Assembly: GCA_039815185.1 (NCBI GenBank)
Contig: JBCBZT010000001.1
Span: forward strand, 32,001-96,000
DNA: 64,000 bases
Direction of reading: 5' to 3'
From: Cyanobacteria bacterium P01_A01_bin.123
GTDB taxonomy: Bacteria; Cyanobacteriota; Cyanobacteriia; Phormidesmidales; Phormidesmidaceae
The notes under the pieces were generated by a model. The model had not been told where the DNA came from, ran no database searches, and saw only the letters and a list, made by a program, of their open reading frames with translations. Shown here piece after piece: positions 1-64,000 of this stretch. How positions within the stretch are numbered: position 1 is the stretch's first letter; every line of letters starts with the position of its first letter. Made by a program: the position numbers and the translations under genes.

Positions 1-808
1 CGACGTAAAGCTTGAGCTGATCCTTCTCAGCAATATCAGGGCGTGTGTGGTCAAACCGGAGGACAGTATTGTCTCCCTCAGTAACGTCGTTGTTTGTAAA
101 TTGAACCCGATCACCATCAATCTCGGTGATGGTCAATTCCTCATCCCGGAAGCGGCTATTATCGCTATCTGAACCATTCCAGCCATAGCTAGTACCGCCA
201 AGAACGAGTTTGTCACCAACTTTCCAGCCAGTAGGTGCCTGCTTAAGCACCAGTTCGCGATCGCCAGCCACTGCATCTTTGGCCAGGGCAATGAAGTCTG
301 TTTTCTCAGCACCGTGAATATTAACCTTCCCATGGGTAATCACCCCCCGACTGAGCTGTGTCGGGTCCCAATTAGTATTGATGTCGCCTTCGTTGGCGAT
401 GACGATTTGGGCCGTTTTGTCTGCTTGAATCGGATTGTTAGCGGTACCGATATTGAGGGTTCCTGAGGCGGTTTCAACAAAGGTATCGACCACTAGCTTG
501 GTGTTTTTGTTGTGGGCAAAGGTGAGGGTCCCATCCAATCGAACGGTTTTAATGCGGGTATCGCTTTCGCTGTCGTAGCGGACACTTACCCCTTCTGCAA
601 TCCTAACTTTGGCTCCATCACCGGGGACTTTACCCCCTTGCCACGTGCTGGGGGCAAACCAAGAACCGTTGTTGATAGCAACATGGGTGGCTTTATCCTT
701 GGGCACCAGATCCATGAGCGCCTGGTGTTCCTTCATCTTGACCGGATCGCCTGCATGGGGGGTATGACCGGCCATGGGCATATGGGTAGTCATCATGGGG
801 GTATCCAT
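1..808 (-). CDS. G8 domain-containing large protein (partial, continues beyond window start)
   Basis: Not in the ORF track. Manual translation from ATG at 808 (GGAGA upstream) is open to position 1: MDTPMMTTHMPMAGHTPHAGD...ATHVAINNGSWFAPSTWQGGKVPGDGAKVRI...RLDGTLTF...GTLNIGTANNPI...GWKVGDKLVLGGT, a pattern typical of G8 domains. Confidence 0.75.
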   Translation of the reverse strand, partial: MDTPMMTTHMPMAGHTPHAGDPVKMKEHQALMDLVPKDKATHVAINNGSWFAPSTWQGGKVPGDGAKVRIAEGVSVRYDSESDTRIKTVRLDGTLTFAHNKNTKLVVDTFVETASGTLNIGTANNPIQADKTAQIVIANEGDINTNWDPTQLSRGVITHGKVNIHGAEKTDFIALAKDAVAGDRELVLKQAPTGWKVGDKLVLGGTSYGWNGSDSDNSRFRDEELTITEIDGDRVQFTNNDVTEGDNTVLRFDHTRPDIAEKDQLKLYV

Positions 809-860
809 GGGTGCGTGTCTCCGTATTTTGAATTCTGCAACGCTGCTGAAACCTGGGAAT

Positions 861-982
861 GGCTGAGGACAATCGTCAGTCCTCAGCCTGATGGAGCGCT
901 TCGCAGATTACTCAATCTGCGAAGCGCTTAGTTAACGAGACGATCTGCTCGCAGCCGCCACAATGCTTGGTGGTGGCTGCGA
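861..982. other. Three consecutive intergenic stem-loops
   Basis: GGCTGAGGAC/GTCCTCAGCC (861-888); AGCGCTTCGCAGATT/AATCTGCGAAGCGCT (895-928); TCGCAGCCGCCAC/GTGGTGGCTGCGA (949-982, one G-T pair). Confidence 0.8.
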
Positions 983-1005
983 TACCTATTCAAGGGCTGT
1001 GGGGG

Positions 1006-3639
1006 CTATACCGCTGAGCCAGTCAAGCTTCCCGATTGCCCCTCCAGCGCCAGGAAGGAGACCGCTTCGGTAGTGTGGTTGAGTTCACTATCAAGCGACT
1101 GCTCCTCATACACCCTCACCCCAAAGCTGGTCGCGCTGATGTCATCTAGCCTCAGGTTGGCCGTGTCTGAGCCCTCAAAAGACCCCAACTTGACAATCAC
1201 AGCGGGGGCGACATCAAAGTCTGCTGCAAAACTGACTTTAGAGCGACTGTCGTCATGGCTTTGACCTGTAGTGTTGCTCTGCATCAGGGTGTCGCCATCG
1301 AAGGCTGTTCCCGATTCAACCGCTAACCAGCCAATGGTTTCTTGCGTATGACCGCCATTGTTGAGTGCTTCTTCTTCCTGCATGGCGACTTGGAAGTCCG
1401 TGGCGGACTGACCTTTGGTACGAGTCGTGACCCAATCTCCACCATTGAAAGTTTGCACTTGAGACAACACTGTTGGGGCTGACTCAAAGCCAGTGATGTC
1501 AACGGACTCAAAGCCTTGAGTAGTGAGTTGATCACTGTTGCGGGTACCTGCTGAAAGGCGAGTGCCATCTGCGAGTTCCCAGTCCCCAGCCTCCATAACA
1601 AGATAGGAAACCGATTCGTTGGTGTGGGTATCGTCTTTGTACTTGGGTTCCTGGAGGCGCACTTGGAACGTGTTATCAGTGATATTGCGGAGGCGAATCG
1701 CAGCGGGATCTGAGCCGTTAAAGGTAGGGTCGGACACGATTACGACCGGGTTATCGTAAGTCTCATCGAGGGCAACCGTTTGCCATTGGTCATTGAGGGT
1801 GAGGCTACCATATTCGCCAATGGCGTCGCTTTGGGGTTGCGCCCCATCCACAACGCTGTAGTCAAGGTCAGCAGCCCCAACAACCTGACCTTTAGCGCCC
1901 TCTTGCGTGTAGGCAGTGGCCTTGAGGGTAAAGTCGCCTTCGCTCAGGGGTTTACCGTAGAAATCACCGTCTATATCGCCAAACAGGGCGTAGGGTTTGA
2001 TGTTTTCGGTGCGGTTCCCCAGAGGAGACTCAAATTTGACGCTCTTAACTGATTGGGCATCGGGATGGTCAGGGTTAATTTTAGCCACCACGTTGTACTG
2101 AGTGAGATCCACCTCATTTAGATTGATGGTGTCATTAGCCCCGAGGTCTTCAAAGCCCTCAACAAATTCTTCAGTCTCAGGGTTGACTAAAGCAAACGTT
2201 ATCAGGTCTTTTCCAGGGGTGGGGTTAGGCTCCGGTTCTGGTTCCGGTTCCGGTGGTGGATTTGGATTACTCCCTTTGATCGGTGATTGAGGGGCATCTG
2301 CATCCTTTAAAAATCCGTCGTTACTCAAGGTCACGCGATCCAGGGCGTATCCATCCGAGCGTCCTGAAATCTCCAAACGATATTGGGTGTCAGCTTGGAG
2401 GGTAACTTGAGCCTGAGACTTGTTATGGTTGGCATCAAATGTTGTGCCCCACTTCAATTCCCTGTCTGAACTCCCTAATCCAGTGAAGAGTTTGGTGGGT
2501 GACTGAACGACTGCGCCAGTTTCAGCATTAATGATAGAAACGTAGGCATCATTGCCTGTGTCTGTACGTTCTGGCCCACTCTTGCCATTTTCATAGCGAT
2601 CGCTGGCGTTCATGGCAGATTTGATCCGCCCTGAATGCATGGCAATGCTATAGGTACCGGCCTCATCGGTTTCAAATTGGTAAGCCAGCGTTTGACCGTT
2701 GGGTACCTTACCGTAACTGCTTTGAGCCGCATCCCAAAGCAAAGACGCTTCACCCCCAACAGTCACTTTCTGCCAGTCACCCGTGGGATTAGCTGACTCC
2801 GCCTCGATGACCACTTGTCCGTTTTGCGCCAGGAATACCGAACCACTTGGATTTGGGGTAGGGGGTTCCGGTGGTGGTGGTATCGATGGGTCAAACGATG
2901 GTGGATTGGCATCAAAGAAGGCTTTGGCATCGAAGGGGTCAGCCGTTTCTTGGCCGGTAATGGCATAGAACAGCATCCCGGCATCCGAGGGGTCATTCAC
3001 TTTCCCCTGGGCGTTTTGCATCTTCTCCCGGGCTTCTTGCAGCACTGGATTATTGGTGGTGTCTAGCCAGTCCCATTCAAAGCTGTTGAATCCCTTATCG
3101 TTGTTGCTGCCGTTGTTTTGGTCTTGGATATCGATCTGCTGAACCTCTGGAAAATCTGCGGCGATGTCACTCCAGGTTCTGGGTTTGCCGCCGCCGGGGC
3201 GAGTGCCAACAGCCCGATTTTCGTTCCAGCTTGAGTGGGAGAGCGCCACAACATTGCCACGATTGGCGGGGCTGGTTTGCTCAAGTGCCCGATATATGGC
3301 CTCCATCGGGCCACCCTCAATGGCTAAAACCTTCTTGCCTGAATTGAGAATTTTGACTAACTCATCGGTTGTCTGTTGAATGCCGTCTTGATAGCTGTGG
3401 GTAGTAATGCCAAGCTTGTCAGCAAAGGCCGCACTTTCGCGCATGGCAGCGACTTGAGACGTGCTATCGGGTTCACTCAAGTTGTTGCCGTAGAAGAACG
3501 TGATCTTGTCTGCTAGTCCTGCTGATTGGGCAATGGACGCAGCAATCGGTAAAGCCGAGATATCATCCTTATCGTTGTTGTTGCCATCAAAATGAAACGT
3601 AATGGCGTCGAATTCAGAGAGATTAATATTTGACTGCAT
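1006..3639 (-). CDS. Large multidomain putative extracellular protein: nucleoside-hydrolase-like N-terminal domain, Pro-rich linkers, CBM-like beta-sandwich and three C-terminal lectin-like repeats
   Basis: 932-aa ORF, likely start MQSNIN at 3639. Motifs DGNNNDKDDI and GGPMEAIYRAL; PEPEP linkers; VVIEAES; repeated WQTV/FESV...PVV...F.V.(L/M)QEE units. Confidence 0.65.
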   Translation of the reverse strand: MQSNINLSEFDAITFHFDGNNNDKDDISALPIAASIAQSAGLADKITFFYGNNLSEPDSTSQVAAMRESAAFADKLGITTHSYQDGIQQTTDELVKILNSGKKVLAIEGGPMEAIYRALEQTSPANRGNVVALSHSSWNENRAVGTRPGGGKPRTWSDIAADFPEVQQIDIQDQNNGSNNDKGFNSFEWDWLDTTNNPVLQEAREKMQNAQGKVNDPSDAGMLFYAITGQETADPFDAKAFFDANPPSFDPSIPPPPEPPTPNPSGSVFLAQNGQVVIEAESANPTGDWQKVTVGGEASLLWDAAQSSYGKVPNGQTLAYQFETDEAGTYSIAMHSGRIKSAMNASDRYENGKSGPERTDTGNDAYVSIINAETGAVVQSPTKLFTGLGSSDRELKWGTTFDANHNKSQAQVTLQADTQYRLEISGRSDGYALDRVTLSNDGFLKDADAPQSPIKGSNPNPPPEPEPEPEPNPTPGKDLITFALVNPETEEFVEGFEDLGANDTINLNEVDLTQYNVVAKINPDHPDAQSVKSVKFESPLGNRTENIKPYALFGDIDGDFYGKPLSEGDFTLKATAYTQEGAKGQVVGAADLDYSVVDGAQPQSDAIGEYGSLTLNDQWQTVALDETYDNPVVIVSDPTFNGSDPAAIRLRNITDNTFQVRLQEPKYKDDTHTNESVSYLVMEAGDWELADGTRLSAGTRNSDQLTTQGFESVDITGFESAPTVLSQVQTFNGGDWVTTRTKGQSATDFQVAMQEEEALNNGGHTQETIGWLAVESGTAFDGDTLMQSNTTGQSHDDSRSKVSFAADFDVAPAVIVKLGSFEGSDTANLRLDDISATSFGVRVYEEQSLDSELNHTTEAVSFLALEGQSGSLTGSAV

Positions 3640-4437
3640 GGTTTTAGAGTAGTCTCTACTACTCAGTGTTGGTTCTGAATGGTCTTCACGACTAGGTATC
3701 GATGGAGTTGGGTTAGGCGTTGACTCTACAAAAGAGGCAAGTTCTGGCTTGGGTTGCAAACTGGCAGCAGATGCCCAATGCGATCGCCGAAACCCTAAAC
3801 CCAACAGTGATGGTCTTAGTTGACTTGTCTGATAGCGTTCTTCAAAAGAAAATGGCTTGCACCAATTTCTGTGACATTAGAGTTGAGCAAATGAGCCTAA
3901 TAGCCAGAATCATCGGTTTCACCACAAGGTCACGTATGGCTAAGCCGCAAAGTCTTGATGAGTTGTCGATCAGAATGCGGTTCAGCATCTAAGAAACTTC
4001 TGAATGAAGCGTTCTAGGCTGAACATGAACGAGGTGAATCAATTGACACCGCAACAAAACTTTGGGGCATGGCTAAAAGGCAAACATCAATCTAGAGCAT
4101 AGTTCCTGAAGGTAGGGAGAATGTTAACGATAGCGAGGGTAGATGGGTAGCGCATATCAGCACATAAGATAGGCAAAAGCTCAACTCACTTCACAAGGCT
4201 TTCTTATCTGTGCCACCACTAAAGTACGAGGTTGGGAAACACTCGTCTGTGAGAAAAAGGAGCCAGATAAATCCTGATAATTTCTGGTATTCCGCAGCAA
4301 GAAAAGAATCAGAAATGGACGATTTAGATGCGATCGCCCCATTATTAAAAGTAAATTTTCATATCAAAAAGTTTCTAAATCAAGGGGGATACCATTTAGA
4401 AAAAATAGTGAATAATGCTTCTTAATAAGTGAGAAGC

Positions 4438-4472
4438 TAAAAAATGCCCCTCCCCCCGCAGGAGGAGGATTG
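4438..4472 (-). terminator. Rho-independent terminator downstream of ggpS
   Basis: Minus strand reads TCCTCCTCC-TGCG-GGGGGAGGGG followed by CATTTTTT. Confidence 0.6.
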
Positions 4473-4489
4473 GAAGACGAGGTTTGCGC

Positions 4490-5992
4490 CTAGACGGCTA
4501 CTGGCTGTTCACCCAAAATCGCCGTTGCATTAGCTTCACGGAACATGTGATTCGCCCACTGCTGCACATCGTAACGGCGAATCGCCTTATTTAATCCGGT
4601 CATACGTCGCTGTTGCTCTTCTGCAGACATATCTAGCGCCCTATCGATGCACTCGTCCATACTCTTGTCTGAATAAGGGTTAGTTAACACCGCATCCGGC
4701 AGTTCCACTGCCGACCCAGTAAACTCTGACAACACCAGCACCCCATTCTGGCCTTCATGGGCTGCCACATATTCCTTGGCAACTAGATTCAATCCATCTC
4801 GCAAGGGACAAATCCAGGCGATATCGGCAGCTTTGTAGACTGCCATTAGATCGTTAAAGGGGACAGGTTCAGTAAACAGCTGAATCGGGGTCCAATTGAG
4901 CTTAGAAAAGCGCCCGTTGATCTGCCCCACCAACTGCTCAATCTGGCTTTGGGCTTCCCGATAGACCCGCATTCCCGATGCCGCCTTCACCGCCGTCATA
5001 ATTAGATTGACTTTGCCCAAGCGCTCAGGTTGACGCTCTAGGAGCCGCTCATAGCACAGCAGCATCTCTTTGGCACCCTTCACATAATCCACCCGTCCAG
5101 CAGAAACGATCAGCGTGTTGTCACCGATATCTTCGCGGAGTTTGGTGATACGCTCTTTTACTTCCGGACGGTTGACTACGCTGACGATATAGTCGGGGCT
5201 AGTACCCACGGGGAAGGCATCGAGGTTGATCAACCGACCTTTATAGCTCAGTTGGGTCACCATCTCTGGTTCTGCTAGGGCCGACCCCACAGCAGTAAAG
5301 GATTCGGGCACAGGCACCCGGCGGGTAATGTCAACATGCCGACAACTGCGGGCCGCAGTAACAAAGTTTTGCACATAGCGGGGAATGTGGAAACCACAGA
5401 GGTCGCAACATAGCAAGCTGTCGATAATGGCCTCGCGCCAGTGCAAAATGTTGAAGACGTCAGCAGCGGGGAAGGGGGTGTGATGGAAGAAGGCGATCTT
5501 AACATCGGGCATCTGCTGCCGAATGTAATAGGGCGTTAGCCACAGGTTATAGTCGTGAATCCAAATCAGGGCATCATCAGCGGCGTCTTCGCAAGCAGCT
5601 TGAGCAAATAGACGATTGATGTTTTGAAAGTTTTCCCAGTCAGAGCTTTCGTAGGTGAAATGCTCAGGAAACGAGTGCAAAATCGGCCAGAAAGCTTCCT
5701 TAGAGGTGATGTGATAAAAGTTTTTCACCTGATCTTGCGTCAGGGGAATCCGCCGGACGACACAGCTGTCGCTGCCCCCTTCCATCGTCACCCGCTCTTC
5801 AAAGTTGACTTGTTGCTCATTCGACACCTGTTTCCAGGCCACCCAGGTGCTTTGCGCGGCATTGGCAAAAAAGTTTTTTAGCGTGGGTACGATGCCGTTG
5901 GGGCTTTTCTTTTCGCGGTAGTAAATCTTGCCGTTTTCTTTGACTTCGTCGTAGGGTTCCCGGTGATAAAGAATAACTAGAGAAGATTTCAT
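4490..5992 (-). CDS. ggpS: Glucosylglycerol-phosphate synthase (GT20)
   Basis: N-terminus MKSSLVILYHREPYDEV...KSPNGIVPTL; GT20 motifs WIHDYNLWL, FFHHTPFP, RVDYVKG, PLRDGLNLVAKEY. Confidence 0.95.
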   Translation of the reverse strand: MKSSLVILYHREPYDEVKENGKIYYREKKSPNGIVPTLKNFFANAAQSTWVAWKQVSNEQQVNFEERVTMEGGSDSCVVRRIPLTQDQVKNFYHITSKEAFWPILHSFPEHFTYESSDWENFQNINRLFAQAACEDAADDALIWIHDYNLWLTPYYIRQQMPDVKIAFFHHTPFPAADVFNILHWREAIIDSLLCCDLCGFHIPRYVQNFVTAARSCRHVDITRRVPVPESFTAVGSALAEPEMVTQLSYKGRLINLDAFPVGTSPDYIVSVVNRPEVKERITKLREDIGDNTLIVSAGRVDYVKGAKEMLLCYERLLERQPERLGKVNLIMTAVKAASGMRVYREAQSQIEQLVGQINGRFSKLNWTPIQLFTEPVPFNDLMAVYKAADIAWICPLRDGLNLVAKEYVAAHEGQNGVLVLSEFTGSAVELPDAVLTNPYSDKSMDECIDRALDMSAEEQQRRMTGLNKAIRRYDVQQWANHMFREANATAILGEQPVAV

Positions 5993-6704
5993 GCCAGAGC
6001 CTCCTGAAGATATGCATCAACTTTTCAGCGATCGCTACCTATCCTATCTCTGCCTGTTGTCTAGGATGCTTTTGCCCAGACTCCTCTTGCCTACTTGCAT
6101 AACATCATAAGCAGGTTTGAGACGGGCTGTAGGTCGCTGGGGGTGGGTTTGGCATTAGGGCCAACATAAACGACTAAACAAAATCCGCCTCTATGACCAC
6201 CCCACCCCATCATCAAAGGGATAGCCCATCTCGTCAAATTCACCGCATGGGGCTGCTATTCGAGAATGGGCGGGCTTATAATTTCGGATAGTAGGATTAG
6301 AACCAGCGTTTTTTATTCAGTCTTCTTTATTCAATGTCTCTAAAGTCATTTAAACTTAATGCTTATTTAAACTGTGGTGCCCCTGCTTGGAATCAAGTAA
6401 AGCATCCAGTGTTTGCTTCGGTGAAGTTGCGCCGAATCCTTTAGATTTCAAGCGTTGGCCCGACCACAAGCCTCACGAAATCTTTAAGGCAAGTGGCTAG
6501 TCTGTACGATTGAATGAATGCTGATAGATCGCGATTGAATGCGAGTAGGGCGATCGCGATCGGGACGCGTTTTTCAAAATTTAGTCTGGTTCAGTTTGAC
6601 CCTTTAGGCATTTGTCGTCACAATCTTGGGCAATCTGAACGTGGCCAGGATTGATTTATGATGATGCACTGCTCCTTTGTAAGTAAGTTTGGGACTCAAT
6701 TGCC

Positions 6705-9440
6705 GTGGTAGCTAAGACCTTGCCCACTGTTCAACTGGTTAAAGACGAAACCCATGCCTTGATTAACTGGGCAAAAAGCATTTGGGCGTCAGAGGACACT
6801 TATTTTTCTAAAGGTAAGCAGCTCGCTAAACGTCTGGGTGCCCATTATCGTCGCGACGGGCTGGTGGAGTTTGGTTTTTGGACGCCAGAACTGGCAGGGG
6901 ATGTCATTCAGTCAGAACGCCAATTAGACCTGGAGGTATTTACCCCGCTAAAACCGATTCATTTCCGTGAGCCTGAGCAAACGGTAACCTTTAAGCGCGA
7001 TCGCATTCCAGTAATGCAGCGGGGAGAATTTGTCTGGGGAGTCGTGGCAGGGTTGCGACCGGGCACCCGCGATCGCGCCGGTTGCTTTTACTGGTTACGC
7101 CATGTTGATGCCGACGATCGGCTACACTACATCCGCGATCCGCTGGCCTATTCTTTACCCTACGGCGTATTCGCCCCCGCAGAGCTCTACGATATGCGGC
7201 GGCTCCAGCGCTATCGCAGCGATATGGCCTACTTCCGCCGCCACTGTGCGCCAGCCTCAAATCCTGAAGCGCCAGTGCCCCGCGTTAGCGATCCGGTCAA
7301 CATTTTGCAAATCCATGTCAAGACCGCATCTCCAGAAGGGACGCTAGAGGGCTTGACCCACATTTTTCAACGCATCTCCGACAAGCTCAAAGCCAAAGAA
7401 CCGCTGACGGCCTTCGAGCAATCCTATATGGGCTATGACTCGGTACAGCTGCTGCCGGTTGAACCCACCATTGAATATCGTCGGGAAGACGCCAACGTTG
7501 AACATGAATTTTTTGCCATGCAGTCAGATGACTCAGGTGAGGCAGCAGACCAGGAAACCGAAGGCGACAGGATAGAGATCATTTTGCGCCAGCCCAACAC
7601 CGATAACTGGGGCTATGACGTGCCGATCCTCGGTTCCTCTTGTACAAATCCGGCTGTGCTGAGCAGCCTCCGGCCTGACGAAATGATTGATTTCGTTGCC
7701 ACCCTCCACAACTTTTCTGCGGGGCCGATTAAGCTGATCTACGATCTGGTCTATGGCCATGCTGACAACCAATCCCTAGAGTTACTCACTCACCAGTTTC
7801 TCAAGGGGCCCAATATGTATGGTCAAGACCTCAACCACCAATCGCCCCAAGTGCGTGCCATTTTGCTGGAGATGCAGCGGCGCAAAATCAATACTGGGGC
7901 CGACGGCATTCGAGTTGATGGCGGGCAAGACTTCCGCTTTTTTAACCCGCTTTCGGGCCGGGTAGAGCAAGACGACGCCTATTTGCTAGCTATGAGCGAT
8001 GTAGTGCAAGACATTAACGGCTGTCGGCGGTTAATGTTCACTATTTTTGAAGACGGTCGCCCCTGGCCAAAACCCGGTTGGGAAGAAAAATCCACTTACC
8101 GCGAACTGATCGAACTCAAACCCGAGTCGTACCAGTGGGGACCATTGATTTTTGCCCATAACACCCCCACCCTTAAACGCTTTTGGGACCGCAAATGGCG
8201 GCGAGTCTGTGAAGTGATCTTTCAAGGCGACCACTGGATTACTGGATGCGGCAACCATGACACCGTGCGTCGGGGCAACCAAGTTGAACCCGAAAAGCCG
8301 ATCAACTGGAATTTGGGTAAAACGCTAGTCCAAGTGTTGACTAAAGCCTATAACAACGAGGCCACTCAAATTTGGGTACATGGGTTTAGCCCCGGGATGC
8401 CAATGGATTTTCTCAATGCCTTGGTTGGTACACCTTGGGGATTTTTCCGCAATACGGATGACCGCTACGGCGTTAAAGTGGTTGCCGAAGAAGTCGGCTT
8501 TTTAGACTGGCAAATTGAGCCTGAGATGTATGCCCAAGTCGATGCTTTTCCCCGCCTCAAAAAACTCGGGTTCGATGAGTTTGATGGTTTGCGCGACTTT
8601 GCCAATGCCCTGCGGGAGGCCATGATTGAAACCGACTATAACCTGCAGGCAGTCGCCGAAATCTGTCAGCACTGTTTGGGCGAACATGAAGACGGCGAGG
8701 TCTGTGAAGTGCCGCACATGGGCGATTTGAACCAACCCAACCTACCGCGCTTTTTGGCTACTTTGGACGTGCCTAAGCTAAAGGCCTTTGCCATGGCTTT
8801 TATGGAAGATGGCCACGACATGTGCAACGTGGCCCGCTATGCAGAAGATGTTAATCCTGCGATCGCCAACTTTGGCTATCAACTGCGTGAGTTTCGGCGG
8901 CAACGTCCTTGGCTGCGAGATAACCTCACCGGACGCGATCGCTTTAATCGCATCAGCGACGACGAACGCACCATTTTTTACGGTATTCGGATTAACCCAG
9001 CGCAAAGCAGTGATGCCCCTGACCAAGTGGTGGTGATTGCCCACATGGGCGGTGCCCCAATGAAAATCACCCCTGGGGATTGGCTACAGCTGGACATGGC
9101 TCGTTGGCAGGTGGCGGTCGCCACCCCAGATCTCGATATTGAGACCGATCTCAAAGATCTTCGCACCTTTGAACTCAAAGACAGTCAGGGTATTTTGCTG
9201 ATTCCAGCAGAGCCTAAACCCGAACCAGATCCAATAGTAGACACAACCCCTGTTGAGGTGCCCCAAGCCCCAGCATCAACGCCTCAACCCAAAAAAGAAT
9301 CTACACCCAAAAAGAAAACCACGACTCGGTCATCTCGCCGCTCGTCATCCACCAAAAAGTCTTCTAGCTCGTCGAGTTCTACAAAGAAAACGGCTCGCCG
9401 CCGTTCAACTAAAAAAACAGAGCCGTCTAAAGAAGATTAA
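6705..9440 (+). CDS. gghA: Glucosylglycerol hydrolase (Slr1670-like alpha-amylase fold)
   Basis: LGAHYR..G..EFGFWTP, NWGYDVPI, YDLVYGHADNQ, GADGIRVDGGQDF, CGNHDTVRRG; divergent from ggpS. Confidence 0.88.
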   Translation: MVAKTLPTVQLVKDETHALINWAKSIWASEDTYFSKGKQLAKRLGAHYRRDGLVEFGFWTPELAGDVIQSERQLDLEVFTPLKPIHFREPEQTVTFKRDRIPVMQRGEFVWGVVAGLRPGTRDRAGCFYWLRHVDADDRLHYIRDPLAYSLPYGVFAPAELYDMRRLQRYRSDMAYFRRHCAPASNPEAPVPRVSDPVNILQIHVKTASPEGTLEGLTHIFQRISDKLKAKEPLTAFEQSYMGYDSVQLLPVEPTIEYRREDANVEHEFFAMQSDDSGEAADQETEGDRIEIILRQPNTDNWGYDVPILGSSCTNPAVLSSLRPDEMIDFVATLHNFSAGPIKLIYDLVYGHADNQSLELLTHQFLKGPNMYGQDLNHQSPQVRAILLEMQRRKINTGADGIRVDGGQDFRFFNPLSGRVEQDDAYLLAMSDVVQDINGCRRLMFTIFEDGRPWPKPGWEEKSTYRELIELKPESYQWGPLIFAHNTPTLKRFWDRKWRRVCEVIFQGDHWITGCGNHDTVRRGNQVEPEKPINWNLGKTLVQVLTKAYNNEATQIWVHGFSPGMPMDFLNALVGTPWGFFRNTDDRYGVKVVAEEVGFLDWQIEPEMYAQVDAFPRLKKLGFDEFDGLRDFANALREAMIETDYNLQAVAEICQHCLGEHEDGEVCEVPHMGDLNQPNLPRFLATLDVPKLKAFAMAFMEDGHDMCNVARYAEDVNPAIANFGYQLREFRRQRPWLRDNLTGRDRFNRISDDERTIFYGIRINPAQSSDAPDQVVVIAHMGGAPMKITPGDWLQLDMARWQVAVATPDLDIETDLKDLRTFELKDSQGILLIPAEPKPEPDPIVDTTPVEVPQAPASTPQPKKESTPKKKTTTRSSRRSSSTKKSSSSSSSTKKTARRRSTKKTEPSKED

Positions 9441-9527
9441 ATTTAAAGCCCTGATAGATTCGTCAACCCTTATGCATCCGTAGACATCTATTTAACAGGA
9501 GCTACTTAACAGCGGCTACGAAGGCCA

Positions 9528-9857
9528 CTAAGCTGCATCGTAACCCGTCATTTTCTTCGACCCAATCTTTGGAAGAGTCGCAGGTGTTGGGCTACCTAAT
9601 ATTTTCTTGACCTTGTAGAGCTTCAGTAAGGCTTCTTCTTGGTCAGGGTATCTTTCGATCACAAACTGGATCAGATCATCCACAGTGCAGGGAGCCTTTG
9701 TACCGCCATTCCAAATATGAAACTCATGATGAACTTCATAGAATCTATCAGTAAATGTGATTAACAATAGGACCAATTTAGAGCGCTTTAAATTTATTAC
9801 TATGGGTTCAGTAACGGTTGACGAATCACCAATGAAGGGCATACTGAAAGCAGCCAT
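9528..9857 (-). CDS. Hypothetical protein (start uncertain)
   Basis: 109-aa ORF filling the gghA-dprA gap; no recognised motif; AT-rich. Confidence 0.35.
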   Translation of the reverse strand: MAAFSMPFIGDSSTVTEPIVINLKRSKLVLLLITFTDRFYEVHHEFHIWNGGTKAPCTVDDLIQFVIERYPDQEEALLKLYKVKKILGSPTPATLPKIGSKKMTGYDAA

Positions 9858-9869
9858 CAGGACACCGAA

Positions 9870-11000
9870 TTGACAAACGAAAGGGCATATTGGCTGGCCT
9901 GGTCAACCCTACATGGGGTAGGGCCAGTGTTGATCAAGCGCATTTATGAACATTTTGGCAGCCTCGCGATCGCCTGGGAGGCTGACTTACAGGCATTACT
10001 TGAAGTAGACGGCATTGGGTTTAAACTTGCAGACGCGATCGCATCGAACCGATCCACCATCAAGCCCACCGACTTACTCGAACAACACTGCGCCAAATAT
10101 CCCGACTTTTGGACCCCCGCCGACGTTGAATATCCCAGCTTGCTGTTTGAGATTGCTGATCCGCCCCCTGTCCTTTATTACCGAGGGCACCTGCACCTTG
10201 ATTTCAGTCGGGGTCACTGGCCCACCGTGGGTATTGTTGGCACCCGCAGCCCCTCAGAATATGGCAAACGCTGGACCCGAAATTTGAGTGTGGCACTCAC
10301 CCGTCAAGGGTTTACCATCGCCTCTGGATTAGCCAACGGCATTGATGCAGTGGCCCATCGCAGTTGCCTCAATGAAGACGGCTACACCGTCGCTGTTTTG
10401 GGGACTGGTGTCGATATCGTTTATCCACCTCATCATCAAACCCTCTACGACACTATTGCCAACCGGGGATTGCTGTTGAGTGAATATGCTAACGGCACCC
10501 CGCCAGATCGCACCCACTTTCCCCGCCGAAACCGGATTATTGCAGGGCTCAGTCGAGCCGTACTAGTGACCGAAGCCCCTCAAAAATCAGGCGCACTGAT
10601 CACGGCCCGACTAGCCAACGACTACGGACGGGACGTTTATGTACTGCCCAGTTCCCTAGACAACACGCGAGGACGGGGGTGTTTAGAACTGCTTAACCAG
10701 GGGGGGCATATGATTTTGGGAGAAGCTGCTTTGCTAGAGGCCTTGGGTAGCCTGCCCCAGATTCCCCAAGCACTCAACAGCGCGACTCAGCCCCATAGCA
10801 TCGCACCTCAACCCCAACTGCCTGAAGCCTTGAGTCAGGTCTATGCCCAAATTCCCGCCGATCCTGTTGCTCTCGACACAATCGTGCTTAGCGTCGGGTT
10901 AACCACAGGAGGTGTCCTGAGTGCCTTAGTTCAGCTCGAACTCATGGGCTTAGTCACCCAGCTTCCGGGGATGCAGTATCAACGCACCCACCCGTCTTAA
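9870..11000 (+). CDS. dprA: DNA-processing protein DprA
   Basis: DPPPVLYYRG, VGIVGTR, SGLANGID, FPRRNRIIAGLS, EAPQKSGALITA; C-terminal winged helix. Confidence 0.95.
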   Translation: MTNERAYWLAWSTLHGVGPVLIKRIYEHFGSLAIAWEADLQALLEVDGIGFKLADAIASNRSTIKPTDLLEQHCAKYPDFWTPADVEYPSLLFEIADPPPVLYYRGHLHLDFSRGHWPTVGIVGTRSPSEYGKRWTRNLSVALTRQGFTIASGLANGIDAVAHRSCLNEDGYTVAVLGTGVDIVYPPHHQTLYDTIANRGLLLSEYANGTPPDRTHFPRRNRIIAGLSRAVLVTEAPQKSGALITARLANDYGRDVYVLPSSLDNTRGRGCLELLNQGGHMILGEAALLEALGSLPQIPQALNSATQPHSIAPQPQLPEALSQVYAQIPADPVALDTIVLSVGLTTGGVLSALVQLELMGLVTQLPGMQYQRTHPS

Positions 11001-11096
11001 ACCATATCCAGGTGGAAATCTTGAGCGTTTATCTTGTATCTAAAGAAAACCGATAGGTCTGAATATGGCCCAGGGTTAAACCAAGTTCAATGACTA

Positions 11097-11666
11097 TTAA
11101 TAGTGAGTTTCATCTTCATCAATCACAGCGGGTTGTCCGACTCGGTCGATGAAAAATTCAATGCATAACTGCCCGAGTTCAATTAAGTCGCCATTCCGCA
11201 GCGATCGCCGCTGCAACGGTGCCAGCAAGCAGCGATTAACGCGGGTTCCCGTTTGACTCCCCACATCGGCAATGTAGAACCCGATATCGGTCAAGTAGCC
11301 AAGAACGGCATGACACCGATCGACCTCACGATGATCAATGGCAATCGGACAGTGGGGACTGCTGCCCATCAACCAATTGGCCGCACTTGGCAAAACCATA
11401 ATCTCTTGACTTTGATTGAGATTCGTCGATAAGAAGACGCGTTGTTCAATGACAACACCATGGACATAGAGCGTCGTCAATTGACACCGTTGTTGTGCCG
11501 ATAAAACCGGATCGATGACCTGATTAATTTGATCAAGGTCGTAATCACAACTCTCAAAAATCTGGTCTAACAGCATTGAGTCTTGTTGAACCAAAGGTTG
11601 AATGTTTCGTAATCCATAGAATGCACTGTCAATACTGACCTGATGGCAGGGAGAGGTGTATGTCAT
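11097..11666 (-). CDS. FHA domain-containing protein
   Basis: WLMGSS...VDRCHAVL...FYIADVGSQTGTRVN...LRNGDLIELG; likely start MTYTSP. Confidence 0.8.
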   Translation of the reverse strand: MTYTSPCHQVSIDSAFYGLRNIQPLVQQDSMLLDQIFESCDYDLDQINQVIDPVLSAQQRCQLTTLYVHGVVIEQRVFLSTNLNQSQEIMVLPSAANWLMGSSPHCPIAIDHREVDRCHAVLGYLTDIGFYIADVGSQTGTRVNRCLLAPLQRRSLRNGDLIELGQLCIEFFIDRVGQPAVIDEDETHY

Positions 11667-12236
11667 AACTTTTCTACACAGGAAAAGGCAAGCGTCAAAA
11701 ACCGCTGCGATCGCGCGATCGCAAAAACATCCTTTGAGATGCAAACGGTTAAATTCCTAAGGAATACTCACCACAGATAGAGACTGCAAAAAGTTCTGTT
11801 GCAGTTGAAAACGCGATTGCGTCTCTAGAACTGTGATCAAATCGAAAATTCCTTACTTCGGCAATGCACCCTAAAAGCTGAGGAAGTCGCGGATATCCCA
11901 ATCAGATAAACCCTAGGATAACCGACCGTTCCAAAATGACACCCAGAAAACATTTGATATGCCACGCTAAAGCAAGGGACGTGCCCAAGCCGCCCGACAC
12001 AAAACGTTTACCTCAAAAAAATCGAAAATTAAACGGATATCGATTTCAGATAAATCTGTTGGCTGGCCAGGCAAAATAAACAAGTGTTAATAGTTAAAGA
12101 TATTAAAGCCAGGTCTGTGGATCTACGCAATCTACTCGTTCGACAACTTTATAAAGCCTTTATAATAACCCCGTGAATTGTAAAGGGTATTAACTTTCAT
12201 TGAAGTTAGCTGAATCTATCCCATCGCGATCGCCGT

Positions 12237-13715
12237 TTGTCGCATTTCCTCAATCGTCGTCTATCTCAAGCAAAAGTCGTGGCTCAAGCACTGACCCAGG
12301 CCCAACCCCCTTTAGATTTTATTGCCCCTGATTTTTCCCCTTGGGTTCTCCAGGGAATGCGTCGGATTTTGCCACTCTGGATGCGCTGGAAAACACCCCT
12401 GTCAAATATTCAGGTCGACAACTTAGAACGATTAGCTCGGCTTTATCAACAGTTTCACCAGGGCAACACGCGATTTCTAATTGCCTTTCGACACCCGGCC
12501 CCAGAAGATGCCTTTTGTATGGCCCATCTACTGTGGCACCTGCTGCCCCAAACGGCACATACTCAAAGCCTGGATCTACCCACCGTGCCCCATGCCCACT
12601 TTATCTACGATCGCGGCATCCCGCTTTGGGCGGGGCAACGGGTGGGCTGGCTTTACACCAAATTAGGGGGAACCCCGATTCAACGGGGCAAAATCGACAT
12701 TGCCGGGCTACGCTCAGCACGACACTTGTTTGCCAACGGTCAATTTCCCATGGCAGCGGCCCCTGAGGGGGCTAACAACGGCCATAACGAAATTGTGAGT
12801 CCCTTGGAACCCGGCATTGCCCAGATGAGCTTTTGGTGTGCAGAAGATTTGCAAAAGGCTCAACGCACCGAGTCGGTGCAAATCATCCCGCTAGGCATTC
12901 AGTATCGTTATGCCACTCCCCCTTGGGAAGCCTTAGAGCACCTGTTGAATCAACTTGAACAAGACAGTGGCTTATCTGGCGACGTTGCCCCAGCAGTCGT
13001 TGCTGCGCTGGCCAAACAGCTGCCTGATATGGATATCGCATCCGATCGGGCAGCGCACCTCTATGGTCGCCTCTATCAATTAGGCGAACATTTGCTGAAT
13101 TTGATGGAAACCTACTACCGAGATTTTTATCAAGTTGATTTGCCTAAACCTGATCACACAACACCCCCAGGTGAACCAGAGCTGTTTCCTAATGATCAAT
13201 TGGCCCAACGTCTGACACAGTTGCTCAATGCAGCCCTCACCGTCGCAGAAGCCTATTTCGGGCTTTCCCCCAAGGGGACGGTGATCGATCGCTGCCGTCG
13301 TCTAGAACAGGCGGGGTGGGATCGAATTTATCGCGAAGATTTAAAAGTTCAATCTAGCCTTTCCCCAGTGGAACGGGGATTGGCCGACCGCATTGCCGAA
13401 GAAGCCAGCTTGCGCATGTGGCACATGCGCATTGTAGAGAGCTTTGTTGCGGTCACCGGGCACTACGTGATGGAAAAACCCACTGTCGAACGCTTTGCCG
13501 AAACCACCCTGCTCTTAAAAGACATGCTGACCCGCATTCAAGGGAAAGATCCGTTCCCTCGACCCCAACTTGGTGCTCAAATCGTCCAGATGCGTGTCGG
13601 TGAACCGCTATCCGTTAGCGATCGCTGGGCAGATTATAAACAAAGCCGTCGTCAGGCCGTCGCTCACTTAACCCAAGCACTACAGCAGGCCCTCGAAGGA
13701 CTCATCTTGACCTGA
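12237..13715 (+). CDS. 1-acyl-sn-glycerol-3-phosphate acyltransferase family protein
   Basis: AQPPLDFIAP, IAFRHP..D, FIYDRGIPLWAG, AAPEGANNGH; alternative GTG start at 12279. Confidence 0.8.
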   Translation: MSHFLNRRLSQAKVVAQALTQAQPPLDFIAPDFSPWVLQGMRRILPLWMRWKTPLSNIQVDNLERLARLYQQFHQGNTRFLIAFRHPAPEDAFCMAHLLWHLLPQTAHTQSLDLPTVPHAHFIYDRGIPLWAGQRVGWLYTKLGGTPIQRGKIDIAGLRSARHLFANGQFPMAAAPEGANNGHNEIVSPLEPGIAQMSFWCAEDLQKAQRTESVQIIPLGIQYRYATPPWEALEHLLNQLEQDSGLSGDVAPAVVAALAKQLPDMDIASDRAAHLYGRLYQLGEHLLNLMETYYRDFYQVDLPKPDHTTPPGEPELFPNDQLAQRLTQLLNAALTVAEAYFGLSPKGTVIDRCRRLEQAGWDRIYREDLKVQSSLSPVERGLADRIAEEASLRMWHMRIVESFVAVTGHYVMEKPTVERFAETTLLLKDMLTRIQGKDPFPRPQLGAQIVQMRVGEPLSVSDRWADYKQSRRQAVAHLTQALQQALEGLILT

Positions 13716-13748
13716 TTGACCATTCCGATTGAGCCCGCAGTCGGGGCA

Positions 13749-14726
<978 letters not shown>

Positions 14727-14892
14727 CTAACTCCTAGCAACCCTTCAAGACTTCGGAGTATTAGTATATTTTGAATGGTTTGCACAATCAGAAGAATCGT
14801 CACATTGAGCAATGTTTTTGTTGCAGAGATTAATGATCTTCATTGAGTCGCCACGGGCATCATTACCCGTGGCGCATTCAACTGCGGCAAGA

Positions 14893-16872
14893 TTATTCCG
14901 TCGCGTCAGTAGGGGTACTGTCAACAGCAGGGCTATGATCAGATTCGTTGCTGTCTGATTCGGTCGTCTCTGGGGTGATCGCTGGGGTCGATACTTGAGG
15001 CGTAGAGGCTCCAGGTGTAGAAGCTGCTGCGGGCGTTGAGGATGATTCTGAACTGGGAGCAGTGGTGTCTACTCGCCGCCAATCGGCAATGTCCCAAGTG
15101 CTGGTGTCCCAAGGGGTTGGGGTTAACCCTGTGAGGGTACTGCTGATACCATTAGTCACGGCCCGGTTGACGAGTGGAATGACCGCCACATCTTGAGCTA
15201 GCAATTCATCCATTTGTTGGAACAGGGCAGTTCGTTTATCCGCATCGAGTTCGGATTGGGCAGCTTGCCACAGCGCATCGTAGTCTTCGTTGCAATAGCG
15301 AGCGTTGTTGGGTTCTTGCCACTGATTGACTTGGGACGCGATCGCATCACAGGTCCACCAACGCATGTAAGTGCTGGGGTCAGGGGTATCGTTGCCCGCG
15401 TTGTATTCTTGCATATCGGCATAGAAGTGATTGATGCTTTCGGTTTGAGCCGGATCGGCTGAGAAGAAATCATCCACCCGCACCCGCTTAATCTCAACCC
15501 GAATGCCCAGGGCAGCTAGGTTAGCCTGGACGATTTCCTGAGTTTTTTGCCGGACGGGATTAATCGACGTTTGGAACACCATTTCCATTTCGATACCGTC
15601 TTTGTCTCGGATGCCGTTATCATCAGTGTCTGTCCATCCGGCCTCTTCCAGCAGGGCTGCGGCGCGATCGAGATTGTACTCGTAGCCAATAGTGTCTGAG
15701 GCATATGCCTCTGGGGCGATCAGCAGTTGGGCGGTAGGGCGCGCCGTATCCCCATAGAGGTCTTGGGCAATCCCTTCGCGATCAATAGCATAGTTGATGG
15801 CGACCCTAACAGCGCGATCGCTAAGGAACGGATGGGGATTTTCTAAACTGGATTTTTCCCCTGACTCCGTGGGTTGATGGGGATCGGTGGGATTCAGCAT
15901 AATCCGCTCTACATAGGAGCCAAAGGTGATCAGCAGCCGTCCATTAGAGTCAGCTTCTAGGGCCTCAAGGGCAGCAGCTTCAATCTGCAAATTGTGGGCA
16001 AAGTCAGCTTCGTCAGTCTTTAGCACTGCCCGCGCCGCCGCATAGGGCGCAATCCCCCCCCGCAACACCACTTGCCGAAAGGCCAGTGGCCCACCGCGAA
16101 AGTTTGGGTTCGGTTCATAGCTTACCTGGCCCGGTTCATAGCTTGTGACTTGATAGGGGCCCGTACCCACTGGAGCAAGATTAGCCGCCGCCTCTCGGGC
16201 ATTAGCACCATTAAAATCTGCAAAGATATGCTGGGGCAAAATCACGCCGTTTTGGCCAGTAAACGGCAGCTGCCAAGCAGGATTAGGCTGGGTAAACGTA
16301 ATTTTGACCGTGTAGTCATCGATGGCTTCAACCGTTTCAATCGCTTCGTAGTTTTGGGCCGTTGTTGCCCCCACTTCTGGATTAGCAATGAATTCATGGG
16401 TAAACACTACGTCTGCCGCAGTGAAGGGTTCGCCGTCGGCCCAAGTGACATCCTGGCGGAGTTTCCAGGTCACGCTCATGCCATCTTCTGCGACCCCACC
16501 GTTGTCAACACTAGGAATTTCAGCCACAAGTAGCGGTACCAAAGCTCCTGATTTGTCATAGCTTGCTAGGGGTTCGTAGACAATACGTGCCGCTTCAAAG
16601 TCTTGAATACCAGTCGCCAAATGGGGGTTTAACGTGATCGGAATGCGGCTGTAGAGCAACTGCAATATCTCTGGATCAGACTGAATCGCTTCAGCCTCTG
16701 TGTTAGCAGTAGAAGCCTCGGTAACTGGGGTTGGACTGCTACAGCTCCCCAACAACGTTAACCCCAATAGCGATAGCCCTAAGAGCGCCGGTGCTATCCG
16801 ACTGGGCTGCCGGTGGAGTCGAGACTTCAATTGATATCGAGAATTCAACGGTAGGAACCCCATATATTTCAT
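14893..16872 (-). CDS. Peptide ABC transporter substrate-binding lipoprotein (family 5)
   Basis: Lipobox LLGSC; LNPHL, TWADGEPFTAADVVFT, GTGPY, VRVAINYAIDR; S/T/P-rich tail; no permease genes adjacent. Confidence 0.9.
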   Translation of the reverse strand: MKYMGFLPLNSRYQLKSRLHRQPSRIAPALLGLSLLGLTLLGSCSSPTPVTEASTANTEAEAIQSDPEILQLLYSRIPITLNPHLATGIQDFEAARIVYEPLASYDKSGALVPLLVAEIPSVDNGGVAEDGMSVTWKLRQDVTWADGEPFTAADVVFTHEFIANPEVGATTAQNYEAIETVEAIDDYTVKITFTQPNPAWQLPFTGQNGVILPQHIFADFNGANAREAAANLAPVGTGPYQVTSYEPGQVSYEPNPNFRGGPLAFRQVVLRGGIAPYAAARAVLKTDEADFAHNLQIEAAALEALEADSNGRLLITFGSYVERIMLNPTDPHQPTESGEKSSLENPHPFLSDRAVRVAINYAIDREGIAQDLYGDTARPTAQLLIAPEAYASDTIGYEYNLDRAAALLEEAGWTDTDDNGIRDKDGIEMEMVFQTSINPVRQKTQEIVQANLAALGIRVEIKRVRVDDFFSADPAQTESINHFYADMQEYNAGNDTPDPSTYMRWWTCDAIASQVNQWQEPNNARYCNEDYDALWQAAQSELDADKRTALFQQMDELLAQDVAVIPLVNRAVTNGISSTLTGLTPTPWDTSTWDIADWRRVDTTAPSSESSSTPAAASTPGASTPQVSTPAITPETTESDSNESDHSPAVDSTPTDATE

Positions 16873-17049
16873 TGCGCTAGCCGCAGCTTAAATTTTGCCC
16901 ACATCCCAATGTCTGACTTTCCTGAGCTAAAAGCTCAATCATTTCCCTTGCAGGCGCGCAAGACCTTGCGTCCCTACCCAAGTTTTCAGTCGGATGGGTT
17001 TTATGTCGTCAGTATGGCAGTCGTGTTCCCGATCGCCTCAGTCCATCCT

Positions 17050-17167
17050 GCCAATTTTTTTCATAACCTGCTGAGAATTTTCCGGACTGAACACTTAATG
17101 ACCGCAATAAAGGAGTGGTAGATGCACCCTGAGACATTCCTCGACCCCCGGGTCGGGGATTTTTTTG
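17050..17167 (+). ncRNA. Candidate small RNA (5' end unknown) ending in an orphan plus-strand terminator
   Basis: TCCTCGACCC-CC-GGGTCGGGGA followed by a T-run (17138-17166) on the + strand, with no + strand gene upstream. Confidence 0.35.
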
Positions 17168-17223
17168 TGTAGATCCTCAATGCTGACAAGGTTGATATTC
17201 CCCTCCAGCCAACCCCGGGATTT

Positions 17224-17260
17224 AAAAATAAAAGTCCCTCTGCTTCCGCAGGGGGACTGG
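17224..17260 (-). terminator. Rho-independent terminator of gltA
   Basis: Minus strand reads AGTCCCCCTGC-GGAA-GCAGAGGGACT then TTTATTTTT. Confidence 0.75.
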
Positions 17261-17357
17261 AGTTCCTGAAAATCGTCACTGAGCCTATGATGACTGGGTT
17301 TCAAGGCATTGACAAGAGGGGTCAGGCCCATCACCTACCTGCCTGGGGAGCCGTCAG

Positions 17358-18566
17358 CTAGCGGTTTTGCACCAGTTCGCTTTGAACGGCTTCTATCGTT
17401 GGCGGTGACATTTGCTTATCCCAGATATGGATACGCTCGGCAACGGGGGCGTAGGGGGCATTATGGGGCCCTGTATAGATTTGGGTGGGTCGAAAGATCC
17501 GGTTTTCACTCAGTTGCTCCTTCCAATGGGCTAACCATCCGGCGACCCGCGCGATTGCAAACACCGGGGTAAATAAATCGGTAGGGATGCCCAACTTGCG
17601 ATAGACCAACCCAGAATAGAAATCGACGTTAGCGTAAATGCCCCGATGACCTAGCTTTTCAGACACAACCTGCTCAAGTTCTAGGGCAATATCGTAGTAC
17701 TCGTCTTGGCCAAACTTTTCGAAGAGCTGCTCGGCTAACTTTTGCAAGATTGTGGCTCGGGGGTCTTTGACTTTGTAAACCCGGTGGCCAAAGCCCATAA
17801 TTTTGGCTTTACGGGCGATGCAGTCTTCCACATAGGGGCGCACGTTGGCGATGGAGCCGATCTGACTCAGCATTTCGATCACCTCTTCGTTGGCGCCGCC
17901 ATGGAGCGGGCCAGCCAATGTGCCTACGGCTGAAGCCACCACCGCATAGGGGTCGGTCAGGGTGGACGCGGTCACCATGGCCGAAAAAGTAGAGGCATTA
18001 ATGGTGTGCTCAGCGTGGAGGATCAAACACACATCGAAAATACGAGCGGCTAAAGGGTCGGGTTCCCGTTCAGTCAGCATGTAGAGGAAGTTAGCAGAAT
18101 AGTCGAGGTCGTCGCGGGGCTGAATCGGGTCGTTACCCTTGCGCATCAGTTGAAATGCCGCCACCATCGTGGGGATTTTGGCCAGCAAACGCACGACTGC
18201 CGCTTGAATATAGGCTGGATTATTGAGGGCACGACGGGAATAGAATAGCCCTAAAGCAGCCGCACAAGCCTGGAGCGAGTCCATTGGGTGACCATTTTCT
18301 GGGAAACATTTCATCATGTCCCGGATGCGGTATTTGAGCCGCCGATGATAGCGAATTTCGTGCTCAAAGGCTGCAAGTTCTTGCTGGGTAGGCAATCCAC
18401 CCCAAATCAAGAGATAAGCAGTTTCCAAAAAAGTGCTTTTTTGGGCCAGCTCCTCGACTCGAATACCGCGATATTCTAGAACACCTGCCTGCCCATCGAC
18501 ATAGCTGATGCTCGATTCAGTCGCAGGAATGTTTTCTAATCCAGGCCTATACTCGCATACCGTCAT
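17358..18566 (-). CDS. gltA: Citrate synthase
   Basis: LHAEHTINASTF, GPLHGGANE, IMGFGHRVYKVKDPR, ANVDFYSG. Confidence 0.97.
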   Translation of the reverse strand: MTVCEYRPGLENIPATESSISYVDGQAGVLEYRGIRVEELAQKSTFLETAYLLIWGGLPTQQELAAFEHEIRYHRRLKYRIRDMMKCFPENGHPMDSLQACAAALGLFYSRRALNNPAYIQAAVVRLLAKIPTMVAAFQLMRKGNDPIQPRDDLDYSANFLYMLTEREPDPLAARIFDVCLILHAEHTINASTFSAMVTASTLTDPYAVVASAVGTLAGPLHGGANEEVIEMLSQIGSIANVRPYVEDCIARKAKIMGFGHRVYKVKDPRATILQKLAEQLFEKFGQDEYYDIALELEQVVSEKLGHRGIYANVDFYSGLVYRKLGIPTDLFTPVFAIARVAGWLAHWKEQLSENRIFRPTQIYTGPHNAPYAPVAERIHIWDKQMSPPTIEAVQSELVQNR

Positions 18567-18788
18567 GATGTTACCGTTGCCTTGCGATATTCATATTCAA
18601 CGCGATCGCAGCCGTCGTCAGTCTGATTGACTACAGAACGGTGACTGCGAGACTTTCCCAGAGTATCAAAAAGCCAGTCCCAGGGAGACTCAGCAGACTC
18701 AGAAGTGCGATACCTGGAACCCTATTTCTAGCGTAGCGATGATTAATCCCGTTGTAGGTTAGTGCTATGGAAAAATTATTCTGAAGGC

Positions 18789-19310
18789 TTACTGGTGCGG
18801 CGATAACAGAAACCTCGGCGGACTGAGCCAAACCAGTTGACTTTGGCCTCGAGCCTGTCGCGCCTCAGGCACCTGCAAACCAATCACACCCGCTTTTTTC
18901 AACACCCAGCGATCGCTAATCTGCCCTTCTACCAGTATTTGAGCCCACCGACTCAAGTCCGGTTCATGACCAATCAGGGCGAGGCGACTCTGGCCAGTTT
19001 GCTGCCAACTAGCCAACCAAGTTAACCAGGCTGCAAAGTTGCCGTTTGGAGCGAGATGATCGCAAACGTCAACCGCTGCACTGAGTCCGACAGCACTCAA
19101 AATATCAGCAGTTTGTCTTGCCCTGACCAAGGGACTGGTCAGCAGTGTTTCAAAATTGAGTCCGAGGGCTTTTAATCGCTCGGCAATCTGATGGGTTTTG
19201 ACGTCACCTTTTGCGGTCAGGGGGCGATCGCAGTCGTTGTCATAGGTGCCTCGTTCTGCCGCAATGCCGTGACGAATTAAATACAGCTCAGTCGGTATTG
19301 ATAACGCCAT
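18789..19310 (-). CDS. sixA: Phosphohistidine phosphatase SixA
   Basis: LYLIRHGIA, RPLT, TSPLVRARQTA, IGHEPDL, LKKAG. Confidence 0.92.
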   Translation of the reverse strand: MALSIPTELYLIRHGIAAERGTYDNDCDRPLTAKGDVKTHQIAERLKALGLNFETLLTSPLVRARQTADILSAVGLSAAVDVCDHLAPNGNFAAWLTWLASWQQTGQSRLALIGHEPDLSRWAQILVEGQISDRWVLKKAGVIGLQVPEARQARGQSQLVWLSPPRFLLSPHQ

Positions 19311-20472
19311 CTTCAGGATTGATCAGTCGCAGCAGTTTTTGTTTGACTTGAGTATCGAACACCTCCCATTTGAGGCGATTATATTCTCCATGCTCATAAA
19401 AGCCGGAAAGAAAGCCGATGGGAATTTCAAACCCCCCGGCCCCAGAACGACCGCCGCCAAAGAACCGCCCTTGGCTGTCTTGACCAAACGCTTCTTTGAT
19501 AAATTCGTCAGGGTCGAGGGTAAGTTTGCTGGTGCGTAGGGAGCCCACGACCACCTCCCGTTCTTCATCTTCGTCATGGAGAATGCCATAAACCACGGCG
19601 GTGTGGACGTTTTCCTCAGTGACCAAAAAGTCAGCTGCTTGGGGAATGGCATCGCGATCTTCATACCGTAGATAGCCCACGCCAGCCGTGGAGACGCTGT
19701 TTTGAATTTTGCGATTGCGCAGCGATCGCTCAATCACATCCATCACCTGTTTTGAACGGGAGGCTAGCAAGACAGCACTGAGCAACTGGGCATCGTAATA
19801 GCGACTCAAAAAGGCGGCCGCCATAAAATCATTCTCCGCAGCGTACATCAAACGATTCGTATCCGAGCGTAGCCCATGCATAAGCGCCGTGGCGCATTTG
19901 ACATGGCGGCTGTTACTGCGATCGAGATCTAACAATCCGGCCTGTAGATATTGGGCCAAAATCGTCGCCGTAGCTCGAATATGGGGACGGATGTCAGTCA
20001 CTTCAGCCTCTAATTTGCCCTGGGAGGCATGGTGATCAATCACCAGAGCCAAAGGGAGTTCTGCTGCTTGAGCCAGCGATGCAATTTGGCTGGTAGTACC
20101 CTGGCTGTCAATCAGGACATACGCTTGATATTGAGAGAAAGCTAGCGTTTCGCCGCCTTGGGGATTCCAGCGACGGGCGGGGAGTTCGGTCAATTTGACT
20201 AGGGCAATGTTTTCTTGGTGGCTGAGGGTGCCGGCATAGAGGATATCGCAGGTGATGTCGTAGCCTTTGGCAATCAACGTATAGGCCCAAGCAGAAGAGA
20301 GGGCATCGGGGTCAGGGAAATCTTGAATTAAAACCAGTTGGCGATCGCCCCTATGGGCTACTAACATCTGCCGCAGTGCCCCAATTAATTGCTCGTCAGT
20401 GTCTCCCCCTTTGAAGGGCGGGGATGATGATGACTGTTCTAGCGTATTTAACGGCGCTTGTTGAGTTGCCAT
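19288..20472 (-). CDS. DHH family phosphoesterase (NrnA-like)
   Basis: QDFPDPDALSS, VIDHH, GLRSDT, GGGRSGAGG. Confidence 0.9.
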   Translation of the reverse strand: MATQQAPLNTLEQSSSSPPFKGGDTDEQLIGALRQMLVAHRGDRQLVLIQDFPDPDALSSAWAYTLIAKGYDITCDILYAGTLSHQENIALVKLTELPARRWNPQGGETLAFSQYQAYVLIDSQGTTSQIASLAQAAELPLALVIDHHASQGKLEAEVTDIRPHIRATATILAQYLQAGLLDLDRSNSRHVKCATALMHGLRSDTNRLMYAAENDFMAAAFLSRYYDAQLLSAVLLASRSKQVMDVIERSLRNRKIQNSVSTAGVGYLRYEDRDAIPQAADFLVTEENVHTAVVYGILHDEDEEREVVVGSLRTSKLTLDPDEFIKEAFGQDSQGRFFGGGRSGAGGFEIPIGFLSGFYEHGEYNRLKWEVFDTQVKQKLLRLINPEDGVINTD

Positions 20473-20571
20473 GGGTTTGTCCCGGTAAGGCTTGCGAACT
20501 TAAAATCGGGGATTGCCCCTCCACAAAATGCGGGCAATAGCTCGCCTTGATTGAGCCTATCTCTTTCCCAA

Positions 20572-21072
20572 TTAAGTCCCAATAACATACTTACGCCACT
20601 CTTGGTGAATGCCGCTGCGAATTTGGCGAGACACTTCAAAATATAGACTGCTGTAAGGTTTTCGGGGTGGATTTCGCAGTGGCATGCTTGCTTCTTTGGG
20701 GGTACGGTTACCCTTCCTGACGTTACAGCGAACACAAGCCGTGACAATATTTTCCCAAGTGTCACCGCCGCCTCGCGATCGCGGCAAGACGTGATCTAGG
20801 GTTAACCCATCGCTAGAGGTATACCCACAATATTGGCAAGAGTGAGAATCACGATGGAGCAAATTACGGCGGGTCAAGGGGATTTCCTTATAGGGTACCC
20901 GCACGTAATGCCTTAACCGAATGACGGTCGGTAAAGGAAAGTTTGCATAGATAACCTTGCCATTATGTTCAACCTGCTCAGCTTTGCCCTTAATAATCAG
21001 AACTACCGCCCGTCGCCAACTGGTAATGTTGAGCGGTTCGTAGGACGCATTGAGCACTAGAACCTTGCTCAT
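20572..21072 (-). CDS. HNH endonuclease (McrA-like, conserved cyanobacterial type)
   Basis: MSKVLVLNASYEPL, RD..CQYCG, LTLDHVLPRSRGG...WENIVTAC..CN. Confidence 0.92.
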   Translation of the reverse strand: MSKVLVLNASYEPLNITSWRRAVVLIIKGKAEQVEHNGKVIYANFPLPTVIRLRHYVRVPYKEIPLTRRNLLHRDSHSCQYCGYTSSDGLTLDHVLPRSRGGGDTWENIVTACVRCNVRKGNRTPKEASMPLRNPPRKPYSSLYFEVSRQIRSGIHQEWRKYVIGT

Positions 21073-21208
21073 CAGGGTGAATACAAAGAATAATGCCCTG
21101 ATAGTAGCACAGTTGCCCAGTTGCAGGTCTTTTGCCCTGTTACACTGCACTTAATTTTGACGGTTACTATATTTGAGCTGATGTGGTGTTAGCCGTGGAT
21201 AAAAAACT

Positions 21209-22414
21209 ATGTTGAGTTGGGACCATACCCCGAGTATTGCGTCAATGCGATGCTGTCGCGCCTGGGTCGAAATTGATTTGGCGGCATTGACCCATAATGT
21301 ACGACAGCTAAAAAGCTGCTTAGCAGCCAACACTGACTTAATGGCTGTGGTTAAGGCCGATGCCTACGGCCATGGGGCTGTCACGGTCGCCAAAACCGCC
21401 CTAGCAGCCGGCGCAACTTGGCTAGGGGTGGCGACCGTGCCAGAAGGCATTGAACTGCGGCAGGCCGCTATACAGGCGCCGATTATGTTGTTAGGGGCCG
21501 TTAACAGCCCAGCAGAAGTCCAGGCAATTGTGCGGTGGCAACTGCAACCCACCCTGGTGAGCCCCAAACAAGCCCTGGTCTTTTCCGACGCGATCGCTCA
21601 GTCAGGATTCAGCGCCGCTGCGCCGCTATCAGTGCACCTCAAACTCGATACGGGGATGACACGCCTGGGGTTTAGTTGGGAACGAGCAGTCGAATTCTAC
21701 CAGTTTGTCCAGCAGCTCCCCCATTTAGAAATTGCCAGCGTCTATTCTCACCTGGCTACTGCCGATAGCCCTGATCAGCACACCATGCAACAGCAGCAGC
21801 AGCGCTTTGACACCGCGATCGCCCAGCTGCAAGCCCGAAAGCTGATACCACCCCGGCTGCACTTGGCAAATTCAGCAGCGATGTTAACTGACGCCACGCT
21901 TCACTATGATCTGGTGCGCACGGGGTTAGTCCTATACGGGTTATATCCTGCGCCCCATCTGGCAAAGCAGATTGACTTGCATCCGGTATTGCAAGTTAAA
22001 GCCCGGATTACCCACATTAAAACCATTGCTGAGGGCACTGGGGTGAGCTACGGACACCAATTTATCGCTGATGGCCCCATGCGCATTGCGGTCGTCGGGA
22101 TTGGCTATGCCGACGGTGTTCCCCGGCTACTGTCCAACCGACTCCAGGTGATTGTGCAAGGTACCCTGGCGAATCAACTGGGCGCAATTACGATGGATCA
22201 GATGATGATCGATGTTACCCATTTACCCAATCTGCAAACCGATGATGTCGTGACGTTAATTGGTCATGAGGGAACAGTGAGTCGGTCTGCGGAAACTTGG
22301 GCCGAGGCCCTAGGCACCATCAGTTGGGAAATTCTATGTGGATTCAAACACCGTTTACCCCGGATTACCGGAACAGGCAGTAAATCAGTGCAGGCGTCCC
22401 TCGATATCAGTTAA
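21209..22414 (+). CDS. alr: Alanine racemase
   Basis: MAVVKADAYGHG (PLP lysine), HLKLDTGMTRLG, IGYADG, GTISWEILC. Confidence 0.96.
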   Translation: MLSWDHTPSIASMRCCRAWVEIDLAALTHNVRQLKSCLAANTDLMAVVKADAYGHGAVTVAKTALAAGATWLGVATVPEGIELRQAAIQAPIMLLGAVNSPAEVQAIVRWQLQPTLVSPKQALVFSDAIAQSGFSAAAPLSVHLKLDTGMTRLGFSWERAVEFYQFVQQLPHLEIASVYSHLATADSPDQHTMQQQQQRFDTAIAQLQARKLIPPRLHLANSAAMLTDATLHYDLVRTGLVLYGLYPAPHLAKQIDLHPVLQVKARITHIKTIAEGTGVSYGHQFIADGPMRIAVVGIGYADGVPRLLSNRLQVIVQGTLANQLGAITMDQMMIDVTHLPNLQTDDVVTLIGHEGTVSRSAETWAEALGTISWEILCGFKHRLPRITGTGSKSVQASLDIS

Positions 22415-22468
22415 TCTTAAGATCGGCATAGGGCAAAAAAATCTGCTATTATCGATTTCTATTGCCGT

Positions 22469-22558
22469 GGAGAGGTGGCTGAGTGGTCGAAAGCGGCAGA
22501 TTGCTAATCTGTTGATGGGTGTTTAACCTATCCGAGGGTTCGAATCCCTCCCTCTCCG
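22469..22558 (+). tRNA. tRNA-Ser(GCT)
   Basis: GGAGAGG...CCTCTCC acceptor stem; anticodon arm GCAGA-TTGCTAA-TCTGT; long variable arm; GGTTCGAATCC. Confidence 0.96.
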
Positions 22559-22639
22559 TTGTTTTAAGCGACTTTGCAAGACCAAGCCTTCGGGACGCAC
22601 CTATACAGCTCTGATGGGTAGAGACGCGCAGCTGCGCAC

Positions 22640-22720
22640 CTAGGGGCTATCATCTGATTAGGTCGGGCGCGGCAAGGCTCAACCATAGGCTTTTCGCATT
22701 TAATTGATGACACGCCCTAG
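22640..22720 (-). mobile_element. MITE family A, internally deleted copy
   Basis: Ends CTAGGGGCTATCATC and TAATTGATGACACGCCCTAG; internal sequence matches the copies at 33559 and 40513. Confidence 0.75.
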
Positions 22721-22764
22721 TGCAAAGTGTGCAAAAAGTTGAACCCCTCCCATGAAAATTAGTA

Positions 22765-23307
22765 TTAAGGGATCTGCTGAAGCAGTTGCTCCGGTGATGC
22801 GTTGGGGTGGAGAAAAGAAAACAAATGGCGATCGCGAATCACACCCCCTGGATCAATCACAAACTGAGCCGGGAGGGGAGCACCCAGCGCCTGCCCCGTA
22901 CCATATTGCCGAAAGCTAATGCAGGTAGGATCACTCAACAGCGGCATTTTAAGCCCCAGATCGCGCACCACAATTTGACTTTGCTGGGCATCGGTGCTGG
23001 TTATCATAAGCAGCGCAACGCCGCGATCGCAAAATTGATCATAAGCTCCATTGATCGCCAAGATATGGGGAAAACACAACGGGCAGTACTGCTTTTCGGT
23101 AAAGATGCGGGTGAAGAGCAGCACCACTAGGCGATCGCCCCAGCATTGAGAGAGCTGGAGCTGATTTTGACCGTTAACATCCGGCAGCAGCAAATCGGGT
23201 GCACGATCCCCAGGATTGAGACGATTTTGGGCCGGGATAGGTAAGAAATTCCTAAAAAAACGCCGAGTCAACAACCCCGTAAAATCAGATGAAATGGCTT
23301 GAGTCAA
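22765..23307 (-). CDS. AhpC/TSA (peroxiredoxin-like) family protein
   Basis: PGDRAPD, FTRIFTEKQYCPLC, PLLSDP, PAQFVID. Confidence 0.85.
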   Translation of the reverse strand: MTQAISSDFTGLLTRRFFRNFLPIPAQNRLNPGDRAPDLLLPDVNGQNQLQLSQCWGDRLVVLLFTRIFTEKQYCPLCFPHILAINGAYDQFCDRGVALLMITSTDAQQSQIVVRDLGLKMPLLSDPTCISFRQYGTGQALGAPLPAQFVIDPGGVIRDRHLFSFLHPNASPEQLLQQIP

Positions 23308-23312
23308 AGCAA

Positions 23313-23924
23313 TCAGGCCTCAACTTCAGCAAAAAATTCCTTGGATTTCACCGGATCAGAGCTCATCGTCTTCTCTCCAGGCTGCCAGCCGGCAGGGCAA
23401 ACTTCATCGGGATGTGACTGTACATACTGAACCGCTTGGAGGACGCGCAGGGTTTCATCCACGCTCCGCCCAAAGGATAAATTATTGACCGTTAGGTGCT
23501 GAATCACGCCCTCTTTATCAACTACAAGTAACCCGCGCAGTGCTACACCCGCATCCGGATCAAGTACATTGTAATCGGCACTAATTTCCTTCTTAATATC
23601 GGAGATCAACGGATAACTTAAATCCCCAAGACCACCCATCTTACGCTCCGTTTGAATCCAAGCCAGGTGGGAAAATTCACTGTCAACTGAAACTCCTAAG
23701 ACTTCTGTATTCAGCTCTTTAAATTCACTGTAGCGATCGCTAAATGCCGTGATCTCAGTCGGGCAAACAAACGTAAAGTCCAGTGGATAGAAGAACAGAA
23801 TAACGTACTTACCCCGATAGTCAGACAGCTTGATTGTCTTAAATTCCTGATCAACAACGGCAGTTGCCATAAAATCAGGGGCTACTTGACCGACGCGAAG
23901 GCATCCTTCGTTTTGGTAAGCCAT
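23313..23924 (-). CDS. 2-Cys peroxiredoxin
   Basis: [14 protein letters not shown] and EVCPAGW; start MAYQNEG with upstream AGGAG. Confidence 0.95.
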
Positions 23925-24145
23925 TTTGTCAATTCTCCTAAAACTCAACGTGCCGTGATCACTTGATCCAGCAATCGCCATGCAACGTTGCCTATGACAC
24001 TCAATTTAAGGCCAGACTACCGATGAATATATCACACCGATAGCGCAATCGATGGGAGCAGAGCACCTCGATATAAGGTGCACCACAAAGTAACGGCTTC
24101 TCTGAAAAAGCATGGTGGAAGCCCCCTATGGCCTGATTTTTAGGA

Positions 24146-24217
24146 TGGCTCAGACGTGATTTGAACACGTGACCAAGGGCTTATGAGTCCCCTGCTCTAC
24201 CACTGAGCTACTGAGCC
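24146..24217 (-). tRNA. tRNA-Met(CAT), probably elongator
   Basis: Reverse complement GGCTCAGTAGCTCAGTGGTAGAGCAGGGGACTCATAAGCCC...GTTCAAATCACGTCTGAGCCA. Confidence 0.9.
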
Positions 24218-24337
24218 TGATGTGGACTAACTAGATACCAAAGCTGAATACTGACTCAGCTTAAAGCACAGTCAACAATATAAAAGACTAGCACATGATG
24301 GGAATCAATAGTTTCCATATGCGTCAAGACAAACATC

Positions 24338-24384
24338 AACAAGCTATTCGCAGCCAAGGACGTTTGACTTGCGAATAGCTTGTC
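24338..24384. terminator. Stem-loop downstream of the LysM/M23 gene
   Basis: ACAAGCTATTCGCA...TGCGAATAGCTTGT inverted repeat. Confidence 0.6.
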
Positions 24385-24396
24385 TAAACGATTACC

Positions 24397-26607
24397 CTAT
24401 CGCCCGGGGAGATAAGATATCGGATTAACAGTTCCTTGACCCTGCAAATGCACCTCAAAGTGGAGGTGGGGCCCAGTGCTATAACCCGTGCTCCCCATCT
24501 CAGCAATTTGCTGACCCTGGGCAACCTGCTGTCCTGAGCTCACTAGCAGTCGACTATTGTGGGCATAACGCGTCATACTCCCATCAGCATGGCGGATATC
24601 AATCAGATTTCCATAGCCACCTGAGTTCCAGCCTGCGCGTTCGATCACCCCTGATGCAGCTGCAACAATGGGTGTTCCCACAGGACCAGCAATGTCAACC
24701 CCGTGATGCATCCTGCCCCAGCGACGTCCATACCCAGAAGTCAGCGTTCCTGTCGTTGGCCAAACATAGCCATTGAAGTAATTAGGCGCTTCTGGTAAGA
24801 ACTCGTCCGCGTTTGGCAACGCCGGCATATCGGGTGAAACAACTTGCCCGGCTGCAGGGCGATTAATCGGAGCATAGGCCTCTGAGCCAAGGGGTGCAGC
24901 CGCCAACAGCTGCGTCGAATCATCGACAACCGGAACAGGCCCACCTAAAGCAGAATCCGAAGCAGCACTCTGATAACTTGCCCGGTTCTCAAACTCTGGA
25001 TTAACTGCAGCAGATGACATCTCAGACAGATTTTCAGGTGCCTCCACCGCTGCGATCGAAGCAACAGACTGCTCTGATGACTGCAGTTCTGATATAGCAA
25101 GCTGTTGAGCTGCGTCAACATCTGCCATCAGATTGGCCATATAAGTATCAGCACTTGGATTATCTACGGCGATATCTGCTGAAGCAGGGTCAGCTATGGC
25201 TGGTTGGTCAGCATCCGGAGCTAGGGCGCGGCTGTATCGAGTAGGCAACATGGTTTGGCGTAGTTGCTGGAGGTCAGCCTCATTCTCGATCGGGTTGAGA
25301 ACAGTTGACTGAAGCTGTGTCAATCGCTCAAGTGGGCTATTTGCATTTGCCCCAGAGCTAAATACAGGACCATCAACAGCTGCAACGGTTTCCACACCAG
25401 CCGAACCCAAGGAGCCAGATTGTTGATTGACTTGTGGAATCAACAAACTCTCACCCGCGACAATCAAGTCAGGGTTTTCAAGTTGATTAATGCGGACTAA
25501 GTCGGCAGTCGAAATACCATAAGCCTCAGCAAGGTCAGCAATCGTATCACCCTCACGGATGTCATACGGTTGCTCTATCCAAGGGGGTGAAGACACGCCC
25601 TCGATCGAGGTTGAAATTTGTAAAGTCTCTTCCTGAACGACTTCCGCTTCGACCTCACCTTGATCGTCAGCGGCAGTTGGCAAACCAATCTCGACTTCGG
25701 GATTAACCGTTAACTCGGGCTTGGGTTCAGGTGACGCATTGAGTACTTGTGACTCAACTCGCTCAGCCTCAATCTGAACCGGAACAGCTTCGCTTGTCCA
25801 AGTCGCAGCTGACAAAGAGTCAGCCTCACGACCGTCTTGCAACAACTGAGGAGTAGGTTCGTTTTCGTCTAGAGCCGCCGCCACTTGAGAAGGAGCCACT
25901 CGACCCAAAAACTGAGGTTCAACCCCTGAATTTGTTGTCGGCTGCGCCTGATCAGACGCTTCAACTGAAAACTGCTCTGGTCTAATGCTGAGTTCAAGTG
26001 CCTGCTGAAGCTCTTGACGTTTCTGGTGAACAGCCTCCAAAGCCGCTGCCTGAGAAGCTTTTAACTGAGCATCAGATTGGTCAAAAGCTGCTTGCTCTTG
26101 TTGAGCAACTGCGAGTTCAGACGGTAGTTCAGAACTCGTGGGGACTGGTTCGGCCTCAACAGATACCGGGATTTTTAATACTTGTCCAACCTGCAACACC
26201 GTTTCGGCAGAAACCCCGTTAGCTTGCTCAACGGTGTTGACCTCAACGCTGTGAACATTTGCGATCTGAGAAAGCGTTTGGCCTTCCTGAACCGTGTGAT
26301 AAACAGTGTCGGACGCATCCAAGGTAGCCACAGGCATCATGCCAGCAGCGGGCACATCAAGACCTGAGGGCAACGTAGATAGTGTTGGATTAAGTGGGGC
26401 GGATGGAAGACCCGCCGCCGCCACTGCACCCTGACGGGAAAGAAGGGCACCGGATGCTCCCATAGAGAGTGCTAAGCCCAACATTGCAGCAGACGTCCGT
26501 ACTCTGCGTCTGTTTCCGGAAAAGCCTTGCTCTACCCGTTCAACAACGTCTTCAAGAGACGCAGGAACCAAGTCAGAAAAAGACTCCTGGGGAAATGCTC
26601 GTTTCAA
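24397..26607 (-). CDS. LysM + M23 peptidoglycan DD-metalloendopeptidase (NlpD-like)
   Basis: Two LysM domains (YHTVQEGQTLSQIA; YDIREGDTIADLA); M23 motifs HHGVDIA, TRYAHN, STGPHLHFE; TTG start after AGGAGG. Confidence 0.92.
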   Translation of the reverse strand: MKRAFPQESFSDLVPASLEDVVERVEQGFSGNRRRVRTSAAMLGLALSMGASGALLSRQGAVAAAGLPSAPLNPTLSTLPSGLDVPAAGMMPVATLDASDTVYHTVQEGQTLSQIANVHSVEVNTVEQANGVSAETVLQVGQVLKIPVSVEAEPVPTSSELPSELAVAQQEQAAFDQSDAQLKASQAAALEAVHQKRQELQQALELSIRPEQFSVEASDQAQPTTNSGVEPQFLGRVAPSQVAAALDENEPTPQLLQDGREADSLSAATWTSEAVPVQIEAERVESQVLNASPEPKPELTVNPEVEIGLPTAADDQGEVEAEVVQEETLQISTSIEGVSSPPWIEQPYDIREGDTIADLAEAYGISTADLVRINQLENPDLIVAGESLLIPQVNQQSGSLGSAGVETVAAVDGPVFSSGANANSPLERLTQLQSTVLNPIENEADLQQLRQTMLPTRYSRALAPDADQPAIADPASADIAVDNPSADTYMANLMADVDAAQQLAISELQSSEQSVASIAAVEAPENLSEMSSAAVNPEFENRASYQSAASDSALGGPVPVVDDSTQLLAAAPLGSEAYAPINRPAAGQVVSPDMPALPNADEFLPEAPNYFNGYVWPTTGTLTSGYGRRWGRMHHGVDIAGPVGTPIVAAASGVIERAGWNSGGYGNLIDIRHADGSMTRYAHNSRLLVSSGQQVAQGQQIAEMGSTGYSTGPHLHFEVHLQGQGTVNPISYLPGR

Positions 26608-27327
26608 GGAACGACCTCCTACACATAACCAGCGTTCAACTGCCTCAAAAGCATTTGGCTCTAAGAGCCGTGGCATTGTCCTCAAAACAGAAAATTAGAC
26701 TAGCCATGCTTGAGAAACAAAAATTGCGTAATTGCAAATCTAACCGAGCTTTATTGCTTCGGTTTATCTAACTTAGGCAAGTTTACACGAGTTAACTCAA
26801 AATTCAATCCCTTATTTCTTTCATATTGGTAAGGCAATAGCCGGAATAAAGATGCAGTAAGGCCACAATTTCTTTTTAGGTAATGGGGTTAGGCCTTCAA
26901 TTCAAATGTTCTGGTTGCCCTGCAAGATCCTCTATTTTTGCGGGTTTAGTGCTGGATTTAAGGCAATTTTCAATCCAATTAGGGCAGATGGTTCTTGATT
27001 TGAGACCGTTTGAGCTTTTTTTGAATCTTAAGGCGTTTTCACATGACTCCCCTGCCGATTGAGCGGGGGTAAACCTGAATCAGGTTCGATAAAGTACCCA
27101 TAGCTAATATCTATAGAAATTTCTTATCGGAAACGAAGGTTTTTGTATCTTGAACAACCAAATACGCTGGACTTACCGGCAGTCTTAAAGTGGGGGGCTG
27201 AGATTTGGATTAGTCCACATCCGTAATCGGCTTGAGGCAGCTTTCGAGTTAATTTCCCAGAGATAACACTGCGATTGAGGTGTGACTAGAAATGCATAGG
27301 TATATAGATATAGAACCGGGTTATGTC

Positions 27328-27792
27328 TTAAATAGACAACTGCCCCACCTGCCTAAGCGCTTCAAATAGACCGATTGAAACACTGACTGACAGGTTTAAA
27401 CTGCGAACTTGGGGCTGACGCATAGGAATATAAAGGGTTTGCTGACAGTGATCGAGAATCTCGCGAGGTAATCCCTGGGTTTCGCTGCCAAACAGAAGCC
27501 AGTCGTTATCTGCGAAAAGCATCTCTACATAGCTGCATCGTCCTGAAGTGCTGAAACCTAAAAGACGCCCCCCTTGTTGACATTGATAGTCTAAAAATGA
27601 ATCCCAGTCGGGGTGAACATGCAAATCGACGTTGGGCCAGTAGTCAAGCCCCGCTCGCTTAAGATGGCGATCGCTGAGTTCAAATCCCAGGGGTTCTACC
27701 AAGTGCAGCTCGACCCCGGTGGCGGCGCAGGTGCGAGCAATGTTGCCAGTGTTTGGTGGAATTTGCGGATAAACTAAGACGACTCGAGGCAT
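27328..27792 (-). CDS. trmL: tRNA (cytidine(34)-2'-O)-methyltransferase
   Basis: PQIPPNTGNIARTCA, KRAGLDYW, FGSETQGL, RSLNLS. Confidence 0.93.
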   Translation of the reverse strand: MPRVVLVYPQIPPNTGNIARTCAATGVELHLVEPLGFELSDRHLKRAGLDYWPNVDLHVHPDWDSFLDYQCQQGGRLLGFSTSGRCSYVEMLFADNDWLLFGSETQGLPREILDHCQQTLYIPMRQPQVRSLNLSVSVSIGLFEALRQVGQLSI

Positions 27793-28036
27793 CGGCCCTC
27801 TAAATCGGGTGGAAACGCTTAACATCATCCCACGGGGATGCGATCGCTACCGTAGTTTTACGGAATAACGATAGTTTTTTTTAATCTATGTTGCTCGATG
27901 GCGGCTAAATGCCATCTGAACCCCACCTGATTTGCGAATTTGGGCTTTGAGCTTAGGGAGAAACGCTTGAACTTTTAGCTGAGCTGAGCTGAAAATCTGG
28001 AGGTGGACGCCGTTTGATTCAACCCTTCGTTTAGGA

Positions 28037-29188
28037 TTAAGCGGCAGCAGGCTGGCAAAGATCTTGGGCCAGTGCCGCCTCTTGAATACGAACCGCTTGA
28101 ATAGCCGCTGTGAGAATCGCTTGAGGAGACTCGCCCTGTTGATATTGAGTAAGCCAGCGTTGAGCTTGATTGCCGTCCCGGAGAATTTTTTTCAGCGGGA
28201 CGAGGAAACAACTAATGCCTTGCTGTTTGGCGATGGGGGCAACTTCATCGTAAAGCTGGGCGATCCAGTCGGCAGCGCGAATGCTGCGCCCGTCTTGCCA
28301 ATGGCGCAGTTGGGCGTTAAGGCTCTGTTCAGCTACGGCGGTTTCGTTAGCATCAGTCAGGGTCACCAGGGTTTCAGCTCGCTCGGTAGCGGGTAAGGTG
28401 CTTAGGGTGAGGGGATCTAGGCTTGGATCGGTACAAAGCTGCAATAACCGAGCTTCGAGGAATGCTGTGACGGCGAGTAAAGCCAAGGGGTCGATGACCA
28501 GATCGCAAATCCGGAGTTCTAACCGATTGAGATTGTACGGACGGCGATCGCCGTTGGGGCGCACAGCACTCCAAAGATGACGGACATTTTGCATGGTGCC
28601 AGCAGCCAATTGCGCTTCTGTCCAATGAATATGGTGAGCATGGCTTTCAAACAGCGGCACATGGGCTGGAGTTTTGGGAAACATCTGCCAGCGAGTGGAG
28701 TGAAAACCTGTGGCTTGCCCATCCAGAAATGGGGATGATGCAGTTAAAGCCAGATATAACGGAGCTTCGACCCGAATGAGTCGGCAGGCCCGCATCAGCA
28801 ACTCTGGATCAGCGATGCCAACATTGATATGGATACTGGCCGTGACAACTTTAGTGCCATAGGTGCTCTCGATATAGCTGTGATAAGGGTTTTGTGGATC
28901 TGAACGATAAAAGCGATCGCTATCGCCTAAGGACAATGTGCTCCCAGGAAGCACAGTATAGTTGCCCAATCGCTTTAAATAAGCCCTCAACTGTTGGCGC
29001 GGACGCACCAGTTCGCAGAGTAATTGCTCGTAGCGGTAGAGTGGTGCGGTCGTGTACTCAACATTGCGGCTATCGGGTTCGCGGACAAACCCTGCCAAAT
29101 CTGCCACGATTCGATCGGAAAGCCCCACAATTTCACCTTCAGGGGTGCCGGTGTAGAGTTCGACTTCAAAACCTTTGGAAAGCAGCAC
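28037..29188 (-). CDS. gshA: Glutamate--cysteine ligase (cyanobacterial type)
   Basis: LLSKGFEVELYTG, REPDSRNVEY, TASIHINVG, VRPNG..RPY.LNRLELRICD. Confidence 0.92.
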   Translation of the reverse strand: MLLSKGFEVELYTGTPEGEIVGLSDRIVADLAGFVREPDSRNVEYTTAPLYRYEQLLCELVRPRQQLRAYLKRLGNYTVLPGSTLSLGDSDRFYRSDPQNPYHSYIESTYGTKVVTASIHINVGIADPELLMRACRLIRVEAPLYLALTASSPFLDGQATGFHSTRWQMFPKTPAHVPLFESHAHHIHWTEAQLAAGTMQNVRHLWSAVRPNGDRRPYNLNRLELRICDLVIDPLALLAVTAFLEARLLQLCTDPSLDPLTLSTLPATERAETLVTLTDANETAVAEQSLNAQLRHWQDGRSIRAADWIAQLYDEVAPIAKQQGISCFLVPLKKILRDGNQAQRWLTQYQQGESPQAILTAAIQAVRIQEAALAQDLCQPAAA

Positions 29189-29305
29189 AGATTTCCTCAA
29201 TAGTTGGGCTGATTGGCGCAGCGCACCGTTCCCTCCTATAGTATCGAGGATTGTTCCAACCCTGGACTTGTCCTATAACTTGCAGCCCCAGGCTGCAATT
29301 AAGCA

Positions 29306-29388
29306 TGCGGATGAAAGGACTTGAACCTTCACGCCACGAGGGCACTAGAACCTAAATCTAGCGCGTCTACCAATTCCGCCACATCCGC
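29306..29388 (-). tRNA. tRNA-Leu(TAG)
   Basis: Reverse complement GCGGATGTGGCGGAATTGGTAGACGCGCTAGATTTAGGTTCTAG...GGTTCAAGTCCTTTCATCCGCA. Confidence 0.96.
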
Positions 29389-29673
29389 GTGTCGAATCTG
29401 AATTGTAGCAACAAATGTCTCCCCCGTGGCGCTGGGAATAGGTTCTTGCCCCCTGTTTTCAACCATAGCCAAAAATTTCTCCTATATATAAGGACATAAT
29501 GGGTACAGACAGGCAAAGCAGATACAAAATGGAAGGGGAAAGCGTGATAAGCCTCCAGCCAGCTCAGCAGGCAGTCCACTGCCTAGACCAATCTAGGAGG
29601 CCGTCAGCGCACACTATGATTAATCTATGATGTTCATCCGTAGCAGTTCATAACTCAGGGATAACAGTAGATT

Positions 29674-29760
29674 TAAGCCACATCCGATTTGAAAACGTAG
29701 GTAGAGCCATAGCGCCTTGCACCCCCACAAGAAAAACTATGGATCTGGATGTGGACAAGG
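29674..29760 (+). repeat. REP/MITE-like family B, degenerate copy
   Basis: CCACATCCGATTTGAAA...GAAAAACTATGGATCTGGATGTGGACA matches the reverse complement of 40398-40485. Confidence 0.75.
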
Positions 29761-29822
29761 GGTAAGACGCTATTATTTATCGTCAGCAGGGCACCGTTAG
29801 TACGCGAGGAGAAACCGACCGA

Positions 29823-32513
29823 ATGGGTAAAGTAGTCGGCATTGACTTAGGCACCACCAACTCAGTGGTTGCTGTGATCGAAGGGGGGAAGCCCGTCGTC
29901 ATTGCCAATGCTGAAGGCATGAGAACAACACCGTCTGTGGTTGCCTTTAGCAAAGAAGGGGAAAGACTCGTCGGCCAGATGGCCCGACGGCAAGCGGTGC
30001 TGAATCCTCAAAATACCTTCTATGGCGTCAAGCGGTTTATGGGGCGCAAGTATGCCGAACTCAGCGCTGAGTCCAAGCAGGTGCCCTACACAATTCGTCG
30101 CGACGAAGGGGGCGGCGTTCGAGTCAGGTGTCCTCGCTTGGAAAAAGACTTTGCGCCGGAAGAAGTTTCTGCCATGATTTTGCGGAAGCTGGCCGATGAA
30201 GCCAGCCGCTATTTGGGGCAGCCGGTGAGTGGGGCCGTGATTACGGTGCCGGCCTATTTTGACGATGCCCAGCGGCAGGCAACCCGTGATGCTGGTCGGA
30301 TTGCAGGCTTAGATGTCAAGCGTATTTTAAATGAACCAACATCGGCAGCGTTAGCCTACGGTCTCGATCAGCAATTTAGCCAAACTATTTTGGTATTTGA
30401 CTTGGGTGGCGGCACCTTTGATGTGTCGCTGCTGGAGGTTGGAGACGGCGTATTCGAGGTCAAAGCTACCAGCGGGGATACCCAACTGGGGGGCACCAAC
30501 TTTGATCAAAAGATTGTGAATTGGTTGGCAGAGCAGTTTTTAGAAGCGGAGGGGATTGATCTGCGACGCGATCGCCAAGCTTTACAGCGCCTGACTGAAG
30601 CCGCAGAAAAGGCAAAGATTGAACTCTCTGGGGTAGCCGTCACCGAGATCAACCTACCGTTTATTACGGCGACAAAAGACGGACCAAAACATTTGGAAAC
30701 GCGACTGGAGCGATCGCAGTTTGAAGCCCTCTGTGGTGATTTGCTGAGTCGGCTGCGCGGGCCGCTGAAGCGAGCGTTTATGGATGCGGGGTTAACCCCG
30801 GCTCAAATCGATGAGGTCGTCCTAGTTGGCGGTGCCAGTCGCATGCCCATGGTGCAAAACCTAGTGCGAACGCTGATTAAGCGCGAACCCAACCAAAATG
30901 TTAATCCAGATGAAGTCGTGGCGGTGGGGGCTGCCATTCAGGCAGGGATCCTGACCCAAGAAGTTCAAGACATTTTACTCCTGGATGTCACACCACTATC
31001 CCTGGGACTTGAGACCATTGGTGGGGTGATGAAGAAGCTCATTCCCCGCAACACCACGATTCCTGTCCGGCGATCGGATATTTTTTCCACTTCCGAGAGC
31101 AACCAAACTGTGGTGGAAGTCCACGTTCTCCAGGGTGAGCGGGAAATGGCTGCCGATAATAAATCACTGGGGCGGTTCAAGCTGATGGGTATTCCCCCCG
31201 CGCCGCGAGGGGTACCTCAGGTTTTGGTATCTTTAGACATCGATGCCAACGGTATTTTGCAAGTATCGGCTCTAGATAAAACGACGGGTCGAGAGCAAAG
31301 CATCACCGTGCAAGGGGCTTCAAACCTGGATGATTTTGAAGTGGAGCGGATGATTCAAGAGGCGGAGGAATACGCCGATGATGATCGCTTACAGCGAGAA
31401 CGGGTAGAAAAACGGAATCGAGCTGAGGCATTGACCTTCCAAGCAGAACGAGTGCTGCGGGAAGTGGCGTTAGACTTTGGTATGCAGTTTGCCCGCGATC
31501 GCCGCCGTCGGATCGAAACGCTGATTCAAGAACTACGGGATTATCTCGACCAGAGTGATGAGCGGGGGATTGATATCACCCAGGCTGATCTACAAGATGA
31601 AATCTATGAACTCAATCGGGAGGCTTACCTCTATGACGAAGATGATGAGGAAGAAGATCTCTTTAAGCAGATTGGCAGCAGTATAAAACGGACTTTCTCT
31701 GGCGATCGCGATCGTGATTTTGCCGATGACTATAGTTATGGCGGCTCAGCTTATGGGGGTTCGTCCTACGGCGGATCCGCCTATGGTAATAGTCGTTGGG
31801 AAGATGATGATTGGGGGCTTGGTGATCGCAATCGTAACCGTCCTAGCGAACCCTACGATCGGCGTTACGAGAACCGTCAACCGCCCTATCGGGATGCGCC
31901 CAATCCTTACAACGATCGTCAACCGCCCTATCGAGACACACCCAATCCCTACAACGATCGTCAACCGCCCTATCGGGATGCGCCCAACCCCTACGACGAT
32001 CGTCCCCGCTATGATTCCCCTCGCTATGGCGATCGCCCAAGCTACGATGATCGGCCGACCTATGATAATCGCCCGGTCTATGACAACCGATCGGCCTATG
32101 ACGATCGGCCTGCCTCCCGCGATCGGCCAGATTATCCCGATTACAATCGGCCTAATTACAATGGCAGGGATGACTACGGTGAGCGTGATAGTCAGAGCCC
32201 AGACCCAGAGGGTTATCGCCGACTGCCATCGGAAGACAATGAGTCCTATAAGATGCCCGAGCGTCTGAGGGACGATACTGGCAGGGATCCGTATAGTTCT
32301 CCTGAACGTCCGAGAGATCGTTCAGGAAACGATCCCTATGCTCCCCCAGAGCGTCGGGATCGCCCAGATCGCAATGCCCAGGATTATCCACCACCCCGTC
32401 GTCCCACTCGAGATGGAACCAGGGATGACGATCGAGGGCAGGGTAGAGACGGGCAATACCGCGATGCCTTCGATAATAATGAAGATTGGGGCGACGATGA
32501 CGAGTTTTGGTAA
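29823..32513 (+). CDS. dnaK: Molecular chaperone DnaK (cyanobacterial paralogue) with long low-complexity C-terminal tail
   Basis: [36 protein letters not shown]; ~280-aa D/R/Y/P-rich tail. Confidence 0.95.
31872..32003 (+). repeat. In-frame 42-bp tandem repeat (about 3 copies, NDRQPPYRD(A/T)PNPY) in the dnaK tail
   Basis: Repeating unit cgtcaaccgccctatcg(g/a)ga...cccaa(t/c)cc(t/c)tac(a/g)acgat. Confidence 0.85.
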
Positions 32514-32529
32514 ACCTTAAACACTGTTC

Positions 32530-33537
32530 ATGCAGAACTTTCGCAATTTTTACGACATTTTGGAGGTGTCCTCAGAGGCTCCCTTAGACGAAATCAAGCG
32601 AGCCTATCGGCGACTAGCGCGACAGTATCACCCCGATCTGAATCCGGGCGATAAAACGGCAGAGGAGCGCTTCAAACTGTTGGGTGAAGCCTATGAAGTT
32701 CTCTCTGACCAAGAGCGGCGATCGCAGTACGAAGCATTCAGTAGCTTTTGGAAACAAAAGGGATTTGGATTTCGCCGAGGGAATAAAGGTAATGGCCGTA
32801 ACGGGCGGTTTTCCTTCGGTGACCTTGACTTTGGCGAATTTCGCGACTTCAACAAATTTGTCGATCAACTGCTGAAACACCGTAGCGCTGATATCAATGC
32901 TCAGCCCAGCACTTCAACTACCACCACAGCAGTTGAGGAAGATCCCTATCGCCAGTCTTCTAAAAATAGGGGCCCTAAAAATAGGCCCCCAAAAACCGGA
33001 AATCCAGTTAAATCACGTCCTGGTCGGCGCGATGCCGAAGCCCATTTAGTGATTCCGCTAGAAAAAGCCTATGCAGGTGGACAAGAACGTATTCGCCTAG
33101 AAGACGGGCGTTCCTTGGAGGTGAATATGCCACCGGGTATGATTACCGGGCAGCGGATTCGACTCAAAGGTCAGGGGATTGGGGGGGGCAATCTCTATCT
33201 GCGCATTGAAGTGAAGCCCCACGATTACTTTAAACTCCAGGGCAACGATATTTTTTGCAAAGTTCCAGTCACGCCTAGCGAGGCAGCCTTGGGGGGCATG
33301 ATTGACGTACCTACGCTAGGGGGTTGGGTGAAGATGACGATTCCGGCGGGGGTGCAGTCTGGTCAACGGCTTCGCTTAGCTGGGAAAGGCTACCCGATTG
33401 GCCAAAACAGCTGGGGCGATCAATTTGTGCAGGTGGAGATTGTGGTGCCGAGTGCGATCAGCGATCGCGAAGAAGCTCTATATCGACAGCTCCGGGAGAT
33501 CGAGACCTTAGATCCGCGCTCCAAATTACAGTTTTAG
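32530..33537 (+). CDS. DnaJ-class (CbpA-like) co-chaperone
   Basis: J domain with HPD motif; DnaJ_C domain; no zinc finger; directly after dnaK. Confidence 0.92.
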   Translation: MQNFRNFYDILEVSSEAPLDEIKRAYRRLARQYHPDLNPGDKTAEERFKLLGEAYEVLSDQERRSQYEAFSSFWKQKGFGFRRGNKGNGRNGRFSFGDLDFGEFRDFNKFVDQLLKHRSADINAQPSTSTTTTAVEEDPYRQSSKNRGPKNRPPKTGNPVKSRPGRRDAEAHLVIPLEKAYAGGQERIRLEDGRSLEVNMPPGMITGQRIRLKGQGIGGGNLYLRIEVKPHDYFKLQGNDIFCKVPVTPSEAALGGMIDVPTLGGWVKMTIPAGVQSGQRLRLAGKGYPIGQNSWGDQFVQVEIVVPSAISDREEALYRQLREIETLDPRSKLQF

Positions 33538-33558
33538 TCCGATTTAGCGTGGCAACGA

Positions 33559-33634
33559 CTAAGACTGTCATCAATTGAACGCGAAAAGCTTGATGGCTGA
33601 GCCTTGCCACGCCCGACCCAACTCAACGAACTAG
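33559..33634 (+). mobile_element. MITE family A, truncated copy
   Basis: CTAAGACTGTCATCAATTGAACGCGAAAAGCTTGATGGCTGAGCCTTGCCACGCCCGACCCAAC...CTAG. Confidence 0.7.
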
Positions 33635-33637
33635 TAT

Positions 33638-33928
33638 CTAGTGACGGAGCCATTTGGTGAGGATACGCATGGGTTTGCCGCTGACAGGATCGATCTGAGG
33701 TTTACTCCAGGCACGGGGTTCGGCAAAGCCGAGGGAGTTGAGGATGCCAATGACCAGGCTAATGCCAGGATTAGGGCCAATGAGGATGATATGGATAGGT
33801 TCACGCTTGGGGGCGGTTGCTTTGAGGATGTCAGGGGGGCGACTCGTTTCTGGGTTGGGCGTCGTGGATTCATCAAGGGTGTCGGGTGGCAAACTGTAGG
33901 TTTCGGTGTCAGGGGTAATGTTTAGCAT
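33638..33928 (-). CDS. Small conserved-looking cyanobacterial hypothetical protein
   Basis: REPIHIILIG...I..L..LGFAEPRAWS.PQ...MRILTK pattern; strong 5' hairpin at 33962-33985. Confidence 0.65.
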   Translation of the reverse strand: MLNITPDTETYSLPPDTLDESTTPNPETSRPPDILKATAPKREPIHIILIGPNPGISLVIGILNSLGFAEPRAWSKPQIDPVSGKPMRILTKWLRH

Positions 33929-34036
33929 GGTGAGAGGAGAATTTTGGGTACAAGACTGGGTGCGGTGGGCACGAAAGCCCACCGCTAGATGAGAGTCTGA
34001 AGTAGCAAAATTTTGGACGTTCCAGTAGCAGATCCT

Positions 34037-35338
34037 TCAAAAGATCTGGTTGTCCGGAAAGTCTTGTGAACTTAACTCATTTGCCAATGCTGCCACACTC
34101 ATCACATCCCGAAAAACGCGGAGTAAATTCCCCCCCCAGAGTTTGTTGATTTCCTCAGGCGTATATCCACGGGTCAACAGCTCTTGAGTAATGTTAGGCA
34201 TTTGAGAAACATCCTCAAGATTGACTAAGCCACCCCCCCCATCAAAATCGGAGCCAATCCCGACATGCTCTATCCCCATCACATCCACCATATGATCAAG
34301 GTGATCAATCGCATTAGCCAGGGTCGGTTTGTTCTCGGGATATTGTTGGTTAATCGCTCGATATTGGGCAAAAAGTTCAGCAGTTTCAGCTTCACTGAGT
34401 TCGCCCTGTTGCCAGGCTTGACGGTCTGGCTCTAGGGCGGCTAAAGCCGCTTCTCGCTCCGGGGTTTGGGGCATTTCTTTGATGAAATCATCCAGCAAGC
34501 ACAGTTGCACAACACCACCATTAAGCTGAATCGCTTTCAGCATATCGTCATCCATATTACGAGGCACATCTCGTAAGGCCCGGGCACTCGAATGAGAGGC
34601 AATAATCGGTGCCTGACTCAGTCGAATAACATCCCAAAACGTCTCATCATGGACATGGGAAATATCGATCATGATGCCTAAGCGATTCATCTCTTGAACC
34701 ACTGCGATCCCAAATGGGCTTAACCCACCCCACTCCAATTGTTCATCGGTAGAAGAATCGGCTAGATCATTATTCAACGTGTGGGTTAACGTGATATACC
34801 GGATGCCCCGATCGTAAAAGAATTTGACTTTGTCGATATCATTCCCAAGTGGATAACCATTTTCCATCCCGAGAAATATCGCCCGTTTACCCGCTTGCTC
34901 AATGCGGTAGGCATCGTCTGGGGTTAACGCGATTTCAGCACGATCGGGATGCTGGTTAACCATCTGTTGGGTTAAGTCAATTAATTGGTTTGCCAGCGTA
35001 TTTACCGCTTCATATCCGTCTGGGGTTCGGGCACGCTGGGGCGTAAAGATTGACATAAACACGGCGTCTAATTTGCCCTGCTCCATGCGAGTCAGATCCC
35101 ACTGACCACTCCCAGCAGCGCCCGTTTCATGACCGATGCCCGGATCAAAGTCTGGATTAAATGATTGCCTAATTGGCCAATCGATGTGGGCATCTAGGGT
35201 CAAGGTTTGTTCATGGAGCAAGGCAGCTTGTTCAGATACCGATAAGCTGGGTTGATTGCCGTAGGCCCTTTGCCCAATCACAAGCGTGATCAAGACCAAG
35301 ATGAAAATGATCAATCCATTGGAAACCCTAGATTTCAT
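34037..35338 (-). CDS. Membrane dipeptidase (peptidase M19), exported
   Basis: DAHID, GMENG, YITLTH, IDISH, IASHSS, VGIGSDFDGG, GGNLLRV; hydrophobic N-terminus. Confidence 0.92.
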   Translation of the reverse strand: MKSRVSNGLIIFILVLITLVIGQRAYGNQPSLSVSEQAALLHEQTLTLDAHIDWPIRQSFNPDFDPGIGHETGAAGSGQWDLTRMEQGKLDAVFMSIFTPQRARTPDGYEAVNTLANQLIDLTQQMVNQHPDRAEIALTPDDAYRIEQAGKRAIFLGMENGYPLGNDIDKVKFFYDRGIRYITLTHTLNNDLADSSTDEQLEWGGLSPFGIAVVQEMNRLGIMIDISHVHDETFWDVIRLSQAPIIASHSSARALRDVPRNMDDDMLKAIQLNGGVVQLCLLDDFIKEMPQTPEREAALAALEPDRQAWQQGELSEAETAELFAQYRAINQQYPENKPTLANAIDHLDHMVDVMGIEHVGIGSDFDGGGGLVNLEDVSQMPNITQELLTRGYTPEEINKLWGGNLLRVFRDVMSVAALANELSSQDFPDNQIF

Positions 35339-35634
35339 GGCTCTGTAAGATGCATAATGCATCAATTCTATAGCAGTTGCCACAAAGCTTTATGCGCTAC
35401 CGCTAGCCAGATTGTTTGTAGACTAAGCGTCATGGCAAAACTCGGGGCATTAAGCAATCTAGCCAACACTATAATTGGCAAAACTCCACCGCGAGTGGAT
35501 TTGGACACTCGTGCTGCCCTGAAAGCGCACCTACGAGAACCCATGATTCGGATGACATTTGTGTCTTCAGAGATTGGCGTTTACGAGTTCTAGGTATCTT
35601 GACCGCGATTCAAGCCATTGAAGACTGGCCGCGG

Positions 35635-37587
35635 CTAAGACACTAATTCTGCCAACTCCATCCAGCGTTCAGTTGATTGGTCGATATCAGCAGTCAGTGC
35701 AGCGAGCTTTTCAGTTAGCGCTTGCAGGGCTTCGTAGTCGCTGGGTGGATTTTGGTAAAGCATTTTTTCGAGGGCTGCCTTTTCGGTTTCCATCTCGGGG
35801 ATTTTGCCCTCTAACAGTTCATACTCCCGCTTTTCTTTGTAAGACAGTTTGCGGGATCGTTTTTGGGCTTGTCCGTTGCTGGGGCTGACCGTAGCCGTGT
35901 TTTGGATTTCTGTCTCTGAAGAACGGGGCGTGCTATTTTTTCCACCCCCCTGCTTGTCGTCTGGCACTTGCTTGCGCCGTTTGAAATCAAGGTAGAGGGA
36001 GTAGTTGCCAGGATACTGGCGCACTTGACCGTTGTCTTCAAAGGCAAATAGCATGTTGACCGTGCGATCGAGAAAGTAGCGATCGTGGGAAACGGTAATG
36101 ACGCAGCCGTTGAAGCCTTCGAGATATTCTTCAAGCACCGCTAGGGTTTGCACGTCGAGGTCATTGGTGGGCTCGTCTAAAATCAACACGTTGGGCGCTT
36201 CCATCAGCACCTGCAGCAAAAATAGTCGCCGCTTTTCTCCACCGGAGAGTTTATGAATGGGGGCGTACTGCTGATTCGGCGGAAATAAAAACCGCTCCAA
36301 CATTTGGGAGGCGCTAATTAAGCTGCCGTCAGCGGTTTGGACGTAGGCTCCGATGTCTTTGATGTAGTCGATGGCCCGCTGCTCTTGGTTGAGGGCCGCG
36401 AGTAAATGGTCGGAGTGCTGGTCAAAATAGCCAATGTGGATGGTGCTGCCGATGTCCACCGTGCCCGTATTCGGTGGGATGCGTCCGGTGATCAGATTCA
36501 TGAGGGTTGATTTGCCGACGCCGTTGCCGCCGATGATGCCGATTCGATCATCGGGAGAAAAGTTGTAGGTGAAGTCTTGAATCAAAACGCGATCGCCGAA
36601 GGATTTAGACACCTCCTTGAGTTCAATCACCTTTTTGCCAATCCGCCGACCGGGGGTAGAAATATCGACCTTACCTTGTACCTGCTTGAATTCCTTCGCC
36701 TGCATGTCTCCAATCCGGTCAATGCGGGCTTTTTGTTTGGTACTGCGAGCTTTGGGGCCGCGTTTGAGCCACTCAAGTTCTCGCCGTAGAATACCCGCGT
36801 GTTTGCGCTGGCGGCTGACTTCAACGTCTTCGGCTTCAGCCTTTTTTTGCAGGTAATAGGCGTAGTTGCCGTCAAAGGTGTACAGATCGCCCCGGTCGAT
36901 TTCTAAAATTCGGTTAGTGACTTGATCCAAAAAGTAGCGGTCGTGGGTGACCAGCAGCAATGCCCCGCGATGGCCTTTGAGATAATTTTGTAGCCACTCC
37001 ACCGATTCTGCATCCAGGTGGTTAGTGGGCTCGTCCATTAACAGCAAATCGGGCGAGGAGAGCAGCGCTGTAGCCAGGGCAATACGTTTGCGATAGCCGC
37101 CGGAGAGAGATTTGATCGGCGCGTCAAAGTCTTCGATGCCCAGCTTGGTCAGCACGATTTTGGCATTGGTTTCGAGGTCCCAAGCCCCGGCATTTTCCAT
37201 GGCTTCGGTCACGGTGGCCAGTTGGCCCATCAGACGATCGAGTTCATCTGCTTGGGCATGGGCCATGCGGTGGGAGAGGTCTTCGTATTGCTGTACCAGC
37301 CGCATTTGTTCGGTGCTATCGGCAAAGACCTGCTCAAGCACCGTTTTGTCGTCGTCCAGATTAGGCTGTTGAGGCAAATAGACGACTGTCGCACTGGGAT
37401 TGACCCAGCGATCGCCGCCGTCAATCGGTTCCAATCCCGCAATCATTTTCAGTAGCGTCGATTTGCCCGACCCGTTGGTGCCAATTAGCCCAACTTTATC
37501 GGCTTCCCCAATGCTGAACTGGGCCTCGTGCAAGATGGTCTTGATGCCGAAGTCCTTGGTGACAGATTGAAAGGTGAGAACGCTCAT
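35635..37587 (-). CDS. ABC-F family ATP-binding protein (Uup-like)
   Basis: Two ABC cassettes (GTNGSGKST, LSGGY, DEPTNHLD; GGNGVGKST, LSGGEKRRL, DEPTNDLD); C-terminal KLSYKEKRE...RWMEL. Confidence 0.93.
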   Translation of the reverse strand: MSVLTFQSVTKDFGIKTILHEAQFSIGEADKVGLIGTNGSGKSTLLKMIAGLEPIDGGDRWVNPSATVVYLPQQPNLDDDKTVLEQVFADSTEQMRLVQQYEDLSHRMAHAQADELDRLMGQLATVTEAMENAGAWDLETNAKIVLTKLGIEDFDAPIKSLSGGYRKRIALATALLSSPDLLLMDEPTNHLDAESVEWLQNYLKGHRGALLLVTHDRYFLDQVTNRILEIDRGDLYTFDGNYAYYLQKKAEAEDVEVSRQRKHAGILRRELEWLKRGPKARSTKQKARIDRIGDMQAKEFKQVQGKVDISTPGRRIGKKVIELKEVSKSFGDRVLIQDFTYNFSPDDRIGIIGGNGVGKSTLMNLITGRIPPNTGTVDIGSTIHIGYFDQHSDHLLAALNQEQRAIDYIKDIGAYVQTADGSLISASQMLERFLFPPNQQYAPIHKLSGGEKRRLFLLQVLMEAPNVLILDEPTNDLDVQTLAVLEEYLEGFNGCVITVSHDRYFLDRTVNMLFAFEDNGQVRQYPGNYSLYLDFKRRKQVPDDKQGGGKNSTPRSSETEIQNTATVSPSNGQAQKRSRKLSYKEKREYELLEGKIPEMETEKAALEKMLYQNPPSDYEALQALTEKLAALTADIDQSTERWMELAELVS

Positions 37588-37632
37588 CGAAACTCCAGCG
37601 GCGCACAAGTCCTCTAACAGTTTAGACAAGTC

Positions 37633-38721
37633 TTAGCAACTCAGCGCCGGGAATGCGGCCTGAATGGCTGGATGCACCAGTTTACCTTCAGCCACATTCA
37701 ACCCCTGCTGTAACGCGTCATCCTTGGACAGGGCATCAAGACCCTCTCGAGCCAATTTGATTACATAGGGCAGTGTGGCGTTATTTAAGGCTTGGGTCGC
37801 CGTCCAAGGTACAGCCCCTGGCATGTTGGGCACCCCAAAGTGAACTACCCCTGATTCCACATAGGTGGGTTGGCTGTGGGAGGTGGGTCGCAGGGTTTCG
37901 ATACAGCCCCCCTGATCAACCGCAACATCGATAATCACAGAGCCCGACGTCATCTCGGCAACGAGCGCTTGATTCACCAGGGTGGGTGCTTTACGCCCTG
38001 GTACTAGGACTGCCCCAATTAGCAAATCTGCTTCTGGCACCGATGCTTCAACCTGGGTCGCCGTACTGTAAAGCAGTTCAACCCGAGACCCAAATAAAGT
38101 TTCTAAATAAGACAAGCGTTCAACGTTGATATCAATAATTTGCACCCGTGCGCCCATGCCGACGGCGATTTTTGCTGCTTCGGTGCCAACGACGCCACCG
38201 CCTAAAATCACCACCTGTCCTGGCAACACCCCAGGCACACCCCCCAGCAAGACCCCGCGTCCACCCTGCTGGCGTTCGAGATAGCGGGCCCCAAATTGAA
38301 CCGACAATCTTCCAGCAATCACGCTCATCGGAGTTAGCAACGGCAGTTTACCGTCTGCGGTGGCGACGGTTTCATAGGCGATCGCGTGGATACCACTTGC
38401 CAACAGCGCTTTCGTTAAAGCTGGCTCTGCGGCCAAGTGCAAATAGGTAAATAAGATCAAGTCTTTGCGAAAGAAGCCATATTCAGCGGGTTGGGGTTCT
38501 TTGACCTTAACCACCATGTCCTGCGCCCAAGCGATCGCGGCATCGGTCACCAACTTTGCCCCCGCTTGGCTATAGTCTTCGTCGCTAAAGCCCGCCCCCA
38601 TCCCAGCACCACACTCCACTACCACCTGATGACCTTGGCGATGCAGGCTTTGCACACTGGTTGGGGTTAAACCGACCCGAAACTCTTGATCTTTAATCTC
38701 TTTGGGCAATCCAATCTGCAT
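37633..38721 (-). CDS. ald: Alanine dehydrogenase
   Basis: MQIGLPKEIKDQEFRVG, VKVKEP, FTYLHLAA, GGGVVG, DVAVDQGGC, VPNMPGAVP. Confidence 0.96.
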   Translation of the reverse strand: MQIGLPKEIKDQEFRVGLTPTSVQSLHRQGHQVVVECGAGMGAGFSDEDYSQAGAKLVTDAAIAWAQDMVVKVKEPQPAEYGFFRKDLILFTYLHLAAEPALTKALLASGIHAIAYETVATADGKLPLLTPMSVIAGRLSVQFGARYLERQQGGRGVLLGGVPGVLPGQVVILGGGVVGTEAAKIAVGMGARVQIIDINVERLSYLETLFGSRVELLYSTATQVEASVPEADLLIGAVLVPGRKAPTLVNQALVAEMTSGSVIIDVAVDQGGCIETLRPTSHSQPTYVESGVVHFGVPNMPGAVPWTATQALNNATLPYVIKLAREGLDALSKDDALQQGLNVAEGKLVHPAIQAAFPALSC

Positions 38722-38975
38722 GGCAGTGACCTTTACGCTCCATTTATCGGTTTTTCGACTGTAAGCAAGATAGCTCAAAGCTTCCTGCAACGTTGCTCAT
38801 AGCAATCCATGCGTTCAAGAGATCAGGTAACGATCCTGCCAAATCCTTTACAATTTGAAATAATTGCATTCGCTTTGAGACGTTCGGATGGGGTGTGACG
38901 TGCCGTATCCCTCATCCGGCCTATCTCTCATTCAGATAGCGTTCAAGGTTTAGTTGAATTTTCAGGTGGTGGATT

Positions 38976-39887
38976 ATGACATCGGCGATCGCGGCTCCTA
39001 TTTCTACCCATTGGCACTGGCGAGACCAGGCTATTCATTACGTCAAAGCAGGGCAACCTCGTCGTGATTTACCCCCGCTGTTACTGGTTCACGGGTTTGG
39101 CGGGTCTACCGATCACTGGCGCAAAAATATCGCTGGACTGCAAACTGAGTTTGAAGTCTGGGCTATTGATCTGCTGGGCTTTGGTCGTTCAGCCAAACCC
39201 GACTGGCAATACAGCGGTGACCTCTGGCGCGACCAGCTCAGCGACTTTATCAATCAGGTGATTGGCCGACCTGCGGTACTCGCGGGTAATTCTTTGGGGG
39301 GCTATGCGTCGTTGTGCGTTGCCGCTCAACGACCTGAAGCAGCAGCAGGTCTGGTTTTACTCAACAGTGCCGGGCCTTTTTCTGAGACAGATTCTGAAGC
39401 GAGTCCCAAAGCGCAGCCCAACCCAATTCGCAAAGCGATCGCGAAAACAGTACAAACCTTTATGCTGCAACCGTTACCCAACTGGCTGCTGTTTCAATAT
39501 GTGCGCCGACCCAGCACTATTCGCAAAACCTTGAAACAAGTCTACGTCGATCACAGCGCCATTACTGATCAGTTGGTGGAAGACATTCGGCGTCCCTCGT
39601 GCGATCCGGGGGCAGCTAAGGTATTCACCTCAATATTTAAGTCTCCAAGGGGAGCCAACGTTGATGAACTATTGAAGCAGTTAACCTGCCCCCTGTTGAT
39701 GCTTTGGGGGGAAGGCGATCCGTGGATCGACGCGCGATCGCGGGGGGCAAAATTTCGCCAGTACTACCCCAACTTGAGCGAACATTATCTGCAAGCGGGC
39801 CACTGTCCCCACGATGAGGTGCCCGATCAGGTTAATGCGCTGCTGGCCGACTGGATAACACAGGTTGTAGGGCCGCAGTCCGTTTGA
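38976..39887 (+). CDS. Alpha/beta fold hydrolase
   Basis: LLVHGFG, DLLGFG, GNSLGG nucleophile elbow, WGEGD, AGHCPHDE. Confidence 0.92.
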   Translation: MTSAIAAPISTHWHWRDQAIHYVKAGQPRRDLPPLLLVHGFGGSTDHWRKNIAGLQTEFEVWAIDLLGFGRSAKPDWQYSGDLWRDQLSDFINQVIGRPAVLAGNSLGGYASLCVAAQRPEAAAGLVLLNSAGPFSETDSEASPKAQPNPIRKAIAKTVQTFMLQPLPNWLLFQYVRRPSTIRKTLKQVYVDHSAITDQLVEDIRRPSCDPGAAKVFTSIFKSPRGANVDELLKQLTCPLLMLWGEGDPWIDARSRGAKFRQYYPNLSEHYLQAGHCPHDEVPDQVNALLADWITQVVGPQSV

Positions 39888-40368
39888 GGTAAAGCGGGTG
39901 ACGTGGCTGATTGGCTTTTGTCCAGCCAAAGCAGTGGCATTTAGAGAGGTAAGGATTGAGCAGGTTGAAAATGGCGCGATCGCGCCCTTGCAAATGGCCC
40001 CAGTTACCCCAAGCCATCACCACCCGTTCAGCCTGTTCCACCGCGGTCAACAGATAACGATCGTTTTCGGCCCCAATCGGCTGCGATGATTGAGACAACT
40101 GTCGGGGATGGGGGGTCTTCAATCCAAACAAGTTAACCACCTCTAGCTGCCCGTATCCCCAAGACTGGGCAAAGCCCATGCAGCGGCGAATAGTGGGATC
40201 GTCACAACGGTGATCGGCAGTGCTTGGATTCAGCATGACAAACACCAGGGTAGCAGGGGGTATGGCTGCTGATGTTGGCCAAGTGCGCAGCAAGACATAG
40301 CGGTACTGTCCGGTTGAATCAAACACCGCCCTTCTGCCGATGCGATTGGCAAGAACGCTTGTTACCAT
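39832..40368 (-). CDS. DUF1643 domain-containing protein
   Basis: YRYVL.R.W, FVMLNPSTAD...DDPTIRRC, VVNLF, AWG, PRHPLY. Confidence 0.9.
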   Translation of the reverse strand: MVTSVLANRIGRRAVFDSTGQYRYVLLRTWPTSAAIPPATLVFVMLNPSTADHRCDDPTIRRCMGFAQSWGYGQLEVVNLFGLKTPHPRQLSQSSQPIGAENDRYLLTAVEQAERVVMAWGNWGHLQGRDRAIFNLLNPYLSKCHCFGWTKANQPRHPLYLKRTAALQPVLSSRPAAH

Positions 40369-40397
40369 TCTTAATATTCGAGCAAAATTAAACTAAA

Positions 40398-40485
40398 CCG
40401 TGTCCACATCCAGCTCCATGGTTTTTCCTTCGTAGGGGCGAGGGGTCTCTCGCCCCTACGAAGGTTTCAAATCGGATGTGGTTTA
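40398..40485 (-). repeat. REP/MITE-like family B, intact copy with GTAGGGGCG palindrome
   Basis: Perfect 16-bp arms CCTTCGTAGGGGCGAG/CTCGCCCCTACGAAGG (40427-40464), flanked by inverted CCACATCC. Confidence 0.8.
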
Positions 40486-40512
40486 TCGCTTGCGATAGAT
40501 TATCCAATGCAT

Positions 40513-40645
40513 CTAGGGCATGTCATCAATTAAACGCGAACAGCTTCATGGCTGAGCCTTGCCACGCCCGGCCCAACTAAACCAGCTGGGAGCTGTAACC
40601 GTTGTTCTAAAAGCAATGGACAATCTAATTGATGATAGCCCCTAG
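40513..40645 (+). mobile_element. MITE family A, full-length copy (133 bp)
   Basis: Imperfect ~20-bp TIRs CTAGGGCATGTCATCAATTA ... TAATTGATGATAGCCCCTAG; non-coding. Confidence 0.8.
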
Positions 40646-40730
40646 CCTCGCAAGCGCTGTCCTCTCTAACTTACAGTCATTAGCTTACAGTCACCAACAT
40701 AGGGTCATCAACCTATCTAAGGAGTTCGTT

Positions 40731-42074
40731 TTGAAAATCTTCCTGGGCTTCAGCCCTACATTGCGCGTTAATTTACTGCTGTTGTTTATTAGCGGTCTTT
40801 GCTTTTGGGCTGGGTTAGCGGGCCTTTTACCCGCCCTCCCTCTCTATATCAGTGAATTTGGCGCAACGGGGCAGCAAATTGGCCTGGTCATGGGTTGCTT
40901 TGGGGTGGGGCTGATTGCCATTCGGCCCCGCATGGCACGGATGGCTGACGAACAGGGTCGCAAAATGGTCTTGCTGATTGGTTTGGTAGCGATCGCTGCC
41001 GCACCTTTTGGGTATTGGTTGGTGGGTTACGTGCCTGATGTAGCCCTAACGATGCCTGGATTTGGCTCTGAATCAGGATTGGAGTCGGGAAAGGCGATCG
41101 CCATCAATATTCATGTTCTTTTGCTGATGCTGATGCGGGCGGGGCACGGCATCAGCATCGCGGCCTATGTCACAGCCTATAGCGCCCTGATTGTAGACTT
41201 AGCACCTGCCAACAGTCGGGGGGAACTGATTGGCTATATGAGTTTGGTCAATCCCCTGGGGATGGCATTGGGGCCAGCATTGGGGGGCTTTTTAGTTGAA
41301 TCAGCCGGATTCCAGGCGGTGTTTTTAGTCACTGGGGGCCTGGGTTTGTTGGGCCTGGTGTTTTCCAGTCGAGTTAAGGAAACGTCCCCGAAGGAAATTG
41401 CCGACGTTCGCCCCAGTAGCGCGATCACCCCGGCCCCAGACAACCGCCAGCCCCAACTCTTTTGGCGATTGTTATTGACGCCCCGAATTCGCATTCCCGC
41501 CGTGATCTTGCTATTGGTCGGACTGGCCTTTGGCAGTCTGGCCACATTTATTCCGCTTTATGTCAAGTCGCTAGGACTTGATCTCAACGTGGGCTTGATT
41601 TATACCGCTTCTGCTGCGGCCAGCTTCACCGTACGCTTTTTGGTGGGTTCTGCTTCCGACCGCCATGGCCGGGGACGATTTATCACCCTGAGTTTGGTGT
41701 TTTATACCCTGGCAATGACCGTGATGTGGATGGCTGATAGTAACGTCATGTTGCTGTTGGGAGGGTTACTGCAAGGAGCTGGGGGAGGCACTTTGATTCC
41801 GATGATCGCCGCGTTAATGGCCGATCGGTCCCATCCCAATGAACGGGCCCGGATTTTTGGCCTGTGTATGGTGGGTTTTGATGTGGGTATCGCGATCGCA
41901 GGGCCAATTTTTGGCCAAGTGGCCGACATGATTGGCTACCGCAGTATTTTTGGCCTATCCGCCATCATGACATCGCTGGGGTTGATCATCTTCACCACGG
42001 CTTCCAGCAAAGATCTAAGGCATTCTCTGCAGTTTTCTTTGAGCCACGGACGAGACGTTTATGCAGTTGATTAA
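40731..42074 (+). CDS. MFS transporter
   Basis: Multiple hydrophobic helices; motif A (MADEQGRK; SDRHGRG); TTG start after AAGGAG. Confidence 0.92.
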   Translation: MKIFLGFSPTLRVNLLLLFISGLCFWAGLAGLLPALPLYISEFGATGQQIGLVMGCFGVGLIAIRPRMARMADEQGRKMVLLIGLVAIAAAPFGYWLVGYVPDVALTMPGFGSESGLESGKAIAINIHVLLLMLMRAGHGISIAAYVTAYSALIVDLAPANSRGELIGYMSLVNPLGMALGPALGGFLVESAGFQAVFLVTGGLGLLGLVFSSRVKETSPKEIADVRPSSAITPAPDNRQPQLFWRLLLTPRIRIPAVILLLVGLAFGSLATFIPLYVKSLGLDLNVGLIYTASAAASFTVRFLVGSASDRHGRGRFITLSLVFYTLAMTVMWMADSNVMLLLGGLLQGAGGGTLIPMIAALMADRSHPNERARIFGLCMVGFDVGIAIAGPIFGQVADMIGYRSIFGLSAIMTSLGLIIFTTASSKDLRHSLQFSLSHGRDVYAVD

Positions 42075-42077
42075 AAA

Positions 42078-42151
42078 CGGGCGAGGAGGGATTCGAACCC
42101 CCGACACCGTGGTCCGTAGCCACGTGCTCTAGTCCACTGAGCTACACGCCC
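42078..42151 (-). tRNA. tRNA-Arg(ACG)
   Basis: Reverse complement GGGCGTGTAGCTCAGTGGACTAGAGCACGTGGCTACGGACCACG...GGTTCGAATCCCTCCTCGCCCG. Confidence 0.96.
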
Positions 42152-42201
42152 TCACCGAAAATCAATCGTAGCACACTCCATCCAGACGACAAACTCTTTT
42201 T

Positions 42202-42708
42202 ATGGCAGATTTCTCCAAAACCCCTCAATCCATTGCGCTAAGCCATCTAGACGCCCAAGGGCAAGCAAATATGGTCGATGTTTCAGGTAAAACTGAGACC
42301 GTTCGACGGGCGATCGCGACTGGCACCATTCGTATGACCCCGGCCACCCTCACCGCAATCGAATCTGGCAACGCGCCCAAAGGTGATGTCATTGCCACGG
42401 CAAGACTAGCGGGCATTATGGCCGCAAAACAAACTGCCCAACTGATTCCTCTATGTCATCCACTGCCGCTGCAAAAGGTCGCCGTTGACATTACCCCTGA
42501 TGCACAACTGCCAGGGTATCGACTCCAAGCCGAAGTCAAAACTAAAGCTGAGACGGGTGTCGAAATGGAAGCGCTGACCGCCGTTTCTGTGGCAGCGCTA
42601 ACCCTCTACGACATGGCTAAAGCGCTAGAGAAGTCAATGGAAATCGGTCACATTCGACTCCTTAGCAAAACGGGTGGGAAATCTGGAGACTATCAGGCAA
42701 AGGCTTAA
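42202..42708 (+). CDS. moaC: Cyclic pyranopterin monophosphate synthase MoaC
   Basis: [47 protein letters not shown]. Confidence 0.96.
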
Positions 42709-42788
42709 AACAAAAAATAATCAACACTGTAGTGTCAAGCCACACCGTAGAATTAGGGTAGTTCCGATATTTTTCATAGATAGAATCC

Positions 42789-43082
42789 ATGCCTCCACGC
42801 TGGCCTCGTAAACCCGATCGCGCCAATGACCCTGACTATCGCAAGCTCGAAGACCGCATGAACTTTGCCGTCCATGTGGGCCTGTTTGCCGCCACAAACT
42901 CAGGCTTATGGTTTGCCCACACGATTAATCCCCAGTGGGTCACTTGGGTCGGTTGGGTAACCCCTATTTGGCTGTTGGCTTTGGTTGGGCACGGTGTTTA
43001 TATCTTTGTGATCGCCGATTACTCTTGGCCCCTGTTGTCTTCAACTGATTCAGCCGTTAACGATCCCGCTGATTCTCCCTAG
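42789..43082 (+). CDS. 2TM domain-containing protein
   Basis: MPPRWPRKPDR..DPDYR.LEDRMNFAVH followed by two hydrophobic segments. Confidence 0.8.
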   Translation: MPPRWPRKPDRANDPDYRKLEDRMNFAVHVGLFAATNSGLWFAHTINPQWVTWVGWVTPIWLLALVGHGVYIFVIADYSWPLLSSTDSAVNDPADSP

Positions 43083-43095
43083 AGGAAATTGACCC

Positions 43096-43404
43096 ATGGC
43101 TTATGCAGGTTCTACCGAAGCAATTGAATCCCTCGCCGCAGAAATCGCGGAAAACATTTATATCGACATCGCCAAATGGCATTTATATTTGGGCGATGCC
43201 AAACTGCATACACCTCTAGCAGAGAAGCTTTATCCAATACTGGTTAATGATTCCCTCAGCGAAGACAAGGTGCTGGAAGTGCTCAAAGGGATTTCTATCA
43301 AGGTTGGCGGAGGGCGTCGAGAATTGCCCCTAGTGGATCTGTTGCCGATGCAGTGTCAAATGAACCTAATCGACCTGCTTGAAGACTATCAGCGCAAGCT
43401 GTAG
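43096..43404 (+). CDS. DUF3181 family protein
   Basis: IYIDIAKWHLYLGDAKL...VGGG...LPL.DLLP. Confidence 0.85.
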   Translation: MAYAGSTEAIESLAAEIAENIYIDIAKWHLYLGDAKLHTPLAEKLYPILVNDSLSEDKVLEVLKGISIKVGGGRRELPLVDLLPMQCQMNLIDLLEDYQRKL

Positions 43405-43644
43405 CCTCAAACCCTGAGCGATTCACCGTTGAGGCGGCGGCTAATTAAGTTTATTTAAGTCTGTGCCAGTACCATCCTTGTTGCTCCGGAAGCTAGGCAA
43501 GCGGTTCGGAATAGAGGCGCTTTTTGGTGGAGATACTTTCATCAAAAGGTATCTTCTACAGGTCGTGATTTCTGCTCAAGAAATCACTCAAGTCCTGTCG
43601 TCAGACCATCAATGATCTAATTGCCCCAGCACAAGGAGACTCCC

Positions 43645-44805
43645 ATGAAATCGGCCACCTTTTTAGGAGTATTAGGTGGGATTGTTCTGGGCCTATCAGC
43701 CTGCAGCAGCCCTGATGAGAATACAGCGCAGGTATTAGAAACTAATGCTTGTAAAGCTTGCAACCTCAAGGGGGTTGATTTATCGAATGCCGACTTGAGT
43801 AACGCGGATTTGAGTGATGCAAACCTCAAAAACGCCAACTTACAAAACGCTAATTTATCGGGTGCTAACTTAGCTGGGGCCAATTTATCAGGGGCAACCC
43901 TGACCGGAGCAGATTTACGCGAGGCTGATTTATCTATCGTTGAGTGGGAAGGGGCTAATTTAGCCAATGCAAATTTAGCTGGGACTGAGTTTGTAGGGGT
44001 TATGTTGAATGATTTAAATCTCAGTGGTGCTGATCTTTCAGAAACCGATCTCACCAATCAGGTTATGAACAACACCAATCTGGTTAATGCCAATCTGCAA
44101 GGGGCTAATTTAGAAGGGGCCTTTTTACAGGACAGTAATTTAAGTGGTGCCAATTTAACCGGCGTCAACTTGGCAGGTGTTAGGGGCGACTACATTACCA
44201 ACGAGCGGACTATCTTGCCCGACGGCCAACATGCGGCAAGGCCTGCTAACGCAGTCGCCACAGGTGATGCACCTATAAACGGAAGCAATGGCAGCAGGGA
44301 GTTGCAAAACTTTCATTTCTTAGAGGTTTGCCAAGGGCAGGGGGTATCTGATGCCATGCCATATGATCCTGCTACCCTTTCTGAAGGAAGCGTCGCTCTG
44401 ATGACCCTAGTGTCCCCGACACCGGAGCAGGGCTTTGATGTCAGCACCGATTATTTGAGAAACTGGCAATCCACTCAGCTACCAACCGTTTCTGTGGTGG
44501 CGTGCGTACAAGAGAATATGAAGGCTGAACTGATCGAGACCTGCAGTTACTACGGTGAATCAAAAGATGTCGCCATTTTGATTGTCCGCTATCGTAGTGA
44601 ACTCACCGTGACGCTTAGAGCCGCGCAGACTGGAGAGCAAATTGCTCAAACTGTTTTTACACGAGAGGCAAAACCCTGCTCTTCAATAACTTTGGTGAAT
44701 ACAGTGACGGTTCAAAACCCTGAATATTACGTTGAACGACCCGAATCTGAGTTTAGAGACGCGTTAGAAAGCTGGGTTCAACCCCATGTAGGACAACCAT
44801 TCTAA
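43645..44805 (+). CDS. Pentapeptide-repeat lipoprotein with unknown C-terminal domain
   Basis: AAGGAG RBS; lipobox LSAC; C..C followed by many A(D/N)L.. repeats; Cys-containing C-terminal domain. Confidence 0.88.
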
Positions 44806-45815
44806 AGCCGAATTTGCTGTAAATGTTTGCGTGGATCTGTGGTGCGGCGATCGCGAATTTTCTCATAAAGCGATCGCTCATCACCACTCAAATCCTTGGG
44901 TGGGGTGATGATAACGCGCACAAGCTGATCCCCACGCCCGCCTTTGCGATCAGGCCAACCTTGGCCCCGCAGCCGTAGCGATTGCCCAGAACGAATACCT
45001 GCAGGCACATTCACCGTCACAGAACCGCTGGGGGTCGGCACTTCAATTTTGCCCCCCAAAACCGACTCATCTGGGGTAATGGGAACCTCGCACACGAGGT
45101 TATCCCCTTCAAACTGAAAGAAATCGTGGTTTAGCAGGTTGACGACAAGATAGACATCCCCTTGACGCTGGGTGTAAGGGTTCATCTGGCCTTTGCCCCG
45201 TAGCCGAATCTTAGTACCCTGTTTAGCACCGGGGGGAATCCGCACATCCACAACGTTATTCCCAATCCTCAGGCGCTTTTGAGTACCGCTGAAGGCTTCA
45301 GATAGGGTGAGGGAAATATTGGCCTCTTGATCGAAGTTAGTCGCTTTGGTACCGGCCCCAGTGGCAAAATTGTCGCCCCCAGGAAAACCGCCCCCAAACC
45401 CACCCGTCCCTGGCGGGGTGCGATAGTTGCTATAGCCTCGACCTGCCCTAGCCCCTGGCGCACCCGTACCCATGCGGCCCAAAAGTTCGTTGATAAACTC
45501 GTCAAAGCTGCCATAGGCACCGAAGTCAAACCCGCCAAAATCTGTCGGGCTACCGGCATAGCCGCCGCCTGCGCGATCTGCTTGCTGCCAATATTGACCA
45601 AACTGGTCGTATTTCTTCCGCTTATCAGCATCAGAGAGAACCTCGTAGGCCTCTGAGACCTCTTTGAATTTGGCTTCTGCTGCTTCATTGCCAGGATTGA
45701 CATCGGGGTGATACTTACGCGCCAGCTTACGGAAGGCACGCTTGATGTCATCGGCACTGGCAGATTTACTGACCCCTAGAACACTGTAATAATCTTTGAA
45801 GCCAGTGGCAGCCAT
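44802..45815 (-). CDS. DnaJ-class (CbpA-like) co-chaperone
   Basis: [21 protein letters not shown]-rich linker, DnaJ_C domain. Confidence 0.92.
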
Positions 45816-45939
45816 TCCTAACCCTCCCCAAAAGTTTGTCCAAAGGTTCGCTAAAATTTTTGTCGGCACCTCGTAGAGATAGCCTAGCAAACCAAAGGAC
45901 AGAGTCAGGTTCGGTTCTCTCACCGTCGCGATCGCTTTT

Positions 45940-46197
45940 TTAGCTGCTCGCAGATCCAGCCAGTTGACGCGACTCTTGAACCTGCAACTGGACACAGGGA
46001 ATACGATTGGCTAAGACCGCTCGATCCATCTGGTCAATGTAGATTTCAAGATGAGCATCAACCGGGGCGTCAAACATCAACCGCTGCCCTGGAAATATGA
46101 TCCGCTCAAAGTACCAATCGCTGACGTTAGCAATGCGGGCCACCTGGAGGTGATTGCTGTTATTGGCGTAATAGCAAGTTGTTTGATTTAAACTCAT
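45940..46197 (-). CDS. DUF1830 domain-containing protein
   Basis: CYYANNS..LQVARI.N...[21 protein letters not shown]. Confidence 0.85.
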
Positions 46198-46809
46198 TGT
46201 TTTGTTAATTGTAAAAACTGCTACCAACTCAAATCTGCTGAATCAAGGACGACACCTTACGGGTTTTCAAAGCGAGAGACTATCAAATCTAATTGAGCCA
46301 AAGGTTAACTCAAATGCGACTCATCTTGAGAATAGCGATCTGTATTTTTCTACCTGCATGATTCCCAAAAATCACTGAAAACTTTTATGCAATCGCCCTA
46401 GAAATATCACCGAACGCTGACATCAAAAAACACCGCCCTAAAGCATTGAATTCTCTAATACAGGAAGCTCTGCGCAAAGAGAAGTCAAAAATCAACATTT
46501 GGTTCCTTGGCCCTAGGTTGGTGTCATTATTTAAAGCACCGATTTTCTACACAGGTAGGATTTCTTGGGGAGGAAACACACGTCAACACAGGGTAATCAG
46601 TGATCGTAAAAAAGCGGTTAAGTTCCGATCTAATTCATCCAATCTAGTCCAACCATCAGGGTGAGGCGCTAAATTCGACTGAAATATAGCGCAGCTAGGC
46701 CAATCAGCCCCAGCAAACTCAGCGGAACCCAAAAATCAATCGGTTCAATCATGGCTGACCTCGCACTTTACCCTGATAATAAGCTCCTACTGATATCGGA
46801 AATTGTGCC

Positions 46810-49395
46810 ATGACCCCGGCAGACTGCGTCACCTGGCTGCAAGAGCGAACGGCGCTCAATGCTTTGAGTACAGAAATTTTGACGGCGATCGCACCGCTAT
46901 TGCAAACCCGTCTTATCCCTGCCGACCAGCGCCCCGTTGTCGCGGGCAACATTCCGGATGGGTTGTGGATTTTGCGCCGAGGTAGGGTTGAGAGCGATCT
47001 GAATCGCCCCCGCCCAATGAGCTATTTGCCAGGGACAGTCATCAACCTGCAAGCGCTGCTGCTGAATCAACCCACCCAGGTCACCCTGATCACCCTAGAT
47101 GAGTGCGAATTTTTGTTTGCCCCTGCCGCCGCCTTTCAAACGGTAGTCGAACAATATCCGGTGATTACCCAACTGTTTACCCGCCGCTTGGCTGAAACCG
47201 TTGCAGAACTCTCGTCTCAGCTCAGTTTTGAACAAGAACGGCAGGCCATCCTGCGTCCTTATCTGGTTACCAAGGCCCGGCGGGGCATCATTGGCCGTAG
47301 CCGCTATGGCCAACGGTTGCGATCGCAGATTAAAGACGCCTCCCAAAGCCGTAGCTCAGTGCTGATTTTTGGTGAACCAGGCCTCGAAAAAGATAATGTG
47401 GCAGCGCTGATTCACTATGGGTCATCTCAGCGCCGAGAGGCGATCATCCAGGTAGACTGCGCTAAGGTGCAAGCGAGCGGTGCCGATTTGTTTGGCCGTG
47501 CTGGCGGTAAACCGGGACTGATTGGAGCCTTAGGAGAAGGCACGCTGGTGCTCAATAACATTCAAGAGTTGCCAGCGGAACTGTTACCCGCGATCGCCCA
47601 TCTACTCAAAACCCAGATCTACTCTCCCGTACGACAGGCCTCTCAGGGCAGCCGTTCTACCGTCAATTTTGCTGGCAATGACCCCGAAAACGCGCCAGAA
47701 AACGCGTTCAAGTCGTCAGTTAAAACCGCTCAAGCCCGGATCATCCTGATTTCAGAAAAGCCGATTCCTGAAATCAATTCCCTAGTGACGCTCAAGATTA
47801 AAACGCCGCCGCTACGGATTCGCAAAGCCGACATCGAAGACTATGTGAACTATTACATCAGCTTAATTTGTCGATCACGGGGAATTAATCGACCCAACCT
47901 GACCCCAGAAGCCCTGCGACGACTACAAGCCTACGATTTCCCAAACAATCTACGAGAGCTGGCTAGCCTAGTAGAACGCTCTCTTTCACAACTCAGTTCG
48001 GGAGCAAACATTACTGAAGAAATCATTTGGCCTTCCCAGAGTAGAAAAAAACAATTTCGCTTTAACCTGCTCAATGCATACCCTGGTTTTCGTAACTTTT
48101 TGCGCAGCCCCTGGTGGCCCGATCGCATTAATTACGGCTTTACCCTGGGATTCTTTGCCCTAGTGGTGGCGATTTTATTCGTGGGACCCCAAACCCGTCA
48201 GGAAAACTTTGCCCTCAATCTGTTTTGGACTTGGTGGTGGCCGCTGATTTTGCTTAGTTTTCCCTTTGTGGGACGGCTTTGGTGTGCTATATGTCCCTTT
48301 ATGATCTACGGCGAAGTGACCCAAAAACTGTCCCTATGGCTGGTGCCACGCCAACTTAAACACTGGCCACGCCAGGAGGCTGAGCGCTGGGGCGGCTGGT
48401 TTCTGTTTAGCCTATTTGTCCTAATTTTGCTGTGGGAAGAACTCTGGGATTTAGAAAATACCGCCTATCTGTCAGCTTGTTTGCTGCTGCTGATTACGGC
48501 AGGTGCGATGATTTTCTCGACCATTTTTGAACGGCGGTTTTGGTGTCGCTATCTGTGCCCAATCGGCGGCATGAACGGTCTGTTTGCCAAACTGTCCATG
48601 ACAGAATTGCGGGCTCAGCAGGGGACCTGTTCAGCAGAGTGTACAACCTATCAATGCTATAAAGGCGGGCCACAAAAAGGTGAAGGTCAAGCAACGAATG
48701 GTTGCCCCCTTTATTCTCATCCGGCTCAACTTGAAGATAACCGCGACTGCGTGTTGTGCATGACCTGTCTGAAAGCCTGCCCCCACCGATCTGTTGAGCT
48801 AAACTGGCGGCCCCCCGGTATCGAGCTGTGGACCACCCACGTCCCCCGCAGCTACGAAGTGGCGCTGCTGCTCTTGCTGCTCGACGCAGTATTTCTCCAT
48901 CGCCTGCCAGAAATTCTAGAGCGGTTGGGGTTGACAGTGGATCTGGGGAATTTTGGTATTCACAGTGTGATAGCTGTTTTCGCCCTATCTCTGCCTGCCC
49001 TGCTACCCCTATTGGCCCACCAAATTCTCAAATTATTCTGTGGTCTTGGCAAGATCAAGCCTAAACCCTTTGTGGACTTGGCCTATGGCTATTTACCCCT
49101 ACTGCTGTGCGCCAGCCTGGCCCATTATTTACATTTGGGCTTAACCGAAGGCGGTCAGGTATTATCAGTCAGCTTTGCGACCTTTGGCTTGAGTCAAGCT
49201 GGTGTGCCCGTCTGGATTGCCCATCCGGCAGTGATTGCCTTTTTGCAAGGGGCAGTGCTGATTGTAGGCGCGATCGCCTCTGTATGGCTATTGCAACGCA
49301 TCGCCCGCCAGCCCTTTCGGCTTTTGTTGCCTCAACACGGCTGCACTTTCGTCTTATGTGGATTACTGTGGCAGGTGATTGTGGGGGTTAGATAA
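46810..49395 (+). CDS. cNMP-binding + degenerate sigma54-activator-type AAA+ + membrane 4Fe-4S (NapH/YccM-like) fusion protein
   Basis: N-terminal CAP-like domain; IIGRS, VLIFGEPGLEKD, PPLRIRK.DI, YDFPNNLREL; transmembrane region with GRLWCAICP, RFWCRYLCPIG, DCVLCMTCLKACP. Confidence 0.85.
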   Translation: MTPADCVTWLQERTALNALSTEILTAIAPLLQTRLIPADQRPVVAGNIPDGLWILRRGRVESDLNRPRPMSYLPGTVINLQALLLNQPTQVTLITLDECEFLFAPAAAFQTVVEQYPVITQLFTRRLAETVAELSSQLSFEQERQAILRPYLVTKARRGIIGRSRYGQRLRSQIKDASQSRSSVLIFGEPGLEKDNVAALIHYGSSQRREAIIQVDCAKVQASGADLFGRAGGKPGLIGALGEGTLVLNNIQELPAELLPAIAHLLKTQIYSPVRQASQGSRSTVNFAGNDPENAPENAFKSSVKTAQARIILISEKPIPEINSLVTLKIKTPPLRIRKADIEDYVNYYISLICRSRGINRPNLTPEALRRLQAYDFPNNLRELASLVERSLSQLSSGANITEEIIWPSQSRKKQFRFNLLNAYPGFRNFLRSPWWPDRINYGFTLGFFALVVAILFVGPQTRQENFALNLFWTWWWPLILLSFPFVGRLWCAICPFMIYGEVTQKLSLWLVPRQLKHWPRQEAERWGGWFLFSLFVLILLWEELWDLENTAYLSACLLLLITAGAMIFSTIFERRFWCRYLCPIGGMNGLFAKLSMTELRAQQGTCSAECTTYQCYKGGPQKGEGQATNGCPLYSHPAQLEDNRDCVLCMTCLKACPHRSVELNWRPPGIELWTTHVPRSYEVALLLLLLDAVFLHRLPEILERLGLTVDLGNFGIHSVIAVFALSLPALLPLLAHQILKLFCGLGKIKPKPFVDLAYGYLPLLLCASLAHYLHLGLTEGGQVLSVSFATFGLSQAGVPVWIAHPAVIAFLQGAVLIVGAIASVWLLQRIARQPFRLLLPQHGCTFVLCGLLWQVIVGVR

Positions 49396-49510
49396 GCGAT
49401 CGCCAGAGCATTATTGGAACGATAAAAAGATTGACAAAATAATGTTAGGTGACGTTGTGTAGGCTGGTGTTTTTAGCAAGTTTCGCGAAAATTAAAATTG
49501 ATAGTCTTAA

Positions 49511-50452
49511 TCAATAACCCAGGCTTCTATCAACCCCTGGAGGAATTTCTCCGTTCGACAAAAATTTGTTGATGTGATCGGCAGTAATTAACGAAGCGGT
49601 CTGCTTGTTAGTGGGAGCTGAAATATGGGGCAAAACCGTGATGTCGGGATGAGACCAAAGCGGGCTTTGGGGCGGCAGGGGTTCTTCATCAAAAACATCC
49701 AAAACGGCATGGGAAAGATGCCTGGTATTCAGATGAGCCACTAAAGCCACTATCTCAACAATTGGGCCGCGGGCAAAATTAATCAGCGATGCCCCCGTCG
49801 GCAGCAGGTTCAAGGTTTCATGGTCCAACAGACCCTGGGTCTCGCTCGTCAACGGCAGCAGGCAAACGAGAATCGTGCTGCGCCGCAGCAAATCGGCAAA
49901 CCCCTGCTTTCCAGTCACTGTGGTGACGCCCTCAATATCAACCCGAGAACGGCTCCAACCGAAAACGGTAAATCCCTGCTGAACTAGCTTTTTTGCTGCC
50001 GCTTTGCCCAGACTGCCGAGGCCCAGCAATCCGACGGTTCTTTGCGTAGGCAGGGGTAGGGGCTGCGGTTGCCAAATTTGAGCTGCTTGCTGTGCCCGGT
50101 AGCGGGGCATGTCGCGGTGCAGATAGAGCGTCCAAGCCAGCACTGCTTCAGCCATGGTTGCAGCCAGTTGCGGGTCAGTCATTCGCACAATGGCAAAGTC
50201 GGCCCCTTGGGTTTCAGCTAAAAGCCGCTCCACACCCGCCCAAAGGCTTTGAACCCATTTCAACTTGGGGAGGGTAGTCAGATCGGCTGGACAGGGGTTG
50301 GCGACAACCGCAACCTCAGCTTTGCTGCGCTGTGCGGTCGTTAGCGTCTCGATCGGCAATATGTCATGGTTGGGCAGGGCTGCTGATAGGGCTTCAAGCC
50401 AAGCCTGCTTGTCTTCAGCAGTTAACTGCGCCACAAACGGGATAATGCTCAC
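49511..50452 (-). CDS. ghrA: Glyoxylate/hydroxypyruvate reductase A (D-2-hydroxyacid dehydrogenase)
   Basis: SLWAGVE, GLLGLGSLG, LLPLT.ET, INFARG, LDVF..EPL, LPHISA. Confidence 0.85.
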   Translation of the reverse strand: MSIIPFVAQLTAEDKQAWLEALSAALPNHDILPIETLTTAQRSKAEVAVVANPCPADLTTLPKLKWVQSLWAGVERLLAETQGADFAIVRMTDPQLAATMAEAVLAWTLYLHRDMPRYRAQQAAQIWQPQPLPLPTQRTVGLLGLGSLGKAAAKKLVQQGFTVFGWSRSRVDIEGVTTVTGKQGFADLLRRSTILVCLLPLTSETQGLLDHETLNLLPTGASLINFARGPIVEIVALVAHLNTRHLSHAVLDVFDEEPLPPQSPLWSHPDITVLPHISAPTNKQTASLITADHINKFLSNGEIPPGVDRSLGY

Positions 50453-50559
50453 ACGGAACGACGAAATGCTTTTGACCTTGATTGTAAACCCAACGCTAAA
50501 GCTACCGCCCCTAGGCCCATCCAGGTAGATGGTTCAGGGACTTGAGATTGTCGTAAATC

Positions 50560-51615
50560 CTAAGGTTCAAACCGCCAGACAATTGGTTCCCAACCGTAGG
50601 CCTCTCCCTGGGGACGCACATGGCCCAAGCCAGGGAAGGGCATATGTGGCACCAGGAGCAATCGGCGATTGGCCGTTACCTCTGACAGCAATTGCTTGCG
50701 AGTCTCTACCCCTTGCTGCGGATCCGCGTCGAAGATAATTTCCCAATCCGGATTTTCTAGGTTGAGGGGATCGCTGAAAAACACATCCCCGGTTGCGACT
50801 AATGAGTCTTCTCCAGCGGTAATCAAGAAGGCAACCTGGCCAGGGGTGTGCCCCACTGCGTTCATCGAGCTAATCCCAGGAATGACGTCATCGCCGATTT
50901 GGAATAGGGTCCGACGGTCAGCGATCGCAGCTAAACGCCCCTGAGCCACGCCTACCAAATTTGCCTGGGTTTCTTCATCCAGCAATGAATTGGGCATCTC
51001 TACCGTCGGAGCCGTCCAAAATTCCCACTCCGCTTGAGACAAATAATACTGAGCGTTAGGGAATTGCAGTTGCCCAGCATCATCCAAAATCCCGCCAATG
51101 TGATCGGGGTGAGCATGGGTCAAAATAACCGTGTCAATATCCGTTGCAGGTACACCTGCTTTTTCCAGATTGTCCACCACGTGACCTACCGAGGGACCAA
51201 ATGTGTCCCCCGCCCCAGTGTCAATCAAGACTTTGTGCTCGTCAGTTTCAACGTAAAGCGTATTGACATGGGCAAACACATCCTCTGTGGACAAAAAATG
51301 TTCTGTTAGTACAGCTGCTACTGCATCCGGATCGGCATTGGGTAGAAAAAAGCTGACGGGAAATGACAACGTGCCATCACTGACGACCATGGCATTGAAG
51401 TCACCGACTTTGAAGTGATAGACCGCTGTATTATTTGGCGTTTCAGGAGATTCAGTCTCGACCAGCGGTTGCGCCAGCGCCAGCTTACCCGTTTGTAGGT
51501 GGCCCGTTTGTCGGTAGCCTTCGTTAAATAACGAGACTCCAAGCGTGAAGAAAATGGCTAAAGCTAACAGCCCCCAACGCTTCACTTGTTTCGAGATATG
51601 CAATTTAGCGTCCAC
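50560..51615 (-). CDS. Exported MBL-fold metallo-hydrolase (methyl-parathion hydrolase-like)
   Basis: LIDTG, THAHPDHIGG, GHTPG, GD, HMPFPGLG; N-terminal hydrophobic signal-like segment. Confidence 0.88.
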   Translation of the reverse strand: MDAKLHISKQVKRWGLLALAIFFTLGVSLFNEGYRQTGHLQTGKLALAQPLVETESPETPNNTAVYHFKVGDFNAMVVSDGTLSFPVSFFLPNADPDAVAAVLTEHFLSTEDVFAHVNTLYVETDEHKVLIDTGAGDTFGPSVGHVVDNLEKAGVPATDIDTVILTHAHPDHIGGILDDAGQLQFPNAQYYLSQAEWEFWTAPTVEMPNSLLDEETQANLVGVAQGRLAAIADRRTLFQIGDDVIPGISSMNAVGHTPGQVAFLITAGEDSLVATGDVFFSDPLNLENPDWEIIFDADPQQGVETRKQLLSEVTANRRLLLVPHMPFPGLGHVRPQGEAYGWEPIVWRFEP

Positions 51616-51928
51616 TCAACTCTCCTAACTCTAATAACGCTATCTCTAGCTTTGACTATTCTCTATGACGATTAGCATTTTGAATTAAAAATGGCTGAGC
51701 AAATTCAGTCAATCCCCTCAACAGATTGAGGCAAATGCAGCAGTAGATAATAATTTCTCTTTGTTACTATTTTTGAGATCTACGCTCTGATTCCAAACCA
51801 GAGAAATACTGAGGTAGATAATCAAAAGAAGGGTTACTCTGCTACCGTACCTTGGCGGACTCCTAACTTGTCCTGTGGGCCTGTTTTTGCCTCCAGGCAT
51901 TATCCTCATCTGAAGTGTCCCCTGCCCT

Positions 51929-54118
51929 GTGAAGCAATTTCCTCGTGGCATTCGCTTTTTGGGCCGTCGTACCCAAAAGGCCATCCAAAGTTCATCCCTG
52001 CGCCTTGCATTTACGGTGCCGGTTGTGGTGCAGCTATTGGTAGCAGTCGGCTTAGTCGGGTATCTGTCGTTTCGCAATGGGCAGCAAGCCGTGCAGGACT
52101 TGGCCTCCCAGTTACGTAGCGAGGTGTCTGCCCGGATCAAAGGGGAATTGGAAAGCTACTTTGGCGATCCCCATGCCATCAATCGGCTCAACGCCACAGC
52201 TTTTTCTAATGGGGATTTAGACGTTGAGCAAGCCACCCAGGGCGAACATTTGCTGTTTCAGCAGATGAGAATTTACCCTGAGATCGCTTTTGTCTATTGT
52301 GGCAGCGCTCGCTCGGGAGAGTTTTTTGGGATTTTGCGATCGCCTGAGACTGGTGAATTGCAGCTGTCCTACGGCAATGCGAGCAATGCCTTTTATCGAG
52401 ACTACTACAGTCTTGACGTCCGGGGCGATCGCCAGCATTTTATCTACCGAGCTGAGCAAACTTACGATGCTCGCCTGCGACCCTGGTTTAATGCTGCCCT
52501 GAATGCAGAAATGCCGACTTGGACCGATGTCTACGTTGCCTTTACCACCAGACTGCCTAACGTCACTGCGAGTCTGCCAGTTTACGATCGCCGCGATCGC
52601 ACACTACTTGGCGTTTGTGCTACGGATGTGGTGCTGCCAGAGGAGTTTCGCACGTTCTTAAAGGAACTCAAAATCGGCCAGTCAGGACAGGCTTTTGTAG
52701 TGGATCGTCAAGGCAATCTCATTTCTAGCTCTACCGATGAACCCTTGATGGCCGGAGCAGCAGACAATCCTCAGTTTCTTAAGGCGGTTGACAGCCACAA
52801 CCCCCAAGTTCAAGAGTCTGCGGCCTATTTATTGAACCGTTTTGGCTCCCTCAAGCAGATTCGTCAAAATCAGCAGTTAACGTTTGACCTAGACGGAAAG
52901 CGCAAATTTTTAGAGGTACTCCCCTTCAACGATGGCTTTGGGTTGGACTGGCTGATTGTGGTAGTTGTCCCCGAATCAGACTACATGGGTCAAATTCTAG
53001 CCAACACCCGGAGTACAATTCTGCTGTGCAGTGTGGCGCTGGTCGTTGCCCTCGGTATCGGTATTGGACTGGCCCAACGGGTTACGGCCCCTATCCTCAA
53101 ACTCAACACGGCGGTCAAAGACATTGCCGAAGGCGACTGGTCCCAGCGGGTTGAGGTAAACCGCACCGACGAAGTAGGCGAGTTGGCAAATTCGGTCAAC
53201 TCAATGGCCACACAGATTCAACAGGCGTTTGAACAACTCGAAACGCAACGCAACGCCTTTTCCCGGTTCTTCCCCCGGGAGTATTTAGAGTTTCTCAACA
53301 AGAAAAACGTCACGGAGATCGAGCTGGGGGATCATGTCAGTAAAGAGATGAGCGTGATGTTCTCCGATATTCGGGGCTTCACGCGTTTAGCGGAGAAAAC
53401 TCACCCCCAAGAGGTGTTTGACTTTATTAACACCTACGTTCAACGGATTTCACCGGAAGTGCAGTCGCACCATGGGTTTGTGGTGAAGTTTATTGGTGAT
53501 GGGGTGATGGCAATCTTCCCCAATACGGTGGAGGATGCCATCGATGCGGCGATCGCCCAGTTTAAGCAGGTTCAAGACTACAACCAACAGCGTCAAAAAG
53601 CGGGCTACTTTACCATTGAAATTGGCATTGGTCTCCACTTCGGGCATGTGATGGTCGGCATGATTGGGGAACCCAATCGCATTCAACCCGATGCTGTCTC
53701 TGACACCGTTAATTTGGCAGCGCGTCTAGAAGGTATGTCAAAAGTCTACGGGGCAGCCCTAGTGGTTTCTGAAGCGATGTTGAAACAACTGAAAGATCGC
53801 GATCGCTACGAATTACGCTTTTTAGACCGGGTGATTGTCAAAGGGCGCACTGAGTCTATTTCCATCTACGAGGTTTTAGATGCGGAAACAGACATGAGGC
53901 GATCGCTTAAACAACAGACTCTAAAGACCTTTGAAGCGGGTATTCAAGCCTACAGCGATCGCGACCTAGCCACAGCCCAAGACCACTTTGACGCTGTGCT
54001 CGCACAAAATCCAGAAGATAAAACAGCGCAGCTGTATGAGCAGCGAATCCGCCTCTTAATAGAGCAAGGTGTGCCCCACGACTGGGACGGCGTCTGGGCA
54101 TTTACTCAAAAGCGTTAA
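51929..54118 (+). CDS. Membrane class III adenylate/guanylate cyclase with Cache and HAMP domains
   Basis: TM-Cache (YDARLRPWF)-TM-HAMP (DEVGELANSVN.M); FSDIRGFT, VKFIGDGVM, GIGLHFG, DTVNLAARLE, VKGR; TPR-like tail ending WDGVW. Confidence 0.92.
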   Translation: MKQFPRGIRFLGRRTQKAIQSSSLRLAFTVPVVVQLLVAVGLVGYLSFRNGQQAVQDLASQLRSEVSARIKGELESYFGDPHAINRLNATAFSNGDLDVEQATQGEHLLFQQMRIYPEIAFVYCGSARSGEFFGILRSPETGELQLSYGNASNAFYRDYYSLDVRGDRQHFIYRAEQTYDARLRPWFNAALNAEMPTWTDVYVAFTTRLPNVTASLPVYDRRDRTLLGVCATDVVLPEEFRTFLKELKIGQSGQAFVVDRQGNLISSSTDEPLMAGAADNPQFLKAVDSHNPQVQESAAYLLNRFGSLKQIRQNQQLTFDLDGKRKFLEVLPFNDGFGLDWLIVVVVPESDYMGQILANTRSTILLCSVALVVALGIGIGLAQRVTAPILKLNTAVKDIAEGDWSQRVEVNRTDEVGELANSVNSMATQIQQAFEQLETQRNAFSRFFPREYLEFLNKKNVTEIELGDHVSKEMSVMFSDIRGFTRLAEKTHPQEVFDFINTYVQRISPEVQSHHGFVVKFIGDGVMAIFPNTVEDAIDAAIAQFKQVQDYNQQRQKAGYFTIEIGIGLHFGHVMVGMIGEPNRIQPDAVSDTVNLAARLEGMSKVYGAALVVSEAMLKQLKDRDRYELRFLDRVIVKGRTESISIYEVLDAETDMRRSLKQQTLKTFEAGIQAYSDRDLATAQDHFDAVLAQNPEDKTAQLYEQRIRLLIEQGVPHDWDGVWAFTQKR

Positions 54119-54295
54119 CCAGAAGCAGCTCTAAACAACACTGTCAGTGCAGTCGCTTTATCCATTTCACAACCCAAAATTACGGCTACCCGAGATTTTC
54201 ACGATTGCTAATTAGTGTGAATCCATCGGCTTCAGAAAAGAGTCGAGCCGCTGGGCAAATGGCGGCAATCACTAATGAGCTGTTGGGGATAGACC

Positions 54296-57214
54296 ATGGC
54301 GTTGACCTACGACGATGTATTAGCAGGCCCGATTGTTCGTCGGGTTGAACCCGGCCTAGCAGCGGTGTGGATCGCGCTACGTAAACCGGCCCAGGTGAAG
54401 CTCAAAATCTGGGAAGGCCTGGTTCGGGGAGATACCACCCAAACTGCTGTAGTGACGGGTTCTGCCATAGGCACTCGACCTGTAGGGGCTGAACTACACC
54501 TAGCTCTAGCAACTGTGGTGATGGCCCAGGGAGATAATAATGTTCGTTTGCAAAGCGATCGCATTTATACCTATGACCTCATCCTGAAAGAATCTGATAC
54601 AGATGCGGAGCAAGGACTGCTGGCGCTGGGACTGTTGGAAGAGCGAAAAACCAACGACCAGGTCACCCATTTACCCCTAGGTTATGAACCTGGATTGTTG
54701 CCTGGATTTGCGCTGCCTCCCACTGACATTCAAAATTTGAACCTGGTACAAGGGTCGTGCCGCAAGCCCCATAGTGCGGGCGACGACGCCATGACCTTTA
54801 TTGATGGGCTATTCGAAGATGACGACCAAAAGCACTACCGCGATCCGCTGAAACGGCCCCATCAGCTCTTTCTAACCGGCGACCAGATCTATGCCGATGA
54901 GGTTGCCAGTGACTACCTGGCATTGCTGAATACAGTGGGTAACCGACTGTTATCTGGCCAGGATAATCAGGTTATTGAACGGCTACCGTTTGAGCATAAC
55001 GACGCGGTTCACGCCATCCCCCTCTCCACTGAGCACTTCCCCCCCAGTCGGCGACAACGACTCATTCGCAAGGCTGCCAAATTCACCTCAGGATCGGGCA
55101 GTTCCCATTTATTGGGCTTTGGTGAATATTGCGCTTCCTATCTCTTGAACTGGTCTAATGTACTGTGGCCAACGGATTTCTTTGCCCAAGCCCTATCGTC
55201 TCGTTGGCAACGGGTGCAGGCTTATAAAACTGCCAGAACTGACCTGCGCGAAGCGCTAAACGCAGCCCAATTGGAGGGCAAATCCCAGGACAATGCAAAG
55301 GCCAAGTTAGACTACTATGCTGCTGGGAAACTGTTGCCCCCTGCCTGGCGCAAGATTGATAAATTTCTTACCTCAGAAGATAAAACAGGTGATTGGGGCA
55401 CTGAAGACATGAATGGCTTTGCCATTCAAACGCCCCCCGACACCACAGCAGGCGTGACGGGTACGGTGCCTTTCCCCAATCAAGTTCCTGCCGAGGTTCA
55501 GCGAGCATTGGCCAAGACCCTATCTCCCAGTTGGTATGTGGGTTGGGAAAGTCAAGGGTTTGCGGCAAATGTCAATGAGGATGAACTGTATACCGATAAG
55601 GTCTTGGCCGAATTGCGATCGGTTCAGACCTTCTACGCCGGTTTACCTAAGGTGCGTCGGGTACTGGCCAATGTCGCCACCTACATGACCTTCGACGATC
55701 ACGAAACCACCGACGATTGGAATATTACTCAAAACTGGATCGCTGCGGTTAATGGTTCACCCATGGGTCGTAACATTCTGCGTAACGGCATGCTGGCCTA
55801 TGGGCTGTTTCAAGCCTGGGGGAACGATCCGCTTTACTTTGAAAGCCTTAAACCTAATGGGGAAGCTGATAATGAAACCCCAGGGACAAAGATGCTCAAG
55901 GCCGCATCGAAATTATTTCTAACCGGCGAGGCTAATCCTCGGCAAATCGGGCCCCACGGTGGCCTCAATGCCAACAAACGAGATACCGCGATCGCAGCCA
56001 CGCTCAATCAGCTCTTTAATCTCACTGAAACCCCCACCGAACCTGCAGAAAGGGTGCGCTGGTACTACCGAGTTGGGGGGGGTGGGTACGAAGTATTTAG
56101 CCTGGATACCCGCACATTCCGAGGCTTCAAGACACCCAACGGGCCTCCGCAGCTAATCACCCTCCCTCAACTAAAAATCCAAATTCCCGAAAATCCAGAG
56201 TACAGCTACGGCACCCCAACCGATGGACAGGGCATCACCTTTGTAATCGCCGCTGCCCCAGTACTCGGCTTCCCGCCCGTTGAAAACATTTTGCAACCCA
56301 TCGTGAATACCCTCGACAGCCTTGCATTGGGGCCTGAGGGATTGTTCAAATCGGCACAACAAGACTACTTCACCGGGGCTTTTAACCACGATCCAGAACC
56401 GTGGAGCTACCACGAAGATATTTTTGAAGGGCTGTTAGTCCAGCTTGCCGAGCACAAACGAGTCGTCTTTATTTCCGGCGACGTGCATTACGCCTGTAGC
56501 GTCAAGCTCGACTACTGGCAGCTGTCTGCAGAAAATCCTGGCGATAACGCAGACCCACCACCGCCTCAACATACCCGCTTTATTCAACTCACCTCCAGCG
56601 CCTTAAAAAACTTCGCCGGGGACACGAAGAATGTGATGTCCCACAGTGGCTCAGTCTCTCGCATTGCGCAATCGCTGGCGTTACCCCAAGAGCGGATGGT
56701 GTGGGATAAAGCAGGCCGCGATCATCCCCTGGAACCGCCCGCAGATCAAGGGTTTAATCTGCTGGTGAAACACAAGCTCAATGATAATCCGGTCTTTATC
56801 CCCGTTTCTGCACTCCCGGAAGGTACTCAGCAACACTACAGTCCTAATTCCGTTTGGCGGCTGGCGCTAGTCCACGATGGCCGCAGCGATGCAGACCGCT
56901 TCCAAGGGTTAAACGGTGTACCTGACTTTCAAGCAGAGGGGACAGAGGATAAAGCCGACATTGGCTTTATCGGCAGCGTTATCCAAAAACACTTCTGGCA
57001 CGCTGTTCACGGCCCCTCTCGGCTGATTACCTTTGCCAACAACGTTGGCCAAATCACCGTACAACCCGACGCCATTCGTTACGCCGTCTATTCCCAGCTT
57101 AGAGATCTACCCGAAAACGGCAAGCCAGCCAAGGCAAGACCCTACACTACTTACACCATTCCTTTTGCAGCAGACGATCAACCCCCACCCAGCCTTCCTG
57201 ACGTTAGTTCATGA
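54296..57214 (+). CDS. PhoD-like (alkaline phosphatase D family) metallophosphoesterase, 972 aa, no signal peptide
   Basis: LAGPIVRRV, GSCRKPH, LFLTGDQIYADEV, YMTFDDHETTDDW, LDTRT, FISGDVHYA, QLTSSALKN. Confidence 0.82.
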   Translation: MALTYDDVLAGPIVRRVEPGLAAVWIALRKPAQVKLKIWEGLVRGDTTQTAVVTGSAIGTRPVGAELHLALATVVMAQGDNNVRLQSDRIYTYDLILKESDTDAEQGLLALGLLEERKTNDQVTHLPLGYEPGLLPGFALPPTDIQNLNLVQGSCRKPHSAGDDAMTFIDGLFEDDDQKHYRDPLKRPHQLFLTGDQIYADEVASDYLALLNTVGNRLLSGQDNQVIERLPFEHNDAVHAIPLSTEHFPPSRRQRLIRKAAKFTSGSGSSHLLGFGEYCASYLLNWSNVLWPTDFFAQALSSRWQRVQAYKTARTDLREALNAAQLEGKSQDNAKAKLDYYAAGKLLPPAWRKIDKFLTSEDKTGDWGTEDMNGFAIQTPPDTTAGVTGTVPFPNQVPAEVQRALAKTLSPSWYVGWESQGFAANVNEDELYTDKVLAELRSVQTFYAGLPKVRRVLANVATYMTFDDHETTDDWNITQNWIAAVNGSPMGRNILRNGMLAYGLFQAWGNDPLYFESLKPNGEADNETPGTKMLKAASKLFLTGEANPRQIGPHGGLNANKRDTAIAATLNQLFNLTETPTEPAERVRWYYRVGGGGYEVFSLDTRTFRGFKTPNGPPQLITLPQLKIQIPENPEYSYGTPTDGQGITFVIAAAPVLGFPPVENILQPIVNTLDSLALGPEGLFKSAQQDYFTGAFNHDPEPWSYHEDIFEGLLVQLAEHKRVVFISGDVHYACSVKLDYWQLSAENPGDNADPPPPQHTRFIQLTSSALKNFAGDTKNVMSHSGSVSRIAQSLALPQERMVWDKAGRDHPLEPPADQGFNLLVKHKLNDNPVFIPVSALPEGTQQHYSPNSVWRLALVHDGRSDADRFQGLNGVPDFQAEGTEDKADIGFIGSVIQKHFWHAVHGPSRLITFANNVGQITVQPDAIRYAVYSQLRDLPENGKPAKARPYTTYTIPFAADDQPPPSLPDVSS

Positions 57215-57370
57215 AGGCACAATACCGCCACCATTCTCCCACTGAGCAAGGTTGGAGCACATCTATCCCAGGAATCTCTAAAACCTGCATTCCCTGACCC
57301 ACATGGGTTAGCGGAGCGTAACCCACGCTTCATGAGTCGATTCTGACCTCAGCAATCTTCCCATAGGACT

Positions 57371-57425
57371 CCCTCCGCCCCCTTCCTCCCCTACCCCCTC
57401 TCTCCCTCCCTACCTCCCCTCCCCC
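57371..57425. repeat. C-rich polypyrimidine tract (G-runs on minus strand)
   Basis: ccctccgcccccttcctcccctaccccctctctccctccctacctcccctccccc immediately before the ATG at 57430. Confidence 0.7.
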
Positions 57426-57429
57426 AGCC

Positions 57430-60400
57430 ATGAGCCACTTCAACCTCTCCGACTTCCTCAATACCCTCCTCGAAAGCCTAGACGAGTTATTCAAGCGACT
57501 GGAAGAACCCAGCTATTGCCTGCGCTGCGATGTGCCCGTCATTCAGCCGACGGCAGCACTGAGACAGGAGCTGGCGACGGCCAAAACTGCTTTCAAAGAG
57601 AAAAAGCATGACCTAGCCGCGATCGCCACAACTCGCATCTCTGATCGGCTGATTAAGCTGATTTTGGAAAGCGGCGAACTCGACTTAGACGATCTGGATG
57701 ACCAGACTGCCAAACAAATGGCTGATTTTCTGGTTCAGCGATTGGTCTTGCCGGTTGTGTTCGATGTCCTACGGCGGAAATATGTAGAAACCCGCTCAGA
57801 CGAGAGCAAACGCTTTGGGTGGCTTTTTGCCATTCTCTATTTTGGCACCTTAGGCATAACCATCCTCGACGGGCGGATGCAGGAATGGATGAGTCAAGAA
57901 CTCTCGGTGCATCGGTTTGGGGCATTGGGTGGAGAAGCTTGGCAAGCCTGGAAAGCAGAGATAGAGGGGGAAAACACTGAAGATAGCCACTGGCCGATTT
58001 ACTTGGCAGACATCATCGGGTTCCTGACTCCCCTCACCATTCCCCTATCCAATAAGCTTAGAACCCATTTATGGATGACCCATGGTTGGGAATCGGCTGA
58101 TGCCATTCCTTTTCCTGCCGCAGCGGAGGTGGCTGAGCACACTGTCTCTATTTGGTGGGAAGATCACCCTGATCTAAAAGCTGAAGAAAATAATTATCAA
58201 CTTACGCCCCCCGCAGATCCGTCAACCTTTGAGCGGCTAGGGCTAACCTTAATTCCACTATTGGCCAAACATGGAGGCCCCTATGTGTTGCCGCTGCCGC
58301 AGTTGGGGTTAGCTTCGACACCAAGTGTGGCCCCCAATGCACGCCGCAACATAACCCCAAGTGCAATCCAAAACGCGGCCCTGGATAATCCGAGTGCGGC
58401 GGTCGTCAAAAAGAAAACGTTTGGCAATTGGGCGTTAGAACTGCATGCCCCTGACAATCTGGCGTCGGTGATCGGCAATGTTGACGCCAAACTCACCTAT
58501 AGCAGCGATGAGCCCCTATTCTCCCTGGGCAATGAAGACGAACCGGAGCGTGGCGTTTCCCTAACCATCAATAATTTTGAGTTGGCTGCGAATGCGGCAT
58601 ACAACTTTGATGTCCTCGAAGAGACTGATCTAGGTGCCGTAATTCGGATCAAGAAGGCCACATTTTCTCTCGGGAATCCTGGCGGCAGTGACCTATTGAA
58701 GCGGGCACTCCCCAAAGGGATTGGTGGCACCTTCAAGGCAGGTTTGGGGATAAAGCTGAAGCCAAAACAAGACCCCCAATTTTTCTGGGAAGGGGGGCTA
58801 GGCCTAGATTTGTATGTGCCGATTGATTGGGAAACCCCGTCTATCGCAGGAATATCTATAGATATCCCCAACCTGAAACTGGCGCTGAAAGGACAGCAGA
58901 TTGAAAGTGGTGCTCAATTAGCGCTGGATTTTGGCATCTCTATCGCCCTCAACCTTGGACCGTTGACGCTATCAACCACAGGGCTAGGGGGGACACTTTC
59001 GCTGACCCACACCTCTGGCCTACAGGGTAATTTAGGGCCAATGAATTTTGATTGGACGCTCCTAGAGCCTGACAGTTTGGGGATTGCCCTCAAAACTGGC
59101 CCGGTGAATGGGGGTGGATTTTTAGCACGGGATGAGGAGAAAGATCGCTGGTTTGGTGCTCTCAGCCTTAAGTTCAGTAAATTCACTTTGGATGGGGTGA
59201 TCATGACCGAGGGTGATAGCGTCCTCGGAATTGTCTGGGCCAGTCGATTGAATCTGCCTTTTTTGGGCGGCCAGATTGAAGGACTGGGGATTTTGGTGGG
59301 TTGCGATCGCACGGTCAGCATCGACGCCTTCACCCAGGGCTTGAAGAACAACGTCCTCGACAGCATTCTCTTCCCCAGTGATCCGGTGGCTAAAGCGCCG
59401 CAGATTTTAGCAACGGTCAGCCAATTGCTTCCCCGTGCAGAAAACCACACCGTCCTTGGGGTCATGGCCCGTTGGGTGTTTGGTGGCCAAAGCCGCCTGT
59501 TTGCGGTTGAATTGGGGATCCTGCTGGAATTTGTTGGCAAAAGCCTGCGGGCTGGGTTCCTGATTGGCCAGGGCAGCCTCCGCCTGAGGAAAGTGCCCGA
59601 GTCGGTCTTTGCCCTTAATTTAGACCTCTTTGGGGCAATTGATCGCGGTCGTGGGGATAACGATGATAATGAGTACTTTCTCAAAGCGGTGTTACGCAAC
59701 TCCCGCGTGGCCGGTAGCGAACTCACAGGCAGTGGTTTGTTTTACAAAGGGCCGAAGAGTGAGTTTGTGATCTCTGTCGGGGGCTTCAATCCGCGCTATC
59801 CGGTACCGTCCCATCCCCTGTTTGACCTAGATCGGGTTAAGGCCACCCTGGTTAACCGAGATAACCTGAAACTCTTTTTCCAAGGTTATATTGCGCTTAC
59901 CACCAGCAGCTTTCAAATTGGCATTCACGCCCAGTTGCTCTACAAGAAAGCAGGGTTCACCGTGGAAGGTCTGTTGAGCCTGGATGTGTTGGCTCGATTT
60001 GAAGGACAGTTTTTTGTTGACTTAGCTTTAGAGCTTGCTGTTCGTCGCGGCAGCCGCATGATTGCAGGTATCGGATTGGAAGGCACCTTCTCGGGTACCT
60101 CTCCCTGGCGGATTGAAGGTCGGGCTCGGTTAAAGCTGCTGTTCTTAAAGGTGAGCTTCCCGATCAAGTGGCAATCGAGTGGTGATAAGCCAGCCGCTGC
60201 AGAACCCGTCGATGCCTTGGCGGCTCTACGGGCAGAACTCATCGCTCCCGAGAACTGGAGCGGCAATACCCCAAGTACAGGGATTGTCCTCCGAGAAATC
60301 TCGCGAGAGGGGGTCTGGATAGACGCAAAGAACAGCCTCCGGGTTCAACAAACTGCTGTGCCGCTAGAAGAGCGCATTACACGCATTGGGCCTTCCCCGC

Positions 60401-60993
60401 TGCGCCAGCCCACCACCTTTGAGATAACTGATGTTCAACTGGGCCAAACGTCTCAAGCTTGGCAAGCGGTGGAAGACAACTTTAGTCCTGGGCTGTATCA
60501 GGATGTCGATTTGGATGAAGCAGTGCGGGCACCCATGTACGAAAAGATGGCTGCAGGGGTGGAGCTCACGGACACCACGCTAGACATTGGCGATGCGGTG
60601 GATGGGGGCCATGCCTACGAAGAAGAATTCATTGATGACGAACTCGATCAGGCTTTTAGAACTGAAGTCAACCGTCGGCGTCGCGATCGCGCTGCTATGA
60701 CCTTGCCACAAAACGCACTGGCCACACTGGGTCACACTGGGCTGCGTCCGTTGGCGGTTAGCCACAGTCTGCAACGTCCTGACACTGACTTTTATCAGGT
60801 CTCAGCCGAGCCAATCACGGTGCAGTCTCCCCGTTACTTGATCGCAGATGATAACTTGCAACTCGACGACCGCTTAGACAGATCCACCGCTGAACGAGGG
60901 CTGTCCTACAGTCAAGCTCGGCACCTGTTGCACAAGGGCTGGATCCAGCGCAGTCGCTCAAACATTGTTTACCGCTACGAAGCCGTTACCTAA
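57430..60993 (+). CDS. DUF6603-like large beta-rich protein, 1187 aa
   Basis: Helical N-terminus, then a long Gly/hydrophobic beta region with GPVNGGGFL, ILFPSDPV, SVGGFNPRY, GYIALTTSSFQIG, GTSPWRIEG, LRVQQTAVPL; recognised from memory as DUF6603-type motifs. Confidence 0.7.
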   Translation: MSHFNLSDFLNTLLESLDELFKRLEEPSYCLRCDVPVIQPTAALRQELATAKTAFKEKKHDLAAIATTRISDRLIKLILESGELDLDDLDDQTAKQMADFLVQRLVLPVVFDVLRRKYVETRSDESKRFGWLFAILYFGTLGITILDGRMQEWMSQELSVHRFGALGGEAWQAWKAEIEGENTEDSHWPIYLADIIGFLTPLTIPLSNKLRTHLWMTHGWESADAIPFPAAAEVAEHTVSIWWEDHPDLKAEENNYQLTPPADPSTFERLGLTLIPLLAKHGGPYVLPLPQLGLASTPSVAPNARRNITPSAIQNAALDNPSAAVVKKKTFGNWALELHAPDNLASVIGNVDAKLTYSSDEPLFSLGNEDEPERGVSLTINNFELAANAAYNFDVLEETDLGAVIRIKKATFSLGNPGGSDLLKRALPKGIGGTFKAGLGIKLKPKQDPQFFWEGGLGLDLYVPIDWETPSIAGISIDIPNLKLALKGQQIESGAQLALDFGISIALNLGPLTLSTTGLGGTLSLTHTSGLQGNLGPMNFDWTLLEPDSLGIALKTGPVNGGGFLARDEEKDRWFGALSLKFSKFTLDGVIMTEGDSVLGIVWASRLNLPFLGGQIEGLGILVGCDRTVSIDAFTQGLKNNVLDSILFPSDPVAKAPQILATVSQLLPRAENHTVLGVMARWVFGGQSRLFAVELGILLEFVGKSLRAGFLIGQGSLRLRKVPESVFALNLDLFGAIDRGRGDNDDNEYFLKAVLRNSRVAGSELTGSGLFYKGPKSEFVISVGGFNPRYPVPSHPLFDLDRVKATLVNRDNLKLFFQGYIALTTSSFQIGIHAQLLYKKAGFTVEGLLSLDVLARFEGQFFVDLALELAVRRGSRMIAGIGLEGTFSGTSPWRIEGRARLKLLFLKVSFPIKWQSSGDKPAAAEPVDALAALRAELIAPENWSGNTPSTGIVLREISREGVWIDAKNSLRVQQTAVPLEERITRIGPSPLRQPTTFEITDVQLGQTSQAWQAVEDNFSPGLYQDVDLDEAVRAPMYEKMAAGVELTDTTLDIGDAVDGGHAYEEEFIDDELDQAFRTEVNRRRRDRAAMTLPQNALATLGHTGLRPLAVSHSLQRPDTDFYQVSAEPITVQSPRYLIADDNLQLDDRLDRSTAERGLSYSQARHLLHKGWIQRSRSNIVYRYEAVT

Positions 60994-61098
60994 ATAGACG
61001 ATCTGCCTCGGAACGTACCGATGAGTTGTAAACCTCATCTTAAAGGCGCAAGGTCTTGTGCCCCCCTAACGCAAACTTCCTCCTTGGAGCGCCCGATC

Positions 61099-64000
61099 AT
61101 GAATACCCCCAACAAATTTCTCCCCTATCTCCGGACTGGCGCAGCCACCGTGATAGACACCGTCGATAATGCCAACAGCCCGGCCCATTTCAGAACCACT
61201 GCCACGGTAGCGGTCAATGGCACTCCGGTGTCTACTCCGATTCATCTATTTGGGCCTGGGGACGTCATTGGGCTAGATCAAAACCAAATTTTGCGGCGGG
61301 AACCGGCACCAGAGGAGGTTGACTTTGAGCCCAATTATTTCCCAATGGTGGAGCTGCGAGAGGCAGATTTGCCCTGGCGGTTCACCCCAACGCAGGCGGA
61401 TCCAGACGGGGGGGTGCGACCCTGGCTGACCTTAATCACGCTAGAAGTCGATGCCAGTCTGGCAGCACAGCCATCGGGGGAAGCGCCTTTGCCGGCGATC
61501 GCCGCACCGCTAGCCGAACTCCCCAACCTGGAAGAAGTTGCCCTCTGGGCCCATGTGCAAGTGTCTGGCCCGTTTCCTTCAACCCAGATGAGCTCGGCAA
61601 CCCTCCAGGAATATATCGGAGACCATCCTGACCGGGCGATCGCCCGGCTACTCTCTCCCCGACGGCTTAAACCCAACACAGGCTATCTGCTTTGCCTGGT
61701 ACCCACCTTCGAGGTGGGACGCTTGGCTGGCCTGGGCGAAGACTTTGATGAGGATGCCTTAGGATTGCAGCCCGCTTGGAACTTTGACCCGGAAAGCTCA
61801 GGGCATGTCAAGCTGCCTGTTTATGACCTGTGGCAGTTTCGCACTGGCGCAGCGGGAGACTTCGAGAGCTTAGCGGCAGCGCTACAACCCTATCAGTATG
61901 CAGAGGAGATTGCCCTACAGCGGTTCACTGTCGATCCCCTATTGGCAGGAGACGACGTTTCTTTGCCACTAGAAGGAGCCCTGCGTCCGGTTGTTGAGAA
62001 TCGAGTGATCGAACCAGTACCTAACCCAGTGCCTCAAACGCTGACGGACTGGCTTAACCGCTCAGCCGAGATTGAAGAGCAGGGCGGCGACCCCCAGGTA
62101 ACCCCACCAATTTACGGTCGTTGGCAGGCCGATCGGCGGCGGGTGAATGGGGCTGACAGCCCAGACTGGTTGGATGAACTCAACCTGGATCCGCGTCATC
62201 GGATTGCTGCCGCCGCTGGGGGTGATGTGGTGCAGCAGTATCAAGATGAATTTGTGCAGATGGCCTGGCAGCAAACCGGACAATTGCCAGAAGCCAATCG
62301 TCTCTTGCGGCAGGCCCAAGCAGCCAGTTTGATCAGCACTCGCCTCCAGCAGCGCCATTTCAAATCTCTGCCTGCCGATGTGTTACTCCAGGTAGCCGGG
62401 CCTAGCCAATCGCGGATTCGTCCCTGGGACAGTGATCAAACGCTATACAAAACCATTGAGTCTAGCTCTGTCCCCGAAGCTGGGTTTGAAGGGGCCTTTC
62501 GACGCATGACGCGATCGCGCGGTCCCCACTTACGCCGGGTCCTCAGCAGCACGGACGAGAACAGCCGGACTTTCTTCTTTCAGCAGGGGTATCAGCCCTA
62601 TCTGATTCGCAGTGGTCAAGTGATCGATGAGGGCAATATCTCAGCCCCCTCACAATGGCAAGCGCATACGGTCGGCTCCCTTAAGGTGATCAAGCGCCTC
62701 ACCCAAAGTAGCAATATCTACTCCCTCCCCCATGACCCAGCCGATCTACCGAAGCGCGGCACCCTCTACCGGATCGGCGATTATCGCTGGAAGGATCTGA
62801 AATTTGCCATGCTAATGCGAACAACCGACAACGACGCCATGGGGGTGATGTTTCGCTATCGCGACAGCCGCAACTTTTATCGCTTTTCGATGGACAATCA
62901 GCGCAAATATCGACGGTTGGTGAAATGCGTTAACGGCAGATTCACGCTGCTCTGGCAAGATGGCTTTATCTACCAACCCAACCAAACCTATGCCTTTCGG
63001 GTCGTCGTAGAAGGCAGTCGGATTCGCCTCTCAATGGGCACTAGCAGACCGATTCAGTTTGCTGAAGTGATCGACAGTTCTATCCGCTCCGGCAATGTCG
63101 CTCTCTACATTTGGGGGAATCACTTTACAGAATTCCGCGATCTCCAGCTTGACGTCAACCCCGGCTACGGGCTGCATGACAACTTAAGAGCTCAGGTCGT
63201 TGACGAAGGCAATACTGCCGCTCCCTCAAAATGGAAAGTCGAAGACGGCATCCTGAAGCAAACGAGTAATATCTACAGCGTTCCAAAGGATCGCAATGAA
63301 CTTGCCAAACGTGGCACCTACCTGAAGGCTGGACAACCCTATTGGAAAGATTATTCCATTGAGGCAACCCTAGCCACCCAGGATGACGATGCCATTGGGT
63401 TGATGTTCCGCTATCAGGATACGAAGAATTTCTATCGGTTTTCGATGGATCAGCAGCGCTCGTATCAACGCTTGGTGAAATGCGTCAACGGCAAATTCAC
63501 CTTGCTTTGGCAGCGAGAAGAAGGCTTTGACACGAGCTTCTTCCATGTAGGTAATGTAGTCAAACTGATTGCCGACGGCACTCGGTTGATCGGTTATCTC
63601 AACCGCAGCAAAATTTTTGATCTGCGTGATCACAGCCATAGGCAGGGCAAAATCGCTTTCTACTGCTGGGGGACTCCCGATGCCGAATTTCGTAACGTGA
63701 AGGTTAGGCCTTTGCACCGCGATCGCCTGCTGAATCGACTCAATTTAGGGCTAATTGAGGGCAATCTCCCGTCCCCATTAGAAATGGAGACGCTGAAGCA
63801 AACCTTCCTGACCGAAACCAACGGTCAGAAACTGGTGAATGCCCGCATCCGCGATCGCATTCAGTCCGCCGCTCTGATAGACACCGAACCCACTCCTCTG
63901 CACTCAGCCCCGAAAATCCCCCAACCCCTGGCCCCCAAACTCATCGAACAGGCCCCTAATCTGCTGCTACCCGGCATGCAGTCTGTACCGGATAGCGCCG
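61099..64000 (+). CDS. Large conserved hypothetical protein (partial, >967 aa) with two tandem TSP-C/L-lectin-like beta-sandwich domains
   Basis: Not in the ORF track. Manual translation is open from ATG 61099 (GGAG RBS; in-frame ATG also at 61021) to the window end: FLPYLRTG...LFGPGDVIGLD...FEPNYFPMVEL..ADLPWRFTP...RPWL...WAHVQ...LVPTFEVGRLAGLG...WQFRTG..GDFESL...PPIYGRW...ELNLDPRHR...AWQQ. Confidence 0.85.
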   Translation, partial: MNTPNKFLPYLRTGAATVIDTVDNANSPAHFRTTATVAVNGTPVSTPIHLFGPGDVIGLDQNQILRREPAPEEVDFEPNYFPMVELREADLPWRFTPTQADPDGGVRPWLTLITLEVDASLAAQPSGEAPLPAIAAPLAELPNLEEVALWAHVQVSGPFPSTQMSSATLQEYIGDHPDRAIARLLSPRRLKPNTGYLLCLVPTFEVGRLAGLGEDFDEDALGLQPAWNFDPESSGHVKLPVYDLWQFRTGAAGDFESLAAALQPYQYAEEIALQRFTVDPLLAGDDVSLPLEGALRPVVENRVIEPVPNPVPQTLTDWLNRSAEIEEQGGDPQVTPPIYGRWQADRRRVNGADSPDWLDELNLDPRHRIAAAAGGDVVQQYQDEFVQMAWQQTGQLPEANRLLRQAQAASLISTRLQQRHFKSLPADVLLQVAGPSQSRIRPWDSDQTLYKTIESSSVPEAGFEGAFRRMTRSRGPHLRRVLSSTDENSRTFFFQQGYQPYLIRSGQVIDEGNISAPSQWQAHTVGSLKVIKRLTQSSNIYSLPHDPADLPKRGTLYRIGDYRWKDLKFAMLMRTTDNDAMGVMFRYRDSRNFYRFSMDNQRKYRRLVKCVNGRFTLLWQDGFIYQPNQTYAFRVVVEGSRIRLSMGTSRPIQFAEVIDSSIRSGNVALYIWGNHFTEFRDLQLDVNPGYGLHDNLRAQVVDEGNTAAPSKWKVEDGILKQTSNIYSVPKDRNELAKRGTYLKAGQPYWKDYSIEATLATQDDDAIGLMFRYQDTKNFYRFSMDQQRSYQRLVKCVNGKFTLLWQREEGFDTSFFHVGNVVKLIADGTRLIGYLNRSKIFDLRDHSHRQGKIAFYCWGTPDAEFRNVKVRPLHRDRLLNRLNLGLIEGNLPSPLEMETLKQTFLTETNGQKLVNARIRDRIQSAALIDTEPTPLHSAPKIPQPLAPKLIEQAPNLLLPGMQSVPDSA

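What the first reader, a model, noticed from the sequence alone, without database searches (positions are those of the whole stretch)
54296..64000. Candidate undescribed multi-protein system: PhoD-type phosphoesterase + DUF6603-like protein + giant scaffold with lectin-like inserts
Seen: three very large co-oriented ORFs (972, 1187 and >967 aa) with short gaps, continuing past the window end. None has an obvious Sec/Tat/lipoprotein signal, and all contain HIP1 sites, so the locus is probably long-resident. Recognition from memory, not a search: the DUF6603-type motifs and the GPGDV.G / EPNY / PWR.TP / LNLDPR.R motifs of gene 3 recur together in uncharacterised gene clusters of diverse bacteria. 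Established: the PhoD family includes phospholipase D enzymes (Streptomyces chromofuscus PLD). Inference: a cytoplasm-assembled complex combining a phospho(di)esterase, a long beta-sheet (possibly lipid-carrying groove) subunit and a glycan-recognising subunit. It could be a released toxin/particle, a membrane-remodelling machine or a defence module.
Basis: partly seen in the sequence, partly recalled or inferred. Interest (0 to 1): 0.85.

Follow-up and report, generated by a model that had tools for sequence, protein, structure and literature searches.

The report
Giant-protein machine with swappable enzyme cassettes
Five large neighbouring genes form a widespread, undescribed gene set in which four conserved proteins of unknown function are paired with an exchangeable enzyme (here a phosphate-cutting one), likely building a released, sugar-binding particle that carries the enzyme to a target cell.

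Summary
The three ORFs are real, but they are the front of a five-gene unit; two more genes lie past the window end. A is a PhoD-type phosphoesterase with all metal ligands and no export signal. B is a DUF6603 protein. C, D and E cores match no family. B-C-D-E stay together across many phyla (D in 63/63 loci with room, E 47/48, B 53/56). A's slot is exchangeable: PhoD, HKD phospholipase D, subtilase, M64, NAL1-like protease, GH25 or tyrosinase. B is a mosaic: its N-half groups with the upstream enzyme class, its C-half with C-D-E. Tandem copies share a 93-99.9% identical 3' half from a sharp junction near residue 500. C and E carry swappable binding modules (here two CBM66-like domains). E folds confidently but matches no solved fold. 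A second, distant DUF6603 cluster in this genome carries an edema-factor-like cyclase, and its relatives carry tail-fibre tips. Best reading (0.45): a cytoplasm-built, released particle that binds glycans and delivers interchangeable enzymes, working like a Tc or polymorphic toxin without belonging to either. Complex formation, release, expression and B's fold are untested. No paper found.

The parts
54296..57214 (+). Gene A, 972 aa: PhoD-family metallo-phosphoesterase without Tat/Sec signal; the exchangeable enzyme of this copy
   Evidence: PF09423 31 bits, DUF7800 weak at 8-48. C155, D196, Y199, D467, D468, H469, H731 invariant in 26/26 aligned sequences; D473 24/26, D474 23/26, D729 25/26. 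Followed by a B gene in 4 of 4 A-anchored hits.
57430..60993 (+). Gene B, 1187 aa: DUF6603 protein, a mosaic of an enzyme-linked N-half and a core-linked C-half
   Evidence: PF20248 234 bits at residues 478-1007; mosaic pattern
57430..58929 (+). B N-half (about residues 1-500): predicted helical to about 240, then amphipathic beta; inferred enzyme-specific adaptor or inhibitor
   Evidence: Tree of residues 1-300 groups by upstream enzyme class; correlation with A 0.72; hydrophobic-moment pattern. Binding to A not tested.
58861..60450 (+). DUF6603 domain: conserved, beta-rich C-half of B that travels with C, D and E
   Evidence: Correlation with D 0.93 and E 0.89, with A 0.10; tandem copies 92.7-99.9% identical in DNA
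61021..64000 (+). Gene C, 1241 aa (1215 aa from ATG 61099); runs past the window end to window-equivalent 64746: conserved core of about 870 aa with a variable central insert
   Evidence: 905 homologues among 8000 candidates; alignment A1; homologous to the 731-aa gene of the second DUF6603 cluster (hhalign probability 71%, E 3.7e-5)
62617..63705 (+). Two tandem DUF1080/CBM66-like beta-sandwich domains inserted in C (residues 533-710 and 725-895, 44% identical); likely glycan-binding
   Evidence: PF06439; levanase CBM 4azz E 7.8e-4; repeat identity
64000..64000 (+). Marker only: gene D, 1431 aa, lies beyond the window (G000:C113:96898-101193, window-equivalent 64898-69193); largest conserved core protein, largely helical, no family
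   Evidence: no significant family hit; 249 homologues among 7998 candidates; present in 63/63 loci with room
64000..64000 (+). Marker only: gene E, 558 aa, lies beyond the window (G000:C113:101342-103018, window-equivalent 69342-71018); conserved core protein with long beta strands and a small helical domain; relatives carry appended adhesion modules
   Evidence: 5604 clusters at 50% identity; model pLDDT 84, pTM 0.82; no clear fold match; appended domains

Best explanation
The locus is a five-gene unit in which four conserved proteins (B, C, D, E) likely assemble in the cytoplasm into a large particle that is likely released without signal peptides, would bind target-surface sugars through swappable modules (here two CBM66-like domains in C), and would deliver an interchangeable enzyme (here PhoD-type A, plausibly acting as a phospholipase D) likely held by the matching N-half of B. 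Shown: the gene set and order, the exchangeable enzyme slot, exchange of [enzyme + B N-half] cassettes at a fixed junction in B, swappable binding modules, intact PhoD ligands, no export signals. Inferred: physical complex, A-B binding, release by lysis or another signal-free route, an antagonistic target, and A's substrate.
For: (1) Core co-occurrence: D 63/63, E 47/48, B 53/56, with D upstream in E-anchored metagenome loci wherever there was room. (2) Upstream of 44 aligned B genes: PhoD 26, HKD-PLD 4, M64 3, S8 2, GH25 1, weakly NAL1-like 1, unknown 7; tyrosinase and NAL1-like in same-family genomes. Most named ones attack membranes, proteins or cell walls. (3) B N-half tree: PLD 4/4 in one clade across three lineages (99/95), M64 3/3 (99/99), S8 2/2 (96/87), PhoD in two clades. 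Tandem B genes have 3' halves 99.5%, 99.9% and 92.7% identical over 1.7-2.0 kb, with 5' halves 17-40%. Over 18 PhoD loci, A correlates with B1-300 (0.72) but not with D (0.11) or E (0.08). This is the recombination pattern of polymorphic toxins (PMC3482391, abstract). (4) Extracellular-type modules: 18 of 34 extended E proteins carry a Pfam domain, among them TIG, collagen, PA14/F5-8, LamG, LTD, PASTA and WD40; C inserts include tachylectin, FG-GAP and DUF1080. (5) The related second cluster type shares B and a C homologue, has an Anthrax_toxA-family gene directly upstream of DUF6603 in this genome (56 bits), and fibre genes with tail-collar, S74 chaperone and LamG domains in relatives. (6) Canonical PhoD is Tat-exported (PMC4223295), but this subfamily lacks the signal, so it needs another route if it acts outside. 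Tc toxins are a precedent for signal-less, glycan-binding giant toxins released by lysis (PMC10847048).
Against: No separate immunity gene, and no holin, endolysin or ATPase gene recurs beside the core. No strongly hydrophobic pore-forming segment is conserved (family-average 19-residue hydropathy at most 1.74 in B, 1.29 in D). No similarity to Tc, contractile-injection or phage parts by family or sequence search. Tyrosinase and phosphatase cargos fit scavenging or matrix-building as well as killing. The enzyme/B-N-half match can come from joint transfer of adjacent DNA alone, and no shuffled-label or independent-pairs test was run. This locus's own B is a long, unplaced branch (3.37) in the tree. 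The genome also has unlinked phage-sheath genes, so help from another machine is not excluded.
Confidence: 0.45

Rival explanations
1. A released or surface-held scaffold that concentrates digestive or modifying enzymes on polymers and particles for nutrient scavenging or matrix building (cellulosome-like), here freeing phosphate from organic matter; nothing is injected.
For: Cargos are mostly hydrolases plus tyrosinase; lectin-type modules; no immunity gene; no conserved pore segment; PhoD is a known phosphate-scavenging family (PMC4223295).
Against: One enzyme per dedicated 1100-aa B protein and about 4400 aa of core is costly for scavenging; cassette exchange suggests an arms race; the sister cluster carries an edema-factor-like cyclase and tail-fibre tips; the ORFs flanking the locus here do not look related to phosphate uptake.
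Confidence: 0.22
2. An intracellular defence or programmed-death module: B-C-D-E senses infection or stress and switches on a swappable destructive enzyme held inactive by B's N-half.
For: No export signals; swappable effectors and patchy spread; some copies on plasmids (14 records).
Against: No PADLOC match for the five proteins. Among 146 of 233 flanking ORFs from 56 loci, 11 hit PADLOC and only 3 look like true defence genes (no control set, shadow ORFs included). No TIR, SIR2 or restriction-type nuclease among the named cargos. Appended modules are mostly extracellular types.
Confidence: 0.13
3. An envelope-associated lipid-handling machine in which B is an AsmA/TamB-like beta-groove feeding lipids to or from the attached enzyme.
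For: B has about 600 residues of amphipathic beta pattern; PhoD and HKD-PLD, 30 of 44 cargos, belong to families that can act on phospholipids (PMC13435022).
Against: No profile similarity to cyanobacterial TamB (probability 0.1; low sensitivity); no membrane anchor or signal; protease, lysozyme and tyrosinase cargos need no lipid conduit; the system occurs in monoderms and haloarchaea.
Confidence: 0.12

Closest known systems
Pfam DUF6603 (PF20248) proteins and their unnamed companion genes
   Same: B scores 234 bits; RefSeq annotates relatives as 'DUF6603 domain-containing protein' followed mostly by hypothetical proteins.
   Different: No function, structure or gene-set description found in print; C, D and E cores have no family at all.
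Tc toxin complexes (TcA/TcB/TcC), e.g. YenTc (PMC10847048, passages read)
   Same: Several 60-170 kDa subunits, no signal peptides, glycan-binding decorations, interchangeable enzyme cargo.
   Different: No Tc Pfam/NCBIfam domain or RHS repeat, no sequence match to solved structures; the cargo is a separate gene upstream of B, not a cleaved C-terminal tail; no linked lysis cassette.
Polymorphic toxin systems (PMC3482391, abstract start and passages read)
   Same: Enzyme cassettes exchanged at a conserved junction; tandem spare cassettes (L007, L009, L011, L015, L020, L039).
   Different: The variable part is N-terminal or upstream and includes half of a second gene; no recognised immunity gene; none of the trafficking markers seen in the passages read (PVC, T7SS, TcdB/TcaC, MuF, PrsW) was detected.
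PhoD family: B. subtilis PhoD (2YEQ; PMC4223295) and Streptomyces PhoD-type PLD (PMC13435022)
   Same: Cys/Tyr/Asp/His ligand set in the same order; D467-D468...D473-D474 has the spacing of D265-D266...N271-N272.
   Different: About 400 aa longer, no Tat signal, tied to DUF6603 genes; too divergent to hit the solved structures by sequence; substrate unknown.
AsmA/TamB repeating beta-groove proteins
   Same: Long amphipathic beta region in B.
   Different: No Pfam or profile match, no N-terminal membrane anchor; fold of B not obtained.

Membership tests
PhoD family (gene A) | Pfam PF09423 above the curated cut-off | tested here: met
   31.1 bits against 27
PhoD family (gene A) | Fe-Ca-Ca ligand set (Cys, Asp, Tyr, Asp-Asp, Asn/Asp pair, Asp, His) | tested here: met
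   conservation, mapped by motif order and spacing to residues named in PMC4223295 section 17 (Tyr and His positions recalled); no direct alignment to 2YEQ was obtained
PhoD family (gene A) | Tat signal peptide (typical of exported members) | tested here: not met
   0 of 26 with an RR motif
PhoD family (gene A) | Phosphodiesterase or phospholipase D activity | not testable with these tools
   Needs an enzyme assay
DUF6603 (gene B) | Pfam PF20248 above cut-off over most of the model | tested here: met
   234 bits, model positions 9-485 of 502
Tc toxin complex | TcA, TcB (SpvB) and RHS-repeat TcC domains by sequence | tested here: not met
   No such Pfam/NCBIfam hit in A-E; profiles find no solved Tc chain
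Tc toxin complex | TcA-like channel or cocoon fold | tested here: inconclusive
   Only E was folded; best Z 4.2. B, C and D not folded.
Contractile injection system / T6SS | Sheath, tube, baseplate and spike genes in the locus | tested here: not met
   No Pfam/PHROGs hit in A-E; none recurs among the flanking ORFs examined; the genome's sheath genes are on other contigs
Polymorphic toxin system | Effector cassettes exchanged at a conserved junction | tested here: met
Polymorphic toxin system | Cognate immunity gene directly downstream of the toxin | tested here: inconclusive
   No separate small gene; B's enzyme-matched N-half could fill this role, untested
Polymorphic toxin system | Toxicity towards a competitor or host | not testable with these tools
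   Needs experiments
AsmA/TamB beta-groove proteins (gene B) | Continuous hydrophobic beta-groove fold | tested here: inconclusive
   Profile comparison negative, Atlas blank; no structure of B obtained
Known anti-phage defence systems (PADLOC) | Match to a defence protein model | tested here: not met
   None better than E 0.07

The most novel reading that the evidence does not exclude
DUF6603 gene sets encode a new class of self-contained protein-delivery machine, unrelated in sequence to Tc toxins, contractile injection systems or numbered secretion systems, with thousands of sequence clusters across bacteria and haloarchaea. It is re-armed by swapping an [enzyme + adaptor half-gene] cassette at a fixed junction inside B, re-aimed by swapping lectin or fibre modules on C and E, and built partly from proteins of new fold.
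Probability: 0.45. Interest if true: 0.92.

Novelty: categorically new. Interest (0 to 1): 0.8.

Why it matters
E alone has 5604 clusters at 50% identity, yet no paper mentioning DUF6603 was found. If the particle reading holds, it adds a new route for bacterial and archaeal antagonism or extracellular enzyme deployment. The sharp junction in B gives a direct, testable rule for how cargo is chosen: each enzyme should bind only its own B N-half. Named isolates carry it (Nodosilinea nodulosa PCC 7104, Variovorax, Streptomyces, Micromonospora), so it can be tested at the bench now.

Tried and rejected
No significant hits: NCBIfam, PADLOC and PHROGs for A-E; PDB sequence and profile searches for A-E; viral contigs for C. 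Fold searches of E: Foldseek PDB and viral, none at E<=0.001; VIA-align best Z 4.2 (rmsd 3.8, 77 aligned) to SAM-like helical domains at residues 87-198, tied with unrelated rows, so not accepted; this does not prove a new fold. ESM Atlas: E's best hit was an unnamed cluster at 0.88, B gave no usable hit. C, D and E are not detectably homologous to each other (D vs E probability 2.8% only). D vs the 1377-aa gene of the second cluster not supported (0.2%); E vs it two short motifs only (2.4%). B vs TamB, and internal repeats in B, C, D: nothing. Promoter and terminator scan no better than shuffles. No RNA holder listed, so co-transcription is open. In one search the rows for L008 M64 against PhoD proteins are an artefact of a malformed header and were dropped. 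L040 and L059 were left out of the synteny count because an overlap filter removed their C ORF. Literature: 'DUF6603' 0 papers; PF20248, DUF7800, IPR046538 (accession recalled), 'DUF 6603' 0; keyword combinations gave 0, 1 and 1 papers. PMC3482391 and PMC12419801 passages do not describe this system; the preprint was seen only as a listing. Supplements were not searched and most subscription journals are not held, so a description under another name is not excluded.
Full report
Observation. The window is G000:C113:32001-96000. The three ORFs are as described. The contig continues with the end of gene 3 and two more co-oriented genes, giving five: A 972, B 1187, C 1241 (1215 from the second ATG), D 1431 and E 558 aa, after which the strand changes. 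Pfam gives PhoD for A, DUF6603 for B, a DUF1080-like insert for C and nothing for D or E. NCBIfam, PADLOC and PHROGs give nothing significant. The host is evidently a cyanobacterium: HIP1 occurs at 1.1 per kb and the nearest named homologues are cyanobacterial. The locus has genome-like HIP1 density but higher G+C.

Conserved core. In the 70 with a called C gene, D was present in 63 of 63 with room, B in 53 of 56 and E in 47 of 48, in the order B-C-D-E. Eighty E-anchored metagenome loci show D upstream wherever there is room. E has 5604 clusters at 50% identity and occurs on 14 plasmid records, including haloarchaeal ones; no C relative was found in viral contigs. Spread is patchy: E in 2 of 400 other genomes of the phylum and 1 of 30 relatives, D in 8 of 150 of the family.

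Exchangeable enzyme. Upstream of 44 aligned B genes lay PhoD (26), HKD phospholipase D (4), M64 peptidase (3), subtilase (2), a GH25-containing protein (1), a weakly NAL1-like protein (1) and unknowns (7). Related cyanobacterial genomes add NAL1/trypsin-like proteases and a tyrosinase. Several loci hold two enzyme-B pairs in tandem before one C-D-E. The PhoD subfamily seems tied to the system: 4 of 301 genomes of one phylum matched, and all 4 hits are followed by B (one is the centre genome). A keeps the ligand set described for B. subtilis PhoD (PMC4223295, passages and section 17), a family that includes Streptomyces phospholipases D (PMC13435022, abstract and passages). It lacks the Tat signal.

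B is a mosaic. Residues 1-300 of B group by enzyme class across phyla: PLD 4 of 4 (99/95), M64 3 of 3 (99/99), S8 2 of 2 (96/87), one unknown class 2 of 2 (98/99), PhoD in two clades of 12 (plus one unknown) and 13; this locus's own B is a long, unplaced branch. Tandem B genes in one genome are 17-40% identical up to about residue 500 and then 92.7-99.9% identical in DNA over 1.7-2.0 kb. Across 18 PhoD loci, pairwise identity of A follows B1-300 (Spearman 0.72) and not B540-1050 (0.10), D (0.11) or E (0.08), while B540-1050 follows D (0.93) and E (0.89) (the 153 pairs are not independent). Among this B's four closest relatives, three match along the whole length and one only in the C-half. So the mobile unit is [enzyme + B N-half], and the constant chassis is B C-half, C, D and E. 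Joint transfer alone gives this pattern; that B's N-half binds the enzyme is an inference.

Targeting modules. C is a core of about 870 aa with a variable central insert: here two 44%-identical domains matching the carbohydrate-binding module of levanase (the name CBM66 is recalled), elsewhere tachylectin, FG-GAP or hydrophobic hairpins. Of 34 extended E proteins, 18 carry a Pfam domain: TIG (9), collagen (3), DUF2934 (2), PA14/F5-8, LamG, LTD, PASTA, WD40, P-domain. Most are typical of surface-exposed proteins (established knowledge), although signal peptides were not seen.

Structure. E folds with pLDDT 84 and pTM 0.82 into long beta strands plus a helical domain at 91-203, with no convincing match in the PDB or among viral models. 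B is predicted helical to about residue 240 and then amphipathic beta, with no profile similarity to TamB. No model of B, C or D and no complex prediction was obtained.

A sister system. The same genome has a second DUF6603 gene on C121 in a different cluster. Its downstream gene is homologous to C (probability 71%, three collinear segments), and the gene directly upstream of DUF6603 has an Anthrax_toxA-family domain. DUF6603 occurs in 9 of 400 other genomes of the phylum. Of 11 regions fetched, 7 have this second layout, with fibre genes bearing tail-collar, S74 chaperone or LamG domains and other enzymes near DUF6603.

Mechanism. Constant chassis, cassette-swapped destructive enzymes, swappable lectin and fibre modules, no export signals and an edema-factor-like cyclase in the sister cluster fit best a particle built in the cytoplasm, released and aimed at another cell (0.45). 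Tc toxins show that such logic exists (PMC10847048, passages), but sequence membership tests for Tc and contractile systems fail. Against: no immunity gene, lysis cassette or conserved pore segment was found, and tyrosinase or phosphatase cargos suit a scavenging or matrix scaffold (0.22). Defence (0.13) is weakened by the few defence neighbours (3 plausible among 146 of 233 flanking ORFs, no control). A lipid groove (0.12) stays open until B is folded.

Novelty. Searches for DUF6603 and related identifiers found no paper; keyword searches found none that describes the system (passages of PMC3482391 and PMC12419801). Supplements and most subscription journals were not covered. Earlier notes of this scan saw the same four-gene set with a swappable enzyme; they are leads, not support. 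In the few lines shown, none mentions the junction inside B, which is the main addition here. Verdict: real, categorically new as a system, mechanism moderately uncertain; interest 0.8.

Noticed in passing
G000:C121:155389-170842 (L076:1889-17342, - strand): Second DUF6603 cluster in the same genome: 1377-aa unknown, 577-aa fibre-like gene, 605-aa Anthrax_toxA-family (edema-factor-like) cyclase gene, 1531-aa DUF6603 protein, 731-aa C homologue. G+C 47.9%.
   Followed up: partly
L004:4709-5515 and other Nitrospira-type loci; D N-terminus: A separate gene of about 270 aa with coiled-coil-type Pfam hits lies between C and D in these loci; longer D proteins elsewhere appear to have such a region fused at the N-terminus.
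   Followed up: no
L028:4717-9975 and L111:14520-19598: B proteins of 1753 and 1693 aa with several hundred extra N-terminal residues without Pfam match, possibly enzyme-B fusions; L111's lies downstream of E as a possible spare cassette.
   Followed up: partly
L034, L048, L049, L052 (Actinomycetota): PhoD-type A proteins of 1540-1680 aa with long C-terminal extensions, one with a peptidoglycan-binding domain.
   Followed up: no
G000:C96:52795-56349, C9:54653-54949, C15:13499-13804: Four phage-sheath matches (three over cut-off), two adjacent on C96, possibly a contractile injection system unlinked to this locus.
   Followed up: no
window 57380-57429 and beyond-window gaps C-D and D-E: Pyrimidine-rich short repeats precede genes B, D and E, and the C-D and D-E gaps share a similar stretch of about 30 nt.
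   Followed up: no
window 51929-54118 (+): Cache-HAMP-adenylate/guanylate cyclase gene directly upstream and co-oriented; not seen to recur beside relatives.
   Followed up: partly
E residues 99-197 and D residues 849-934: Weak profile similarity between the helical domain of E and a segment of D (probability 2.8%); E's domain scores weakly to SAM domains (Z about 4). A possible shared interaction module, unproven.
   Followed up: partly
L172:3074-4129 (G038) and L213:12064-19670 (G439): Incomplete copies: an E fragment without the other genes, and C-D without B or an enzyme upstream.
   Followed up: no
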